From an uncultured Burkholderiales bacterium (lineage in GTDB: Bacteria; Pseudomonadota; Gammaproteobacteria; Burkholderiales; Usitatibacteraceae), in assembly GCA_964403515.1 (NCBI GenBank), contig CAYOGL010000022.1:1078-65077 (forward strand): 64,000 bases of DNA, read 5' to 3'. The translations under genes and the position numbers were made by a program. Positions 1-64,000 of the stretch are shown piece after piece. The notes beneath the pieces are model-generated. The model had not been told where the DNA came from, did not search any database, and saw nothing but the letters and a program-made list of their open reading frames with translations. Every line of letters starts with the position of its first letter. Within the stretch, counting starts at the first letter, position 1.

Positions 1-3000
1 GATCAATCCACGACCGATCGCAATACTCCTGTTTCGGCGTTTCTCAACGGTTCCACCGCGGTGGCGGTGTCTGCTGGGGGCGCCCATACGTGCATCATCA
101 CGCCGGCCGGTGGTGTCCGCTGCTGGGGACGGAATAGCGAGGGCCAGCTTGGGGATGGCACTCTCGTCAGCAAGACCTCACCGGTCGATGTCGTGGGCCT
201 GGGCAGCGGCGTAGTTGCCATTGCATCTGCTTACTCCCACACGTGCGCATTGCTGGCAACTGGCAGCGTGAAATGTTGGGGATGGAACGGCGAAGGCGAG
301 CTCGGGAATGGCACGACGGTCTCGAGCCCGACGCCGGTTGATGTGTCCGGCCTTCCGGTGGTGGCCAGGATCGCCACCGGAGGCAACCATACGTGCGTCA
401 TCGCTTCGGATGCGACGGTAAGGTGCTGGGGCAGGAACACGGAGGGACAGCTTGGAGACGGTACGCGCACCAACCGCAGCGCGCCCGTCGCCATTGCGGG
501 CCTCGCCAATGTCGTCGCGATAGCGGGCGGCGGGTTTCACAGTTGCGCCGTCATCGTCGGAGGCGGCGTCCTTTGCTGGGGCGAGAACGATACGGGCAAG
601 ATCGGCGACGGCACCTATGCTTCCAAGACGATCCCCACGGTGGTGCTGACGGAGCGAGCCGCTCGCAATCTCGACGCGAACGACTGGTATCTCGATCTCG
701 ATCCCCTGAATGCGGCGACGATTCCCGCGACATTCCTCCCGAAGCTGATCGTGCAGTCGCAATTGTCCGGCCCGACGGCGAGCAGCTCTCTCGACGTTAC
801 CCTGAGCTATCGCGCGGCCGATTATGGACGAACGTTCAACCACTACGTCTTGGGACTCGTTCCACCTTCGTTCTTCAACCTCGTCAAAGCGGCGCCCGGC
901 ACTCCTCCCGTCGCGAAGATCGAAGCGAGCCTCAAGGCGGGCGAATCGCTGGTGCCCGTCCAGCTCATCCCGGGTGGATGGGCTTTGGTCGGAGGCACAC
1001 TCATCCCGTTGCTGCAGCAAACCGCAAGCTCGATCGGCGCGGGAATCGATGTGTTCCAAAACGTCGCGTTGCCCCAGATTCCCAGGGCCAGATTCTGCAT
1101 CGGGTACGGAGAATCAGTCGACGGAATGCTCGCTTCGCAACTGCTGAGTGAAGTCCTCTCATTGCCGGGCGCGACTGGGGCCAAGGCCGGGGCGCCTTGC
1201 GTGTTGTTCGGCGTCTATCTGGACGGGCCACCCGCCTCGCTTCTCGGCACCCCCGTGACCTTCAAGGCATCCGTAGTGGGTCTTGGTCCCACCGGTACGG
1301 TGCAGTTCAGCGACGGAGCGAGCGCGCTGCTCGCGCCGATCACGCTTGTCAAATCGAATGATCTGCTGAGCACGGCATCCATCACGACATCGAAGCTGAC
1401 GCTCGGGACGCACAGCATCGGCGCCAAGTATTCGGGGGACTTCATAAACAACTGGGGTCCAACCGTCGAGGTCATCCCACTCATTCACGAGGTCGAAACC
1501 GCGCCGACAGGCTCGAGTGTCGATCTCGCAGGTCCTGCGAGCTCGCGGCTCGGAAGCACGGTGTCATTCACGGCCACCGTCGTCGGCAACAACCCGACGG
1601 GCACGGTGCAGTTCAGCGACGATGGGACGACCCTCGGTGCGCCGCAACCGGTCGTCGACGGCGTTGCCACGCTGCGGACGGCGGGGCTCGGGACCGGATC
1701 CCATAGCATCGTCGCCGCATACTCCGGCGACAATCAGAACACGGCGAGCACTTCGTCCGCGCTGTCGCATACGGTCTACGCCGCAGTCTCTACGAAGGTC
1801 GGACTGAGCTCGACTCCGAACCCGTCGCTCGCCGGAGCGGGCGTGGCACTCACCGCAACCGTGTCGGGAGTCGTGCCGAGCGGTAGCGTGACGTTTCGCG
1901 AGGGGTCATCCGTGATCGGCACCGCGGCACTCAGCAATGGCACAGCCAGCTTGACGTGGACCTTTGGCAACGCGGGCCTGCACCTCATTACCGCCGAGTA
2001 CTCGGGTGACAATTCAGGGAACCTGCCCGCGACGAGCGCCGCGCTTGCACAGCAGGTGGTCGAAGCTGCGGCTCCCGCGACTTCCTCCACGAGCCTTACG
2101 TCGTCCAACAATCCTTCGAGCCTGACGCAGCCAGTGACTTTCACCGCGACCGTCACGGGTGCCGCGGGCATTGCCACCGGCATCATGGCCTTTGTCGACG
2201 GAGCAGGCGTCATTCCAGGTTGCCAGGCAGTTCCTCTTTCTGCAGGAACGGCCGTATGCACGACGGACGCCCTGTCGCAGGGAAGCCACTCGATCGTGGC
2301 GGTCTACTCGGGAAGCACGAGCTACGCGGGCGGGCCCTCGGATCTCCTGGCCCAGGACGTGAATGCAGGCTTCCAGTTGCTCACGCCGACGCCCTCGTCC
2401 CTCGACTTCGGCGGACAGTCGATCAGCACCACATCACCTCCGCTCACCGCAACCATCGCCAACACGTCACCCGCGAGCGTGGCAATTCTTGGCGTGTTCG
2501 TAGGACCCGGGTTTGCGCTGGCCTCCAACAACTGTTCCACGCTGGCTCCCGCCGCAACGTGCCAGGTTGCCCTGACGTTCACGCCGACTGCAGACGGGGC
2601 CATCGGTACTTTCCTGGGATTGAACTACGCCAACGGCGGCCCGACGGCGATCAAACTGGCCGGCACCGGCGAGCGCTCTCTCGTGACGCACTACTATCGC
2701 TCGATCCTTCGCCGCGCCCCCGACGACCCGGGCAAGGCCTTCTGGACGAGCGAAGCGGCGCGCATGCAGTCGCTCGGCGCGAACGTGAACGAGACCTGGT
2801 ATGCCATGTCGATGTCGTTCTACACCAGCGCGGAGTACGCCGGGTTCGCTCGCAGCGATTCGGACTTCGTCACCGATCTCTACGACACGTTCTTCAACCG
2901 GCCGCCCGATGGCGCAGGCCTCGCGTTCTGGGTCGGGCAACTGGGCTCCGGGCTGCCGCGCGAGGTGATGCTCGCGTCGTTCATGTTCTCGGGCGAGTTC

Positions 3001-3426
3001 ACGACTTTCACGCAGAACATATTCGGCAATACCGCCGCACGGGCGGAAATCAACGCGGTCGTCGACTTCTATCGCGGCGTGCTCGGCCGCCTGCCCGACG
3101 ATTCGGGATTCACGTTCTGGGTCGGGCAGTTCCGCGCCGCCCAATGCCAGGGCGCCGGCGCGGTGACGGCGCAGGCCGACGCGATCTCGAGCGCGTTCGT
3201 CAACGGCGGCGAATACGCGGGACGCAATCGCACGAACGCCCAGTACGTGGGGGACCTCTACAACGCGTTCCTGCGCCGCGGCGGCGACCTCGCAGGGGTC
3301 CGGTACTGGATCGGCCAGCTGGATTCGGGCGCGCAGACGCGAGAGCAATTGCGCCAGGCGTTCATAGCGAGCCCCGAGTTCAGCGCGAGCGTCAATGCGG
3401 TGGTCGCTCAAGGATGTCTGCAATAG
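1..3426 (+). CDS. Large surface/secreted protein, 5'-truncated: RCC1/BLIP-II-like repeats, unnamed beta domain, several bacterial Ig-like domains, ASH-like Ig domain, C-terminal DUF4214-like repeats
   Basis: Frame is open from base 1 (DQSTTDRNTPV...), so the true start lies upstream. Repeated xxGxxHTC...G.V.CWG.N..GQLG.G motifs; Ig repeats (VTFTATV...PTGTVQF.DG...LG.HSI.A.YSGD); terminal THYY..IL.R.PD..G..FW / DLYNAFLRR.GD..G..YW units. Confidence 0.88.
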   Translation, partial: DQSTTDRNTPVSAFLNGSTAVAVSAGGAHTCIITPAGGVRCWGRNSEGQLGDGTLVSKTSPVDVVGLGSGVVAIASAYSHTCALLATGSVKCWGWNGEGELGNGTTVSSPTPVDVSGLPVVARIATGGNHTCVIASDATVRCWGRNTEGQLGDGTRTNRSAPVAIAGLANVVAIAGGGFHSCAVIVGGGVLCWGENDTGKIGDGTYASKTIPTVVLTERAARNLDANDWYLDLDPLNAATIPATFLPKLIVQSQLSGPTASSSLDVTLSYRAADYGRTFNHYVLGLVPPSFFNLVKAAPGTPPVAKIEASLKAGESLVPVQLIPGGWALVGGTLIPLLQQTASSIGAGIDVFQNVALPQIPRARFCIGYGESVDGMLASQLLSEVLSLPGATGAKAGAPCVLFGVYLDGPPASLLGTPVTFKASVVGLGPTGTVQFSDGASALLAPITLVKSNDLLSTASITTSKLTLGTHSIGAKYSGDFINNWGPTVEVIPLIHEVETAPTGSSVDLAGPASSRLGSTVSFTATVVGNNPTGTVQFSDDGTTLGAPQPVVDGVATLRTAGLGTGSHSIVAAYSGDNQNTASTSSALSHTVYAAVSTKVGLSSTPNPSLAGAGVALTATVSGVVPSGSVTFREGSSVIGTAALSNGTASLTWTFGNAGLHLITAEYSGDNSGNLPATSAALAQQVVEAAAPATSSTSLTSSNNPSSLTQPVTFTATVTGAAGIATGIMAFVDGAGVIPGCQAVPLSAGTAVCTTDALSQGSHSIVAVYSGSTSYAGGPSDLLAQDVNAGFQLLTPTPSSLDFGGQSISTTSPPLTATIANTSPASVAILGVFVGPGFALASNNCSTLAPAATCQVALTFTPTADGAIGTFLGLNYANGGPTAIKLAGTGERSLVTHYYRSILRRAPDDPGKAFWTSEAARMQSLGANVNETWYAMSMSFYTSAEYAGFARSDSDFVTDLYDTFFNRPPDGAGLAFWVGQLGSGLPREVMLASFMFSGEFTTFTQNIFGNTAARAEINAVVDFYRGVLGRLPDDSGFTFWVGQFRAAQCQGAGAVTAQADAISSAFVNGGEYAGRNRTNAQYVGDLYNAFLRRGGDLAGVRYWIGQLDSGAQTREQLRQAFIASPEFSASVNAVVAQGCLQ

Positions 3427-3462
3427 CGGCTCGAGCGGCATGGACATTGCACCGGCAGATCC

Positions 3463-3849
3463 ATGCCGCACCCCATGCACCTCACCTTCTCCGATGCGGA
3501 AGGAAATACTCTCGTGAAGGGTCCCTACGAGAGATTTTTCCTCGAGGGCGAAACGTTGCGCGCGCAGAGTGGCGGCCCGCCGGTCGCGGTGCACGAGGAC
3601 CACTTCTGGCAGGTCGAAGGCAAGCGCTTCGGACGGTTCGATTGCGACTGCCACATCCGGATTCGGGTGACTCGCGTGGACGGCAAGCGCACCCGGTGCT
3701 ATGGACCCTACGCCAGCTTTTCAGCGCGCGACGGCATCGCCTTCGCGGACCACGAGGTGTTCGCGTTCGCGGATCGCTCGATCGGCGACTGGTACTGCCA
3801 TGCAGACGGCTTGCACTGGGCGACGCTGATCGTCGAATCGATCCATTGA
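3463..3849 (+). CDS. Hypothetical protein (128 aa) with an apparent internal duplication
   Basis: Compact ORF after the surface-protein stop; balanced composition; GPYxxF...[ED]G...W motif twice. Confidence 0.6.
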   Translation: MPHPMHLTFSDAEGNTLVKGPYERFFLEGETLRAQSGGPPVAVHEDHFWQVEGKRFGRFDCDCHIRIRVTRVDGKRTRCYGPYASFSARDGIAFADHEVFAFADRSIGDWYCHADGLHWATLIVESIH

Positions 3850-3972
3850 CGCGAATTCTTGCCGCCCATCCGGCTCGTGGATACAAGGAAGCCTAATGGC
3901 CGTGATGGTGGAGATGGAGCGCAGCCGCGTTCGCCGAGTGGTGCGGGGGCAGTTGATGCGCGGAGCAGCGAG

Positions 3973-4257
3973 CTACTGGAGCCTCATGTGCACGGCCCCC
4001 ACTTGATGTCCGAATCGCTCCAGCTCGTCCTTGAGGTCGGCGGCAAGACGCTCGGCGAGCGCCTTCGCCTCCTGTGCGCTCTTCGCCTTGCCGGTGCGAT
4101 TCTGGAATGTGGCCGCGCCACCTCCGGGCTCCGCGGGAAAGCCGGAAACGATGATCAGATGATCGCCGGCATCGGTCGGCTTGAGGATGCTCGCGTAGAT
4201 GTCGATGACCACGACCCGACCTCTGGGGGATATTGCGGGACTTGGGAAACGCCCCAC
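3973..4257 (-). CDS. Small hypothetical protein (true start probably downstream of the ORF-track start)
   Basis: Beta-beta-alpha-like sequence VVVIDIYASIL...HLIIVSGF...AQEAKALAERLAADLKDEL; alternative frames are R/P/G-rich shadows. Confidence 0.5.
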   Translation of the reverse strand: MGRFPSPAISPRGRVVVIDIYASILKPTDAGDHLIIVSGFPAEPGGGAATFQNRTGKAKSAQEAKALAERLAADLKDELERFGHQVGAVHMRLQ

Positions 4258-4373
4258 CGGCGTTCAGGCGAGTGCGTTTGGCATGCAGATGCGGATCGGT
4301 GGAGCGTACCGATGCACCGCCGCGCTTTCTGCAAACGATTGTCTCCGCGAGGGGCGGCTGATACAGCGCCGGG

Positions 4374-4688
4374 CTAGGCCCGCCGCAAGTCGACATCATC
4401 GTCCTTCCGGGCCCGAAGGCCCGCGAGCCGGTTGGCGGCCTTCGCGAAGAAGAACGCCATGCCGGCGATCAGGGGCCCGCATTCGTCGTCCTTGCCGAAC
4501 TGGCACCGGACGACGTCGAATGCGTACGAGGTGAGATCCGACGCCCTGGCGAGCTTGCGAGGACGGCAAGCGGACGGAAGCTGGTCGACCTCGAAGGAAT
4601 CGATGGCCGCGAGGAAGTCCTGCGCGACGGCGAGCACTTCGGTTTCCGTGTTCGCCTCATCGAGGCGATCGGCCCAGGTTCGGTGCAT
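4374..4688 (-). CDS. Small all-helical hypothetical protein, paralog of 53590-53946 and 53211-53519
   Basis: W.xRL.E..T..EV.AV...FLA..D..EV.QLP...RP shared with the 53.6 kb ORF. Confidence 0.8.
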   Translation of the reverse strand: MHRTWADRLDEANTETEVLAVAQDFLAAIDSFEVDQLPSACRPRKLARASDLTSYAFDVVRCQFGKDDECGPLIAGMAFFFAKAANRLAGLRARKDDDVDLRRA

Positions 4689-4897
4689 TGGTCTTCCTTC
4701 GGTGGGGCTGCGGATTGTCCCGGGGGACAAACGGTGCACACCCGAATTCGACGCAATTGCAGGAGCAACGGTCCTCGTCTGCCGGTCTTAGGCTACGCCC
4801 GCCCCGCTCCAGGCGGCAAGTCCTCGACTTCCCGCGGACTCTTCACCGGCTCGCGTTTTCCCCGCGGCTCGGCTATCACACCTGGGCCTCCTGGATG

Positions 4898-4944
4898 TTG
4901 ACAAGGATCAAAAGTAGCGCCATTGTCCAATCATTCGAATGATT
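4898..4944 (+). promoter_or_regulatory. Putative sigma70 promoter with overlapping 16-bp palindromic operator upstream of pfpI-msm
   Basis: TTGACA at 4898-4903, 17-bp spacer, weak -10 CATTGT at 4921-4926; perfect palindrome AATCATTCGAATGATT at 4929-4944. Confidence 0.6.
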
Positions 4945-4970
4945 CACCGTAGGGCCGGAAACTATTACTC

Positions 4971-5519
4971 ATGGGGGTCTCGATGGACTTGAGCGGGCGC
5001 CAGGCGGCAATCCTTGTGGAAAACCTTTACCAGGAAATGGAGGTCTGGGTGCCCTATTTCCGGCTGCGGGAAGCGGGCGCGAAAGTCACGCTCGTGGGCC
5101 CGAAGGCCGAGACCTACAAGTCGAAGCTCGGCTACCCGGCGGCGGCCGAGATCGGCGCGGACGAGGCAGCTGGCCAACGCTTCGATGCGCTCGTCATCCC
5201 CGGCGGCTATGCCCCCGATCTCCTGAGGACGAATGAACGCCTGGTGCAGATGGTGCGCTCGCACGTGCAATCCGGTGCGGTCGTCGCGGCCATTTGCCAC
5301 GGCACCTGGATGCTCGCCTCCGCCGATGTCCTGCGCGGCCGGCGGGCGACGGGCGCGACCCAGATCCGCGACGACGTACGGAACGCGGGAGCGACCTGGG
5401 TGGACCAGGCATCGGTGCGTGACGGCAATGTCATCACGTCGCGCAAGCCGGACGACCTTCCGGCGTTCTGCGCAGCCATCGTCGCTGCGTTGTCCGAAAA
5501 AGTCGCGGTTCCGGCCTGA
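4971..5519 (+). CDS. DJ-1/PfpI family (type 1 glutamine amidotransferase-like) protein
   Basis: LYQEME, FDALVIPGG, AICHG nucleophile elbow, ITSRKPDDLPAF. Confidence 0.93.
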   Translation: MGVSMDLSGRQAAILVENLYQEMEVWVPYFRLREAGAKVTLVGPKAETYKSKLGYPAAAEIGADEAAGQRFDALVIPGGYAPDLLRTNERLVQMVRSHVQSGAVVAAICHGTWMLASADVLRGRRATGATQIRDDVRNAGATWVDQASVRDGNVITSRKPDDLPAFCAAIVAALSEKVAVPA

Positions 5520-5544
5520 TGCCGGACGTGCGCCTGGAGGAAGC

Positions 5545-6828
5545 ATGAGCAGCGTATTGACCGACAAGCAGGCGGCGCCCGCCGACGGCGAAAGAGCCGC
5601 GACCTCGCGGACTCTCGAGCAGTGGACGCGCCGGCCGAATCTGCCGGACACCCACTACGTCGACACACTCGCGTACACCGATCCCGGGATCTTCGAGGAA
5701 GAGATCGACCGGATATTCCATCGCGTGTGGTTGCCGGTTTGCCACGAGAGCGAGCTGCCAGCGCCGTATGACTACCGCACGGCGGGCATTGCGGGTCGCA
5801 AGCCGATCGTCGTCGTCCGCGGCGCCGATGACCGGATCCGCACCTTCCTGAACGTCTGCCCCCATCGCGGCAACACCATCGTCCGCTCGCCTGCGGGGTC
5901 GCTGCTCAAGGCCGAACCGTCCGGGAACCCGAAGAACATGACGTGCATGTTCCACGGGTGGCAGTTCGACACGCAAGGCCGGTGCGTCGAGATTCCGCGC
6001 GAGCGCGCAGGCTATCAGGATCGACTTTGCAAGGCCGACGTGGGCCTGCGGGAACTGCGCACGGAAGTGGCGTATGGCGGCTTCGTCTGGGTGAACCTGG
6101 ACGAACGCTGCGAGCCGCTGGCCGATTACATCGCCGGAGCTTTCGACTTCCTGAAGACCGAGCTCGACTCGGAGCCGCTCGAGATCTTCCACTACCAGAA
6201 GGCGATCATCAGGACCAACTACAAGCTCTGGCACGAAACGAGCCGCGAGTTCTATCACGACTATCTGCACTATCACAACCGCGCGACGGGCATGCTGCAG
6301 AAGGGCTACTTCGATCGCAAATACCGGGTGTTCCCGAATGGTCATGCGGCGACGGGCCTGACCACCATCACCTACGACGCCTACGAAGGGAACAAGGACC
6401 GCGGGCTCACGTTCCCCGGCATGCCGAAGAACGGCTGGAAGCAGGTCAACATCTTTCCCGCCGCCACGTTCAGCCTGCGCGCCTCGTGCCTGCGGTTGAG
6501 CGTGATGACGCCGATCAGCGAGCGCGAAACGCTGATCGAGATCCGCGGGCTCGGCCTCAAGCGCGACACGCCATCCGAGCGTGAAGAGCGCATCGCCGAC
6601 CACGACACGATCTGGGGGCCCTTCGGGCGCAACCTGCACGAGGACCTCCTCGCCGTGCAGAACCAATCCATCGCCATGCGGACCGGCTCCGGAAGCAAGT
6701 ACGTGCTGATGGCGCGCGAGGAAAACGAAACGATCCACGACGAGATCGGCTTGCGCTCGTACTTCGCCGAGTGGTCGCGACGCATCGGCCGCAAGGCGAG
6801 CGATCCCCGGGGGGGCGGCGAGCGATGA
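5545..6828 (+). CDS. msmA: Methanesulfonate monooxygenase hydroxylase alpha subunit (Rieske oxygenase)
   Basis: Rieske motif CPH-X26-CMFH (spacer counted), the long spacer typical of MsmA; mononuclear Fe ligands EFYHDYLH and HEDL; GGAGG RBS before ATG 5545. Confidence 0.88.
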   Translation: MSSVLTDKQAAPADGERAATSRTLEQWTRRPNLPDTHYVDTLAYTDPGIFEEEIDRIFHRVWLPVCHESELPAPYDYRTAGIAGRKPIVVVRGADDRIRTFLNVCPHRGNTIVRSPAGSLLKAEPSGNPKNMTCMFHGWQFDTQGRCVEIPRERAGYQDRLCKADVGLRELRTEVAYGGFVWVNLDERCEPLADYIAGAFDFLKTELDSEPLEIFHYQKAIIRTNYKLWHETSREFYHDYLHYHNRATGMLQKGYFDRKYRVFPNGHAATGLTTITYDAYEGNKDRGLTFPGMPKNGWKQVNIFPAATFSLRASCLRLSVMTPISERETLIEIRGLGLKRDTPSEREERIADHDTIWGPFGRNLHEDLLAVQNQSIAMRTGSGSKYVLMAREENETIHDEIGLRSYFAEWSRRIGRKASDPRGGGER

Positions 6829-7361
6829 ACATCATGACGAACGACACCGCCTTGGCGCGCCGCGACGTCGGATACGAGACCCGGGACCGCGTGGCCGAGC
6901 TGATTTACGAAACGTGCATGGCGATGAACGCCGAGAAGTGGCACGAATTCCTGGCGGCTTGCGATCCAGGGGCGTTCCGCTACCGCATCATCAACTACAG
7001 CCCGGAAATCCGGCGCGAGCAGTGCTGGATGGATCGCGACTTCAAGGCACTGAAGAGCTTGCTCGACTTGCTGCCGCGGCACAACTCGGACCACTCGCCG
7101 TTGACCCGTCATGCCACGGTCTACAAGGTCGTCACGGGCCAGGTCCCGGACGAGCTATGCGCCACGACCCAGGTCGCCATCTACCGCACGCAGCTCGATG
7201 GAATGAACTCGCATTTCGACTCGGGGCGCACGGAGCTCTTCGCGATCGGCAGGTATGAGGACCGCATCCGCCTCGCCGAAGATGGCGGGCCCCGGCTCCT
7301 TGCACGCACCGTTGTCCTGGACACGCGCCAGATCGACATCGGCTCGCACGTTCCGCTCTGA
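6825..7361 (+). CDS. msmB: Methanesulfonate monooxygenase beta subunit
   Basis: ATGA overlap with msmA; ring-hydroxylase beta-subunit-like (NYSPEIR.EQ.W, GRYEDRI, LDTR..DIGSH.PL). Confidence 0.85.
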   Translation: MNIMTNDTALARRDVGYETRDRVAELIYETCMAMNAEKWHEFLAACDPGAFRYRIINYSPEIRREQCWMDRDFKALKSLLDLLPRHNSDHSPLTRHATVYKVVTGQVPDELCATTQVAIYRTQLDGMNSHFDSGRTELFAIGRYEDRIRLAEDGGPRLLARTVVLDTRQIDIGSHVPL

Positions 7362-7373
7362 GGGCCGCCGCCG

Positions 7374-7748
7374 ATGGCTTGGGAAAGATTGTGCAGGCTC
7401 GATGAGCTGGCTCCGGGCGATATGCGGCCGTTGTCGGCGCGCAACGTTCGCGTGGTACTCCTTCGCGGGGAGCAGGGATTCATGGTGATCCCGCCCTCCT
7501 GCCCGCACATGGCCAATGAGCTCGCCGAAGGGTTCTTCGACGGCTGCGTGCTCACGTGCAACAAGCATCTGTGGCAGTGGTCGGTGCCCGATGGATCACC
7601 CGTCGGCGAGGCGGAAGCGCCGCTCCTCGCATACGAGAGCGAGCTGCGCGATGGCGAAGTGTGGGTGAACGTCGAGCGCGAGCTCGCGTACGACCATGAG
7701 AAGTGCGCGTCGGTCGAGACCTGCCATGCCCCGGATTCGCCTCCATAG
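7374..7748 (+). CDS. msmC: Rieske ferredoxin
   Basis: CPH...LTCNKHLWQW Rieske motif; operon position. Confidence 0.85.
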   Translation: MAWERLCRLDELAPGDMRPLSARNVRVVLLRGEQGFMVIPPSCPHMANELAEGFFDGCVLTCNKHLWQWSVPDGSPVGEAEAPLLAYESELRDGEVWVNVERELAYDHEKCASVETCHAPDSPP

Positions 7749-8769
7749 CGCTGCAGCCTCGTGCTCGTTCGATTGCGGCGTGGACGAGCGCATCCTGCAT
7801 GCCGGGCTGGCCGCCGGCTTCGCTCTTCCGTACGAGTGCGCGAGCGGGACGTGCGGAAAATGCCGTGCGACCCTCGACGAAGGTGGCGTGCGCGACTTGT
7901 GGCCCGAAGCGCCCGGCCGCGAGAGCCTCGCCTCTTCCGGACGCCAACTCCTGATGTGCCAATCCGCGCCCACGGGCGATGTCGCCCTCGAGGTCGCGCG
8001 ATTGAACGCGACGAGCGAAGCGCGCCCGCGCCCCTGCCTCCGACGTGCCCTGCTCTCGTCGAGACGCATCCTGGCGGCGGATCTGACCGAGATCACGCTC
8101 GGCATCGATCAGCCACTCTCGTTCCTCGCCGGGCAATTCGTGCTGCTCGAAGTGCCGGGCGTGCAGGGCCCGCGCGCGTATTCGATGGTCAACTACGAGC
8201 CGTCGGCCCGTGAGCTCAGGCTGATCGTGCGCCACAAGCCGGGTGGCGGATTTTCCGAATGGTTGACGAGCGCCGCCCACGTCGGCGAGCCGCTCACGGT
8301 CTTCGGCCCTCTCGGCAATGCGTGCTTCGAGCCGGAGACCGCCAGCGACGTCGTGTGCATCGCAGGAGGCTCGGGCGTGGCAGGCATGCTGTCGATCATG
8401 CGAAGCGCCCTCTTCCATCGCCACCTCGAGCGGCATCGGGTCGACGTGTTCTTCGGGGTGCGAACCCCCAGGCACCTCTTCTATGCGGACGAGCTGGCGA
8501 AACTGAGCAGGATTGCAGGCCCGAACCTATGCGTGACCGTCGCGTTTTCGGATGAAGGTGGCGACGACGGCGTGGCTGGAACATATCCGGAGCTCGACTT
8601 CGAGCGTGGGCTCGTGCACGAGGTCGCGATTCTCCGCAAGAAGGATGAGCTGCGGCACGCCATGGCCTTCCTTGCCGGCCCGCCCGTCGCCGTCGACGCC
8701 GGCATTCGCAGCCTCGTGACCGTGGCACGCATGCCGCTTTCGAGGATCCGGTTCGACAAGTACTCGTAG
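7726..8769 (+). CDS. msmD: 2Fe-2S/FAD/NAD(P)H reductase of the monooxygenase
   Basis: YECASGTCGKC plant-type 2Fe-2S; RAYSM FAD motif; CIAGGSG NAD motif. Confidence 0.85.
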   Translation: MPRIRLHSAAASCSFDCGVDERILHAGLAAGFALPYECASGTCGKCRATLDEGGVRDLWPEAPGRESLASSGRQLLMCQSAPTGDVALEVARLNATSEARPRPCLRRALLSSRRILAADLTEITLGIDQPLSFLAGQFVLLEVPGVQGPRAYSMVNYEPSARELRLIVRHKPGGGFSEWLTSAAHVGEPLTVFGPLGNACFEPETASDVVCIAGGSGVAGMLSIMRSALFHRHLERHRVDVFFGVRTPRHLFYADELAKLSRIAGPNLCVTVAFSDEGGDDGVAGTYPELDFERGLVHEVAILRKKDELRHAMAFLAGPPVAVDAGIRSLVTVARMPLSRIRFDKYS

Positions 8770-8810
8770 CGATTCGCGCAGTTGCTCCCGTCACGCGTAA
8801 AGGAGGAGAC

Positions 8811-9776
8811 GTGAAGACATTGAGTTCATTCGCGGCGCTGGCGGTGGCAGCGCTGTTCTCCGCCGCCGTCATGGCCCAGCAATGGCCGCAGAAGGCCGTT
8901 CATTTCATCGTCCCTTTCGCGGCGGGCGGCGCAACGGATCTCGCCGCGCGAGTCCTGGGCGAGAAGCTCAGCAAGGTGTGGAACCAGCCCGTCGTGGTCG
9001 AGAACCGGCCCGGAGCGGGCGGTGCGATCGCGGCGACGGAGGCCGCGAGGGCGAGCCCCGACGGCTACACGCTCTTCTTTCCATCGGGCTCGGTGCTTAC
9101 GGCGAACCAGCACATCTATGCGAAACTCGCCTACGATCCGGACAAGGACTTCACTCCCGTGACGAAAGTCGTTTCGAGCCCGCAAGTGCTCGTCGTCCGG
9201 GCCGATTCGCCGTTCAAGACCGTCGGCGATCTGATCGCCGCCGCTCGCAAGCATCCCGGCAAATACACTTACGGGAACGCGGGCATCGGATCGCAGACGA
9301 ACCTCGCCGGCGAAGGCTTCGCGGCTGCGGCCAAGATCGACGTCGTGTCCGTTCCGTACAAGGGCGACCCTCCGGCGCTGAACGATCTGCTCGGCGGCAA
9401 CCTCAGCTACTGCGTTACAACGCTGTCTTCGGCCATTCCGCACGTGAAGGCGGGCCGTCTTCGAGCGTTGGGAGTCACCAGCGCGTCTTCCGTTCCACAG
9501 CTGCCGGACGTGCCACCCATCGGCGCCACCGTGCCCGGGTTCAGCAATCTCGGCTGGTTCGGCATCGTGGCTCCTGCCGGCACTCCGAAGGACATCATCG
9601 AGAAGGTCTATCGCGACACGAAGCAAGCGCTGGACGACCCGGCTTTCGGCGCGCGATTCGCCGCGTTGGGCCTTGCTCCGGTCGGCGACTCGCCGGACGA
9701 AATGGCGCAAGCGATGCTCGTCGAAAGCGACAATTACGCGAAGCTGGTCAAGGCGCGGCATCTGATGATCCACTGA
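8811..9776 (+). CDS. Bug/TctC tripartite tricarboxylate transporter substrate-binding protein
   Basis: Signal peptide; IVPFAAGGATD, VVVENRPGAGG, VPYKG, WFGIVAPAGTP. Confidence 0.93.
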   Translation: MKTLSSFAALAVAALFSAAVMAQQWPQKAVHFIVPFAAGGATDLAARVLGEKLSKVWNQPVVVENRPGAGGAIAATEAARASPDGYTLFFPSGSVLTANQHIYAKLAYDPDKDFTPVTKVVSSPQVLVVRADSPFKTVGDLIAAARKHPGKYTYGNAGIGSQTNLAGEGFAAAAKIDVVSVPYKGDPPALNDLLGGNLSYCVTTLSSAIPHVKAGRLRALGVTSASSVPQLPDVPPIGATVPGFSNLGWFGIVAPAGTPKDIIEKVYRDTKQALDDPAFGARFAALGLAPVGDSPDEMAQAMLVESDNYAKLVKARHLMIH

Positions 9777-9809
9777 GAAGCTTCCACCGGAATCGCCGCG
9801 AACCACCCC

Positions 9810-10547
9810 ATGCCCGAGATCGCGAATCCTCTCTACAAACACGTCAAGAATCGCATCGTCGAGTCGCTGCGAAAAGGCGACTGGAAGCCCGGGCAGATGC
9901 TGCCCAATGAATCGAGCCTCGCCGCGCTCTATGACGTCAGCATCTCCACGGTGCGCGCCGCTGTCGGCGAGCTGGCCCAAGCGGGACTCGTGCTGCGACG
10001 TCCGGGCCGGGGCACGTTCGTCGCCGTACATGGCGACGAAGACAGCGTCTATCGCTTTTTCAACGTGGTGCGCGACGGCGGCGACAAGGAGTTGCCGGTC
10101 AGCCAGTTGATCTCGCTTTCGAAATCCACCGCGGACGACGAGGCCGCGGATGCCCTGCAGCTGCCGCGATCGGGCGGAACCCCTGAAGTCTTCAGGATGC
10201 GCAACGTGTTGCGCATCGGAGAACTGCCTGTCGTCGTCTCCGACATCACGATACCCGTGCGATTGTTCAAGGGACTCGGCGTCAAGATGATCCGCGAGCA
10301 CGGCAAGACGCTCTATGCCCTGTTCCAGCAGCGGTTCGGCGTGACGATCGTGAGGATCCAGGAAGAGCTGAAGGCGATCCCCGCGGACGCTGCCGCGTGC
10401 GAGTACTTCGGCGTGAAGCCGAAAGATCCGGTCCTCGGGCTGAGGCGGATCGCCTATACGTTCAATGGCTTGCCCGTCGAGGTGCGCCAGAGCCGCATCG
10501 ACACGAGGTCGACGCATTATCGGTTCGCGCAGGGCGACGACATCTAA
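9810..10547 (+). CDS. GntR (HutC/UTRA-type) transcriptional regulator
   Basis: WKPGQMLPNESSLA...VSISTVRAA...RRPGRGTFV plus UTRA-like C-terminus. Confidence 0.92.
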   Translation: MPEIANPLYKHVKNRIVESLRKGDWKPGQMLPNESSLAALYDVSISTVRAAVGELAQAGLVLRRPGRGTFVAVHGDEDSVYRFFNVVRDGGDKELPVSQLISLSKSTADDEAADALQLPRSGGTPEVFRMRNVLRIGELPVVVSDITIPVRLFKGLGVKMIREHGKTLYALFQQRFGVTIVRIQEELKAIPADAAACEYFGVKPKDPVLGLRRIAYTFNGLPVEVRQSRIDTRSTHYRFAQGDDI

Positions 10548-10659
10548 TATCGGCGTCGCCCGCGAGTCATGAATCTGGCACTTTCCGCCCTGAAATCCCG
10601 CGCGGCGGCTTCGAGGCGGGCTAGAATGCAGCCGTCTCGCTCACCTGGAGGAGGGTGAA

Positions 10660-12249
10660 ATGAACGGACGCGGCAGGCTCGTCCGCGGCCTGGGTTTCGT
10701 CGTTCTTGCCATGGCGACGTTGCTCCCGGCCGCGGGTCTCGCGCAGCAGAAGGTCCTGAAGTTCATCCCGCAGGCGGACCTGCGGATCCTCGATCCCATC
10801 ACGACGACGGCGTACATCACCCGCAACCACGGGTACATGGTGTACGACACGCTCTTCGCGATCGACGCGAAATTCAACGTGCGGCCGCAGATGGTGGACA
10901 AGTACGAGGTGAGCGCCGACAAGCTCACGTACACCTTCACCCTGCGCGACGGGCTCAAGTTCCACGACGGGCAGCCGGTGCGATCCGCCGACTGCATCGC
11001 CTCCATCGAGCGCTGGGCGAAGCGCGACGCGCTGGGGCAGAAGCTCGCCGAGGCGACCGACGCGTGGAAGGCCGTGAACGACAAGACGTTCACGCTGCAT
11101 CTCAAGAAGCCGTTCGGGCTCGTGCTCGACGCGCTCGCCAAGCCCTCGTCCAACGTCCCGTTCATCATGCCCGAGCGGATCGCGAAGACCGATGCGTTCA
11201 CCAACATCACCGACGCGACCGGCTCCGGTCCCTTCAAGTTCGTGAAGGAGGAATGGGTCCCCGGCAACAAGGTCGTGTATGTGAAGAACACCGACTACGT
11301 GCCGCGCAAGGAGCCGCCCTCCTGGGCCTCGGGCGGCAAGGTCGTGAAGGTCGATCGCGTCGAATGGATCTACATTCCCGACTCGGCCACCGCGGCCGCC
11401 GCGCTGAACGCCGGGGAAGCCGACTGGTGGGAGCAGCTTCCGCCGGACCTCATTCCGGTCCTCGCTAAGAACAAGCAGATCAAGGTCGAGAACATCGATC
11501 CGCTCGGCTCGATGGGCGTGCTGCGCTTCAACTTCCTATTCCCGCCGTTCGACAACCAGAAGATGCGCCAGGCGATCCTCTACGTCCTCGACCAGAAGGA
11601 CTACGTGCTCGGGATCGCGGGCAGCATGAAGAACGGCCGCACGTGCTACTCGTACTTCACGTGCGGGACGCCGCTTTCGAGCGAGGTGGGCGCCGAGCCG
11701 ATGAAGGGCAAGCGCGACTTCGACAAGGCGAAGCAGCTCATCAAGGAAGCCGGCTACAAGGGCGAGAAGATCGTGATCATCTCCGCGACCGACCAGCCGA
11801 TCGTCCACTCGCAGACGCTCCTCACCGCCGAGCTGCTCAAGAAGCTCGGGCTGAACGTCGAGATCCAGGCGGGCGACTGGGGAACGCTCATTTCCCGGCG
11901 CGCGATGAAGAACCCGATCGACAAGGGCGGGTGGTCGATCTTCCACACCTGGCTCGTGGGACCCGACCTCACGTCGCCCGCGGTGAATTTCGCGATCCGC
12001 GGCTCGGGCGACAAGGCGTGGTTCGGATGGCCGAACGATCCCACGCTCGAGAAGCTGCGCGACGACTGGTTCGCCGCGACGGACCCCGCGGCCTCGAAGA
12101 AGGCGGCCGAAGCGGTGCAGAAGCGCGCGTTCGAGTTCGTGCCGTACGTGCCGACCGCCCAGTTCATCCTGCCCACCGCGTACCGCACGAATCTCAGCGG
12201 CGTCATCATCGCCCCGGTGACGTTCATGTGGAACGTCGAGAAGCACTAG
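10660..12249 (+). CDS. ABC transporter peptide/nickel-type substrate-binding protein
   Basis: DLRILDP, YDTLFAID, YTFTLRDGLKFHDG, GSGPFKF family-5 motifs; signal peptide. Confidence 0.93.
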   Translation: MNGRGRLVRGLGFVVLAMATLLPAAGLAQQKVLKFIPQADLRILDPITTTAYITRNHGYMVYDTLFAIDAKFNVRPQMVDKYEVSADKLTYTFTLRDGLKFHDGQPVRSADCIASIERWAKRDALGQKLAEATDAWKAVNDKTFTLHLKKPFGLVLDALAKPSSNVPFIMPERIAKTDAFTNITDATGSGPFKFVKEEWVPGNKVVYVKNTDYVPRKEPPSWASGGKVVKVDRVEWIYIPDSATAAAALNAGEADWWEQLPPDLIPVLAKNKQIKVENIDPLGSMGVLRFNFLFPPFDNQKMRQAILYVLDQKDYVLGIAGSMKNGRTCYSYFTCGTPLSSEVGAEPMKGKRDFDKAKQLIKEAGYKGEKIVIISATDQPIVHSQTLLTAELLKKLGLNVEIQAGDWGTLISRRAMKNPIDKGGWSIFHTWLVGPDLTSPAVNFAIRGSGDKAWFGWPNDPTLEKLRDDWFAATDPAASKKAAEAVQKRAFEFVPYVPTAQFILPTAYRTNLSGVIIAPVTFMWNVEKH

Positions 12250-12299
12250 CGATTGTCCGCACGAGCGCCGATCGCTAGCCGCCGCATCGGGAGCGGCGG

Positions 12300-13244
12300 A
12301 TGACGCGCTACGTCGTCCGCCGGCTCCTCTCGACCGTCGTGGTGATGGGCGTCGTGGCGTTCGTCGTCTTCTCGCTGCTCTACCTCACGCCCGGCGACCC
12401 GGCGGCGGTGATCGCGGGCGACATCGCGACCGACGAGGACATCCGCCGCATCCGCCTGCACCTCGGCCTCGACGATCCGTTCCTGGTGCGCTTCGGGCAC
12501 TGGGTATGGGGGCTGCTGCACGGCGACCTCGGGACCTCGATCTTCACCAACCTTCCCGTCGCGCACCTCATCGCCCAGCGCGTGGAGCCGACGCTCTCGC
12601 TCACGCTCTGCACGCTCGTGGTGTCGATCCTGGTCTCGATCCCGCTCGGCATGCTCGCCGCGGCGAAGGCCGGCACGTGGCTCGATCGCGGCGTCATGGC
12701 GTTCTCCGTGCTCGGATTCTCGATGCCGGTCTTCGTGATCGCCTATGCGCTGATCCTCACGCTGTCGGTGCGCTTCGAGATCCTGCCCGTGCAGGGGTAT
12801 CGCAGCTTCCACGAGGGCGTGTGGGAATGGCTGCGTCATCTCATCCTTCCCAGCATCGCGCTGGGCACCGTGTACATCGCGCTCATCACGCGCATGACGC
12901 GGGCGAGCATGCTCGACGTGCTCTCGCACGACTACATCCGCACCGCCGAGGCGAAAGGGCTCGCCCCCGGGCAGGTGCTGATCGGCCACGCGCTGAAGAA
13001 CGCGGCCATTCCCGTCGTGACCACGATCGGCGTGGGCGTGGCGCTGCTGATCAGCGGCGCGATCGTGACCGAGACGGTCTTCGCGCTCCCGGGGATCGGG
13101 CGGCTCACCGTGGATGCGATCCTGCGGCGCGACTACCCGGTGATCCAGGGCGTGACGCTCATCTTCTCGGCGATCTACGTGCTGGTGAACCTCGCCGTCG
13201 ACGTTTCGTACGTTTTCTTCGATCCGCGGGTGCGCTACACATGA
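12300..13244 (+). CDS. Peptide ABC permease (DppB/OppB-like)
   Basis: PGDPA, DYIRTAEAKGL EAA loop, ETVFALPGIG. Confidence 0.93.
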   Translation: MTRYVVRRLLSTVVVMGVVAFVVFSLLYLTPGDPAAVIAGDIATDEDIRRIRLHLGLDDPFLVRFGHWVWGLLHGDLGTSIFTNLPVAHLIAQRVEPTLSLTLCTLVVSILVSIPLGMLAAAKAGTWLDRGVMAFSVLGFSMPVFVIAYALILTLSVRFEILPVQGYRSFHEGVWEWLRHLILPSIALGTVYIALITRMTRASMLDVLSHDYIRTAEAKGLAPGQVLIGHALKNAAIPVVTTIGVGVALLISGAIVTETVFALPGIGRLTVDAILRRDYPVIQGVTLIFSAIYVLVNLAVDVSYVFFDPRVRYT

Positions 13245-14131
13245 GCACGGCGACGGTCGCACCCGAAGGGCTCACGGGTCGGTCGGTCTCGCCGACCTGG
13301 AAGCGGCTGCGCGACGCGTTCCGGCGCCACCCGACCGCGATCGTGGGCGCGGCAATCCTGCTCGCGATGATCGGCGCCGCGGTCTTCGCCCCATGGCTGC
13401 ACACCGTGGATCCGGAAGCGGTCTCGCCCATCAAGCGCATCCGTCCGCCCTCGGAGGTCGCCTGGTTCGGCACGGACATGCTCGGGCGTGATGTCTACAG
13501 CCGCGTGATCTACGGCGCGCGCGTCTCGCTCGAGGTGGGGCTCTCGGTCGCCCTCCTCTCGACCCTCGTCGGCCTCGCGATCGGCCTCGTCACCGGCTAC
13601 GTGCGCGTGCTCGACGCGCTCGTGATGCGCGTGATGGACGGGCTCATGTCGATTCCCTCGGTGCTGCTGGCGATCGCGCTCGTGGCGCTCACCAAGGCGA
13701 GCGTGGGGAACGTGATCGCCGCCATCGCGATCGCGGAGGCGCCGCGCGTCGTGCGGCTCGTGCGAAGCCTCGTGCTCACGCTGCGGGAGCAGCCCTACGT
13801 CGAGGCGGCGATCGCGGCCGGGACGCCGATGCCGAAGATCCTCGTTCGCCACCTGTTGCCGAACCTCGTGGCCCCGTTGCTCGTGCAGGGGACGTACGTC
13901 TGCGGCTCGGCGATGATCACCGAGGCGATCCTTTCGTTCATCGGTGCCGGCACGCCACCCAACATCCCGAGCTGGGGCAACATCATGGCCGAGGGTCGCA
14001 GCCTGGTGCAGATCGCGCCGCACCTGCTGCTCTATCCCGGGATCTTCCTGTCCGTGACCGTGCTCGCGGTGAACCTGCTGGGCGACGGCATGCGCGATGC
14101 GCTCGACCCGCGGCTCGCGCGGCGCATGTAG
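13241..14131 (+). CDS. Peptide ABC permease (DppC/OppC-like)
   Basis: [33 protein letters not shown]. Confidence 0.93.
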
Positions 14132-15166
14132 ATGAACGCGCCCGAGGCGAGCGTCGTCACGCCGGCCGGCGCCCTCCCCGGCGCCGCGCCGCTTCTCTCG
14201 GTCGAAGAGCTGAGGACGCACTTCTTCACGCGCGACGGCATCGTGCGGGCGGTGGACGGTGTGTCGTTCACGGTCGCGCGCGGCGAGACGCTCGCGATCG
14301 TGGGCGAATCCGGTTGCGGCAAGAGCGTGACCTCGCTCTCCATCCTGCGGCTGATCGCATCTCCGCCAGGGCGCATCGTGCACGGACGCGTGATGTTCGA
14401 AGGCCGCGACCTGCTGAAGCTGCCGGTGCCCGAGATGCGCCGCATCCGCGGCGACGCGATCTCGATGATCTTCCAGGAGCCGATGACCTCGTTGAACCCG
14501 GTGCTCACCATCGGCCGCCAGATCGCCGAGGTTCTCAAGCTGCACCGCGGTCTCTCGCGCGAGGACGCGGCGCGCCATGTGCTCGAGGCGCTGCGCCTCG
14601 TGCACATTCCAGAGCCCGAGCGGCGCATCCGCCAGTATCCGCACGAGCTTTCGGGCGGCATGCGCCAGCGGGTGATGATCGCGATGGCGCTCGCGTGCGA
14701 GCCGCGGCTGCTCATCGCCGACGAGCCGACCACCGCGCTCGATGTCACCATCCAGGCGCAGATCCTCGACCTCATGCGCGAATTGTCGAGCCGCACGGGT
14801 GCCGCCATCGTCCTCATCACGCACGACCTCGGCGTGGTCGCGGAGATGGCACAGCGCGTGGTCGTGATGTATGCCGGGCGCAAGGTCGAGGAAGCGCCGG
14901 TCCGCGACCTCTTCGCGCGCCCGCGGCATCCGTACACGCGCGGTCTCCTCGATTCCATGCCGAAGCTCAAGGCGGCCACGCGCGGGCAACGCCTCGTCGA
15001 AATCCCCGGCACCGTTCCTTCGCTCATGGAGCCGATTCCCGGCTGCCTCTTCGCGCCGCGCTGCCCGCTCGCCGCGGAGCGTTGCCGCCGCGAATCGCCG
15101 CCGCTCGAGGAGAAGGCGCCCGGCCACTCGGCCGCATGCTGGTTTTCGGAGCGGGTGACACCGTGA
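14132..15166 (+). CDS. Peptide ABC ATP-binding protein (DppD-like)
   Basis: GESGCGKS Walker [17 protein letters not shown]-terminal Cys motif. Confidence 0.94.
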
Positions 15167-16167
15167 GCGCCGCGCAACCGCTCCTCGAGGTCGCGCACCT
15201 CACCAAGCATTTCCCGGTGCGCGGCGGGCTCCTCGGGCGCGCGAGCGGCGAAGTGCACGCGGTCGACGACGTGAGCTTCGCGATCGGCGAGGGCGAGACG
15301 CTCGGGCTCGTGGGCGAAAGCGGCTGCGGGAAATCGACGCTCGGCAGGACCGTGCTGCGCCTGGTCGATCCGACGGCCGGCAGCATCCGCTGGCGCGGCG
15401 AGCCCATCGAAGGCCTGCACGGCGCGGCGATGCGCCCGTATCGGCGCCAGCTCCAGGCGGTTTTCCAGGACCCGTATGCGTCGCTGAATCCGCGCATGCG
15501 CGCCGCGGACATCGTCGCCGAGCCGATCCGCAATTTCGAAAGCGCACCGCGGGCGCAGGTGCTCGAGCGCGTGGCGTGGCTCTTCGAGCGCGTGGGCCTC
15601 AGGCCCGACCAGCTGGGCAAGTATCCCTACGAGTTCTCGGGCGGCCAGCGCCAGCGGCTCGGCATCGCGCGCGCCCTCGCCCCGCGGCCGCGGCTCATCG
15701 TCTGCGACGAGCCCGTGTCCGCGCTCGACGTCTCGGTGCAGGCGCAGGTCATCAACCTGCTCGTCGACCTGCAGCGGGAATTCGCGCTCTCGTACCTCTT
15801 CGTCGCGCACGACCTCGCGGTGGTCGAGCACATCAGCCATCGGGTCGCGGTGATGTACCTCGGGCGCATGGTGGAGCTCGCGGCGACGCGCGAGATCTTC
15901 GACCATCCCCTGCACCCGTACACCGAGGCGCTGCTCTCCGCCGTGCCCGTTCCCGATCCGACGGCGCGCAGGAAGCGCATCATCCTCGCGGGCGACGTGC
16001 CGAGCCCGATCAAGCCGCCCGCCGGCTGCCGCTTCCACACGCGTTGCCCCTACGCGTTCGATCGCTGCCGCAACGAGGAGCCGAAGCTGGTCGAGGTGGC
16101 GCCGCAGCACTACGCCGCCTGCCACCTGCGCGAGCCGGCCTCCGCGACCTCGAAGACCCCGGAGTAA
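15163..16167 (+). CDS. Peptide ABC ATP-binding protein (DppF-like)
   Basis: GTG start overlapping the previous stop; [31 protein letters not shown]. Confidence 0.92.
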
Positions 16168-16172
16168 GCGCC

Positions 16173-17648
16173 ATGCGCTTCGTCATCGCCCAGATGCAGC
16201 ACGAGACGAACACGTTCTCGCCCGTTCCCACGCCTTGGGAAGCGTTCGGCAACCATGGCCCGTCGATCGGGCGCGAGGCGCTCGAAGCGATCGAGGGCAC
16301 GCGCGTGCCGATGGCGGCGTTCATCGATCTCGCGCGCAGGCAAGGCGCGGAGATCGTGACACCGGTGGCCGCGTGGGCCAATCCGAGCGGACCGGTGGAC
16401 GCCGGGGCCTACGACCGGATCTGCACACTCGTGTGCGACGCAGTGCGCACGGGATGCGACGCGATATTCCTCGACCTGCACGGTGCGATGGTGGTCGATG
16501 GCCGCACCGACGACGGCGAAGGCACGTTGCTCGAGCGCATTCGCGCGATCGCACCGGACACGCCCATCGCCGTGTCGCTCGACCTGCACGCGAACGTGAC
16601 CGGCCGCATGGTGCGCAACTGCAATGTGATCGCGGGGTACAAGACGTATCCGCACGTCGATGGCTACGAGGCGGGCGAGCTTGCGGGCAGCATGCTGCTG
16701 CGCAAGCTGCGAGGCGAGATCGACCCCGTCATGGCATGGGGCAACCGGCCGCTCCTCGCCCACACGCTGCGCCAGAACACGAGTGAAGGCCCGATGCGCG
16801 ACTTCGTGGAAGCGGCCCGCGCGGCGGAGCGTCGCGGCATGCTCGCCGCGAGCGCGTTCGGCGGGTTCCAGCTCGCCGACATCCACGATGCGGGCGTGAG
16901 CGCCATCGTCGTGGCCGATCGCGATCGCGCCGCGGCGCAGGCCGCCTGCGACGCGATTCTCGATGCGGCGTGGCAGCGCAAGGAGGATTTCATCTACCGC
17001 GGCCGCGCCCTCGAAGAAGCGCTCGTCGAGGCGAAGCGCCTCGGAGAGCAAAGCGGCGGGCCGGTGCTGCTGCTCGATCACGCCGACAACTGCGCTTCGG
17101 GCGCGACGCAGGACACGATGCACGTCCTCGAGGCCGCGCTTCGCCTCGGCCTCGGCGGCATCGCGATGGGCCCGGTGCGCGATTCCGAGGCCGTGGCGCG
17201 CATGGTCGAAGCGGGCATCGGCAACCGCGTCACGTTGCCCGTCGGCGGCAAGGCGGACATGCCGGCGATCGGCCGCAAGGGCGAGCCGATGGAGCTCACC
17301 GGCGTCGTGCGCAACATCACCGACGGCGAGTACACGATCACCGGCCCGCAATTCACCGGCATGCGCTGCTACATGGGCAGGACCGCCGTGCTCGATACCG
17401 GGCGCGCGCAGATCGTCGTGACCGAGCGCAACCAGGAGCCGTGGGATCGCGGCGTCTTCGAGAGCGTCGGCATCCGCCCCGAGAAGCAGCGCTACCTGCT
17501 GCTCAAGTCGCGCATGTACTATCGCCCGGTGTTCCTGCCGATCGCCAAGGGCTCGGTGTTGTGCGACGGCGTGGGCGTGGCCTCCTCCGACTGGAAGCAG
17601 TTCGAGTACCGCAAGATCCGCCGCCCGATCTATCCGCTCGACGAATGA
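16173..17648 (+). CDS. M81 (MlrC-like) metallopeptidase
   Basis: QHETNTFSP, LDLHGAMV, SLDLHAN, YKTYPHVD. Confidence 0.92.
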   Translation: MRFVIAQMQHETNTFSPVPTPWEAFGNHGPSIGREALEAIEGTRVPMAAFIDLARRQGAEIVTPVAAWANPSGPVDAGAYDRICTLVCDAVRTGCDAIFLDLHGAMVVDGRTDDGEGTLLERIRAIAPDTPIAVSLDLHANVTGRMVRNCNVIAGYKTYPHVDGYEAGELAGSMLLRKLRGEIDPVMAWGNRPLLAHTLRQNTSEGPMRDFVEAARAAERRGMLAASAFGGFQLADIHDAGVSAIVVADRDRAAAQAACDAILDAAWQRKEDFIYRGRALEEALVEAKRLGEQSGGPVLLLDHADNCASGATQDTMHVLEAALRLGLGGIAMGPVRDSEAVARMVEAGIGNRVTLPVGGKADMPAIGRKGEPMELTGVVRNITDGEYTITGPQFTGMRCYMGRTAVLDTGRAQIVVTERNQEPWDRGVFESVGIRPEKQRYLLLKSRMYYRPVFLPIAKGSVLCDGVGVASSDWKQFEYRKIRRPIYPLDE

Positions 17649-19093
17649 CCATGGCCCAGCACGACCTCGTGATCCGCAATGCGACCGTCGTCGACGGCTC
17701 GGGAGCGCCACGGTACAACGCCGACATCGGCGTGCAGCGCGGCGTGATCTGCGCCATCGGCCGCGACTTGGCGCCGGGTTCGCACGAGATCGACGCCACG
17801 GGCCTCGTCGCAGCGCCGGGTTTCATCGATGCGCACACGCACGACGATCGGCTGATGCTTTCGGCGCCGGAGATGGCGCCCAAGGTGAGCCAGGGCGTCA
17901 CCACGGTCGTCGCGGGCAATTGCGGGATCTCGCTCGCACCCGCGCCGCACGGCATGGCGCGCCCCGTCACGCCACCGCTCGACCTGCTCGACGACGAGGG
18001 CTCGTGGTTCCGGTTTCCGACGTTCGGAGCCTACGTCGAGGCGCTGCACGCGAGCCCTGCCGCCACCAACTGCGCGCTCCTCGTCGGCCACAGCGCGCTT
18101 CGCCTCCAGACCGTTTCCGATGTGAACCGGCCCGCGACGGCCGCGGAACAGGCCGAGATGCGCGCTCTCGCGGATGAGGCGCTCGCGGCGGGCGCGATCG
18201 GCATCTCGACGGGGCTCTGGTACGAGCCCGCGCGCGCGGCGACGACCGAAGAGGTGATCGAGGTATGCCGCCCGCTTACCGCAAGAGGCGCGCTCTACTG
18301 CACCCACATGCGCGACGAGGCCGATGCGGTCACGGCCTCGCTGGAGGAAACCTTTCGCATCGGTCGCGAGCTCGGCGTGCGCGTAGTCATCTCCCACCAC
18401 AAGGTGGCGGGCGTGCGCAACCACGGGCGCTCGCGGGAAACGCTCGCCCTCATCGATCGATGCATGCGGGAACAACCCGTCGGGCTCGACTGCTATCCGT
18501 ACTGCGCATCGTCGACGATCCTCTCGTACGATCGCACGCTGGGTGCCTCGAAGACGCTGGTCACGTGGTCGCGACCGCATCCCGAATTCGCGGGCATGGA
18601 CGTCGAGGCGATCGCCGCGCGCATGGGCATGGGCGTGCGGGAAGCCGTCGAAGCGCTCCTTCCCGCCGGCGCGATCTACTTCTCGATGGACGAAGCGGAC
18701 GTGCAGCGCATCCTCGCCTTCCGCGACACGATGGTCGGCTCCGACGGGTTGCCGCACGACGCGGCCCCGCATCCGCGGCTATGGGGCACGTTTCCGCGCG
18801 TGCTCGGCCACTACGCGCGCGACGTGGGCCTCTTCTCGCTCGAGACCGCGGTGCACAAGATGACCGGCCTCACCGCGAAGACCTTCGGGCTCGAAGGGCG
18901 CGGGCTCATCGGAAAGGGCATGGCAGCGGACATCACGCTTTTCGATGCGCAAACAGTCGGCGATGCAGCGACGTTCGAGAAACCCATCAGCGCTGCGCGC
19001 GGGATCGAGACCGTGATCGTGAACGGGGAGATCGTGTGGCGGGACGGCCGGCCGACGGGCGCTCGGCCCGGGCGGGTGCTGGGCAGGGGTTAA
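17645..19093 (+). CDS. N-acyl-D-amino-acid deacylase (D-aminoacylase)
   Basis: APGFIDAHTHDD, GNCGISLAP, YCTHMRDE, GSDGLPH...HPRLWGTFPRVLG. Confidence 0.92.
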   Translation: MTMAQHDLVIRNATVVDGSGAPRYNADIGVQRGVICAIGRDLAPGSHEIDATGLVAAPGFIDAHTHDDRLMLSAPEMAPKVSQGVTTVVAGNCGISLAPAPHGMARPVTPPLDLLDDEGSWFRFPTFGAYVEALHASPAATNCALLVGHSALRLQTVSDVNRPATAAEQAEMRALADEALAAGAIGISTGLWYEPARAATTEEVIEVCRPLTARGALYCTHMRDEADAVTASLEETFRIGRELGVRVVISHHKVAGVRNHGRSRETLALIDRCMREQPVGLDCYPYCASSTILSYDRTLGASKTLVTWSRPHPEFAGMDVEAIAARMGMGVREAVEALLPAGAIYFSMDEADVQRILAFRDTMVGSDGLPHDAAPHPRLWGTFPRVLGHYARDVGLFSLETAVHKMTGLTAKTFGLEGRGLIGKGMAADITLFDAQTVGDAATFEKPISAARGIETVIVNGEIVWRDGRPTGARPGRVLGRG

Positions 19094-19147
19094 GAGCTCA
19101 CCGCATTCTGTCTGGGCCGGCCACCTGTCGCCGCATCAACTGAACTG

Positions 19148-19903
19148 TCATTGCCTCGAGGTCCTACGCCTGGTTGCTTGCTTCGTGGATGTTCGGCCCC
19201 TGCGAGCTTCCCCACGCTCGGATCGATGCGGCTTGGAAGAGGATTGCCGCCGCTCGATTTCGGCAAGGCCGGCCACGAGGTTCGTGAGGGAGAGCTCCCG
19301 CTGGGTGTGCTCGGCGGCCGAACCATCGCCCGATGCTATTGCCCTTACCAGCCGGCGCCAGTTGGCGAGCGATTCCTGACGGCGCTCGACGCCCGCCAGC
19401 CCCAATCGCGCATACCGCCCGAAACGCTGAGAGAACTCCTCGATGTAATGGGCGAGCTGCTGATTCTGCGAGAGCCGCGCTATCGTCGCCACCATCGCCG
19501 TGCTCGCCCGCGCATAAAGGATCCCATTGTCGGCAGCCTGCTCGAGCGCCTTCAGTCCCGCCCGCAGCTGCGCCAACTCCTCGGGCGTCAAAAGCTCGGC
19601 GCACCGTCGGGCTGCGAGGCCCAGCAGCGCCGCCCGCATCTCGAACAAGTCCTTGAGCTCCTTGGAAGAAAGCTCCGTCACCCGGGCGCCGTGCTGCGGC
19701 ACGATGTGCACCAAGCCGCGATGTTCGAGGATTCGCAGGCCCTCCCGGACGGTAGCCCGGCTTACACCGAACAACGCCGCCAGCTCGGTCTCCTTCAGCC
19801 GCTCTCCGGGCGCGTAGTGCTCCTCGACGATGCCGGCGCCGATGCGTTCCGCGATCTGCAGGGGCAACGTCGCAGTCAGCTTGGGGTTGAAGCGATAAGC
19901 CAT
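19148..19903 (-). CDS. GntR (FCD-type) transcriptional regulator, divergent from the carboxylase cluster
   Basis: YAPGERLKETELA..FGVSRATVREGLRILEHRGLV; start at MAYRF. Confidence 0.9.
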   Translation of the reverse strand: MAYRFNPKLTATLPLQIAERIGAGIVEEHYAPGERLKETELAALFGVSRATVREGLRILEHRGLVHIVPQHGARVTELSSKELKDLFEMRAALLGLAARRCAELLTPEELAQLRAGLKALEQAADNGILYARASTAMVATIARLSQNQQLAHYIEEFSQRFGRYARLGLAGVERRQESLANWRRLVRAIASGDGSAAEHTQRELSLTNLVAGLAEIERRQSSSKPHRSERGEARRGRTSTKQATRRRTSRQ

Positions 19904-19963
19904 GGTGGAGGTCGGGACGGGCGCGTGACATCGGCTCGTTTGATTGTCATTCCCACTTGCCAC

Positions 19964-19975
19964 AATGTCGACATT
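19964..19975. promoter_or_regulatory. Putative GntR/FadR-type operator
   Basis: Perfect palindrome AATGTCGACATT in the AT-richer divergent intergenic gap. Confidence 0.5.
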
Positions 19976-20084
19976 CCAATAGTATCGTTTCACGAGCTTC
20001 TTGTCGTTCCACGTTTCCATCCCAAGCCCCGGATCGCCATTCCCCGATGGCGAGCCCGCGCGCCGCAGATTGCAAGAGGACCAG

Positions 20085-20585
20085 ATGGGACTCACCCACG
20101 AAGACGTCGAGCGCATCCTGCGGATCATCGACGAATCGGGTTACAACGAAATCAGGATCGAATACGGCGACCTGAAGCTGCATGTGGTGCGCCAGGGAGC
20201 CGCGGCGGCGTCCCCCGCGCCCGATGCGACCGCGAGCGTTCCGGAGCAACGACGTTCATCCGGGCCGACCGCGCCGCAACCGACTCCCGCGGTCGAGACA
20301 AGGCAGGCAGCAAGTGTTTCCGCACTACCTCCGGGCGCCGTGGTGGTGCGCGCGCCGATGCTTGGAACCTTTTACCGGGCGCAGTCGCCAGGTAGCCCGC
20401 CTTTCGTCGAGGCGGGTTCCGAGGTGCGCGCCGACACGACCGTGTGCCTGATCGAGGTGATGAAGCTCTTCAACACACTGAAGGCCGGCGTCGAGGGCCG
20501 GGTGCTGCAGTTCCTGGTGGAAAACGGAAGCATGGTCGAATACGACCAGCCGCTCATCGTGATCGAGCCGAAGGCGAAAGAGTGA
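20085..20585 (+). CDS. Biotin carboxyl carrier protein
   Basis: VRAPMLGTFY, IEVMKLFN biotinylation motif. Confidence 0.93.
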   Translation: MGLTHEDVERILRIIDESGYNEIRIEYGDLKLHVVRQGAAAASPAPDATASVPEQRRSSGPTAPQPTPAVETRQAASVSALPPGAVVVRAPMLGTFYRAQSPGSPPFVEAGSEVRADTTVCLIEVMKLFNTLKAGVEGRVLQFLVENGSMVEYDQPLIVIEPKAKE

Positions 20586-21970
20586 TGTCCCGCATTCGTC
20601 GCGTGTTCGTGGCGAACCGCGGGGAAATCGCCGTACGCATCATCCGGGCCTGCAAGAAGCTCGGCCTCGAGACGGTCATCGGAATATCGACGGCGGACCG
20701 CTCTTCCCTCGGCGCGTCGCTCGCCGATCGAGCCGTGTGCATCGGGCCCGCGCCTGCGGCCGCGAGCTATCTGAACAAGGAGGCGCTCGTGCACGCCGCG
20801 GTCGGCACCGGGTGCGATGCCTTGCACCCCGGATATGGCTTCCTGTCCGAGCGCGCACCGTTCGAACGCCTGTGCAGCGAGAACGGTATTCGCTTCATCG
20901 GCCCTTCCGCGGCCGCCATCGATGCGATGGGCGACAAGCTGAACGCCATTGCAGCCGCGAAGAAACTCGCCGTTCCGACCGTGCCCGGCTCCGACAACGT
21001 CCCCTCGCCGGCCGAGGCGCTCGAGACCGGCGCACGGATCGGCTATCCGTTTCTCTTCAAGGCGCGGGCGGGCGGCGGCGGGCGCGGCATGCGCATCGTG
21101 CGCGAACCGGGAGACGTCGAAGCCGCCTTCGCCGGCGCGCGCGCGGAGGCGGGAGCCGCTTTCGGAAATGCCGAGCTCTACATCGAGAAGTACATCGAAA
21201 GCGCGCGCCACATCGAGATCCAGATCCTCGGAGACCAGCACGGCCATGTGATCCACCTGGGCGAGCGCGACTGCTCGGTGCAGCGCCGGCACCAGAAGCT
21301 GATCGAGGAAGCGCCCTCCGCCGTCATGACGCCGAAGCTGCGCCGCGCGATGGCCGATGCGGCCATGCGCCTCGCCGCGGGCCAGGGCTACGTCGGCGCG
21401 GGCACCGTGGAATTCATCTTCGATGCGAATACCGGGGAGTTCTATTTCCTCGAGATGAATACGCGCGTACAGGTGGAGCATCCCGTCACCGAGATGATCA
21501 CCGGCTTCGACATCGTGGCCGAGCAGATCCGCGTCGCCGAAGGCGACAGGCTGGCCAACGCCGGCCGCGAGCCTGAGTTGCGCGGCCATGCCATCGAGTG
21601 CCGCATCAACGCCGAGATTCCGGAGAACGACTTCATGCCCTCCCCCGGGCGGATCGGCGAATGGGAACCGCCCGAGGGCGACGGCATCCGCGTCGATACG
21701 CACTGCTACCCCGGCTACTTCGTGCCGCCGTTCTACGACTCGATGATCGCCAAGCTCATCGTCCACGACGCCGACCGCCGCAGCGCGCTGCGCAAGATGG
21801 ACGCCGCGCTCGCCTCGTTCCGCGCGACCGGAATCTCCACGACGATCGCCTTCCATCGGGCGGTCATCGCGCATCGGGATTTCCAGCTGGGCAGTGTCAC
21901 CACGAGCTGGCTCGAGCGCTCCTTCATGCCCGTGTACATGGCTCCCACGTCTTCCGAGGCTCCCGCATGA
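20585..21970 (+). CDS. Biotin carboxylase
   Basis: VANRGEIAVRI, HPGYGFLSE, GGGGRGM, EMNTRVQVEHPVTE, YDSMIAKLI. Confidence 0.95.
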   Translation: MSRIRRVFVANRGEIAVRIIRACKKLGLETVIGISTADRSSLGASLADRAVCIGPAPAAASYLNKEALVHAAVGTGCDALHPGYGFLSERAPFERLCSENGIRFIGPSAAAIDAMGDKLNAIAAAKKLAVPTVPGSDNVPSPAEALETGARIGYPFLFKARAGGGGRGMRIVREPGDVEAAFAGARAEAGAAFGNAELYIEKYIESARHIEIQILGDQHGHVIHLGERDCSVQRRHQKLIEEAPSAVMTPKLRRAMADAAMRLAAGQGYVGAGTVEFIFDANTGEFYFLEMNTRVQVEHPVTEMITGFDIVAEQIRVAEGDRLANAGREPELRGHAIECRINAEIPENDFMPSPGRIGEWEPPEGDGIRVDTHCYPGYFVPPFYDSMIAKLIVHDADRRSALRKMDAALASFRATGISTTIAFHRAVIAHRDFQLGSVTTSWLERSFMPVYMAPTSSEAPA

Positions 21971-23433
21971 AAACGATCGAGATCGTCGACACGACGCTGC
22001 GCGACGCGCACCAATGCCTCTGGGCGACTCGCATGACGACGGCGATGATGCTGCCCGTGGCCGAGCGCATGGACCGCATCGGCTTCCACGCGCTCGACTT
22101 CATGGGCATGATCCAGTTCGACGTGTGCGTGCGCTACCTCAAGGAGGATCCGTGGGAGCGCATCCGCCAGGTGCGTCGGCGCGTCACACGCACGCCGCTC
22201 AAGGCCGCGATCCGCAGCCGCAGTCTCGTCGGCTTCGACATGCTCGCGGAGGACGTCAACCTGCTCTGGGTCGAGCGCCTCGTCGCAAACGGCATCCGCC
22301 AAATCGTTGCGTTCGACGCGCTCGCGGATCTCGACAACATCGTTCCGCAGCTCCGGCATGCGAAGTCGCTCGGGGTGCGCCCGATCGGCGCGCTCGTGTT
22401 CTGCGAGAGCCCGGTGCATCCCGATTCGCTGTACGCGGCCAAGGCGAAGGAGCTCGTCGACCGCGCCGGCGTCGAGGCGATCATGATCAAGGATTCGGGC
22501 GGGCTGCTCACGCCGGATCGGATCCGTACCCTGGTGCCCGCGATGAAGGCCGCCATCGGCCCGGACATTCCCCTTCAGCTGCATAGCCACTGCATCACCG
22601 GGCTCGCGCCGCTCGTCTATCTCGAGGGCGTGAAGCACGGCGTCGACCAGGTCGACTGCGCGATCGATCCGCTCGCGAACGGCCCCGCGCAGCCGGCGAC
22701 GCAGACGATCGCCGCGAACCTGCGCGCCATGGGCTATGGAGTGGATGTCGATGACGTGCTGATCAGCGAGGTCGGCTCGCACTTCCGCGAAGTCGCGCGC
22801 CAGGAAGGCAAGCCCCTGGGCGTCCCGATGGCATACGACGCCTTCCACTACGAGCACCAGGTGCCCGGCGGCATGCTCACTAACCTCCACTTCCAACTGG
22901 AGCAAGCGGGCCTGCAGGACAAATACGAGCAGGTGCTCGCCGAGATCGCGCAGATCCGGCGCGAGCTGGGCTGGCCGATCATGGTCACGCCCTTCGCGCA
23001 GCTCGTGGCCACCCAGGCGGTGTTCAACGTCGTCCAGGACGAGCGCTACAAGGTCGTTCCCGACGAGGTGCGCAAGTACGCCCTCGGCTACTACGGGAAG
23101 CTCCTGGCGCCCGTCGAGCCGGACATCCTCGATCGCATCATCGCGAACAGCTCGTCGAGCATTCCGCTGCATCCCGAGCCGCCGGCGCCGGCGGTCGAGG
23201 CGCTGCGTCGCAAATATCCGGGCGCCACTGACGACGAGCGCCTCTTGCGCTTCATGTTCGCCGGCTCGCAGGTCGACGACATGCTCGCCGCCGGACCGAT
23301 GAAGACGGAATACGCGTTCCAGCAGCCCCTCGCCGAGCTGCTCCAGGGGCTGGCGAAACGCCCGAAGCTCGCGCGCGTGAGCATCCGGAAACACGACTTC
23401 ACCCTCGAGCTTTCGCATGACGGTGCTCGATAG
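21967..23433 (+). CDS. Pyruvate carboxylase/oxaloacetate decarboxylase-type carboxyltransferase, no biotinyl domain
   Basis: DTTLRDAHQ, IKDSGG, LHSH, QVPGGM, MVTP..Q.V.TQA. Confidence 0.9.
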   Translation: MKTIEIVDTTLRDAHQCLWATRMTTAMMLPVAERMDRIGFHALDFMGMIQFDVCVRYLKEDPWERIRQVRRRVTRTPLKAAIRSRSLVGFDMLAEDVNLLWVERLVANGIRQIVAFDALADLDNIVPQLRHAKSLGVRPIGALVFCESPVHPDSLYAAKAKELVDRAGVEAIMIKDSGGLLTPDRIRTLVPAMKAAIGPDIPLQLHSHCITGLAPLVYLEGVKHGVDQVDCAIDPLANGPAQPATQTIAANLRAMGYGVDVDDVLISEVGSHFREVARQEGKPLGVPMAYDAFHYEHQVPGGMLTNLHFQLEQAGLQDKYEQVLAEIAQIRRELGWPIMVTPFAQLVATQAVFNVVQDERYKVVPDEVRKYALGYYGKLLAPVEPDILDRIIANSSSSIPLHPEPPAPAVEALRRKYPGATDDERLLRFMFAGSQVDDMLAAGPMKTEYAFQQPLAELLQGLAKRPKLARVSIRKHDFTLELSHDGAR

Positions 23434-25573
23434 CATGCAACCGGCGGCGCGCAGCCGCGCGCCCGATCTCGACCGCCTGTTCGACCCGCGTGGCATCGCG
23501 GTGGTCGGCGCCTCTTCCGACCTCGGGCGCATCGGCGGCCAGCCGATCTTCGCGCTCTCGGAATTCGGATACACCGGCGGCATCTACCCCATCAATCCGA
23601 AGTATCCGGAGATCAAGGGACTCGCCTGCTATCCCGGCATCCAGGCGGTGCCGGATCCGTGCGACGTCGCGCTCATCGCCGTGCCCGCGAAGGCGGTGCC
23701 CGGTGCCATCATCGATTGCGGCAAGCGGGGCATCCCGTTCGCCGTCGTGCTGAGCGCCGGATTTCGCGAGGTGCGTGGCGGGGCCGAGATGCAGCGCCAG
23801 CTCGACGCGGCGATCGCGGAATCGGGCGTGCGCGTGGTCGGCCCGAATTGCCAGGGCCTGCTCAACATCCAGAAGGACGTCTATTGCGGCTTCGGGGCGC
23901 CGTTCCAGTACCGACACCCCAACGCGGGCAGCGTCGCGCTCGTCACGCAGAGCGGGGGCTTCGGTTACGCCGTGCTCGGATTGGCCGAGGCCGCGGGCCT
24001 TGCGTTCAACTGCGTCGTGTCGACGGGCAACGAGACGGACATCGATACGCTCGATCTCATCGACTACCTGCTCGATCGCGACAACGTCGAGGTGGTCGCG
24101 ACGTACATGGAAGGCGTGCGGGACGGCCGTCGCCTGCTCGCCCTCGGCGAGAAGGCGCGCCGCCTCGGCAAGCCGATTGCCGTCTGGAAGGTGGGCAACT
24201 CGCGGACCGGACAGGCGGCCGCCGCCTCGCACACCGCGAACCTTTCCGCGGGTTACGAGCTTTACCGCGCGGCCTTCGACCATCCCGGGTTCGTGCTGGT
24301 GCGCGACGTCGATGACCTTGTCGACGTCGCGAAGGGCTTCCTGCATCGGCGCCAGCCGAAGGGCAACCGGGTCGGAGTGATCTCGATTTCCGGAGGGGCC
24401 GGCGTGCTCCTCGCCGATCGGTGCGAGGAACTCGGCCTGGCTCTGCCGTCGCTCTCCGAAAGCTCGTCCGCGGAGCTGCGCTCGTTCATGCCCGAGTTCG
24501 CGAGCATCGCGAATCCCATCGACGTGACGGCGCAGATCTTCAACGAGCTGCCCATGTTCCGACGCGTGCTCGATACGGTGCTCGCCGATCCGCAGATCGA
24601 CCAGGTCATCGTGTACAACGCGTCGATCCAGGGCGCGACCGCGCAGCGCCTGGCCGATGAGCTGGCTGACATCTCGAAACGCACCGACAAGCCGATGCTG
24701 ATCGGCTCGAGCGCACCGCCGGGCAAAGCGAGCGCTGCCCTCGACACGCTCGCGAAGGCGAACCTGCCGTGCTATCCGACGCCCGGGCGTGCGGCCGCGG
24801 CGGCCGCCGCGCTGAATGTCTTCTGGAGCCGCACGGTGCGCGCGGCCGGACAGGCTCCCATGCGCCCTATCGCGAAAGCAGCGATCCCGACGGGTGTCGG
24901 CCCACTGGGCGAGCACGACTCGAAGCAGTGCCTGCTCGCCTACGGCATTCCGGTCGTGCGCGAGGTGCTGCTCGGCGTCGACGAGGCGCTCGCGTTGAAT
25001 GCGCCACCGCTGCCCTTCCCGCTCGTCGCGAAGATCGATTCGCCCGATCTTCCGCACAAGTCGGAGGCGGGAGCCGTCCGCGTGAACATCACCTCGATCG
25101 AGGAGCTGCGCAGCGCCGTGCGTGAGATGCTCGCTTCGGCGCAGGCCTATCGTCCGGGAGCGCGCATCGCGGCGATCTCGCTGCAGGAGATGGCCAAAGG
25201 CATGGAGGTGCTCGCGGGCGCCGTGAACGATCCCTACTTCGGGCCGGTGATCGCGTTCGGCCTCGGTGGCGTGTTCACGGAGGTCCTGCACGAGGTCGTG
25301 CACGAGTTCGCGCCGTTCGACGAGCAGGCGGCGCGCGAGATGATCCGCCGCAGCCGCGGTGCCGCCCTCTTCGAGGGTGTTCGCGGAATGCCGGCGCTCG
25401 ACCTCGATGCAACCGCCGCCTTGCTCGCGCGACTTTCCTGGCTCGCCGCCGATCACGCCGATCGCATTGCGGAGATCGACGTGAACCCCGTGTTCGTGCG
25501 GCCGAAGGGCCAAGGCGTCGTGGCTGCGGACGCACTCGTGGTGATGCGCGACCCGAACGAGGGCAAACGATGA
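23417..25573 (+). CDS. ADP-forming acyl-CoA synthetase (acetate-CoA ligase family, fused alpha-beta)
   Basis: IAVVGAS, VVGPNCQG, AAASHTA phospho-His, HKSEAGAV ATP-grasp. Confidence 0.92.
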   Translation: MTVLDSMQPAARSRAPDLDRLFDPRGIAVVGASSDLGRIGGQPIFALSEFGYTGGIYPINPKYPEIKGLACYPGIQAVPDPCDVALIAVPAKAVPGAIIDCGKRGIPFAVVLSAGFREVRGGAEMQRQLDAAIAESGVRVVGPNCQGLLNIQKDVYCGFGAPFQYRHPNAGSVALVTQSGGFGYAVLGLAEAAGLAFNCVVSTGNETDIDTLDLIDYLLDRDNVEVVATYMEGVRDGRRLLALGEKARRLGKPIAVWKVGNSRTGQAAAASHTANLSAGYELYRAAFDHPGFVLVRDVDDLVDVAKGFLHRRQPKGNRVGVISISGGAGVLLADRCEELGLALPSLSESSSAELRSFMPEFASIANPIDVTAQIFNELPMFRRVLDTVLADPQIDQVIVYNASIQGATAQRLADELADISKRTDKPMLIGSSAPPGKASAALDTLAKANLPCYPTPGRAAAAAAALNVFWSRTVRAAGQAPMRPIAKAAIPTGVGPLGEHDSKQCLLAYGIPVVREVLLGVDEALALNAPPLPFPLVAKIDSPDLPHKSEAGAVRVNITSIEELRSAVREMLASAQAYRPGARIAAISLQEMAKGMEVLAGAVNDPYFGPVIAFGLGGVFTEVLHEVVHEFAPFDEQAAREMIRRSRGAALFEGVRGMPALDLDATAALLARLSWLAADHADRIAEIDVNPVFVRPKGQGVVAADALVVMRDPNEGKR

Positions 25574-25953
25574 GCGAGAAGCTGTCTCCCCACGCTTCTT
25601 ATGTCGAGCATTGCCGCCGCGGGGAGCTCGCCTACCAGGTGCGAACGTCCGACGGGAAGGCGGTGTTCCCGCCGCGGGTCATGGCACCCGGTACGGGCGG
25701 TGCGCTCGATTGGCGAATCAGCACCGGCCTCGGCACCGTGTACGCGACGACGACGCTTCACCGCAAAGGAGAAAGCCCGTACAACGTCGCGCTGGTCGAT
25801 CTCGACGAAGGCATCCGCATGATGAGCCGCGTCGAGGAGGCCGCGCCTGACGCGGTCGCCGTCGGCATGCGCGTGAAGGTGCGCTTCCGCGCCGGTGAAG
25901 GCGACGAGCCGCCCTATCCCGTCTTCGTTCCGGCGAGCGCCGCAGGCGATTGA
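25570..25953 (+). CDS. DUF35-type OB-fold protein with degenerate zinc ribbon
   Basis: GTVYATT, PYNVALVDLDEGIRMMSRV, VGMRVKV; Zn cysteines absent. Confidence 0.88.
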   Translation: MSEKLSPHASYVEHCRRGELAYQVRTSDGKAVFPPRVMAPGTGGALDWRISTGLGTVYATTTLHRKGESPYNVALVDLDEGIRMMSRVEEAAPDAVAVGMRVKVRFRAGEGDEPPYPVFVPASAAGD

Positions 25954-25958
25954 GACCG

Positions 25959-27116
25959 ATGCCGACCCGCGGAAGCGCAGCCATCATCGGAGTCGCCGAA
26001 TCGGACCTCGGCCAGGTCGCCGCCGGCATGACGCCGGCGGATCTCATGGCCCAGGCGGTCGAGGCGGCGCTCGCCGATTGCGGGCTGCGGCTGGACGACG
26101 TGGACGCCGTCTTCGCGGCCGCCACGCAGATGAACATGCCGGTGCTGAATCTGTGCGAGTACCTCGGCATCCAGCCGCGCTACATGGACGGCACGCACAT
26201 CGGGGGCGCATCGTTCCTTTCGCACGTCGCGCATGCGCAGGCTGCGCTCGAGGCGGGCGCCTGCAAGGTCGCGGTGATCGCGTATGGCAGCACGCAGCGG
26301 ACCGCCGGACGTTCGAACGCGGCGCCGCAGGAGATCATCCCGTACGAGGCGCCCTATCGCCCGATGCTGCCGGTCACCGCGTATGCGCTCGCTGCCTCGC
26401 GCCACATGGCGCAGTTCGGGACGACGCGCGAGCAGCTGGCGAGCGTCGCCGTCGCGGCTCGCGAATGGGCGCTCATGAACCCGAAGGCCTGGGAGAAGAA
26501 GCCGCTTACCGTGGAGCAGGTCCTCGCTGCTCCGATGATCGCCTCCCCGCTCACGGTGCGCGATTGCTGTCTCGTCACCGACGGCGGCGGAGCCATCGTG
26601 ATGACGGCCGCGAAGGATGCGAAGCGCGGGAAGAAGGCGCCCGCCTACGTGCTCGGCGTGGGAGAGGCTGCGACCCATCGGCACATCACGTCGATGCCCG
26701 ACCTCACGGTCACCGCGGCTCGCGTCTCCGGCGAGCGCGCGTTCGCCATGTCGGGTCTCGCTCCGAAGGACGTCGACGTGGCCGAGCTCTACGATGCGTT
26801 CACGATCAACACCCTCCTCTTCCTCGAAGACCTGGGCTTCTGCGCGAAGGGTGAAGGTGGCCGCTTCGTCGAGGGCGGGCGCATTGCTCCCGGCGGGGAG
26901 CTGCCGGTGAACACGAACGGCGGCGGGCTCTCGTACTGCCACCCGGGGATGTACGGCATCTTCCTGCTCATCGAGGCCGTGCGGCAAATTCGCGGCGAAT
27001 GCGGCGAGCGCAACGTGCGCGGCTGCGAGGTGGCGCTCGCGCACGGCAACGGCGGCGTGCTCTCGAGCCAGGCGACGGTGATATTGGGAGCGCCGGGCAC
27101 CGTCTCCGCGCACTAA
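25959..27116 (+). CDS. Thiolase-fold (SCP2/Ltp2-like) protein
   Basis: AAIIGVAE, CCLVTDGGGAIV, ELYDAF, NTNGGGLSYCHPG. Confidence 0.9.
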   Translation: MPTRGSAAIIGVAESDLGQVAAGMTPADLMAQAVEAALADCGLRLDDVDAVFAAATQMNMPVLNLCEYLGIQPRYMDGTHIGGASFLSHVAHAQAALEAGACKVAVIAYGSTQRTAGRSNAAPQEIIPYEAPYRPMLPVTAYALAASRHMAQFGTTREQLASVAVAAREWALMNPKAWEKKPLTVEQVLAAPMIASPLTVRDCCLVTDGGGAIVMTAAKDAKRGKKAPAYVLGVGEAATHRHITSMPDLTVTAARVSGERAFAMSGLAPKDVDVAELYDAFTINTLLFLEDLGFCAKGEGGRFVEGGRIAPGGELPVNTNGGGLSYCHPGMYGIFLLIEAVRQIRGECGERNVRGCEVALAHGNGGVLSSQATVILGAPGTVSAH

Positions 27117-27137
27117 AGCGCCGCAAAAGGAGAAACC

Positions 27138-27716
27138 ATGGAGTCCAGCGTCCAAGCCAAGATCAACCGCCACCCGGCGGTGCGGGCACTGCATGCCGCG
27201 CGCGTGCGCCTGTACCAGGGCCTCGAGGCGGTCATCTTCGTCCTGGTGCTGATGATCCTCGGGTTCGTCTTCACGCAGGTCTTCACGCGCTACGTCCTGC
27301 ACACGCCGGTGAACTGGCTCGAGGAGGCGGCGCGCATGACGCTGGTGTGGCTGGTGATGCTCGGGGCGGCCGTCGCCGCCGAGCGGCGCGAGCACTACGT
27401 GATCAACGTCATCACGCTGCAGCTGCCGCGGCAGATCGCCCTCGTCCTCCTGATCATGACCAACCTGCTCGCCGTCGTCTTCCTGGCCATTCTCACGGTC
27501 AAGGGCTTCGAGTATTTCCGCAGCGGCATGGCCAGCTATTACGTCTCGCTCAACGTGCCCCGCGGCTACATCTACATCGCCGTGCCGATCGGGTCGATCC
27601 TCATGGCCTTCAGCCTCGTGACGCAATCGATCGAGGCCTGGTTCGCTCCCGAGACGGTCGAAAGCGCCAAGCCGGGCGGAGCGAATCCCGACGTCCCCAC
27701 CTTCTCGCACGAATAG
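27138..27716 (+). CDS. TRAP transporter small permease (DctQ)
   Basis: QVFTRYV, WLEEAAR, four TM segments. Confidence 0.9.
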   Translation: MESSVQAKINRHPAVRALHAARVRLYQGLEAVIFVLVLMILGFVFTQVFTRYVLHTPVNWLEEAARMTLVWLVMLGAAVAAERREHYVINVITLQLPRQIALVLLIMTNLLAVVFLAILTVKGFEYFRSGMASYYVSLNVPRGYIYIAVPIGSILMAFSLVTQSIEAWFAPETVESAKPGGANPDVPTFSHE

Positions 27717-27730
27717 ACGCGGAGACGGCC

Positions 27731-29011
27731 ATGACTTGGATCCTCATCCTGATGCTCGTCCTGTTCTTCGCCGCCATGCCGATCGTGTTCGCGGTGGGGC
27801 TGGTCAGCACGATCTACGCCGCCTACGTCGCCGACGTTCCGCTCTCGATCGTTCCCCAGCAGCTCATTTCCGGCATCGACAGCTTCGTGCTGCTCGCGAT
27901 CCCGCTCTTCCTGCTCACCGGCGGCATCATGGGCGAGGCCGGCATCACGCAGCGGCTGCTGCGCTTCAGCGAGGCGCTGGTCGGCTGGATGCGTGGCGGC
28001 CTCGGGCAGGTGAACGTCCTCACCAACGTCTTCATGGCCGGGATCTCCGGCTCGGGGCTGGCCGACGCGGCCGCCACCGGCAGCGCGCTCATCCCTCTCA
28101 TGGAGAAGCGCGGTTACTCGACTGCCTTCGCCGCGGCCGTTACCGGAGCCGCCTCGTGCATCGGCCCGATCATCCCGCCCAGCATCATCATGGTGGTCAT
28201 CGGCGGCCTCACCTCGGCCTCGGTCGGACGCATGTTCCTCGGCGGCATCGTTCCCGGGCTCATCCTCGGCCTCGCCTTCGGCGTCTGCGTCTACGTCACC
28301 TCGCGCAAGCGCGGCTATCCGAAGGGCAGCATGGTGGGCTGGCGGGAGCTCGCCGCGAGCTTCTGGTCGGCGCTTCCCGCGCTCGGTCTCCCGGTGATCA
28401 TCATCGTCGGCATCCTGAGCGGTGCTTTCACTCCCACGGAAGCCGCGGCCGTGGCATGCGTCTACACGATCATCTTCGGCCTCATCTACCGCGAGCTCAC
28501 GTGGCGCGCATTCTATCGAGGCGTGATCGCCGTGGGGACGGCCACCGGCACGATCATGTTCATCGTCGGAATCTCCGCCATATTCGGCTGGATCCTGGTC
28601 TCGGAGCAGGTCGGCGAAAACCTCGCGGCATGGCTGCTTCACCTCACGCACAATCCCACGTACATGATGTTCCTCATCACGACGGCCCTGCTGCTGCTCG
28701 GCTGCCTGGTCGACGTGATGGCATTGCTCATCCTCACGGTGCCGATCATGATGCCGCTCGTGCAGACGCTGGGCATCGATACGGTGCACTTCGGCGTGAT
28801 CGCGACGATCGCGCTCACGACCGGGCTGATCACGCCGCCATTCGGGCTGAGCATGTTCCTGATGTGCAGCATCAGCGGCTGCACGATCGAGGAGTTCGCG
28901 CGCGAGGTGTGGCCGTACGTGATCGCGATCATCGTCGGCCTCGTTCTCTTCATCGTGTTTCCGCAGCTCGTGGTGTGGGTTCCCAACACCATCATGGGTC
29001 AAGCGAAATGA
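27731..29011 (+). CDS. TRAP transporter large permease (DctM)
   Basis: LLAIPLF, GISGS, GPIIPPSI, FTPTEAA, TPPFG. Confidence 0.94.
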   Translation: MTWILILMLVLFFAAMPIVFAVGLVSTIYAAYVADVPLSIVPQQLISGIDSFVLLAIPLFLLTGGIMGEAGITQRLLRFSEALVGWMRGGLGQVNVLTNVFMAGISGSGLADAAATGSALIPLMEKRGYSTAFAAAVTGAASCIGPIIPPSIIMVVIGGLTSASVGRMFLGGIVPGLILGLAFGVCVYVTSRKRGYPKGSMVGWRELAASFWSALPALGLPVIIIVGILSGAFTPTEAAAVACVYTIIFGLIYRELTWRAFYRGVIAVGTATGTIMFIVGISAIFGWILVSEQVGENLAAWLLHLTHNPTYMMFLITTALLLLGCLVDVMALLILTVPIMMPLVQTLGIDTVHFGVIATIALTTGLITPPFGLSMFLMCSISGCTIEEFAREVWPYVIAIIVGLVLFIVFPQLVVWVPNTIMGQAK

Positions 29012-29096
29012 GCGCGGCGCTTCCGACGTGCCCGGACGCCGCCGCCAACGCACAGGCACAGACATTCCCGGGCCATCGATAAACGAGGAGGATCAG

Positions 29097-30110
29097 ATGT
29101 CGAGAGCATTGAAGTGGACTGCAACGCTCGTTCCGATCGCGGCATTGCTGGCGGCACCCCTCGCGCGGGCCGCCGACGCGATCCCCGAGCTGAAGATGCG
29201 CATCGCCGATTCCTACACCGCGGACATGCCATCGGGCATCGCGTTCCAGCACTTCGCCAAGCGCATCTCCGAGCTTTCCGGCGGCAAGATGACGGCGCGC
29301 ATCTATCCGGGCGGGACGCTCTATTCCGAGGACAAGGGCATCCAGGGCGTGCTCGACGGGACGGTCGACATGGCGCTCGCAAGCGCGGCCAACCACAGCC
29401 CGTTCACCAAGGTGTGGCGCGTGATCGAGGCGCCCTACCTCTTCGACAGCAACCAGCAGTTCCGCGACGTCATCATCCATGGAGACGTCGGCAAGGAGCT
29501 GCGCAAGCGCGCGGAGAAGGACCGACTCGTCCCGCTCATGATCTTCGAGACGGGCGGCATGCGCATCGTCGGCACGAACAAGCCGATCCATACGCCGGAG
29601 GATCTCGCGAACGCCAAGATCCGGGTGCCGCAATCGCCGGTGCCGCTCGCGTTCTGGAAGGCGGAGGGCGCGAATCCCACGGTCGTGCCGTGGGGCGAGA
29701 CCTACCTCGCGCTCGCCTCGAAGACGGTGGACGGGCTGGACGCGAGCTGGCTCTCCTGGCCGCTCGCGAAGCTGTGGGAGGTGACGAAGTACATCACGCC
29801 CGTGGGCTACTCATCGACCTCCTCGGTCGTCGACGTGTCGACCAAGTGGTGGGCCGAGCGCACGCCCAAGCAGAAGGAGATCATCCTGCAGGCGGCGAAG
29901 GAGGCCGAGGACGTCGCCATCCAGGAGGAGGACAAGTGGGAAAAGAAGGCCCGCGAGATGTGCATCAAGAACGGCATGACGATGATCGATCCCACGGCGC
30001 AGCAGATGGACGAGTGGCGCAAGAAGGGCCGTTCCACGTGGGCTACGCTCCCGGACGTCTCGCAGGCGGACCTCAAGCGGATCGCGTCGCTCAACCACAT
30101 CAAGATGTAG
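29097..30110 (+). CDS. TRAP substrate-binding protein (DctP)
   Basis: Signal peptide, [25 protein letters not shown]. Confidence 0.92.
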
Positions 30111-30138
30111 CGCGCGAGGCGATGGGCAAGCCACTGGC

Positions 30139-30879
30139 ATGACCAAGATCGCAGTGGTGACGGGGGCGGCCTCCGGGCTCGGCTTCGCCATCGCCGCGCG
30201 CCTGGCGCGCGACGGGTGTGCGCTGGTCATGGCCGACCTCGACGCGGCCGCTGCGGAAGCGCGCGCCTCGGAGCTTAGTGCGCGAGGTTTCGAGGCGATC
30301 GCCAACCGGCTGGACGTCACGCGGCCCGCGGATGTGTCGAAGGTGGTCACAACGGTGACAGACCGCTTCGGTCGCATCGATCTCCTCGTGAACAACGCGG
30401 GCGTGCTCGGCCCCTGCGTTTCCCTGGTCGAGGTGACCGACCGCGACATCGCGCAGGTGCTCGACGTGAACGTGAAGGGTGTCGTCCACTGCCTGCGGGC
30501 CGTGCTGCCGGTGATGCTGCGGCAGAAATCCGGCGCGATCGTGAACATCGCATCGACCGCCGCGAAGGAAGGTCCTGCCCTCATGTCGCTCTATGCGGCG
30601 AGCAAGGGCGCGGTCGTCGCGCTCACGAAGTCGGCCGCGCGGGAGACGGTGTCTTCTGGCATCCGCGTGAACTGCGTGACACCCACGCTCATCGGCGAGA
30701 CCGGAATGGAGAAGGCGATGCCCGACCACTTCCGCGAGAACTCGATCCGCCAGATCCCGATGGGCCGGCCGGGCAAGCCGGACGAAGTCGCTGCGGTCGT
30801 CGCATTTCTCCTCTCCGACGACGCGAGCTTCGTCACCGGCCAGTGCTACGACGTGAGCGGCGGCCGATCAACCTGGTAG
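30139..30879 (+). CDS. SDR oxidoreductase
   Basis: [17 protein letters not shown]. Confidence 0.94.
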
Positions 30880-30890
30880 CCCATGCGAGC

Positions 30891-31691
30891 ATGAATTCCG
30901 ATCCGCAAGCCGATGTTCTCCCCTCTCCCGAAACCGTGCGCAGCCAGTTCGATCTGGGCGGCAGCATCGCGCTCGTCACCGGCGCCGGCAGCGGCCTGGG
31001 ACGCGCGATCGCATGGGGTTTGGCATGCCATGGGGCGGATCTCGTCATCGCCGATCTCGACGCCAATGCCGCCTCGCGGGTAGCCGACCAGATAAGGGCC
31101 CTTGGACGTCGCGCACTCGCGATCGCCGTCGACGTGACCGACGAGGGGCAGGTCGAGGACATGGTTTCGCGCTCCCTGCGTGAGTACGGACGCATCGATA
31201 TCAGCGTGAACAATGCGGGCAACAATTGCCGCAAGCCGATCCTGGAGATGTCGGCGCAGGAGTTCGACCGAGTGGTGGACGTCCATCTGCGCGGAACGTT
31301 TCTGTGCGCACGCGCCGTCGGCCGCAGCATGGTGGAGCGGGGCAAGGGAAAGATGATCAACCTCGCCTCGATCATGGGACATGTCGGCGCTCCCGCGATC
31401 GGGCCGTATGCGGCGGCTAAAGGTGGAATCCTGCAGCTCACCAAGGTGCTCGCCCTGGAATGGGCGCCTTATAACGTACAGGTCAACGCGCTCTCACCGG
31501 CGCACTTCGACACGGCTCTCACTCGCCAGCATAGCCCCGAGATGCGAGCCGCGATAATGGAAGAAAACCCGCAGCGCCGATTCGCCTCGCCTGCAGAACT
31601 TATCGGCGCGGCCGTGCTGTTGGCCTCTCCCGCATCGAGTTTCATCACGGGTACATCCCTCCTGGTCGACGGCGGTTGGACCGCGCGCTGA
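30891..31691 (+). CDS. SDR oxidoreductase (gluconate 5-dehydrogenase-like)
   Basis: TGAGSGLG, NNAG, YAAAK. Confidence 0.93.
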   Translation: MNSDPQADVLPSPETVRSQFDLGGSIALVTGAGSGLGRAIAWGLACHGADLVIADLDANAASRVADQIRALGRRALAIAVDVTDEGQVEDMVSRSLREYGRIDISVNNAGNNCRKPILEMSAQEFDRVVDVHLRGTFLCARAVGRSMVERGKGKMINLASIMGHVGAPAIGPYAAAKGGILQLTKVLALEWAPYNVQVNALSPAHFDTALTRQHSPEMRAAIMEENPQRRFASPAELIGAAVLLASPASSFITGTSLLVDGGWTAR

Positions 31692-31713
31692 GCGCTGACC
31701 GGATCGGCGACGC

Positions 31714-32457
31714 ATGGCAAACGGTATCGAAGGCAAGGTCGTCGTCATCACAGGCGCCAGCAGCGGGCTCGGAGAGGCGGCAGCTCGCCTGCTCTCGAGA
31801 GAAGGCGCGATCGTGGTCCTCGGGGCCCGGCGCGTGGATCGTCTGCGCAGCATCGTGGCTCAGCTCTGCGCGAACGATCGCAAGGCGCTCGCGTTCGAAA
31901 CCGACGTCACCCGATTCGAGCAGGTCAAGCGCCTCGTCGACGGGGCCGTGGACGCTTTCGGCCGCATCGACGTCATGGTCAACAACGCGGGACTCATGGC
32001 GCACTCGCTACTCGAGCGCGTGAAGATCGCCGATTGGGACCGCATGATCGACGTGAATCTTCGCGGCGTGCTGCACGGGATCGCCGCGGCGCTGCCGCAG
32101 ATGCAACGGCAGCGCTCGGGCCACATCATCAACGTCTCGTCGATCTCCGGCCACAAGGTGCGTCCGACCACTGCGGTCTACGCGGCGACGAAGCACGGCG
32201 TTCGAGCGATCACCGAAGGGCTGCGGCAGGAAGTCAAACCGTACAACATCCGGACGACGGTGATCTCTCCGGGCGCCGTCGACAGCGAGTTGCCCCAAGG
32301 GCTCACGGAACCCGATATCGCCGACAAGATGCGCAAGCTCTACGAGATCGCCTTGCCCGCCGAATCGTTTGCACGCATGGTCGCGTTCGCGATCAGCGAG
32401 CCCGAAGACGTCGACGTGAACGAGATCGTATTCCGGCCGACGCGGCAGGAGCTGTAG
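31714..32457 (+). CDS. SDR oxidoreductase (YdfG/clavaldehyde dehydrogenase-like)
   Basis: [25 protein letters not shown]-terminus. Confidence 0.93.
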
Positions 32458-32558
32458 GGAAGCGAGCTGGCCGGTGTCCAATCGGAGGTTCGGGCGCGGC
32501 GTGCGCGTCGTGCTGGGGCGGGGCTAGAGAGGATAGTTCCGGCGAGTGCCCAGCGCGA

Positions 32559-33140
32559 TCAAGGCGAGAACAGCTCGTCCACCGCGACCACGATTGCGGG
32601 CAAGGCAGCGCATGCGACGCGCTGGCCACTCCGCACACAGGACGTCTCGCCGTAGCCGCTCTCGCTCGGCGTGCGAAAGACGTGTATGGCGCGACTGTTC
32701 ACGTCCACGACCCAGAGCTCCGCGATGCCGCAACGCGCATAAAGCGCCGCCTTCCTTCCGAGGTCGAACGCGAGCGTCGTGTCGGCGACCTCGACGACGA
32801 GATGGACATCCGCCGCCTGCGGATGCGAGCTCGCATAGTCGTCGGCGCGTGGCCTGAGGAGCGCCAGATCCGGCTGGGGCACCGAGAGATTCGAGATGAT
32901 GACCGGATTCTGCACGGCGACGACGGCCGTATTGCCCGCGCGCTGGACCAACAGCCGTGTCAACTTGTTGACGCACCCGGCGTGCGGGCTGCCGATCGGC
33001 GCCATCTCGATGATCTCCCCTTCGATCAACTCGAGCCGGGCCTCGGGCGCAAACACGCCCGCTTCGCCCATGCGGAGGTACTCCGCGGCGCTGATCGGGT
33101 GCTTCTGGGGGTGATCGAGAAGTGCGCTCATTGCGGACAT
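32559..33140 (-). CDS. Uma2-family PD-(D/E)xK endonuclease-like protein
   Basis: ELIEGEIIEMAP, PQPDL, LVVEVA, YARCGIAELWVVD. Confidence 0.9.
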   Translation of the reverse strand: MSAMSALLDHPQKHPISAAEYLRMGEAGVFAPEARLELIEGEIIEMAPIGSPHAGCVNKLTRLLVQRAGNTAVVAVQNPVIISNLSVPQPDLALLRPRADDYASSHPQAADVHLVVEVADTTLAFDLGRKAALYARCGIAELWVVDVNSRAIHVFRTPSESGYGETSCVRSGQRVACAALPAIVVAVDELFSP

Positions 33141-33188
33141 CGTACTGCCGGCTCCATGCTGCATCAACGCGGGGTCGGCGGCGGTCGT

Positions 33189-33848
33189 TTACGGGCCGAA
33201 CGTCGTGCCGTGCTCTTGCGCGACCTGCCTCAACGCCTGCTCATAGCGCTCCGGCGGCTGCGCGCCTTCGAGCGCGTACTTGTCCTCGACGATCACTAGC
33301 GGCACGCCGGACACTCCCCGCTGCAGCCAGTAGCGCTCTCGTTCACGAACCTCCGGCTCGAACTCGCGGCTTTCGAGGACCGACCGGGCGCGTGCCGAAT
33401 CGAGACCGACCGCGCCGGCGAGCTCCATGAGGACATCGGGCGCCGCGGGATTGCGTCCTTCGCCGTGATACGCGCGAAGCAGCGCACGCTCGAGCGGCAA
33501 GGCGCGACCCTCGAGACCCGCCCAGTGCAGCATTCGGTGAGCGTCGAAGGTGTTCCATACGTGCTTGCGATCCCCGAACTTGAAGCCCACCGCCGCCCCG
33601 CTTTGGCGGATGCGTGCCTGGGTCTGCGCGATCTGCCCGGGCGTGCGACCGTACTTGCGCGCGAGGTACGGCACCACTTCCGTTCCTTCCGGGCCCATGT
33701 CGGGATTGAGCTCGAAGGGCTCGATGTGCACCGTGGTTTCGATTTCACCGCCGATGCGCGCGAGTGCCTGGTCGAGTGACGCAAGTCCGATGGCGCACCA
33801 CGGGCAAGCGACGTCGGAGATGAAGGACAGATTGAGGTGTGGTTTCAT
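33189..33848 (-). CDS. DsbA/FrnE-like oxidoreductase
   Basis: SDVACPWCAIG, NTFDAHR, GVSGVP. Confidence 0.92.
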   Translation of the reverse strand: MKPHLNLSFISDVACPWCAIGLASLDQALARIGGEIETTVHIEPFELNPDMGPEGTEVVPYLARKYGRTPGQIAQTQARIRQSGAAVGFKFGDRKHVWNTFDAHRMLHWAGLEGRALPLERALLRAYHGEGRNPAAPDVLMELAGAVGLDSARARSVLESREFEPEVRERERYWLQRGVSGVPLVIVEDKYALEGAQPPERYEQALRQVAQEHGTTFGP

Positions 33849-33948
33849 TGTCGCACCGATCGGCCGGCCGTCCTCGACGTATCGACCAGGATGAGCCAAG
33901 ATTGACGCGGGTTGCAGATCGCGTCTCGCACACTACCACGGAGATTTC

Positions 33949-34389
33949 ATGAGCGATCGAGTCGTGAAAGTCGGCCAGCTGGAGATCCGCTATCTCGTCG
34001 ATGGCGCGCAAGAGCGCGGATTGGGCGTGTTCGAACTGACGATCCCTCCCGGTTCGAACGTTCCTCCGCCCCACAGCCACAGCAAAAACGAGGAGTGCGT
34101 CTACGTGCTGGAAGGCGTGCTGCGGTACTCGGTCGACCAGGAGACCCGCGACCTGAAGGCTGGGGAGTGGATGTCGACGCCGCGAGGATCGGTGCACGCC
34201 TTCAGCAACCCCGGCTCGGAGACCGCACGCGCGCTCGTCATGCTCACACCGGATATCGGCGAGCAATATTTCCGCGACGTCGCAGCCGTCGTCGGCGCCG
34301 GCGGGCCGCCCGACCGGGCGAAGCTCCTCGAGGTGATGGGTCGATACGGCTTGGTCGCGGCCGCACCCAAGCAAGCGGCGCATGGCTGA
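33949..34389 (+). CDS. Cupin domain protein
   Basis: PPPHSH...EECVYVLEG, PRGSVHAFSN. Confidence 0.92.
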   Translation: MSDRVVKVGQLEIRYLVDGAQERGLGVFELTIPPGSNVPPPHSHSKNEECVYVLEGVLRYSVDQETRDLKAGEWMSTPRGSVHAFSNPGSETARALVMLTPDIGEQYFRDVAAVVGAGGPPDRAKLLEVMGRYGLVAAAPKQAAHG

Positions 34390-34424
34390 AGCGGTCGATC
34401 GATATCGATCGGATCGATAAGTCC

Positions 34425-34516
34425 CGTCTCCCCGGGGGTTGCGAATCGCGCTGAGGCTGATCCTCGCGCCGATTCGTTGCGAGCGCTAAAGCCAAGCGCT
34501 CGCGACCGCCGGCTCG
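34425..34516 (+). repeat. Structured repeat, copy 1: degenerate tRNA-Glu 3' end followed by two hairpins
   Basis: Aligns with 41264-41352; hairpin TTGCGAGCGCT-AAAGCCA-AGCGCTCGCGA at 34477-34505. Confidence 0.85.
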
Positions 34517-34682
34517 CGCGATTCACTCTCGGTGTCTGAGCCGCCGCATTCCGCGAAGAGACTCACGCGCTTCGACAACCCCAACAGCGCGGTGTCTCGC
34601 GATACGGGACAGCCAATTTCCCGTTGACATCCCGTTCGATTGCGGCGCTAGATGAGTTCTACTAACGAGACGGTGTCTCTCT

Positions 34683-35498
34683 ATGCGGGACGAGCTCAAA
34701 AGCCTGGATCGAGGACTGCGGGTGCTCACGGAGCTCGCGCAATCGAAGCAGCCGCTCGGCGTGCGAGAGCTGGCCCGACGACTCGCCATCGACCGCAGCA
34801 CCGTGCAGCGGTGCCTGACGACCTTGAAGTCACGCGGGTTCGTGCGGCAGGACGCGAGGTCGCGCGGGTATGAGTTGGGATACGCCTCACGCGCGCTCGC
34901 CGCCTCCATCGCGACTACCGACGATCTGATTGCCGCGAGCGAAGGCCCGATGAGGGCATTGGCAGCCGCCGCTGGCGAGACGATCTGCCTGAACGTCCGC
35001 GAAGACGGCTGGCGCGTGCTCCTCTTCCAGGTCGAGAGCGATCAGCCGCTGCGCTATTCCATCAAGCTCGGCCAGCGCTACCCGCTGCATTGCGGCGCGG
35101 CCAGCAAGGTGCTCGTGGCGTTTCTTCCCGAGGAGGAATTCGCGGCGTTGCGCGGCGAAATTGACTCGAACTGGAAGAGCCTCACGCAAGCCACCCCCGC
35201 GAGCTGGCGCCAGTTCGAGCGCGCGCTCGCGGAGATCAGGGCGAACGGCTACGCGGTGACGCGAGGTGAGACTGTCGCAGGCGTCGTGGGCATCGCAGCT
35301 CCGGTCCGTGATGCGTCCGGCCGCGTCTTGGCAGCCCTGGGCGTGTACGGCCCCGAGATCCGTCTTGGACCCACCCGCGTCAGGCAACTCATCCCGCGCG
35401 TGAAGAAAGCAGCATCGGAGATTTCCATGGCCCTGGGCGCGCAGGCCCAGCGGCCCGGGAAGGCAGTGAAACGTGAACTCTTATATGCGGAGGCTTGA
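34683..35498 (+). CDS. IclR family regulator
   Basis: KSLDRGLRVL, RSTVQRCL, LHCGAASK, GVVGIAAPV. Confidence 0.94.
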   Translation: MRDELKSLDRGLRVLTELAQSKQPLGVRELARRLAIDRSTVQRCLTTLKSRGFVRQDARSRGYELGYASRALAASIATTDDLIAASEGPMRALAAAAGETICLNVREDGWRVLLFQVESDQPLRYSIKLGQRYPLHCGAASKVLVAFLPEEEFAALRGEIDSNWKSLTQATPASWRQFERALAEIRANGYAVTRGETVAGVVGIAAPVRDASGRVLAALGVYGPEIRLGPTRVRQLIPRVKKAASEISMALGAQAQRPGKAVKRELLYAEA

Positions 35499-36353
35499 AT
35501 GGCAAAGGAAAGCGTCATCGAAAGGACTTCGGACGTCACGCGGCACGCCAAGAGCGGGGGCGGCCGCCTGATCGAAAAGGCGGGACGGATGGTGCTCACG
35601 GACATCATCTACCGCAAGGATGGGCCGATCGCCCGCATCACGCTGAATCGCCCGCAGGTGCGCAACGCCTTCACATACGAGACGCAGAAACAGCTGCGCG
35701 AGATCTGGAAGGACTTCGACAAGGATCCGGATCTGCGCGTCGCGATCCTGAACGGCAATGGAGCTGCATTCTGCGCCGGCGTCGACATGAACAAGGAAAC
35801 GGTGCTGAGCCACGGCGAATTCCATTCCGACGGCGTCGTCTACTTCGACCTCGACTACTACTCGAAGCCGATCATCGCTGCCATACATGGAGCGGCGGTC
35901 GCGGGCGGATGCAGCCTGGCGCTGGGCGCCGATGTCGTGATCGCGGCGGAGGGAACGAAGATCGGCTATCCGCAGACGCGCTTCGGCTTCATGGCGGGCG
36001 GAGAGGGGCAGGTGCGCTTCTATCACCTGTCACCCAACCTGTGCCGCTGGTACATGATGTCCGGCGAGCTTCTGAGCGCCGAAGAAGCGTACCGGATCGG
36101 CATGATCCTGGAGGTCGTGTCGCAGGAGCGGCTGCTCAAGCGCGCCGACGAGCTCGCGCAAAAGCTGCTCGATTGCTCGCCGCTGGCCGTGAAGTACACG
36201 AAGGAATCGCTCGTCGCGGTGGAAGGCGTGCCGATGTACGAGGGCTATCGGCGCTCGCGCATCGTCTGCAACAAGTACTACGAGACGGAGGACTACCAGG
36301 AAGGCGTTCGCGCATTCGTCGGCAAGCGCAAGCCGGTGTTCAAGGGCCGCTGA
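35499..36353 (+). CDS. Enoyl-CoA hydratase/isomerase family protein
   Basis: ITLNRPQVRNA, AFCAGVDM, KPIIAAIHG..AGG. Confidence 0.92.
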   Translation: MAKESVIERTSDVTRHAKSGGGRLIEKAGRMVLTDIIYRKDGPIARITLNRPQVRNAFTYETQKQLREIWKDFDKDPDLRVAILNGNGAAFCAGVDMNKETVLSHGEFHSDGVVYFDLDYYSKPIIAAIHGAAVAGGCSLALGADVVIAAEGTKIGYPQTRFGFMAGGEGQVRFYHLSPNLCRWYMMSGELLSAEEAYRIGMILEVVSQERLLKRADELAQKLLDCSPLAVKYTKESLVAVEGVPMYEGYRRSRIVCNKYYETEDYQEGVRAFVGKRKPVFKGR

Positions 36354-36362
36354 GGCGCGGTC

Positions 36363-37478
36363 GTGGACTTGCGCGAATGCGAAGGTAAGCAGCTCCTCGC
36401 GAGGTACGGCATCGCCGTGCCTCGCGGGGCGATCGCCCGTACGCCGGACGACGCTGCGGCCATCCAGCGCGACCTCGGCACGCGGGTCGTGTTGAAAGCG
36501 CAAGTTCTCGCGGGCGGACGGGGCAAGGCAGGACTCGTTCAGGTGGCGGAGCCGAGCGAGGTGCAGCGGGTGGCCGAAACGCTGCTCGGCGCCCGGCATC
36601 GAGGCGAGCGCATCGGCGCCATCCTCGTGGAAGAGGCGCTCTCGCCTAGGGCCGAGTGCTATGCCTGCGTCGTGCTCGATACGTCATCGCGTACCCGGAA
36701 GCTCTTCGTATCGATCGAGGGCGGCGTCGACGTCGAGGCGCACCGCGATGCCGTGCGATCGATTGCATTCACGCGGAAGAGCCGCCCGCCCGCCGACGAG
36801 CTCCAGAAAACCTGGCGAGGCCTCGGCTGCGCCGTCGGAAGCGAAACCGCGCTCGCCACGTTCACCGAAAAACTCGTCGAGTGCTTCATCGAGACCGGCG
36901 CTCGGCAGGTCGAGGTGAATCCGGCGGGACTCGACGCGCGACGAGTCATCGCGATGGACTCGAAGGTCGTGGTCGAAGACAACGCCGAGCTGCCGATCGA
37001 GCGGCTCGACGCAGGCGACGCGGGTCTTGAAGACGAAGGCCGCTCGCTGGGGCTTCCGATGGTGCTGCTTGGAGGAAAGATCGGCGTCATCACGAGTGGC
37101 GCGGGCCTCGGGCTCGCCACCGTCGACACCATCTCCGCATGCGGTTCATCGGCCGCGAACTTCCTGGATCTCGGCGGCGGCGCGAGCGCCGAGCGCATGA
37201 AAACGGCCATCGATCTCGTGCGCCGCGTTCCGGGGGTGCAGGCGATCTTCGTGAACGTGCATGGCGGGCTCAACGACTGCATGCTGCTCGCCGAGGGCGT
37301 GCTCGCGTCGGGCGCAGCCGAGATCATGCCGGTGCTCGTCCGTATGTCCGGTTACCGGGCGCCCGAGGCGCGGGCGCTGCTGCAGTCGCGCGGTGTTCGC
37401 CATGCGGGCGTCGATCCGATGGACGAGTGCGTCGCATCGCTCGCCGCGGCACTGGCGCCGGCGGCCGTGTCCGCATGA
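36363..37478 (+). CDS. Succinyl-CoA synthetase beta-like ATP-grasp subunit (divergent)
   Basis: MDLRECEGKQLL, KAQVLAGGRGKAG, SGAGLG, ANFLDLGGG. Confidence 0.88.
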   Translation: MDLRECEGKQLLARYGIAVPRGAIARTPDDAAAIQRDLGTRVVLKAQVLAGGRGKAGLVQVAEPSEVQRVAETLLGARHRGERIGAILVEEALSPRAECYACVVLDTSSRTRKLFVSIEGGVDVEAHRDAVRSIAFTRKSRPPADELQKTWRGLGCAVGSETALATFTEKLVECFIETGARQVEVNPAGLDARRVIAMDSKVVVEDNAELPIERLDAGDAGLEDEGRSLGLPMVLLGGKIGVITSGAGLGLATVDTISACGSSAANFLDLGGGASAERMKTAIDLVRRVPGVQAIFVNVHGGLNDCMLLAEGVLASGAAEIMPVLVRMSGYRAPEARALLQSRGVRHAGVDPMDECVASLAAALAPAAVSA

Positions 37479-38371
37479 ATCCGCTTGCCCTGCTCCACGC
37501 CTCCACGCCGATCGTGCTTCAGGGCATCTCCGGCCGGCAGGGGCGGGTGCAGGTGATGCGGCTGCTGCAGAGCGGCACGCGAGTAGTTGCCGGCGTGGCG
37601 CCTGGGCATGGTGGCGAGACCATCGAAGGTGTCCCCGTCTTCGATGGAATGAAGCAAGCGGTCGATGAGACGGGAGCCCGGGTGGCGATGATCATGGTTC
37701 CCCCACGCGCAGCGCCCGAAGCGGTGATTGAAGCGATCAGCGCACGAATGCGCCTCATCGTGCTCGTCACCGAGCATATCGCCGCCCAGACCGCCCTTGA
37801 CCTCGTTGAAGAGGCGCGCGCGAACGGTAGTTGTCTGATCGGGCCGAATACCGCCGGACTGATCCTTCCGGGACGCGTCAAGATCGGCATCATGGCCCAC
37901 GAGATGTACATGTCTGGTGCAATGGCGCTGCTCTCGCGTAGCGGCACGCTGATGAGCGAGGTCGCGCACCAGCTCAAGAATGCTGGTGTCGGCCAATCGG
38001 TCTGCATCGATATCGGCGGCGATCCGATCGTGGGGCACGGATTCGCGGAAGTGCTCGGCTGGCTCCGGAGCGATGGCAAAACGAAAGCCGCGGCCATACT
38101 GGGGGAGATCGGCGGGCGGCAGGAGCACGAGGCGTGTCAACACCTGCGGGACGCGGGCCTGCCCTTCCCGATCTACGGTCTCGTCGTCGGTCATGCCGCG
38201 CCCGACGGCAGACGCATGGGCCACGCCGGCGCGCTCATCGAAGGTGAAGCGAGCACGGCACGCTCGAAAACGGCAGCGTTCGAACAGCTTGGAATCAGGA
38301 CCGCAGCCACCGTGGATCAGCTCGTGCGCCGGATTCGGCGAGATCTTGCGGAAGCGGAGGTTGCGGCATGA
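37475..38371 (+). CDS. Succinyl-CoA synthetase alpha-like subunit (divergent)
   Basis: QGISG, IGPNTAG, SRSGTL, IGGDP, RMGHAGA phospho-His. Confidence 0.9.
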   Translation: MNPLALLHASTPIVLQGISGRQGRVQVMRLLQSGTRVVAGVAPGHGGETIEGVPVFDGMKQAVDETGARVAMIMVPPRAAPEAVIEAISARMRLIVLVTEHIAAQTALDLVEEARANGSCLIGPNTAGLILPGRVKIGIMAHEMYMSGAMALLSRSGTLMSEVAHQLKNAGVGQSVCIDIGGDPIVGHGFAEVLGWLRSDGKTKAAAILGEIGGRQEHEACQHLRDAGLPFPIYGLVVGHAAPDGRRMGHAGALIEGEASTARSKTAAFEQLGIRTAATVDQLVRRIRRDLAEAEVAA

Positions 38372-39246
38372 ATGCCGCGGCGGCTGCATTCGTCGCCACG
38401 CGCGAGCTCGGTCTTCACGTCTACGGGCACTTGCTGGGAATCTGGTGCGAGGCCGTGAATGCGAAGACTTGCGAAGCGACCATGGCGAATGCCGCGCATT
38501 GTCTCGACGAGCGCGGCCTGCCTGCCATCGGCGCTCTCGCCACGCTGGGCGACATGGCGATGCAGACGGCGCTGCTCGCGACGTATCCGGGACAGCGACT
38601 CGCGACGAGGAATATCACCGTCCGCCGCTTCGTGACCGAGCCTTGTTCCGACATCCATGCGACCGCCAGAGCTTTGTGCAGCCTGGCGAAGTATGCGGCG
38701 GCGGAGACGCTCTTTTCGGGCGATTCCGGCGCCCCCCTCGCTCACGCGACCGCCACATTCGTTCCCGTTCGCCCGCCGCGCGGCTGGCAGCCGCTTCCGT
38801 GGGAGCTCGGAAAAGGCCGCCCCACCTCCCGCGAGACCGAGTCGTCGCTGAATCTGAGCGCCGATGAACGAGCCGCCTCCGACGCGCTGCAACGCGTGCT
38901 CGAGCGAGCCGACGTTCGCTACGCCGATTTGCTGGGGTTAGGCGATAAGGGCCTCGCTGGCGAAAGCTGCCGATGGCCGCTGCAGGAACATCTTCTGAAC
39001 CGGGCGAAGGAAGCGCAGGGCGGCGCCATCTTCGGCGCACTCGCCGAGCGATCTCGCCGATTAGCCCCCGACTCCGCCGTCACGCGCGAACACACAACGA
39101 TCTATTTCCGGCCGGCCATGACCGACCTGACGATCGATGCGCGCATCGTGCGCGCGGGCAGGCGGTTCGTGGCGACGACGGCAAGCGCCGTGGACGAGGA
39201 AGGCGAGCTCGTCGCAACCGCGTGGAGTGAGTTCACGGTCGAGTGA
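38368..39246 (+). CDS. Double hot-dog fold thioesterase-like protein
   Basis: Two PaaI-like halves (ATLGDMAM; QGGAIFG...ARIVRAGRRF). Confidence 0.75.
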   Translation: MNAAAAAFVATRELGLHVYGHLLGIWCEAVNAKTCEATMANAAHCLDERGLPAIGALATLGDMAMQTALLATYPGQRLATRNITVRRFVTEPCSDIHATARALCSLAKYAAAETLFSGDSGAPLAHATATFVPVRPPRGWQPLPWELGKGRPTSRETESSLNLSADERAASDALQRVLERADVRYADLLGLGDKGLAGESCRWPLQEHLLNRAKEAQGGAIFGALAERSRRLAPDSAVTREHTTIYFRPAMTDLTIDARIVRAGRRFVATTASAVDEEGELVATAWSEFTVE

Positions 39247-39311
39247 GCCAGGGAGAAGAAAAGGAACGTTCGCATATGAGTTGAGCCGAGCACGGCCGGC
39301 TGGAGGGGAAC

Positions 39312-40286
39312 ATGATGAGGCTCTTTGGCAGAATCATTGCTGCGTCGACGGTCGTCGCATGCGCAATCGGCATCTGTTTCGGCGACGAGCCGTATCCGAG
39401 TCGACCCGTGCACATTCTCGTGCCGTTCACCGCGGGGACCAACGCCGATCTTGTCGCGCGCATGTATGCCGATCGCTTGAGCCAGCGGCTCGGACAATCG
39501 TTCGTCGTCGAGAACCGGCCCGGCGCCGGCGGCGTGGTGGCCGCCGTAACACTCCTCGCTGCGCCGGCCGACGGCTACACGGTCATGTTCGTATCCTCGG
39601 CGCACGCCGTGAATCCCAGCTTCTACAAGAAGCTGCCTTATGACACGCTCGCCGACTTTTCCGGAGTCGCGCTCGTCGGCAGCTCGCCCACGGTGCTCGT
39701 GGTGAGTCCTGCGCTCGGCGCCAGGACGCAGACCGATTTCGTGAAACTGGTCTCCGCGAATCCGGGCAAGCTCAACTTCGGCTCGGCCGGCATTGGCAGC
39801 GCGACGCATCTGGCGTGCCAGGCGTTTCTCGACGACGCGCATCTGGACATGGTGCACGTGCCGTACAAAGGGGTGCAGGAAATCCTCACGGATCTCATGG
39901 GCGGACGACTGCAGCTTGGATGTCCGCCGGTGGGACTCGCCGCGCCGCAAGTGAAGGCCGGTCGACTGCTCGCTCTTTCGATCATGAGCGACAAGCGCAG
40001 TCCGCTTCTGCCCGATGTGCCGACGAGCGCCGAGGCGGGACTCGACGGAGCGGACTTCGGCATCTGGTACGGGATGGTCGCTTCGAGCAAGACGCCGAAG
40101 CCAATTCTCGAGCGGCTCGCGAACGCCGTGTCGGAAGTCTCGAAGGAGCCGCAGCTGCAAGAGACGATGCTCAAGCAGGGTGTCGTGCCTCAGTTCGTCG
40201 CGCTCACGAGCTTTGATGCGTTCATCAAGAGCGACATCGCGCGATTCCACAAGATGGTCGCCGAGCCGATCGCCAGTCTGAAATGA
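39312..40286 (+). CDS. Bug/TctC substrate-binding protein
   Basis: VPFTAG..AD, VENRPGAGG, VHVPYKG. Confidence 0.93.
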   Translation: MMRLFGRIIAASTVVACAIGICFGDEPYPSRPVHILVPFTAGTNADLVARMYADRLSQRLGQSFVVENRPGAGGVVAAVTLLAAPADGYTVMFVSSAHAVNPSFYKKLPYDTLADFSGVALVGSSPTVLVVSPALGARTQTDFVKLVSANPGKLNFGSAGIGSATHLACQAFLDDAHLDMVHVPYKGVQEILTDLMGGRLQLGCPPVGLAAPQVKAGRLLALSIMSDKRSPLLPDVPTSAEAGLDGADFGIWYGMVASSKTPKPILERLANAVSEVSKEPQLQETMLKQGVVPQFVALTSFDAFIKSDIARFHKMVAEPIASLK

Positions 40287-40378
40287 GCGGTGGGATTGCG
40301 AATCGTACGCGGGCCGTGGCAGCAACGAAGAGCGCGTCTACTTGCTAAAAGGCGTGCTCCCGACGCCAATAATGGCGT

Positions 40379-40888
40379 ATGGCGTACTTCCTCTGCACCG
40401 AGCGGCTCGGCTTCCGTCACTGGTCCGACAGCGATTTCGAGCTCGCCATGGCGCATTGGGGCGACCCGGAGGTGACGCGGCTCATCGACTTGCGCACACC
40501 GCTCGGCCCCGAGCAGGTGCAGGAGCGACTCGACACTGAGATCGCCAACCAGAGGTTCTACGGCATGCAGTACTGGCCGATGTTCGCCCTCGAAGACGGG
40601 TCGCATGTCGGTTGCTGCGGGTTGCGGCCGCGCGCCAAGCGCGTGCACGAGCTCGGGTTCCACGTTCGCTCGAGGCTGTGGCGCAACGGTTACGCCTTCG
40701 AGGCGGCACGGGCGGTCGCCGCGTACGCCTTCGATGCGCTCGGAGCAAGCGAGCTCGTCGCGGGCCACCATCCGCGCAATGCCGCGTCTCGACGCGTGCT
40801 CGAGAAGCTCGGCTTTGAATTCGTGCGGGAAGAGTTCTACGCGCCGACCGGGCTGCGACATCCTTCCTACGTTCTTCGCGCCAAGTGA
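40379..40888 (+). CDS. GNAT N-acetyltransferase (RimJ/RimL type)
   Basis: TERLGFR, VGCCGL, ELGFH...WRNGYAFEAA, N.ASRRVLEKLGF. Confidence 0.93.
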   Translation: MAYFLCTERLGFRHWSDSDFELAMAHWGDPEVTRLIDLRTPLGPEQVQERLDTEIANQRFYGMQYWPMFALEDGSHVGCCGLRPRAKRVHELGFHVRSRLWRNGYAFEAARAVAAYAFDALGASELVAGHHPRNAASRRVLEKLGFEFVREEFYAPTGLRHPSYVLRAK

Positions 40889-40948
40889 GCTATTCGCCGG
40901 CGTTCGAACGGGACTCGATTGTGTGATCTCGACGTTCTTGCCGGACGC

Positions 40949-41194
40949 TCACGCCTTCGTTTTCGGCTTGCGGCCGGGCGTCGGCGGGGGGACGAAACCC
41001 GAGATGCGGCCTTGCCAGGCTTCGATCTGGCGCCCGTTCTCGAACTGGATCGTCCTGCACACGACGGCCTCGTGGCTTTCGGCCAGGGCGGCGAGGTGCT
41101 GCCTCACCGTGGCGAGCGGCACGCGCAGCTCCTTGGCGATCTCGAGGTCCAAGCGCTGGCCATGCTTCTTCAGGCACTGCAGGGTTTCGGTCAT
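40949..41194 (-). CDS. Small winged-helix-like protein
   Basis: LKKHGQRLDLEIAKELRVPLATVRQHL HTH pattern; basic tail PGRKPK. Confidence 0.75.
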   Translation of the reverse strand: MTETLQCLKKHGQRLDLEIAKELRVPLATVRQHLAALAESHEAVVCRTIQFENGRQIEAWQGRISGFVPPPTPGRKPKTKA

Positions 41195-41263
41195 GGGTGC
41201 TGTCCTCGAGGTGAAAAGATTGAAATCGGGTCGTGCGAGCGAAAATCAATGGCGCAAGTTGAA

Positions 41264-41352
41264 TCCCCACGGGGATTGCGAATCGCGCTGCGACTGATCC
41301 TCGCGCGATTCGTCCGAAGCGCCAAAGCCAGGCGCTTCGGACCGCCGGCCCG
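41264..41352 (+). repeat. Structured repeat, copy 2: 14-bp exact match to the tRNA-Glu 3' region plus two hairpins
   Basis: TCCCCACGGGGATT equals 44131-44144; hairpin TCCGAAGCGCC-AAAGCCA-GGCGCTTCGGA at 41313-41341. Confidence 0.85.
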
Positions 41353-41436
41353 AGAGAAACTGGGCTGGGCCGGCGTCCAATCGCAGGCTCGTGCCGAACG
41401 CCTGCGAGTGTCGAACCTTCATCGATCCTCATCGTG

Positions 41437-41502
41437 CGTGGGGACCGTACAAATGCAAACGGCCCGCTGCAGCGTGCCGTGTGCATTTGTGGCGTCCCCA
41501 CG
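41437..41502. repeat. 66-bp imperfect palindrome whose right arm is the att-like tRNA-Glu copy
   Basis: 27-bp arms 41437-41463 and 41476-41502 (4 mismatches) around a CGCTGCAGCG palindromic centre. Confidence 0.85.
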
Positions 41503-41597
41503 GCGATCGGACGAAAACCCCAGAACACCAATGCTACGGGGCACAACAGTCTTTCAAATTCAAAGACTTCGCCGCCGGGCTTAAGTATTTAATTATA

Positions 41598-41825
41598 CTA
41601 CTTAAGAAGCTCCCAAGCACCCACTTTTAGTGCAGTAGCGAGCTTGTGGATGTTTTCCAGCGATATGTTCCGTTCGCCACGCTCGACTTGGCCGACATAG
41701 CTCCTATCAAGTCCGCAATTCAGCGCGAGTTGCTCCTGGGAAAAGCCCGCACCAAGTCGGAGTTCACGAACCCGATCCCCAAAGGCTTTCCGTACTCTTG
41801 CCTGCCATTTGTCAGGCTTCTGCAA
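41598..41825 (-). CDS. XRE/HTH_3 regulator (controller-protein-like)
   Basis: FGDRVRELR...SQEQLA...LDRSYVGQVERGERNISLENI.KLA.AL. Confidence 0.92.
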   Translation of the reverse strand: MQKPDKWQARVRKAFGDRVRELRLGAGFSQEQLALNCGLDRSYVGQVERGERNISLENIHKLATALKVGAWELLK

Positions 41826-41927
41826 GATAAGCGCCTGAGCTGAAAAGCGCTCATCGTCGCCGCCAGATGCCTATAGTTCCACGGACTTTAAGTACCAATT
41901 TTGTCCGGCCGGCTGCAGAATGTGTGG

Positions 41928-42101
41928 ATGAAGCGACCCCGTCTCCTGTCGATCACATCCATCGGGAAGCCGGATTACGAGCTTGCCGCTCAGGGGCTGG
42001 CACCACTCTTTGCGCGCTTCCTCAAAAAGCGCCAGGCCAAAGCGAAGACGAAGGTTCTAAGGTTTCAAGAGCGTCTCAACCACCGACAGGGACGATCGTA
42101 A
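41928..42101 (+). CDS. Possible small basic protein divergent from the XRE gene
   Basis: 57-aa ORF with an amphipathic helix (YELAAQGLAPLFARFLKK); no recognisable family. Confidence 0.35.
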   Translation: MKRPRLLSITSIGKPDYELAAQGLAPLFARFLKKRQAKAKTKVLRFQERLNHRQGRS

Positions 42102-42124
42102 GCCGCTCAGCCAAATAACCGCAG

Positions 42125-43042
42125 CTATTTAACTAATTCCCTCGCCCATAGCGACGCAGTGGTCTGCGATGTGACCTGCTCAATTCGTAGCAACAGATCA
42201 CGACGTCTTATGCATTCATTGATGAAGGACGTGATGCGGCTCTGCTCGATTCGCTCAGCGACGTTTGTGCCGGTTCCAGCCGCATCAGGGATAACGGCTT
42301 GAGACCAATTGAGCGTCATGCCAAGGGAGTCGTTCCATCTAAAGTGACTCGTTGATGTACCACCCAAAGCGGTAACGAAGTCAAAGAACACCAACATTCC
42401 GGATTGCAAGGTCTCAAGCGGAATAGTACTGAACAGGCGCACGCACATCGTCTCGATTGCGAAGGACCGCATCTGAGTTGGTGGTGCGAGGTTGGCGTTC
42501 CACGCCTTCAATAGCTTGACCAGCGGCTTGAACTTCCCGCCCGATCGCTGATTCACCTGAGTTGCCAATTGCGCGTGAATGGCTGGCGCGGAAAGGAGCC
42601 ACTTGTTTTCATTCTTGTCGGGTATCCAAAGAAAACTAGCCCTTTCGTGAGGAACCGCGGGCACCACATCGATATTCAGGTGATACAACTGCAAACGGAC
42701 CGATCTTCTTTGCCCGAACACCGAGCTTACCGGATACCGATATCGGATCGCATTCGCGAATGTGTCAAGCACTTGTTCCGGAAACGCTGCGCTTGTGCCG
42801 ACAGGTGTGGGCCACTTTCGAATATCAATGGTGAAGATGATGTCAACATCATCTATCGGCCGGATCGCCGTATCCCTCGAATAGCTTCCGCTCAGGAAAC
42901 TGCCAGTAATGCGATCGCCAATCTGCCCTGTGTTCAGCAGGTCACGGAGATTTCTTTGGCTGCCGCTAGCGGCTTCCTTCTGCAGGGCACTAGGCTCATA
43001 CGCTCCAACGACATTCCAGAGATACGTCTCAACGGAGGCCAT
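42125..43042 (-). CDS. cGAS/DncV-like nucleotidyltransferase (CD-NTase/SMODS family)
   Basis: FLSGSYSRDTAIRPIDDVDIIF (hGS-x-DhD), third acid in NIDVVPA, LVKLLKAWN, RSFAIE, IPD...TNVA C-lobe motifs. Confidence 0.9.
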   Translation of the reverse strand: MASVETYLWNVVGAYEPSALQKEAASGSQRNLRDLLNTGQIGDRITGSFLSGSYSRDTAIRPIDDVDIIFTIDIRKWPTPVGTSAAFPEQVLDTFANAIRYRYPVSSVFGQRRSVRLQLYHLNIDVVPAVPHERASFLWIPDKNENKWLLSAPAIHAQLATQVNQRSGGKFKPLVKLLKAWNANLAPPTQMRSFAIETMCVRLFSTIPLETLQSGMLVFFDFVTALGGTSTSHFRWNDSLGMTLNWSQAVIPDAAGTGTNVAERIEQSRITSFINECIRRRDLLLRIEQVTSQTTASLWARELVK

Positions 43043-43919
43043 TGACGCCCTCGGCGAACACTCTCGCGCGACGGTTTAGGACCTGTGTCTGCGCTAGTAG
43101 CTGAGCGGGGAAATTGACCGGCACAAACCATAGGAATCCGGACAATATTTCTAGCTCAGGCGCGCCTAGTCTTATTTCTTTCGCGTCGTGCGAGTACGTG
43201 TAGACCAATAGCGGGACAGGTGGCGACTTTTGCTTTAACTGCTCGACGGCCGCAGCAAGGACGCGTCTGCCTTCATCGGTGCCGTCAAACGAAAGAATGC
43301 ACAAGTTGGCAGAGCCAACGGAGAACATCTCACCGGCAGGCGGCGTAACGATATTCAAGTTCATAACGCCTGCCGAACGAAGCGCTACCTGTTCCTCTTC
43401 AAACCTGCCGCTACCCTCCGGCATGATCCAAACAACCTGTGCACTCTTGAAAGCTGCAAGGTCATCGATTTGCTCCTGAAGGTCCTGCGTCTTTTGCCGA
43501 AGCCTAACCGCCTCTCTCTCTACAACTTCCTGTGCGAGCGCATCAAAGCGCTCTCCCATTGTCTTCCGGAATTCTCGATGAGTTCTGCCAAAGAAATAGA
43601 CGAAGAGGATCGCTGCAAAGCTCAAGACCGCGACGCCAACGCCAACGAGAGAACTGAAGATCGTTATCGCTCGGTCAACCGTTTGGTTGACGCTAGAAAA
43701 TTGCCGATCTGATTGGCGCTCGAGTATTTGGCGCTCTTCACCAAGCGCCTTCCGATAGGCGTCGAAGGAGACGATGCCAGGCTGCTGATCACTTGCACCT
43801 GAGCTCGCGGACTGTGGATTTGTTGCTTGCGTAGCAACCGGCGGTGTGCGCGATGCAACCGGAAGGGCTAACGATGCAGTAACGACCGCGATTAGTGCGA
43901 GGCCTCTTCTTGGTCTCAT
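43029..43919 (-). CDS. Membrane protein: signal peptide, periplasmic coil, 1 TM, cytoplasmic coiled coil, alpha/beta (Rossmannoid/receiver-like) domain
   Basis: MRPRRGLALIAVVTASLALP; TM IFSSLVGVGVAVLSFAAILFVYFF followed by GRTHREFRK; heptads; strands VVWIM, CILSF, LLVYT; 14-nt overlap with the CD-NTase start. Confidence 0.85.
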   Translation of the reverse strand: MRPRRGLALIAVVTASLALPVASRTPPVATQATNPQSASSGASDQQPGIVSFDAYRKALGEERQILERQSDRQFSSVNQTVDRAITIFSSLVGVGVAVLSFAAILFVYFFGRTHREFRKTMGERFDALAQEVVEREAVRLRQKTQDLQEQIDDLAAFKSAQVVWIMPEGSGRFEEEQVALRSAGVMNLNIVTPPAGEMFSVGSANLCILSFDGTDEGRRVLAAAVEQLKQKSPPVPLLVYTYSHDAKEIRLGAPELEILSGFLWFVPVNFPAQLLAQTQVLNRRARVFAEGVNGLR

Positions 43920-44066
43920 TTTTTCTCCCCCGTTGACGCGAATTCTATCTCCGCTTGATATCGGGAAGTCCAGAAGCCACCGACTGACAACGCGCGGCGC
44001 TGCTCGCTGCTCAGTGCGAGTTAGAGCACGATCAAATATCGCGGAATCGTTCTGGGGTTGGCGTCG

Positions 44067-44099
44067 AAAAAAAAGGGTTAGCTTGTCAGCTAACCCTTT
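44067..44099 (-). terminator. Rho-independent terminator downstream of tRNA-Glu
   Basis: GGGTTAGC-N6-GCTAACCC stem with an 8-nt A tract on + (U tract on -). Confidence 0.85.
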
Positions 44100-44125
44100 G
44101 TCTCAATGCTGGATTTCTAGAAGAG

Positions 44126-44201
44126 TGGCGTCCCCACGGGGATTCGAACCCCGGTTATCGCCGTGAAAGGGCGGTGTCCTAGGCCTCTAGACGATGGGGA
44201 C
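44126..44201 (-). tRNA. tRNA-Glu (anticodon TTC)
   Basis: GTCCCCA/TGGGGAC acceptor stem, CT-TTC-AC anticodon loop, GGTTCGAATCC, encoded CCA; 76 nt. Confidence 0.97.
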
Positions 44202-44242
44202 AAAGAAAACGGGAGCTAGAGGGCTCCCGGTTCCTGAAAACT

Positions 44243-44318
<76 letters not shown>

Positions 44319-44338
44319 GCACCGAGTCGAAGATTATA

Positions 44339-45724
44339 TCAGCCCCCGCCGGCCCGTTCCAGCCGTTCCAGCACCACTTCCTTCCTCAGGGCGGCGGCGA
44401 TGGCGTCGATCGCCGGGGTCTGGCCCTGCCCCGTCACCGCGACCCGGAACGGCATCATCACCTGCGGCGCCTTGACGTCCATCGCCTTCACCGTCTGCTT
44501 GAGCACGCCGCTCACCGCCATGGCGGTCCAGTCCGGCAGCGCGCGCAGCGCGGGCACCAGCTCGCGCAGCACGCTCTTGCCGCCGTCGCCGAGGTGATCG
44601 CGCGCGAGCGCGGCATCGGGATGCGCCGGTTGGGCCATCGAGACGAGGAAGCGCTCGTGGTCGGCGAGCACCTGGAACTTGGCGCGGCCGGCGGCCGTCA
44701 TGGCGACCGGATCCATCACCGACGCGACGAACTTGTAGACCTCGGGCTTCTCGCGCTCGAGCATCGCGGCGAGGTCCGCGTCGGAAATGCGCCGCAGGTA
44801 CTCGCCGTTCAGCCAGCGCAGCTTCTCCGGGTCCCAGCGCGCGGGCGATTTGCTCACGTGCTCGAGATCGAACCACTCGACCAGCTGCGCGCGCGAGAAG
44901 ATCTCCTCGTCGCCATGCGACCAGCCGAGCCGCGCGAGATAGTTGACCATCGCGTCGGGTAGAAAGCCGTCCTCCTTGTACTGCATCACGCTCACCGCCC
45001 CGTGGCGCTTCGACAGGCGCTGCCCGTCGTGGCCGAGGATCATCGGCACGTGGCCGAAGAGCGGCAGCTCCGCGCCGAGCGCGCGATACAGGTTGATCTG
45101 GCGCGGCGTGTTGTTCACGTGGTCGTCGCCGCGGATCACGTGGCTCATCGCCATGTCGATGTCGTCGACGACGACGCCGAAGTTGTAGGTGGGCACGCCG
45201 TCGGTGCGCAGCAGCACGAGGTCGTCGAGCTCCTCGTTGGCGACGGTGATCGGTCCCTTCACGATGTCGTTCCAGCTCACCTCGCCCTCGAGCGGGTTCT
45301 TGAAGCGCAGCACCGGGGTCACGCCCGCGGGGGGCGTCTCCTTCGAATCGCGCCAGCGCCGGTCGTAGCGCGGCTTCTCCCCGCGCGCGATCTGCGCCTC
45401 GCGCATCGCCTCGAGCTCCTCCTTCGACGTGTAGTCCCGGTACGCGAGGCCCTTCGCGAGGAGCTGCTCGCCCACCTCGCGATAGCGCTCCAGCCGCTTC
45501 ATCTGGAAGAACGGGCCCTCGTCCCAGTCGAGGCCGAGCCAGTGCATCGCGTCGAAGATCGCCTGCTCAGATTCCTGCGTGGAGCGCTCGAGGTCGGTGT
45601 CCTCGATGCGCAGGATGAACTTGCCGCCGTGGCGCCGCGCGTATGCCCAGTTGAAGAGCGCGGTGCGCGCGCCGCCGAGGTGCAGATAGCCGGTCGGGCT
45701 CGGTGCGAAGCGGGTGCGGATCAT
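44339..45724 (-). CDS. gltX: Glutamyl-tRNA synthetase
   Basis: RTRFAPSPTGYLHLGGARTAL (HIGH), RLSKRHGA (KMSKS), IRGDDH. Confidence 0.97.
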   Translation of the reverse strand: MIRTRFAPSPTGYLHLGGARTALFNWAYARRHGGKFILRIEDTDLERSTQESEQAIFDAMHWLGLDWDEGPFFQMKRLERYREVGEQLLAKGLAYRDYTSKEELEAMREAQIARGEKPRYDRRWRDSKETPPAGVTPVLRFKNPLEGEVSWNDIVKGPITVANEELDDLVLLRTDGVPTYNFGVVVDDIDMAMSHVIRGDDHVNNTPRQINLYRALGAELPLFGHVPMILGHDGQRLSKRHGAVSVMQYKEDGFLPDAMVNYLARLGWSHGDEEIFSRAQLVEWFDLEHVSKSPARWDPEKLRWLNGEYLRRISDADLAAMLEREKPEVYKFVASVMDPVAMTAAGRAKFQVLADHERFLVSMAQPAHPDAALARDHLGDGGKSVLRELVPALRALPDWTAMAVSGVLKQTVKAMDVKAPQVMMPFRVAVTGQGQTPAIDAIAAALRKEVVLERLERAGGG

Positions 45725-45847
45725 CGGAGGCGGCGGGGAAATCGACATTCTACGATTTCGGCGCCACACGCATTGCCGCCGCCGGCGCGCTAACGCCCCG
45801 CGGGCCGCCCGTCGCGCGGGCCGGCTCTGGTAAAATAGTCATTTCCC

Positions 45848-45922
45848 GGGTCGTTAGCTCAGCGGTAGAGCACTCCCCTCACACGGGAGGGGCCACTGGT
45901 TCGATCCCAGTACGACCCACCA
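45848..45922 (+). tRNA. tRNA-Val (anticodon CAC)
   Basis: GGGTCGT/ACGACCC acceptor stem, CTCCC-CTCACAC-GGGAG anticodon arm, GGTTCGATCC, CCA; 75 nt. Confidence 0.95.
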
Positions 45923-46016
45923 GGATTCCGCCGGGCCGCATCGCGAGGTGCGGCCCGCTGCATTTCCGGCTCCGGTACAATGAAAGCTTGCTCAACCCAT
46001 CGAAAGGAGGTGATCC

Positions 46017-46106
46017 GTGAGATCTCGAACCCATGATGTCGCCGTTGCAGCCGGGGCGGTTCTCCCCGCGGTCACCACCGTGGAAAGCATCGCCCGCACG
46101 CTCTGA
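46017..46106 (+). CDS. Candidate 29-aa small protein MRSRTHDVAVAAGAVLPAVTTVESIARTL
   Basis: GTG start directly after AAAGGAGGTGATCC (46003-46016); upstream TACAAT; downstream terminator. Confidence 0.5.
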   Translation: MRSRTHDVAVAAGAVLPAVTTVESIARTL

Positions 46107-46128
46107 CTGCAAGGGCGTTGGGTTTGCG

Positions 46129-46160
46129 AAAAGGCCGGCCGCGCGCCGGCCTTTTCTTTT
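46129..46160 (+). terminator. Rho-independent terminator
   Basis: AAAAGGCCGGC-CGCGC-GCCGGCCTTTT followed by CTTTT. Confidence 0.88.
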
Positions 46161-46296
46161 GCGCGAACCGCGCGCCGTCCGAACGGACTAAGTAATGCGC
46201 GCGGGTCCCCCGGGAAGCGTCTCCCGGGAAGGAATTGCACGCGCGCAGCGCCGCCGGGCACCGCCTGGACGAGCCAACGTGCAAGGGAGAACAGCC

Positions 46297-48669
46297 ATGA
46301 AAGGTACGTCGCTCCTCGCCGCGGTCGCCGCGTTCGCGGTCCTCACGCTGCACGCGCAGCAAGGTCCGGGACCTTTCGATGCCCTCGCGCCGCAGCTCGG
46401 GCCCGCGCCGTGGCGCGACCCGTCCCTGCCGCCGCCACCGCCGCGGGCGCTGCCCAAGGCCACCATCGCAGTCCCGGCGATCGACACGACGAACCAGGGC
46501 GCGGTCATCGCCGCGTACAACACGTACTTCAACGTCTCCGCGCCGCCGCTCGGGTTCACCGGCTCGGTGAGCGCATGCAATCCCGGCGCGATCTCGGTCG
46601 CCTACCAGAACTGGATGATGGCGCGCCTGAACTTCCTGCGCGCGATGGCGGGCGTGGCGGGCAACGTCGCGCTCGACACGTCGCTCAACGCGCAGGAGCA
46701 GGCGGCCGCGCTGATCATGTCGGCGAACGGCACCCTCACGCATTTCCCGGCGAGCACGATGACGTGCTGGACGCAGGCCGGATACAACGGCGCGAGCTCG
46801 TCCAACCTCGCCGAGCTGAACCAGTACTTTCCCGACCCGGTTCCGCTGTACATGGCCGATTACGGAACCGGCAACCAGATCGCCGGCCATCGGCGCTGGA
46901 TCCTGAATTCGCCGCAGACGAGCTTCGCCATCGGCCAGGTCACCGGCGGCGCGGTCTTCGACGCGAACGCGCTCTACGTCTTCGGATTCACCGGGACGGG
47001 CTCGGCGCCGAACGGCATTCCGTGGCCGCCGCGCGGCTACGTGCCCATGTCGCTCATCCCGTTCGCGTTCGGCAGCGATTCGCCGCGCTGGTCGTTCGGG
47101 CTGCCCGGCGCGGACTTCACGAACGCGACCGTCACGATGACGGTGAACGGCGCGCCGCTCGCCGTCAACGTCGTCTCGCGCACGGACAACGGCTACGGCG
47201 ACAACACGCTCGTGTGGGAGCTTCCGAGCGCCTACACGGTCGTCAAGAACAGCGTCTACAACGTCACGATCAACGGCATCGCGAACGCCTCGCCCACGAG
47301 CTTCACGTACCAGGTCCTGCCGTTCGATCCCGCCGACGTCCCGCTGGTCGGCCTCACGGTGACGCTCTTCGGCGCCGGCAACGGCTCGGTCACGTCGAAC
47401 CCCTCGGGCATCAGTTGCGGCGCGACCTGCACGACGAACGTGGCCTCGGGCTCGACGGTCACGCTCACCGCGAACCCGGTATCCGGCAACGTCTTCGCGG
47501 GATGGAGCGGCGCTTGCTCCGGCACGGGTGCGTGCACGGTCAAGCCGACCGCAGCCACGAACGTGGGCGCGACGTTCGTGCCGGCCGCTTCCACGGCGAC
47601 GCTCTATGCGGTGCCGCCCTCGATCGATTTCGGCGGCCAGTCGATGGCGACGACCTCGTTTCCGGTCGCGATCACCGTCACGAACGCCGGCGGCCAATCG
47701 GCGACCGTGAGCGGCGTCACCATCACCAACGCGCAATTCGCCCAGACCAACAACTGCGCGACGCTCGCGAGCGGCGCGAGCTGCATCGTGAACGTCACCT
47801 TCACGCCTGCCGTGGGCAGCGGCGCGCTGTTGTCGACCGTCGCCACGAGCGGGACGCTTTCCATCGCGAGCAACGCGACCGGCAGCCCGAACGCGGTGAC
47901 GCTCGCCGGCACCGCGGAGAAGTCGCTCATCACGCATTACTACCAGGGCATCCTCGGTCGCGCCCCGGACAGCGGCGGCAACACGTTCTGGCAGGGCGAG
48001 ACGACGCGCATCGCCAACCTCGGCGCGAACATCAACGAGACGTGGTACGTGCTCGCGATCACGTTCTTCAACAGCGCCGAGTACCTGGCCAGGAACCGCA
48101 CCGACGCGCAGTTCGTGACCGACCTCTACAACACCTTCTTCGGACGGGCGCCCGACGCCTCGGGGCTGAGCTACTGGACCGGGCAGCTCGCGTCGGGCAT
48201 GCCGCGCGAGGTCCTGCTCGCATCCTTCATGTTCTCGACCGAGTTCACCACGTTCACCCAGGGCATCTTCGGCAACACGGGCGTGCGCGCCGAGATCAAC
48301 GCGGTGGTCGACTTCTACCGCGGCCTCCTCGCCCGCCTGCCCGACGATTCGGGATTCACTTTCTGGGTCGGGCAGTTCCGCACCGCGCAGTGCCAGGGCG
48401 CGGGCGCCGTGGACGCGCAGGCCGATTCGATCTCGAGCGGCTTCATCAACGGCGCCGAATACGCGGGACGCAACCGCACCAACGCGCAGTACGTCGGCGA
48501 CCTCTACAACGCGTTCCTGCGCCGCGGCGGCGATCTCGCCGGCGTGCAGTACTGGATCAGCCAGCTCGATTCGGGTGCGCAGACGCGCGACCAGCTGCGC
48601 CAGGCGTTCATCGCGAGCCCCGAGTTCCAGAGCCGCGTCTCCGCGATCATCGCGCAGGGCTGCATGTAG
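46297..48669 (+). CDS. Secreted protein: CAP/SCP-like domain, InlB-B-like repeat, ASH-like Ig domain, DUF4214-like C-terminus
   Basis: Signal peptide; LNFLRAMAG...LTHFP...GHRRWILN (CAP); G.GSVTSNPSGISCG...VTLTANP..G..F.GWSGAC; shared C-terminal module. Confidence 0.88.
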   Translation: MKGTSLLAAVAAFAVLTLHAQQGPGPFDALAPQLGPAPWRDPSLPPPPPRALPKATIAVPAIDTTNQGAVIAAYNTYFNVSAPPLGFTGSVSACNPGAISVAYQNWMMARLNFLRAMAGVAGNVALDTSLNAQEQAAALIMSANGTLTHFPASTMTCWTQAGYNGASSSNLAELNQYFPDPVPLYMADYGTGNQIAGHRRWILNSPQTSFAIGQVTGGAVFDANALYVFGFTGTGSAPNGIPWPPRGYVPMSLIPFAFGSDSPRWSFGLPGADFTNATVTMTVNGAPLAVNVVSRTDNGYGDNTLVWELPSAYTVVKNSVYNVTINGIANASPTSFTYQVLPFDPADVPLVGLTVTLFGAGNGSVTSNPSGISCGATCTTNVASGSTVTLTANPVSGNVFAGWSGACSGTGACTVKPTAATNVGATFVPAASTATLYAVPPSIDFGGQSMATTSFPVAITVTNAGGQSATVSGVTITNAQFAQTNNCATLASGASCIVNVTFTPAVGSGALLSTVATSGTLSIASNATGSPNAVTLAGTAEKSLITHYYQGILGRAPDSGGNTFWQGETTRIANLGANINETWYVLAITFFNSAEYLARNRTDAQFVTDLYNTFFGRAPDASGLSYWTGQLASGMPREVLLASFMFSTEFTTFTQGIFGNTGVRAEINAVVDFYRGLLARLPDDSGFTFWVGQFRTAQCQGAGAVDAQADSISSGFINGAEYAGRNRTNAQYVGDLYNAFLRRGGDLAGVQYWISQLDSGAQTRDQLRQAFIASPEFQSRVSAIIAQGCM

Positions 48670-48678
48670 CAGCGCGGC

Positions 48679-48705
48679 CGGGGCGAAGCCCGTCGCTTCG
48701 CCCCG
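48679..48705. terminator. GC hairpin between convergent surface-protein genes
   Basis: CGGGGCGAAGC-CCGTC-GCTTCGCCCCG; no clear U tract. Confidence 0.5.
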
Positions 48706-48767
48706 CCGCCTTTCGCGTCGAGACCCCTACCGCCGATCGCGCGCGCGTCGAAGCGTGACGCCGGCGA

Positions 48768-51700
48768 TCAGTGCAGGCACCCCTGTGCGACCACGGCTTG
48801 CACGCGCGCCTGGAATTCCGGGCTCGCGATGAAGGCCTGGCGCAGCTGCTCACGCGTCTGCGCCCCTGAAGCGAGCTGGTTGATCCAGTACTGCACGCCG
48901 GCGAGATCGCCTCCCCGCCGCAGGAACGCGTTGTAGAGGTCGCCGACGTACTGCGCGTTCATGCGCGCGCGGGCGGCGTACTCGGCGCTGTTCAGGAACG
49001 CGCCCGAGATCGAGTCGACCTGCGCGTAGACCTGGCCCGGCCCCTGGCACTGCGCCGTACGGAACTGCTGCAGCCAGTACGTGAAGCCCGTGCTTTCCGG
49101 CAGGCGCCCGAGCAGCCCGCGATAGAAGTCCGTGACCACGTTCGCCTCGGCACGCGCCGAGCTCGCACCGAAGATGCCCTGGGTGAACGACTGGAACTCC
49201 GAGGAGAACATGAACGAGGCGAGCACGACCTCGCGCGGCATGCCGGCGCCGATCTGTCCCACCCAGTAGCTCGAGCCGCCAGCATCCGGCGGCCGGTTGA
49301 AGAACGTGTTGTACAGGTCGGCCACGAACCCGGTGTCGTCCCGCTGGAAGCCCACGTATTCCGCGCTCGTGAAGAACGCCATCGCCATCGCGTACCAGGC
49401 TTCGTTCACGTTCGCGCCGAGCGATTGCATGCGGGTCGCCTCGCCCGACCAGAAGCTCTTGCCTGGCGCATCCGGGTCGCGTCGAAGAATCGCCTGGTAG
49501 TAGTGCGTGACGAGGGATTTCTCGCCGATGCCGTTCAGCGCGATGTAGGTCGGACCGCCGCCGGCGTAGGCGACGACGAGAGAGCCGACCACCGAGCCGT
49601 CGGCGTTCGGCGTGAACGTGAGCGCCACGATGCAGCTCGCGCCCGGCGCCAGCACCGCGTTGGCGCAAGTCGAGCTCGCGATGGCGAAGCCGGCGGTCGT
49701 CGTGACGCCGGTCACCGTGACCGTGCCAGCGGAGGTGTTCGTGAGCGTGACGGACCGGGTGCCGGTCGTCGTATTCATCGACTCGGCGCCGAAATCGAGC
49801 GCCGCGAGCGCGGTCGTGAGCAACTGCACGACGATCGGGCCGTTCACCTGCACGGTCACGCCCGATGTCGTGGCGGCGTTCTGCCCATCGCCGGAGTACG
49901 CCGCGCTGATCGAATGGGCGCCGACCGAAAGCGACGACAGCGTGAGCGACGCCTGCCCCGCCGCGAGGCTCGCCGTGCCGAGCACGGTGCCGCCCTCGCT
50001 GAACGTGATCGTGCCCGTCGGCGCATTGCCCGTGACGGTAGCGGTGAAGGTCACGGCGGCCCCGAGAACCGACGGGTTGCGGTCGGCGGTGAGCGTGAGG
50101 ATCGCGCCCGTCATCACCTGGTGCGAGACCGTGTTCGAATTCGCGGCGCTGTTGCCGGCGTCGCCGGAATACGCCGCGGTGATCGAGTGCAGGCCGGGCG
50201 CGAGCGAAGCGCTGGAGAAGGTCGCGACGCCATTGGCGAGCGCGACCGCGCCGCCGAGGCTCGCGCCGCCGTCGGCGAACTGCACGGTGCCGCCCGGGTT
50301 GCTTCCCACGACGGTCGCGGTGAACGTGACGCTCGTGCCCTGCATCGAGTTGGCCGGGCCGGCGAGCGAGACGACCGGATTCACCGGGGCACTCGCGCTC
50401 GGCTGCGTGGGCGGAAGACACGTGGTGCTGCCGCCGGGGATGGTCGCCGCGCAGCGGCTGTTCGAGACGTCGAGCGATTGCGAGCCGTCGGTGCCCGTGC
50501 CCACGCAGAAGGTGGAGCCCGCCACGTTGTTCGCGAGCACGTTGTTCAGCAGGTTCACGGTCTGCGAGGCGGACGAAGTCACGTTGTTCGTGTACGCGCC
50601 GAGCTGCGACGCCGACACCTGCTGCGGCTGGCCCGACGCGTTGAGTTGCACGAGCACGCAGCCGCCGCTGTCCTTCATCCGCAGGGCGGCGCCCTTCAGC
50701 ACCGAAGCCGGCGCGTAGCCGTAGACGAAGATCGGGTGACCCGCGTCCTGCGCGCGGAACTGCACGCTCGCCTTCACGTCGACCACGGCGGTCGAGGCGT
50801 TGCCCTGCGCGGCGAGCAGGTACGGCGGGATCTTGGTGACCGGGATCGATTCGGCGCTCGCCGGGTCGAGGTCGAGGAACCAGTCGTTGGTCGCGATCGT
50901 GCCGGCGCCGCCGTCGCGCACCGTCACGCTCGAGACGATCTGGTCGGCGAACGTGCCGTTGCCCAGCGCGCCACCGCTGTTGCCGCCCCAGCAGTAGACG
51001 ACCCCGCCGGTCGTCTTCGCGCACGTGTGGAACTTGCCGCCCGCGATCGCGTTGATGCCCGGCGGCAACGCGGCGACCTGCATCGGCGTGGCGCTCGAGG
51101 AGACCGTGTCGTTGCCAAGCTGGCCGCGGGTGTTGTTGCCCCAGCAGTAGACGCTGCCGCTCGAGGTGAGCGCACATGCGTGGAACTGTCCCGCGGTGAT
51201 CGCGACGACGTTGGAAAGCCCGGTCACGCGCACCGGCGTCGAGCGGTCCGTCGTCGTGCCGTCGCCCACGCGGCCGTCGGGGTTGAAGCCCCAGCACATC
51301 ACGTTGCCCGACTGCACCGCGCACGCGAAGTACGCGCCGAGCGCGATCGAGCTCACGCCGCTCGCGAGCCCGCTCACCGCCACCGGCGTCCTGCTCGTGA
51401 TCGTCGTGCCGTTGCCGAGCTGCCCGTTGTCGTTGCGGCCCCAGCAGTGCACGCCGCCCGCGGTATCGAGCGCGCACGAGTCGTAGAACTCCGCCGCGAC
51501 CGCCTTGATGCCCGATCCGAGGCCGGCCACGGGCACCGGCGTGTAGCTCGCGACGAGCGTGCCGTCGCCCAGCTCGCCGAAGTCGTTGTCGCCCCAGCAC
51601 AGCGCCGCGCCCGCGCTCGTCACGCCGCACGTGTGATAGAAGCCCGAGGCGATCGCGGTGAACGTGTTGCCGCCCAGCACGGCCACGGGCGTGACGCTCG

Positions 51701-53186
51701 GCGAATAGTCGCCCGCACCGAGTTGTCCCTGGCCGCCCTCGCCCCAGCAATACGCGGCGCCGGTTCCGAGGATCACGCACGTATGCGCCATGCCGGTGGT
51801 GAGCTGCGTGGCGGCCGACGGCAGACCCGCGACGGCGACCGGTGTGGCCACGCTCACCGCGCGGCCGTTTCCGAGCTGCGTGTTGCGATCGTCGCCCCAG
51901 CAAAAGCCGTCACCCGCGACGGTGACCGCGCAGCTGTGATAGCCGCCCGTGCCGATCGAGGAGATGGAGCCGGCCACACCGACCGGAGTCGTGTTGTACC
52001 CGCCCGTGCTGGCATTGGAGAGCTGCCCGTGGCCGTTGTCGCCCCAGCACCACATGTCGCCGATGCTCGTGAGCACGCACGTGTGGTTCTCCCCCGCGCT
52101 GATGTCGACCGCCGACGCGATGCCGCTCACGAAGACCGGCGTGAGGCTGTTGGTCGTGGCGGCGTTTCCGAGCTGGCCCACGTCGTTGATGCCCCAGCAT
52201 TGCACCCGCCCGTCAGTCTCGACCGCGCAGGTGTGCTGGTCGCCGGTGGCGATCGCGATCGCGGCGCCCGCGAGCCCGGCGACCTTGACGGGGACCGTGC
52301 TGTCGGTCGTGGCGGCGTTGCCGAGCTGTCCGAAATCGTCGTGGCCCCAGCAATAGACGGCGCCGCCGCCCAGGATGGCGCACGTGTGATCCGAGCGCGC
52401 CGAGAGCGCGATCGCGGGGCCGGGCAACGTGACGTTCACCGCCGAGCTGCTGTCGACCGTCGTGCCGTTGCCGAGCTGTCCATGGTCATTCTGTCCCCAG
52501 CACTGCACGCCGCCCCCGGGCGCGATGATGCAGGTGTGGTGCTCGCCCGTGGCGACCGCCGTGGCGGCCGACCAGTCGGTCGTGTAGTCGCCTGCCGCCG
52601 GCTGCAGTCCCCAGCAGCTCACGAACGAACCGTAGAAGAGCACGCACGTATGCCCGCCTCCCGCGGCGAGCGCGGTCACGCCGTACGTCGCGCTGAGGGC
52701 CGGAACCGCGATGGAGCTGTTCGCGTCGTTGCCGCTGTTCAGCTCGCCCACGCCGTTCTCGCCCCAGCACATCACGCTGCTGTCGCTGGTCACCGCGCAC
52801 GTGTGGTACGTGCCCCCCGCGATCACGACCGGATTCGACAATCCGACGACCTGCGCAGGCACATCGCTCATCAGGTCGTCGCCGCTGCCGAGCACGCCCG
52901 AGCGGTTCTCGCCCCAGCAACGCGCCTGCCCCGACGTGTCGAGCGTGCAGGTGTGGATGTCGCCGGCGGCGATGGCGGGCGCGATGGCCGCGAATGCGCC
53001 CGGCGCAAGGGCGAGCAACGCCGCGGCGAGCAGCGCTCGCGCGACGTGCAGCGCGCGCGCCCCGACCGGCCGCGCGAAGGATGCGTTAGCCCTGCTTCCT
53101 GCCAAGGAAGCCTCCTCCCTGAAGGATTCCCGTCTTGTCGTGTCGGGGCACGGTGCCCCGATCGGATTTTGCGCCCGAACCGTCAA
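48768..53186 (-). CDS. Large secreted RCC1-repeat/Ig-like/ASH-like/DUF4214-like protein (exact start uncertain)
   Basis: Hydrophobic h-region ALLAAALLALAPGAFA; about 13 HTC...CWG.N..GQLG repeats; two Ig domains; shared C-terminal module. Confidence 0.88.
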   Translation of the reverse strand: MTVRAQNPIGAPCPDTTRRESFREEASLAGSRANASFARPVGARALHVARALLAAALLALAPGAFAAIAPAIAAGDIHTCTLDTSGQARCWGENRSGVLGSGDDLMSDVPAQVVGLSNPVVIAGGTYHTCAVTSDSSVMCWGENGVGELNSGNDANSSIAVPALSATYGVTALAAGGGHTCVLFYGSFVSCWGLQPAAGDYTTDWSAATAVATGEHHTCIIAPGGGVQCWGQNDHGQLGNGTTVDSSSAVNVTLPGPAIALSARSDHTCAILGGGAVYCWGHDDFGQLGNAATTDSTVPVKVAGLAGAAIAIATGDQHTCAVETDGRVQCWGINDVGQLGNAATTNSLTPVFVSGIASAVDISAGENHTCVLTSIGDMWCWGDNGHGQLSNASTGGYNTTPVGVAGSISSIGTGGYHSCAVTVAGDGFCWGDDRNTQLGNGRAVSVATPVAVAGLPSAATQLTTGMAHTCVILGTGAAYCWGEGGQGQLGAGDYSPSVTPVAVLGGNTFTAIASGFYHTCGVTSAGAALCWGDNDFGELGDGTLVASYTPVPVAGLGSGIKAVAAEFYDSCALDTAGGVHCWGRNDNGQLGNGTTITSRTPVAVSGLASGVSSIALGAYFACAVQSGNVMCWGFNPDGRVGDGTTTDRSTPVRVTGLSNVVAITAGQFHACALTSSGSVYCWGNNTRGQLGNDTVSSSATPMQVAALPPGINAIAGGKFHTCAKTTGGVVYCWGGNSGGALGNGTFADQIVSSVTVRDGGAGTIATNDWFLDLDPASAESIPVTKIPPYLLAAQGNASTAVVDVKASVQFRAQDAGHPIFVYGYAPASVLKGAALRMKDSGGCVLVQLNASGQPQQVSASQLGAYTNNVTSSASQTVNLLNNVLANNVAGSTFCVGTGTDGSQSLDVSNSRCAATIPGGSTTCLPPTQPSASAPVNPVVSLAGPANSMQGTSVTFTATVVGSNPGGTVQFADGGASLGGAVALANGVATFSSASLAPGLHSITAAYSGDAGNSAANSNTVSHQVMTGAILTLTADRNPSVLGAAVTFTATVTGNAPTGTITFSEGGTVLGTASLAAGQASLTLSSLSVGAHSISAAYSGDGQNAATTSGVTVQVNGPIVVQLLTTALAALDFGAESMNTTTGTRSVTLTNTSAGTVTVTGVTTTAGFAIASSTCANAVLAPGASCIVALTFTPNADGSVVGSLVVAYAGGGPTYIALNGIGEKSLVTHYYQAILRRDPDAPGKSFWSGEATRMQSLGANVNEAWYAMAMAFFTSAEYVGFQRDDTGFVADLYNTFFNRPPDAGGSSYWVGQIGAGMPREVVLASFMFSSEFQSFTQGIFGASSARAEANVVTDFYRGLLGRLPESTGFTYWLQQFRTAQCQGPGQVYAQVDSISGAFLNSAEYAARARMNAQYVGDLYNAFLRRGGDLAGVQYWINQLASGAQTREQLRQAFIASPEFQARVQAVVAQGCLH

Positions 53187-53210
53187 CGGCTCAAATCCGG
53201 GCGAGCCGCC

Positions 53211-53519
53211 TTATGCGGGGGGCGTGTGCGCCTCGATCTGCACCAGGCGGTTCGCCGCGGCCACGAGAGCGGCGGTCACCTCGCGCAGCAACGCGCGGGC
53301 CTCGCCTCCGCCCCCGAAGCGCAGCTCCTCGCGCACCAGGGCCACCGCCGCCGCCTCGACACCGAGATGCGCGCGCAGCAGCAACGCCTGGCAAGGGACC
53401 GGCAGGCGCGCGAGCTGCGCGCCGGGAATGGCGTTCACGTATTCGCGCACGAGACGCGACACGGCTTTCTGGTTGCGAGCCGCGTGCAGCTGCTCGCGCA
53501 TGCGCTGGAGACGATCCAC
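53211..53519 (-). CDS. Small helical hypothetical protein (family of 4374-4688)
   Basis: REQL..A.....V..LVREYV..I....LARLP..C; ends AAANRL. Confidence 0.75.
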   Translation of the reverse strand: MDRLQRMREQLHAARNQKAVSRLVREYVNAIPGAQLARLPVPCQALLLRAHLGVEAAAVALVREELRFGGGGEARALLREVTAALVAAANRLVQIEAHTPPA

Positions 53520-53589
53520 GAGGGGCTTCCCATGGAAAGCGCGCCGCTGCGGCGGGAGTGCCGCGTCATTGTGCGTTCGAGCCCAGCTG

Positions 53590-53946
53590 TCAGGCGCTGG
53601 AGCCGGTTTCGCGCTCGATCGCGAGGCGTTGCTCGTCGATCTGCACGATGCGCAGTGCCGCCTTGGTGAGGAAGCTGCTCACGCGATGGAGCACGGGCTG
53701 CGACTTCGCGTCGCCGCTGTACGCGTGGGCCAGCTTGAGGGCGTAATAGACGACGTTCCGGGCGTTGCCGATCGCGGACGGCCGCAGGCCTTCGGGCAGC
53801 TGGGCGACCTCGTGCGCATCGAGCCGCGCGAGGAACTCGCGCGTCACCGCCGCGACTTCGCGAGCGGTGGCCACCTCGTTCAGGCGCCCCTGCCAACCCA
53901 CGAGCGACGGGCTGGCTTCCGCATGCGTTGTGATCGGGGTGTCCAT
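53590..53946 (-). CDS. Small helical hypothetical protein (family of 4374-4688)
   Basis: WQGRLNEVATAREVAAVTREFLARLDAHEVAQLP..LRP; FLTKAALRI. Confidence 0.8.
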   Translation of the reverse strand: MDTPITTHAEASPSLVGWQGRLNEVATAREVAAVTREFLARLDAHEVAQLPEGLRPSAIGNARNVVYYALKLAHAYSGDAKSQPVLHRVSSFLTKAALRIVQIDEQRLAIERETGSSA

Positions 53947-54079
53947 GACGATGATGGCGGCTTCGACTCAGGCTCCATCATGTCGAATCGCCGCGTGCCG
54001 GTATGTCGGCGCCGCGTGCGCGCAAATGTCGGCTTGCGCCTACGCCATTCGGCGCACGGCGCGAGCGCACTCCGGGATA

Positions 54080-55102
54080 ATGTCGGCCATGGCCACCCTG
54101 CCCGATGCGTCCGCCGCGCTCGAGGACGCGCTCTCGCGCATGCATCTGCTCGCGCCCGGCGAGCGGGCGCGCCTGGTGCCCCTCGAAGGCGGCGTCTCCT
54201 CCGAGATCTACCGCGTGGAGCTGCGCACCGGGCCCGTCTGCGTGAAGCGCGCGCTCCCGCGGCTCAAGGTCGCCGCCGAGTGGCATGCGCCCGTCGAACG
54301 CAACCGCTGGGAAGTGCTCTGGATGCGCACCGCCGCTGCGATCGTGCCCGAGTTCGTGCCGAAGGTGCTGGGCGACGATGCCGCCACCGGCTCCTTCGCG
54401 ATGGAGTACCTCGAGCCGCGCGACCACCCGAACTGGAAGTCGCTGCTGCGCGACGGGACCATCGATGCGCGGGTCGCAGCCGAGGTCGCGCGCCGCCTGG
54501 TGCGGGTGCACGCGGCCACCGCGGGAGATGCGCACATCGCGCTGCGCTTCGCGACGGATTCGATCTTCCACGCGATCCGGCTCGAGCCCTACCTGCTCGC
54601 CACCGCCGCGCGCCACCCCGATCGCGGCGACGCGCTGCGAGCGCTCGCTGCGACCACCGCTTCCACGCGGCTCGCGCTCGTGCACGGCGACGTGAGCCCG
54701 AAGAACGTGCTCGTGGGGCCGCGGGGCCCGATCCTGCTCGACGCCGAGTGCGCCTGGTACGGCGATCCCGCTTTCGATCTCGCGTTCTGCCTGAACCATA
54801 TGCTGCTCAAGTGCGCGTGGCGCCCGCAGTGGCGCGACCGCTACCTCGAATGCTTCGACGCGCTCGCGCACGACTATCTCGCGGGCGTCACGTGGGAGGC
54901 GGCCGCGCGCATCGAGTCGCGCACCGCGCGCCTGCTGCCGGGGCTCTTCCTCGGCCGCGTCGATGGGAAGTCGCCGGCCGAATACCTGACCGGCGAGCGC
55001 GATCGCGACCGCATCCGGCGCGTGGCGCGCGCCCTGCTCGTCGATGCGCCCGAGCGCCTGGGCGAGGTGCGCGATGCATGGCGCGCGGAGCTGATGCGAT
55101 GA
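54080..55102 (+). CDS. APH/choline kinase-like phosphotransferase
   Basis: LEGGVSSEIYRV, CVKRA, HGDVSPKNVL, LLDAECAWYGDPAFD. Confidence 0.9.
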   Translation: MSAMATLPDASAALEDALSRMHLLAPGERARLVPLEGGVSSEIYRVELRTGPVCVKRALPRLKVAAEWHAPVERNRWEVLWMRTAAAIVPEFVPKVLGDDAATGSFAMEYLEPRDHPNWKSLLRDGTIDARVAAEVARRLVRVHAATAGDAHIALRFATDSIFHAIRLEPYLLATAARHPDRGDALRALAATTASTRLALVHGDVSPKNVLVGPRGPILLDAECAWYGDPAFDLAFCLNHMLLKCAWRPQWRDRYLECFDALAHDYLAGVTWEAAARIESRTARLLPGLFLGRVDGKSPAEYLTGERDRDRIRRVARALLVDAPERLGEVRDAWRAELMR

Positions 55103-56382
55103 GCACCGCCGACATCGTCGAGGTGAAGGGACGGCGCGTGTGGGATTCGCGCGGGCGGCCCACGGTCGAGGCGCAAGTGCGGCTCGCCGGTGGCGCGGTC
55201 GGCCGGGCCATCGCGCCGGCCGGCGCCTCGCGCGGCAGCCGCGAGGCCGTCGACCTGCGCGACGGCGGCGCTCGCTTCGGCGGGCTGGACGTCGAGCACG
55301 CCTTGGGCCACGTGAACGGCGAGATCGCACGCCTCCTCGTGGGTCGTGACGCACGCCAACAGCAAGCGATCGATGCCGCGCTCGCCGCGCTCGACGGCAC
55401 CGAGCCCCTCTCGCGCCTCGGCGGCAACGCGGTGATCGCCGCTTCGATGGCGGTGCTGCACGCGGCGGCCGGCGCGCACGGCGAGCCGCTGTGGCGCCAT
55501 CTCGCGCAGGGCCGCGCCGTGCGCCTGCCGATGCCCGAGATCCAGGTCTTCGGCGGCGGCGCGCACGCGGGGCGGCGCGTCGACGTGCAGGACTTCATGG
55601 TCGTGCCGATCGGCGCGCGCACGTTCGCCGAGGCGCTCGCGATCACCGCCGAGGTCTACCGCGCCGCGGGCGAGCTCATGGCGCAAGCCGGGCGCCTGCA
55701 GGGCGTGGCCGACGAAGGCGGCTACTGGCCCGCGTTCGATCGCAACGAGGACGCGCTCGAGATGCTGGTGCGCGCGATCGAGGCGGCGGGATTCGTGCCC
55801 GGCGAGCAGGCCGCCATCTCGCTCGACATCGCCGCCTCGGAATTCGGCGCGAACGGCCGCTATCGCTTCGAGGGCCGCGACCTCGACCGCGACGCGCTCG
55901 CGGCGCTGCTGCTCGGCTGGATCGAGCGCCATCCGATCGTGAGCGTCGAGGATCCGCTCGCGGAGGACGATGCCGAGGGGCTCGCGCGCTTCACCGCGGC
56001 GTGCGGGGAGCGCGTGCAGGTCGTCGGCGACGACTTCCTGGTCACGAACGCGCGGCGCATCGGGGAAGCCGCGGGCGCGGGCGCGTGCAACACGGCGCTC
56101 ATCAAGCCGAACCAGGCGGGCACGATCAGCGCGACGCGCGCCGCGGTCGAGGCCGCACGCGCGGCACGCTGGCGCACGATCGTCTCCGCGCGCTCGGGCG
56201 AGACCGAGGACGTCACCATCGTGCACCTCGCCGTCGGCTGGGATGCGGGCCAGCTCAAGGTCGGCAGCTTCGCCCGCTCCGAGCGCATGGCCAAATGGAA
56301 CGAAGGCCTGCGCATCGAGGAAGCCCTCGGCGCCGATGCGCGCTTCGCGGACTGGAGATCGCTAGCGAGGGGAGTTAGGTAA
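55099..56382 (+). CDS. eno: Enolase homolog (divergent paralog)
   Basis: DSRGRPTVE, GAS, DEGG, LDIAASE, EDP, GDD, LIKPNQ, RSGETED; ATGA overlap with the kinase. Confidence 0.88.
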   Translation: MSTADIVEVKGRRVWDSRGRPTVEAQVRLAGGAVGRAIAPAGASRGSREAVDLRDGGARFGGLDVEHALGHVNGEIARLLVGRDARQQQAIDAALAALDGTEPLSRLGGNAVIAASMAVLHAAAGAHGEPLWRHLAQGRAVRLPMPEIQVFGGGAHAGRRVDVQDFMVVPIGARTFAEALAITAEVYRAAGELMAQAGRLQGVADEGGYWPAFDRNEDALEMLVRAIEAAGFVPGEQAAISLDIAASEFGANGRYRFEGRDLDRDALAALLLGWIERHPIVSVEDPLAEDDAEGLARFTAACGERVQVVGDDFLVTNARRIGEAAGAGACNTALIKPNQAGTISATRAAVEAARAARWRTIVSARSGETEDVTIVHLAVGWDAGQLKVGSFARSERMAKWNEGLRIEEALGADARFADWRSLARGVR

Positions 56383-56394
56383 ACGAAAAGCCAG

Positions 56395-56438
56395 GGAACC
56401 ACAGATGAACACAGATATCTGTGTTCATCTGTGGTTCC
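56395..56438. repeat. Perfect 44-bp palindrome between convergent genes
   Basis: GGAACCACAGATGAACACAGAT followed immediately by its exact reverse complement. Confidence 0.95.
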
Positions 56439-56463
56439 AACGCCTTTTGCTCGCGTCACTCCC

Positions 56464-57141
56464 TCACTCGATGAGGCGATGCTTCATCGCGTAGTGGACG
56501 AGGTCCACGTTGGTGTGCAGGCCGAGCTTCTTGAGGATGCGCCCGCGATAGGTGCTCACGGTCGAGGGTGAGAGGCGCATCTCCTCGGCGATCTGGTGCA
56601 GGGTCTTGCCCGAGGCGAGCAGCCACATCACGCGGTACTCGCGGTCGGAGAGCCGCTCGTGCGGCGGCCGCTCCTGCTCGGGCGTGAGCCGCGAGGCCAG
56701 CTTCTCCGCGAGCGTCGGGCTCACGTAGCGCCCGCCCGTGGCGACCTTCTTCACCGCCGCGGTGAGCTCCTCGGGCGCGCTCTCCTTGGAGATGTAGCCC
56801 GCAGCGCCCGCCTTCAGCGCGCGCAGCCCGTGCGGATCCTCGGGATAGATGCTCAGGATCAGCACCGGCCGGTCCGGGTAGTCGTGCTTCACCTCGGACA
56901 GCAGCTCGACCCCGCCGCGGCCGGGCATCGAGTAGTCGAGGACCGCGACGTCCCAGTCGACCTGGTGGGCGACGTCGAACGCTTCGTCGCCGTCGCGCGC
57001 CTCCGCGACCACGTTCACCTCCGGGTCGGAGTTGAGCATCTGCTTGAGTCCCTGGCGCACGACCGGATGGTCGTCGGCGATGAGCACCTTCACGGGATGG
57101 CCCGCGGTGCCGTGCATTACGGAGGAGGATGCGAAGCTCAT
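56464..57141 (-). CDS. NarL/LuxR-family response regulator
   Basis: VLIADDHPVVR, VLDYSMP, LSDREYRV, STVSTYR.RILKKL. Confidence 0.95.
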   Translation of the reverse strand: MSFASSSVMHGTAGHPVKVLIADDHPVVRQGLKQMLNSDPEVNVVAEARDGDEAFDVAHQVDWDVAVLDYSMPGRGGVELLSEVKHDYPDRPVLILSIYPEDPHGLRALKAGAAGYISKESAPEELTAAVKKVATGGRYVSPTLAEKLASRLTPEQERPPHERLSDREYRVMWLLASGKTLHQIAEEMRLSPSTVSTYRGRILKKLGLHTNVDLVHYAMKHRLIE

Positions 57142-57143
57142 AG

Positions 57144-58277
57144 TCAGGCGTGGAACACCGTTTGTTGTTGGATCATTGGAATCGTCACGGAGACCTGCGT
57201 CCCCTTGCCCTCCTCGCCTTGCACGTCGAGCGTGCCCGCGAAGGGCAGCACGCGCTCCTTGAGCCCGAGGAAGCCCAGCGAGGTCGGGCTCTCGAACTCG
57301 GCGGGCTTGATGCCCCGCCCGTTGTCCTCCACCGTGAGGCACAGGGTCCGGTCCTCGGACTCCCGCAGCTTCACGTCCACCCGCGTCGCGTTCGCGTGGC
57401 GCGCGACGTTGGTGAGCAGCTCCTGGAAGATCCGGAAGATCGCCGTGGAGCGTTCCTTGTCCGGATCGACGAAGCGTGGCGGCAACTCGACATGGCAACG
57501 GATTCCCGTGCGCCGCTGGAACTCCCGTGCCTGCCACTCGATGGCGGCCGCGAGCCCGATCTCGTCGAGCACCTCCGGCCGCAGCCCGGACGCGATGCGC
57601 CGGACGGAATTGATGATGCGATCGATCGCCTGCGACATCGCGTGCGTCTTCTCGGCCACCGCGGCCGCGTCGTCGACGCCGTGGCCCTTGGCGAAGGAAG
57701 CGATGTCGTACTTGAGCCCGGTGAGCGCCTGGCCCAGCTCGTCGTGGATCTCGCGCGCGATGTGGATGCGCTCTTCCTCGCGCACGCTCTGCAGGTGGGC
57801 GGCGAGCGCGCGCAGGTTCTCCTCGGAAGTGCGCAGCCGCTGCTCGGTCAGCGCCCGTTCGGCCAGCTCGGCGTTCAGCATGCGGTTCATGTCGTGCAGT
57901 CCGATGAAGATCGACAGCTTCGAGCGCAGCACCTCGGGGATCACGGGCTTCACCATGTAGTCCACGGCGCCGGCCTCGTAACCGCGGAACATGGAGAGAA
58001 CGTCCTCCTGGGCCGCCGTCATGAAGATGATCGGCGTGTATTGCGAGCGCTTGCGTTCGCGGATGAGCCGGGCGGTGGTGAACCCGTCGATGCCCGGCAT
58101 CTTCACGTCCATGAGGATCGCGGCGAAGTCCTCCTCGAGCACGCAGCGCAGCGCCTCCTCGCCCGAGTGCGCCTTCACCAGGCGCGTGCCGAGGTTGGCG
58201 AGGATCCCCTCGAGGGCCATCAGGCTTGCGGGATCGTCATCCACCATGAGGATGCTCGTCTGCGGGAAACCCGCCAT
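57144..58277 (-). CDS. Cytoplasmic histidine kinase with N-terminal receiver (HisKA_3 type)
   Basis: ILMVDDD, LMDVKMP; EERIHIAREIHDELGQ.LT; QELLTNVARHA; EDNGRG. Confidence 0.93.
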   Translation of the reverse strand: MAGFPQTSILMVDDDPASLMALEGILANLGTRLVKAHSGEEALRCVLEEDFAAILMDVKMPGIDGFTTARLIRERKRSQYTPIIFMTAAQEDVLSMFRGYEAGAVDYMVKPVIPEVLRSKLSIFIGLHDMNRMLNAELAERALTEQRLRTSEENLRALAAHLQSVREEERIHIAREIHDELGQALTGLKYDIASFAKGHGVDDAAAVAEKTHAMSQAIDRIINSVRRIASGLRPEVLDEIGLAAAIEWQAREFQRRTGIRCHVELPPRFVDPDKERSTAIFRIFQELLTNVARHANATRVDVKLRESEDRTLCLTVEDNGRGIKPAEFESPTSLGFLGLKERVLPFAGTLDVQGEEGKGTQVSVTIPMIQQQTVFHA

Positions 58278-58279
58278 GG

Positions 58280-58975
58280 TCAGTCGGCGAGGACGAGGAG
58301 CGAGTAGCCGCCGAGGACGCGGGCGGCGAGGTCGGCGTTCAGCGCGTAGAGCGCCTGGCGCGGCCCCTTCAGCAGGCGCGTCTTCCACCCGAGGCCCGGC
58401 AGGTCCGTGCGCCCCGAGGTGTAGCAGTGGTCGATCACGCGATAACCGGTGTCCGCGAGCGTCGCGAGCGCGGTCTCCTTGCAGAAGTGGTGGATGTGGC
58501 CGACGGCACGGCGCTGCTCGAGCAGCGGCCGCCCGCGCGCGACCATGAGCGCGGACAGCTCGAGCGGGATGTGGAAGACCTTGTGCGCCGCCTTGGTCTT
58601 CAGCCGGCGCAGGAAGGAGAAATAGTCCTCGACGTGCTCGAACACGTCGATCGCCATCGCGACGTCGAAGCGCTCGGAGTCGTCGAACACGTTGCCGAGG
58701 CGGAACTCCAGGTTGCCCCCCGCCTTCGGCGCGCACAGCGAGTACGCCTGGGGCGAGATCTCGTAGCCGACGAAGCGGGTCGTGGGCGCGAGCTCCTCGG
58801 CGAGGTGCACGAGGATCTCGCCCGCGCCGCAGCCCACCTCGCAGACGCTCGCGGGCGCGATGCGGTTGCGCTCGAGGAGGCGCGCGATGTGGCCCGCCTT
58901 CCACGCCGAGTCGCCCGCGTGCCATCGCGGGTTGTTCCGCAGGTAAGTCCCGTCGCTGTAGATCGTCGCCATCAT
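58280..58975 (-). CDS. Class I SAM-dependent methyltransferase
   Basis: VCEVGCGAG, FVGYEIS, DVFEHVED. Confidence 0.9.
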   Translation of the reverse strand: MMATIYSDGTYLRNNPRWHAGDSAWKAGHIARLLERNRIAPASVCEVGCGAGEILVHLAEELAPTTRFVGYEISPQAYSLCAPKAGGNLEFRLGNVFDDSERFDVAMAIDVFEHVEDYFSFLRRLKTKAAHKVFHIPLELSALMVARGRPLLEQRRAVGHIHHFCKETALATLADTGYRVIDHCYTSGRTDLPGLGWKTRLLKGPRQALYALNADLAARVLGGYSLLVLAD

Positions 58976-59113
58976 CCGGTTCCTTGGGCCATTCCACACT
59001 CGAATGCTTCGCGCGGCGATGACAGTCTATGAAAGGAGGATTGCACTGATTCGGGGAGCGCTCCTAGTTCCCTAAGACTACAAAGGCGTCGGGCGCCAGC
59101 CACGCGCGCGAAG

Positions 59114-59138
59114 AAAAAAAGGCCCCTCGCGGGGCCTT
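59114..59138 (-). terminator. Rho-independent terminator
   Basis: A7-GGCCCC-TCGC-GGGGCC-TT. Confidence 0.8.
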
Positions 59139-59183
59139 CGGGTCGGTCTGGCGTCAGCGACTGCATCGACGCCGCGACACGAT

Positions 59184-59657
59184 TCAGTTCACGGCGATGA
59201 TCCGTCCGGGGGCCCGCACGGCGGCCTGCGCCGGCGTCGCGAGACGGTCCACGGTGAAGCTGCGCGCGGAGCTCGCCTGCGAGGCGCCTTCCACGCGCAC
59301 GGTCCAGCGATAATCGCCCGGCGGCAGCGGCCGTTGCCACGCGAGCGAGTTGCTGCGCGTGGAGCGCGTCTCCACGTGCCCGTCGGGGAAGGTGAGCGCG
59401 ATCGAATAGCCGCGCGCGCCGTCCTGCGCGGGCCAGCTGAAATCGGGAGCCGGCGCGAGGAGCGAGGCGCAGTCGACCGGGCGCACCAGCGCGAGCGGAT
59501 CGGACGCGACCAGCATGTCGTGCTGCTCGCCGCAGCCTTGCGCATGCGCGTTGGCCATCCACAGCGCCGCCCCGACGAGCAGCACCGTCGAGCCGATGAT
59601 GAAGCGCGCGCGGCGTGCCTCGAGACTGCGAGCCGGGACGGTGAGCGATCGGCGCAT
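59184..59657 (-). CDS. Exported hypothetical protein with a single Ig/FN3-like module
   Basis: Hydrophobic h-region ending AHA; PDFSWP...Y...; LPPGDYRWTVRV. Confidence 0.7.
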   Translation of the reverse strand: MRRSLTVPARSLEARRARFIIGSTVLLVGAALWMANAHAQGCGEQHDMLVASDPLALVRPVDCASLLAPAPDFSWPAQDGARGYSIALTFPDGHVETRSTRSNSLAWQRPLPPGDYRWTVRVEGASQASSARSFTVDRLATPAQAAVRAPGRIIAVN

Positions 59658-60020
59658 GGGGTTCTCCTGGGAAGCGTGGCGACGCGACCTCCCAAGCAAG
59701 GCCGGTGCCATTCATGCAATGTCCTTGTGCGTCAGGCGCTTGGCGATCGCGATGCGATTCGCGTCCGCATCGCGTGTAGCGCGTGGGTGACGCGCAATGT
59801 CGATCGCACGCGCAATTGCCGTAGGGAATACCCGCGGCGCGTCGGAAGGCGCCTACGCGCTGTAGCCGCGGCACGACAACGATGCGGCCGCCGATGACGT
59901 TCCGCGTCAACATGGAGCCACGACCGCGCCTCGCGCGCCTCCCCGCGTCGCCGCGCGACGACAGCGGCCCGGAACCAAGCGCGGCGCCGCGAAGTCACTC
60001 GGTGGCGTCGGGAACGTCCC

Positions 60021-60749
60021 ATGGCCGAGAACGAAGAACGGAAGCTGCGCAACGAAGAGGAGAACCCCGCCGACGAATGGCGGCGTCTCGTGGCGGAGCT
60101 TTTCGGCACGTTCGCGCTCGTGCTCTTCGATGCGGGCGCGAAGGTCGCGGACACGATGAGCGGCGACATGCCGGCGGCGGCGCAGGCGCTGGTGGCCGGC
60201 CTCGTGGTCGCGTCGATGATCTATGCCATCGGCCACCGCTCCGGCGCCCACATCAATCCCGCGGTCACCTTCGGCTTCGCCCTGCGCGGCGTGTTTGCAT
60301 GGCGGCGCGTGCCCGGCTACGTCATCGCGCAGCTCATCGGGGCGCTCATCGCCGCGGCGGTGCTGCGCGCGCTCTTCGGCGACGAGGAGCATCTGGGCGC
60401 CACGCTTCCGCAGGACTCCGCGACGCTCGCGCTCGCCATGGAAGTGCTGCTCACGATCCTGCTGGTCTCGGTGATCCTCGGCACCTCGAACCGCCATCGC
60501 ATGATCGGGCCGAACGCGGCGATCGCCGTCGGCGCGACGATCATCGCGTGCAACATCTTCGGCCGCGGCGTGAGCGGCGCCTCGATGAATCCCGCGCGCT
60601 CGCTCGGCCCCGCCATCGTGAGCGCAACGTTCGACGGCTGGTGGGTCTACGTCGTGGGCCCGCTCGTGGGCGCCGCGATCGCCGTCGGGCTCGCCTTCCT
60701 CATCCATGGCGCGCAGAAGACCGACGAGGCGAAGGCCGCGAAAGGCTGA
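60021..60749 (+). CDS. Aquaporin (MIP family)
   Basis: SGAHINPAVT and SMNPARSLGPA. Confidence 0.95.
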   Translation: MAENEERKLRNEEENPADEWRRLVAELFGTFALVLFDAGAKVADTMSGDMPAAAQALVAGLVVASMIYAIGHRSGAHINPAVTFGFALRGVFAWRRVPGYVIAQLIGALIAAAVLRALFGDEEHLGATLPQDSATLALAMEVLLTILLVSVILGTSNRHRMIGPNAAIAVGATIIACNIFGRGVSGASMNPARSLGPAIVSATFDGWWVYVVGPLVGAAIAVGLAFLIHGAQKTDEAKAAKG

Positions 60750-60767
60750 GCGCGCCACGGTCGCCGG

Positions 60768-62024
60768 CTACGGGGCGGCGCCGCGTTCGCGGGGCACCGC
60801 GCGCGTCGCGGTGGGCCAGAGCGCGCGATACGCCGCGCGCAGCTTCGGGATCTCGTAGCGCCACTCGAGCTCGTTCTCGACGCGGCGGCGCCCGTACGCG
60901 CCCATGGCGGCGCGGCGCCCGGGATCGTCGACCAGCTCGAGGATCCTGGCCGCCATGTCCGCCGGGTCGTTGCGCCGCGCGTAGAGCGAGGCCTCCTGCG
61001 CGGAGAAGCGCCCCTCGGTGAGGTCGAACTGCACGATCGGCTTGCCGAGCGCCATGTACTCCATGATCTTGTTCATGGTCGACTTGTCGTTCATGTCGTT
61101 CGCGACGTCCGGGTTCACGCACACGTCGGCGGTGTTCAGCATCGCGAGCAGCTGCGCGTCGGGCACGCGCCCGGTGAAGGTCACGTAGTCGGCCACGCCG
61201 AGCTCGGCCGCGAGCGCGCGCATCTCCTCCAGCGAGGTGCCGCCGCCGACGAGCCCGAAGTGCACGTCGGTGCGCCCGTGATCGTGGACGATCGCGCGCA
61301 CCGCTTGCAGCAGCAGGTCGATGCCCTCCTGGCGCCCCATCACGCCGACGTAGCCCACCAGGTGCTTGCGTCCGCGCTTCAGCGCCGGGTCCGGGGGCAC
61401 GATCTTCAGCCGCTCGAGGCTCGGGCCGCTGCGCACGACGAACACGCGGTCCGGTTCCATGCCGCCGCGCTCGATCGCGATCCTGCGGTACGACTCGTTG
61501 GTCGCGATCGAGACGTCGGCCGTCCTGAACGTGAGCCGCTCGAACAGCACCATCAGCTTCCAGAAGAAATCGCGCCGGCCGAACTTCGCCTCGTAGAGCT
61601 CCGGGTTGATGTCGTGGTGGTCGAAGACGAACTTCTTGCCGAAGAGCTTGAAGAACCCGCCGATCAGGAAGAAGAGGTCCGGCGGGTTGCACGCGTGGAT
61701 CACGTCGAAGCCGCGCGTGAAGAGCACGCGCCAGCACAACGCGAACGTGTGGAAGAGCGCCGAGCCATACTCGACGAGGTAGCCCAGAGCGCCCTCGGCC
61801 TCGACCGGCAGGTCGTAGCGGTAGATCGCGATGCCGTCGATCTCCTCGAAGTAGCTCTCGCAGCCCTTGCCCGTCGGGCAGATGATCGAGACCGCGTAAC
61901 CCGCGTCGCGCAGGCACGTCGCCTCCTGCCACACCCGCCGGTCGAACGGGCTCGGCAGGTTCTCGACGAGGATGAGGACGCGCTTGGCGATCTTCACGGC
62001 CGGCTCACCAGCAGATTCCGTCAT
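60768..62024 (-). CDS. Glycosyltransferase family 4
   Basis: VENLPSPFDRRVWQEA, HACNPPD, NKIMEYMALGKPIV. Confidence 0.93.
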   Translation of the reverse strand: MTESAGEPAVKIAKRVLILVENLPSPFDRRVWQEATCLRDAGYAVSIICPTGKGCESYFEEIDGIAIYRYDLPVEAEGALGYLVEYGSALFHTFALCWRVLFTRGFDVIHACNPPDLFFLIGGFFKLFGKKFVFDHHDINPELYEAKFGRRDFFWKLMVLFERLTFRTADVSIATNESYRRIAIERGGMEPDRVFVVRSGPSLERLKIVPPDPALKRGRKHLVGYVGVMGRQEGIDLLLQAVRAIVHDHGRTDVHFGLVGGGTSLEEMRALAAELGVADYVTFTGRVPDAQLLAMLNTADVCVNPDVANDMNDKSTMNKIMEYMALGKPIVQFDLTEGRFSAQEASLYARRNDPADMAARILELVDDPGRRAAMGAYGRRRVENELEWRYEIPKLRAAYRALWPTATRAVPRERGAAP

Positions 62025-63315
62025 AGACGCCGGCCACGCTGCGGGTATCGGTGATGCGGACGAGGTCGACGATCTGCTGGCTCTCGCGCAGCCGCGACGG
62101 GATGTCGCGGAACTCCGGCGAGCCGTTGCCGACGACCAGCGTGTCGGCGTGCTCGAGCACCTCGTCGATCGAGCCGACCATCAGCTTCGAGATGTGCGGG
62201 ATGTGGTTGAGGATGTAGTCGCGGTTGGCGCCGTGGATCGCCGCCATGCGCACGTTGCTGTCGTAGATCCTGAGGTCGTAACCCTTGCCGATCAGGTGCT
62301 CGACCAGCTCGACGATCGGGCTCTCGCGCAGGTCGTCGGTGCCCGCCTTGAAGCTGAAGCCGAGCACGCCGACCTTCTTGCTGCCCTTGTCGATCACCGC
62401 CTGGATGCCGCGCTCGACCTGGTGGTCGTTCGACGGCAGGATCGCGTCGATGATCGGCACCTTCACGTCGAGGAGCTTGGCCTTGTACGAGAGCGCGCGC
62501 ACGTCCTTCGGCAGGCACGAGCCGCCGAAGGCGAAGCCGGGCTTCAAGTAATACGCCGAGAGATTGAGCTTGGTGTCCTGGCAGAAGATGTCCATCAGCT
62601 CGTGGCTGTCGAGCCCGAGCGCCTTGCAGATGTTGCCGATCTCGTTGGCGAACGCGACCTTGAGCGCGTGCCACGTGTTGTCGGCGTACTTCACCATCTC
62701 CGCGGTCTCGCAATCGGTGCGGATCACCGGGCCGGGAATGCCCTCGTAGAGCTTCGCGACCACGTCGCCGCTCGCGCGGTCGAGCTCGCCGATCACGGTC
62801 TTGGGCGGATGGAAGTAGTCGTGCACCGCGGTGCCCTCGCGCAGGAACTCGGGGTTCAGCGCGACGCCGAAGTCGTCGCCCGCCTTCAGGCCGGAGGACT
62901 GCTCGAGCGCGGGGATCACGACCTGGCGCATCGTCCCGGGCAGCATCGTGCTGCGCACGACGACGGTGTGGCCGGCATGCGTCTTCAGGCCCTCGCCGAT
63001 CTGCTCGCACACGCGCCGCACGTACCTGAGGTCGATGTGGCCGTTGCCGAGGCTCGGCGTGCCGACGCAGATGAGCGAAAGGTCGGTGTGGCGGACCGCT
63101 TCCTGCACGTCGGTGGTCGCCCGCAGGCGCCCCTCGGCCACGGCGCGGGCGATGATGTCGCCGATGTCGCGCTCGATGATCGGCGTCTTGCCCGCGTTGA
63201 TCAGGTCGACCTTCGCCTGCTGGGGATCGACGCCGATGACTTCGTGACCTTGCTTGGCGAGGCAGCCGGCCGACACCGCGCCGACGTAGCCGAGGCCCAT
63301 GATGCTGATCTTCAT
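62005..63315 (-). CDS. UDP-glucose/GDP-mannose 6-dehydrogenase family
   Basis: GLGYVG, NPEFLREG, FGGSCLPKD, FKAGTDDLRESP. Confidence 0.95.
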   Translation of the reverse strand: MKISIMGLGYVGAVSAGCLAKQGHEVIGVDPQQAKVDLINAGKTPIIERDIGDIIARAVAEGRLRATTDVQEAVRHTDLSLICVGTPSLGNGHIDLRYVRRVCEQIGEGLKTHAGHTVVVRSTMLPGTMRQVVIPALEQSSGLKAGDDFGVALNPEFLREGTAVHDYFHPPKTVIGELDRASGDVVAKLYEGIPGPVIRTDCETAEMVKYADNTWHALKVAFANEIGNICKALGLDSHELMDIFCQDTKLNLSAYYLKPGFAFGGSCLPKDVRALSYKAKLLDVKVPIIDAILPSNDHQVERGIQAVIDKGSKKVGVLGFSFKAGTDDLRESPIVELVEHLIGKGYDLRIYDSNVRMAAIHGANRDYILNHIPHISKLMVGSIDEVLEHADTLVVGNGSPEFRDIPSRLRESQQIVDLVRITDTRSVAGVYDGICW

Positions 63316-63505
63316 TCTTGCGGCTCCGGGAGGGGGAAAGCGATCGAAGCCCAGAATGCGCGGCGCACTTGACCGCCTATCCTCCGCCGCGCGCACCGCG
63401 CGTAGTCCGCTTGGAGGGCGGCTGTCTTCAGTCTTCGAGTGGCTTGCCGGACGGCGGCGACACGAGGCCGGAGGGAGTCATGCGGAGAAAGAACGTCGGA
63501 ACCAA

Positions 63506-63529
63506 GGATGAACACAGATGAACACAGAT
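63506..63529. repeat. Second occurrence of the GATGAACACAGAT motif (tandem, single arm)
   Basis: GGATGAACACAGATGAACACAGAT; shares ACAGATGAACACAGAT with the 56.4 kb palindrome. Confidence 0.8.
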
Positions 63530-63594
63530 AAGACCAAACCTTCAGGTCTCTGCGAGGGGCGGCATCGCGAGCGCGTAGAGAAAAAGTCCCTCCC

Positions 63595-64000
63595 TCAGCA
63601 CTCGATGGTCGTCGAGAGCGCACACGCGCCCGTGATGGTGGCGCCCCAGGCGATGGTGGTGGTCTTGTGCTTCACGTCGAAGCGCCGCGAGACCCAGCCG
63701 CCGACGGGATCGGTGCTGCCGTTCAGGAGGCGCACCTGCGCGCCGGGCAGCGTCGGCCATGCGAGGCGCAGCTTCCGGCCGGCGCGCTCGAGCGCCACGC
63801 CGCCCTCGATCGGCGTGACGACGCACTCCTCGTGGCAGTGGAAGAAGAGCTCGACGAAGTGCTCGCCCTGCATCTCCAGCCGGTCGACCACCTGGATGCG
63901 CCGCTCGTCCTTGTCGAGCATGATGCGGCGCCGGTGGGTGACCGGATCGGCGAGCGCGCGGTAGCCGTCGTGCCACCCCTCGAAGACGTCCTCCTCCGGC
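63595..64000 (-). CDS. Heparinase II/III-like protein, C-terminal part (5' end beyond the window)
   Basis: FEGWHDGY....PVTHRRRI...VVDRL...ELFFH; frame open to the window edge; polysaccharide-cluster context. Confidence 0.7.
   Translation of the reverse strand, partial: PEEDVFEGWHDGYRALADPVTHRRRIMLDKDERRIQVVDRLEMQGEHFVELFFHCHEECVVTPIEGGVALERAGRKLRLAWPTLPGAQVRLLNGSTDPVGGWVSRRFDVKHKTTTIAWGATITGACALSTTIEC

Follow-up and report, generated by a model that had tools for sequence, protein, structure and literature searches.

An APH-fold kinase and a variant enolase form a conserved gene pair and a possible kinase-then-eliminase module

Background

In canonical enolases, Glu168 and His373 (yeast numbering) adjoin the C3 hydroxyl and its water. 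The enolase family in the strict sense, leaving aside the wider superfamily, has to our knowledge been treated as having a single function, and annotation pipelines use "phosphopyruvate hydratase" as the name for every one of its members. The systems closest to the locus described here include routes in which a glycerate 2-kinase is followed by an enolase step (in glyoxylate, tartrate, glucarate, serine-cycle and non-phosphorylative Entner-Doudoroff metabolism); the glycerate kinases of classes I–III have been reviewed (PMC2063504). Two further systems are related on the side of the kinase: methylthioribose kinase (MtnK; TIGR01767; PDB 2pyw and 2pul), and the class V lanthipeptide dehydratase LxmK/LxmY (PDB 9dk2), which likewise combines an APH-fold kinase with an eliminating enzyme.

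The gene pair that is the subject of this work lies in a stretch of 64,000 nucleotides from an uncultured bacterium of the order Burkholderiales (hereafter the window, to which all coordinates refer). It encodes an APH-fold kinase and an enolase homolog with altered active-site residues; a full-text literature search found no published account of such a kinase-enolase pair. With the glycerate 2-kinase routes the pair shares the proposed chemistry, from kinase through enolase to phosphoenolpyruvate (PEP), as well as partners such as hydroxypyruvate-reductase-like dehydrogenases, aldolases, an aldehyde dehydrogenase and UxuA, but its kinase is of the APH type, the classical MOFRL kinase co-occurs with it in most carriers, and its enolase is private and altered. 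In contrast to LxmK/LxmY, the kinase here is partnered by a member of the enolase family, and the pair almost certainly acts on a small acid and not on a peptide. The canonical enolase (EC 4.2.1.11; TIGR01060; PF03952 and PF00113; PDB 4yws, 1e9i from E. coli and 1ebg from yeast) belongs to the same two-domain fold family as the variant, but the variant invariably occurs as an additional copy, either next to the kinase or fused to it.

Results and Discussion

The two genes and their flanks

The features of the locus are collected in Table 1. The first-pass annotation had proposed that an APH-type kinase is coupled to an enolase by an ATGA overlap, and the translations, the Pfam matches and the letters of the junction all agree with this: in ...CTG ATG CGA TGA, the enolase ATG occupies 55099-55101 and the kinase TGA 55100-55102. 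An in-frame ATG at 54089 offers an alternative start for the kinase, which would then have 337 aa, the length of its database copy. At related loci the two genes mostly overlap or are separated by a gap of no more than ~45 nt. Co-prediction of the two proteins from alignments A1 and A2 gave a score of 0.00, which weighs neither way on binding.

Table 1. Features of the kinase-enolase locus (window coordinates)
Feature	Position	Strand	Details and basis
Divergent intergenic region, 133 bp, 5' of the kinase	53947..54079	.	Flanking genes on opposite strands
MtnK-like APH-fold small-molecule kinase	54080..55102	+	340 aa; translation; Pfam APH (PF01636) 6e-17 in profile search
ATGA stop/start overlap, kinase/enolase	55099..55102	+	Sequence read directly; translational coupling
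Variant enolase	55099..56382	+	427 aa; translation; Enolase_N and Enolase_C
Asp165 codon GAC (yeast Glu168 position)	55591..55593	+	Codon reading
Ala364 codon GCG (yeast His373 position)	56188..56190	+	Codon reading
Perfect palindrome, 20-bp stem	56395..56438	.	Terminator scan and sequence; between the enolase stop and a convergent response-regulator gene

The intergenic region upstream of the kinase is presumed to contain the promoter of the pair, with no match to the sigma-70 consensus found in it. Two minus-strand ORFs on its far side (53211-53519 and 53590-53946) were considered as parts of the module and excluded, as they lack Pfam matches and do not recur beside the pair elsewhere. Downstream, the palindrome is likely a two-way terminator that would close a two-gene operon. 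A repeat related to it is present at 63502-63529.

The enolase differs from canonical enzymes at two active-site positions

Profile searches recover both enolase domains over their full length (Enolase_N, 2.9e-42; Enolase_C, 5.8e-83), and the solved canonical enolases align to the entire protein with E ~1e-109. With 465 bits against TIGR01060 the protein exceeds the cut-off of 300, and a fused relative is named "phosphopyruvate hydratase" in the source records, which makes the early concern about mis-annotation as eno a justified one. The canonical eno of the same genome, located elsewhere (contig C18), reaches 673 bits; the two are 49% identical, and the variant shares 45–50% identity with the canonical enolases found in its order.

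Motifs were assigned by alignment to this canonical enolase and by reading the codons. The variant has VQDFM where the canonical protein has LQEFM, SARSGET where it has SHRSGET, and PEIQVFGGGAHA where it has PMMNVVNGGAHA, so that Asp165 and Ala364 stand in place of the Glu168 and His373 expected of EC 4.2.1.11. It keeps S44, H156, Q164, E206, D243, E284, D311/D312, K336, R365 and K387; in yeast numbering, these retained positions include the metal ligands (D246, E295, D320 and S39), the acid/base residues K345, E211 and K396, as well as His159 and Arg374. The description of altered QDF and SARSGET motifs next to intact metal ligands and catalytic Lys and Glu was thus accurate. The variant probably catalyzes a reaction of the canonical type, i.e. 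abstraction of the C2 proton followed by beta-elimination.

The substitutions are a property of a lineage. Among representatives at 50% identity, the Glu168 position is Asp in 36/36 variants and Glu in 77/77 canonical enolases, while the His373 position, His in all 77 canonical proteins, is Ala in 94% of the variants and Gly in the rest; these are the sole two positions that separate the variant clade from the canonical one. The same Asp/Ala pair is present in all 27 aligned kinase-linked enolases, and both substitutions occur in each of the 82 kinase-enolase fusions in which the enolase motif is found (SAR in 82/82); such recurrence is not due to chance. The first-pass annotation had called for an analysis of QDF/SARS enolases and their neighbors as a group, and they turn out to form a large lineage, as deep as that of the canonical enolases, which falls outside the canonical clade (SH-like support of the latter, 99). 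Several variant sub-lineages have lost Glu211.

The kinase is an APH-family enzyme distinct from MtnK and from glycerate kinases of classes I and II

The kinase contains the ATP-binding lysine K56, the catalytic loop H202-G-D204...N209 and the Mg motif D221-A-E223, all invariant in alignment A1 as expected of the APH family, together with an equally invariant stretch R293-x-D-G-K297-S-P-x-E-Y. Its AlphaFold model (pLDDT 91.5) finds the best solved fold in methylthioribose kinase from A. thaliana (2pyw; TM 0.79, 16% identity), and MtnK is also its sole solved match in sequence, sharing the HGDxxxxN catalytic loop and the DxE Mg motif. We nevertheless rejected the assignment as MtnK: against the TIGR01767 equivalog the kinase gains only partial matches with 57.7 bits (cut-off 275), it is ~60 residues shorter, no mtn or other methionine-salvage genes adjoin it, and the basic residues conserved in it hint at a negatively charged substrate. 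When compared with models of glycerate kinases of class I (Gly_kinase, PF02595) and class II (MOFRL, PF05161), only APH-type models match. In the ESM Atlas the kinase falls into generic "phosphotransferase family" clusters only. LxmK is among its neighbors in both sequence and fold.

The pairing recurs across phyla, at times as a gene fusion

In a sample of 151 genomes of the order, all 25 that carry the kinase have an adjacent variant enolase, in the order kinase-enolase in 22 and enolase-kinase in three. The pair was found at 101/101 informative loci, which span Burkholderiales, Alphaproteobacteria, Acidobacteriota and Methylomirabilales, and the two proteins are joined in a single chain in ~80 protein clusters; the expectation that the pairing would be conserved therefore holds at every informative locus, at times in the form of a gene fusion. 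The pair is present in at least 569 species genomes, and relatives of the kinase number in the thousands in metagenomes; its homologs total more than 8000. Carriers in culture include Neoroseomonas marina JC162, Neoroseomonas terrae LMG 31159, Bosea sp. BH3 and Roseomonas sp. CAU 1739.

These observations bear on two further readings. One is that the enolase is non-catalytic or decaying, and that its linkage to the kinase is accidental or serves some moonlighting or regulatory role. The alteration of two catalytic-site residues would agree with this, but the enolase has retained every metal ligand and the two catalytic lysines, identity across the families of the order is 58–77% within a deep clade with invariant residues, and pairing and fusion persist across phyla, which makes such a reading hardly credible. 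The other is a resistance module, in which the APH-fold kinase would inactivate a natural enolase inhibitor (of the phosphonate or hydroxamate type) while the variant enolase, as a copy of its target, would be insensitive to it. APH-fold kinases are classic modifiers of antibiotics, a corramycin phosphotransferase is among the structural neighbors of our kinase, and the distribution of the pair is patchy, with the one genome of the same genus and two others of the same family in the order sample lacking it. Moreover, the changed residues presumably touch the transition-state analogue inhibitors in solved enolase complexes. We regard this reading as very improbable, however, considering the single-chain fusions, the steady association with 2-keto-acid reductases, UxuA and sugar-catabolic operons (see below), the many invariant Arg and Lys residues of the kinase, which indicate a small anionic metabolite, and the absence of a biosynthetic cluster close by.

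A candidate two-step reaction

The reading we favor, tentatively and at somewhat less than an even chance, is that the pair acts as a kinase-eliminase module which would convert a glycerate-like D-2-hydroxy acid to PEP or an analogue of it, with a C3 group that is different or differently handled. In the first step, the kinase would transfer phosphate from ATP to a small anionic D-2-hydroxy acid that resembles glycerate; the most likely site is the 2-hydroxyl. The resulting 2-phospho acid would be held in the variant enolase by the unchanged site of two Mg2+ ions, Arg and His; Lys336 (yeast Lys345) would abstract the C2 proton, and the C3 substituent would be expelled to leave PEP or a close enol-phosphate analogue. 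The gene pairing, the fusions, the residue pattern and the presence of housekeeping enzymes alongside are direct observations, whereas we infer which reaction comes first, where the phosphate is placed, what the product is and, most of all, what the substrate is. We expect the C3 group to differ from that of 2-phosphoglycerate (2-PG), or to be handled differently, because the E168D and H373A positions lie next to the C3 hydroxyl and water in canonical enolase. On the other hand, universal differences are confined to two residues, so that 2-PG may yet be the substrate, with co-adapted residues.

We expect the module to be more than a duplicate of glycolysis. The proposed check for a canonical eno elsewhere in the genome found one, as mentioned above, and a canonical enolase is present in every carrier tested (26 genomes of the order and five distant ones), so the variant does not stand as the sole or main copy, as a glycolytic or gluconeogenic enolase would. 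Around the canonical eno, four chosen flanking frames gave no Pfam match, and kdsA lies ~30 kb away. The genome also encodes a classical MOFRL glycerate 2-kinase at a separate locus (contig C6), with no PF02595 glycerate kinase found in it. MOFRL kinases occur in 22/25 carriers (88%) and in 61/126 non-carriers (48%), which rules out that the pair has displaced the classical glycerate kinase.

Partner genes and the nature of the substrate

The most frequent partner of the pair is a D-2-hydroxyacid dehydrogenase, encoded at 23 loci and directly downstream at 12 of them. The solved protein that matches it best is a glycerate dehydrogenase/glyoxylate reductase; the NCBIfam models of glyoxylate reductase and phosphoglycerate dehydrogenase give equal scores and neither equivalog is reached, and the solved relatives are just as ambiguous. 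Other partners include a ketopantoate reductase fused to the kinase, a short-chain dehydrogenase (SDR), and aldolases with an aldehyde dehydrogenase. Fusions of UxuA to the kinase also exist, one of them at a locus with no variant enolase nearby. At one locus (L115) the pair follows a sugar isomerase, ketose kinases and class I aldolases of the DeoC/LacD type, and an aldehyde dehydrogenase adjoins. The recurrent and fused partners would produce or precede a small 2-hydroxy acid. At most loci the pair stands alone, without an enzyme for processing an unusual product, which fits PEP as the product.

These contexts fit plain D-glycerate best, which counts against our preferred reading, and so does the UxuA-kinase locus, where the product of the kinase may feed ordinary metabolism. 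Glycerate is indeed the simplest candidate: the kinase would represent a fourth, APH-fold class of D-glycerate 2-kinases and the variant an isofunctional second phosphopyruvate hydratase, taking glycerate via 2-PG to PEP, with neutral or co-adapted substitutions. The commonest partner and its solved relative, the layout of L115, which matches the logic of a glyceraldehyde-to-glycerate conversion, the UxuA fusions, which would suit a non-phosphorylative Entner-Doudoroff-type end and can do without the variant enolase, and the enrichment of glycerate metabolism in carriers (see the MOFRL counts) all speak for it. Yet such a route would be redundant in 22 of the 25 carriers, which have both the classical glycerate 2-kinase and the canonical enolase; it offers no reason why the kinase should be obligately coupled or fused to an enolase of its own, and it does not account for Glu168 and His373 being invariant in canonical enolases while Asp is fixed in the variants with zero reversions. 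The E168Q change in yeast enolase, studied by Poyner et al. in 1996, reportedly lowers activity by several orders of magnitude, which also counts against this route. Altogether, we consider this route a possible, though rather unlikely, alternative. Of the two-step module with a non-glycolytic substrate proposed in the first-pass annotation, the module is sustained by the conserved pairing and by the status of the enolase as a second copy, but the non-glycolytic part is not, since the contexts point to a glycerate-like C3 acid and 2-PG is possible. Its example of a 2-phospho-aldonate receives only indirect support, from the UxuA fusions and the sugar operons.

A specific sub-case of our preferred reading is that the variant enolases are beta-eliminating lyases with a leaving group other than water, e.g. 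sulfite from 2-phospho-3-sulfolactate (in effect the reverse of ComA, so that sulfolactate would yield PEP and sulfite) or phosphate from 2,3-bisphosphoglycerate; together with the kinase they would form an ATP-neutral route from 3-substituted lactates to PEP. At both defining positions, a side chain adjoining the leaving group on C3 has become shorter or is gone, Glu211, a general acid needed only with a poor leaving group, is lost in several sub-lineages, the YihS-like isomerase, aldolases and aldehyde dehydrogenase of L115 resemble a sulfoglycolysis ending in sulfolactate, and LxmK/LxmY provides a precedent for a kinase plus lyase in the same kinase fold. However, the operonic neighbors (68 families) are heterogeneous, and among the 25 most frequent listed of 98 there is no recurrent sulfite exporter, sulfite dehydrogenase or known sulfonate gene. 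The L115 isomerase scores under the cut-off of the mannose-isomerase equivalog and bears no sulfo-specific mark. An extra Arg after His159, which we had first taken to signal a second anionic group and then discarded, is found in 27/27 close relatives but in only 17 of the 36 variant representatives, leaving an added anionic group unsupported, and a bypass from 3-phosphoglycerate via 2,3-bisphosphoglycerate to PEP has no clear physiological use. We therefore judge a leaving group other than water improbable.

Conclusions

Two active-site changes are fixed throughout a deep and widespread enolase lineage, and a kinase is its obligatory partner. This suggests that bacteria of soil and water carry out a two-step reaction, as yet undescribed, in central carbon metabolism or close to it. 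Identification of the substrate would mend thousands of annotations, and would add either a fourth class of glycerate kinases or a lyase reaction that forms PEP in a new way; groups such as Burkholderiales, Acetobacteraceae and Acidobacteriota would also gain better metabolic models. If a leaving group other than water were confirmed, it would be the first case of a second function within the enolase family proper, and a conversion of 3-sulfolactate via 2-phospho-3-sulfolactate to PEP and sulfite, if true, would represent a new desulfonation branch in the cycle of sulfoquinovose and organosulfonates.

The kinase-enolase operon

The first-pass annotation described an APH-type kinase gene joined by an ATGA overlap to an enolase gene with altered motifs. 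Direct reading of nucleotides 55099–55102 confirms the overlap: in the junction sequence CTG ATG CGA TGA, the start codon ATG of the enolase and the stop codon TGA of the kinase have the ATGA in common. Both flanks are occupied by opposite-strand genes: on the 5' side two small ORFs without family assignment and then an RCC1-repeat protein, on the 3' side a LuxR-type response regulator and a histidine kinase. Given these flanks and the palindrome that follows the enolase, the pair is a two-gene operon that includes neither a transporter nor a regulator nor a neighbouring pathway gene.

The palindrome, AT-rich relative to the source genome, may represent a REP-like element or act as a terminator shared by the two genes; its 18-nt arm has two overlapping near-copies 7 kb away, at 63502–63529, where none is expected by chance. 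The RCC1-repeat protein and its 824-aa neighbour seem to form an unusual pair of large proteins built from repeats, surface-exposed or secreted. Nothing pointed to regulation of the kinase-enolase pair by the response regulator, histidine kinase and methyltransferase encoded in the convergent operon. A glycerol link of the kinase-enolase pair is possible, considering the MIP-family channel downstream and the divergent glycerol kinase found beside the pair in other Burkholderiales.

Positions of the genes and elements discussed, in the window and (prefix L) in loci from other genomes
Feature	Position	Strand	Remarks
Kinase P0001	54080–55102	+	340 aa, from translation
Variant enolase P0002	55099–56382	+	427 aa, from translation
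Palindrome, GGAACCACAGATGAACACAGAT, ATCTGTGTTCATCTGTGGTTCC	56395–56438		44 nt, perfect, 20-bp stem; between enolase stop and convergent response-regulator gene
LuxR-type response regulator, histidine kinase with own receiver domain, class I methyltransferase	56464–58999	-	tight operon, convergent on enolase
MIP-family channel (aquaporin or glycerol-facilitator type)	60021–60749	+	3.6 kb downstream of pair
RCC1-repeat protein	48768–53186	-	about 1445–1470 aa; many RCC1 repeats, two Big_3_5 Ig domains, two C-terminal DUF4214
824-aa protein	46195–48669	+	InlB-B-repeat-like and HYDIN-type Ig domains, DUF4214; adjoins RCC1-repeat gene
UxuA::kinase fusion	L111:5441–7588, L113:9001–11175, L114:3700–5856		genuine UxuA mannonate dehydratase domain, 455 bits (cut-off 191)
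Kinase fused to ketopantoate-reductase-like domain	L112:4324–6408
Kinase fused to N-terminal domain of ~320 aa	L117:7001–8983		no family assigned; faint GRDB-like match

The kinase and the variant enolase

P0001, the kinase, belongs to the Pfam APH family (PF01636), and its best NCBIfam match is a partial one to the methylthioribose kinase equivalog (57.7 bits, cut-off 275). The ATP lysine K56, the HGDxxPKN loop, the DAE Mg motif and a block RxDGKSPxEY are invariant in our kinase alignment, as are many further Arg and Lys residues. The closest solved folds to its confident AlphaFold model (pLDDT 91.5) are methylthioribose kinases (TM 0.79), followed by PsiK, corramycin phosphotransferase and the lanthipeptide kinase LxmK. 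P0001 belongs to the MtnK branch of small-molecule kinases but is not MtnK itself.

P0002, the enolase, matches Pfam Enolase_N and Enolase_C and scores 465 bits against the NCBIfam phosphopyruvate hydratase model TIGR01060 (cut-off 300), so that an annotation pipeline would call it phosphopyruvate hydratase. Alignment with the canonical enolase of the same genome showed that the motif changes had been described accurately. P0002 keeps (yeast numbering in brackets) S44 (S39), H156 (H159), Q164 (Q167), E206 (E211), D243 (D246), E284 (E295), D311/D312 (D320), K336 (K345), R365 (R374) and K387 (K396), while yeast Glu168 is replaced by Asp165 and His373 by Ala364, and the loop ahead of His156 reads EIQVFGGG where the canonical enzyme has MMNVVNGG. 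In established enolase enzymology, which draws on the yeast structures and on studies of the mutants K345A, E168Q and E211Q, positions 168 and 373 flank the C3 hydroxyl and water.

Searched exhaustively with P0002, the 50%-identity representatives yielded 22,094 proteins of the enolase family; the best 140 full-length hits were used for alignment, conservation scan and tree. Among these 140, 77 show the canonical E/H/E pattern, 36 combine D168 and A or G at 373 with a retained E211, and about 20 carry further changes, among them loss of Glu211. In the conservation scan, only two positions are conserved within the canonical and the variant group yet differ between them: at 168 the canonical E becomes D (36/36), and at 373 the canonical H becomes A (94%) or else Gly; as read from this alignment, the signature of the clade is exactly the two residues flanking the C3 hydroxyl and water. 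All canonical sequences form one clade in the FastTree phylogeny (SH-like support 99) and all D/A forms lie across that branch (the tree is unrooted, with local support values only), so the variant clade is old and diverse.

Several lineages on the variant side of the tree have K, Q, D or T in place of Glu211 (P0242, P0245, P0247, P0309, P0311, P0337, P0360 and P0382) and retain the metal ligands and both lysines. They may represent further new enolase-family activities, for instance a two-base epimerase or the elimination of a good leaving group.

Conservation, fusions and genomic context

The pairing of kinase and variant enolase is conserved. The kinase is present in 25 of 151 genomes of the same GTDB order (Burkholderiales), and a non-canonical enolase adjoins it in all 25, in the order kinase-enolase in 22 and enolase-kinase in three, where the enolase is more divergent (~47% identical to P0002). 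Enolase matches in this sample split into canonical (at most 50% identity to P0002) and variant (58–72%); every carrier has at least one additional enolase match, and in one further genome the variant enolase is interrupted by the contig end. The pair has a patchy distribution, as it was not found in the only sampled genome of the same genus or in the two further genomes of the family. One genome of the sample, G026, is marked unpublished; it is among the non-carriers, and nothing concluded here rests on it. When each GTDB species was represented by one genome, at least 569 kinase-encoding loci were found, the named hosts including Burkholderiales, Rhodospirillales, Acetobacteraceae (Roseomonas, Neoroseomonas), Azospirillum, Bosea, Variovorax, Vicinamibacterales, Bryobacterales and Methylomirabilales. 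Analysis of 106 loci with our own ORF caller and tblastn (a few represent the same genome twice) placed the variant enolase next to the kinase or at most three genes away in 101; in the other five the sequence stops at the kinase.

A search for longer kinase-containing proteins identified about 80 protein clusters (~770 aa) that combine APH, Enolase_N and Enolase_C. The SAR motif occurs in 82/82 fused sequences having an enolase motif, and the kinase is N-terminal in 80 of these. Some are named "enolase" or "phosphopyruvate hydratase" in their source entries, which, with the TIGR01060 score of P0002, bears out the suspected mis-annotation. The same kinase (46–52% identity) is also fused to three other kinds of partner (see table), and a QD/SAR variant enolase directly follows such a fusion in four of five loci examined; in L113 the UxuA::kinase fusion lies inside a sugar operon without the variant enolase.

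Clustering of neighbour genes across the 106 loci identified as commonest partner a D-isomer-specific 2-hydroxyacid dehydrogenase (~314 aa, 23 loci; directly downstream on the same strand in 12), which meets no equivalog and is as close to glycerate dehydrogenase/glyoxylate reductase as to phosphoglycerate dehydrogenase. It is followed in frequency by an EamA transporter (16 loci), a 4HBT thioesterase (15) and a divergent glycerol kinase (12), mostly from one syntenic set of loci, which belong to Burkholderiales and to unclassified Pseudomonadota MAGs. Five loci have a PdxH-like oxidase upstream of the pair, and in two a glyoxalase-fold gene separates kinase and enolase; other operonic neighbours are heterogeneous. 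The L111 operon comprises a sugar ABC transporter, SDR, aldose 1-epimerase, UxuA::kinase, variant enolase and SDR, and that of L115 an FAD oxidase, two DhnA-type class I aldolases, two FGGY ketose kinases, kinase, variant enolase, aldehyde dehydrogenase and a mannose-isomerase-like enzyme. In both, the pair stands at the end of routes releasing a C3 aldehyde or acid.

Functional predictions

The tight coupling (including fusion), the intact machinery for proton abstraction and phosphate binding, and the partner enzymes for 2-keto-acid reduction or aldehyde oxidation point to two consecutive steps on one metabolite, and thus support the kinase-plus-lyase module suggested by the first-pass annotation. 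The kinase would form a 2-phospho-2-hydroxy acid, whose C3 substituent the enolase would then eliminate, yielding PEP or an analogue. Most loci contain no more than this pair, so the product probably passes straight into central metabolism, which favours PEP.

The simplest substrate would be plain D-glycerate. However, the source genome (100% complete, 150 contigs) already encodes, as the first-pass annotation had advised checking, a canonical enolase (673 bits on TIGR01060, 49% identical to P0002; contig C18), and a MOFRL-type glycerate 2-kinase (contig C6); no Gly_kinase family member was found in it. Five distant carriers likewise have one canonical (609–687 bits) and one variant enolase (459–482 bits) each. 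MOFRL occurs in 22/25 order-sample carriers, together with a canonical enolase, versus 61/126 non-carriers, a tendency rather than a statistical test as related genomes are non-independent, and this co-occurrence weakens the reading of the kinase as a replacement glycerate kinase. Because of this redundancy, and because Asp168 and Ala/Gly373 are fixed throughout a very deep clade, we consider plain glycerate less likely and lean, tentatively and at somewhat less than an even chance, towards an acid that resembles glycerate but either carries another C3 group or has that group processed in another way. We give smaller weight to another leaving group (e.g. sulfite from phosphosulfolactate or phosphate from 2,3-BPG), to a resistance module and to the variant enolase being a dead copy.

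Full-text literature searches yielded no paper on the kinase-variant enolase pair, and neither protein has a dedicated NCBIfam model. The module is a widespread, mis-annotated form of a known kind of enzyme, and it is experimentally tractable.
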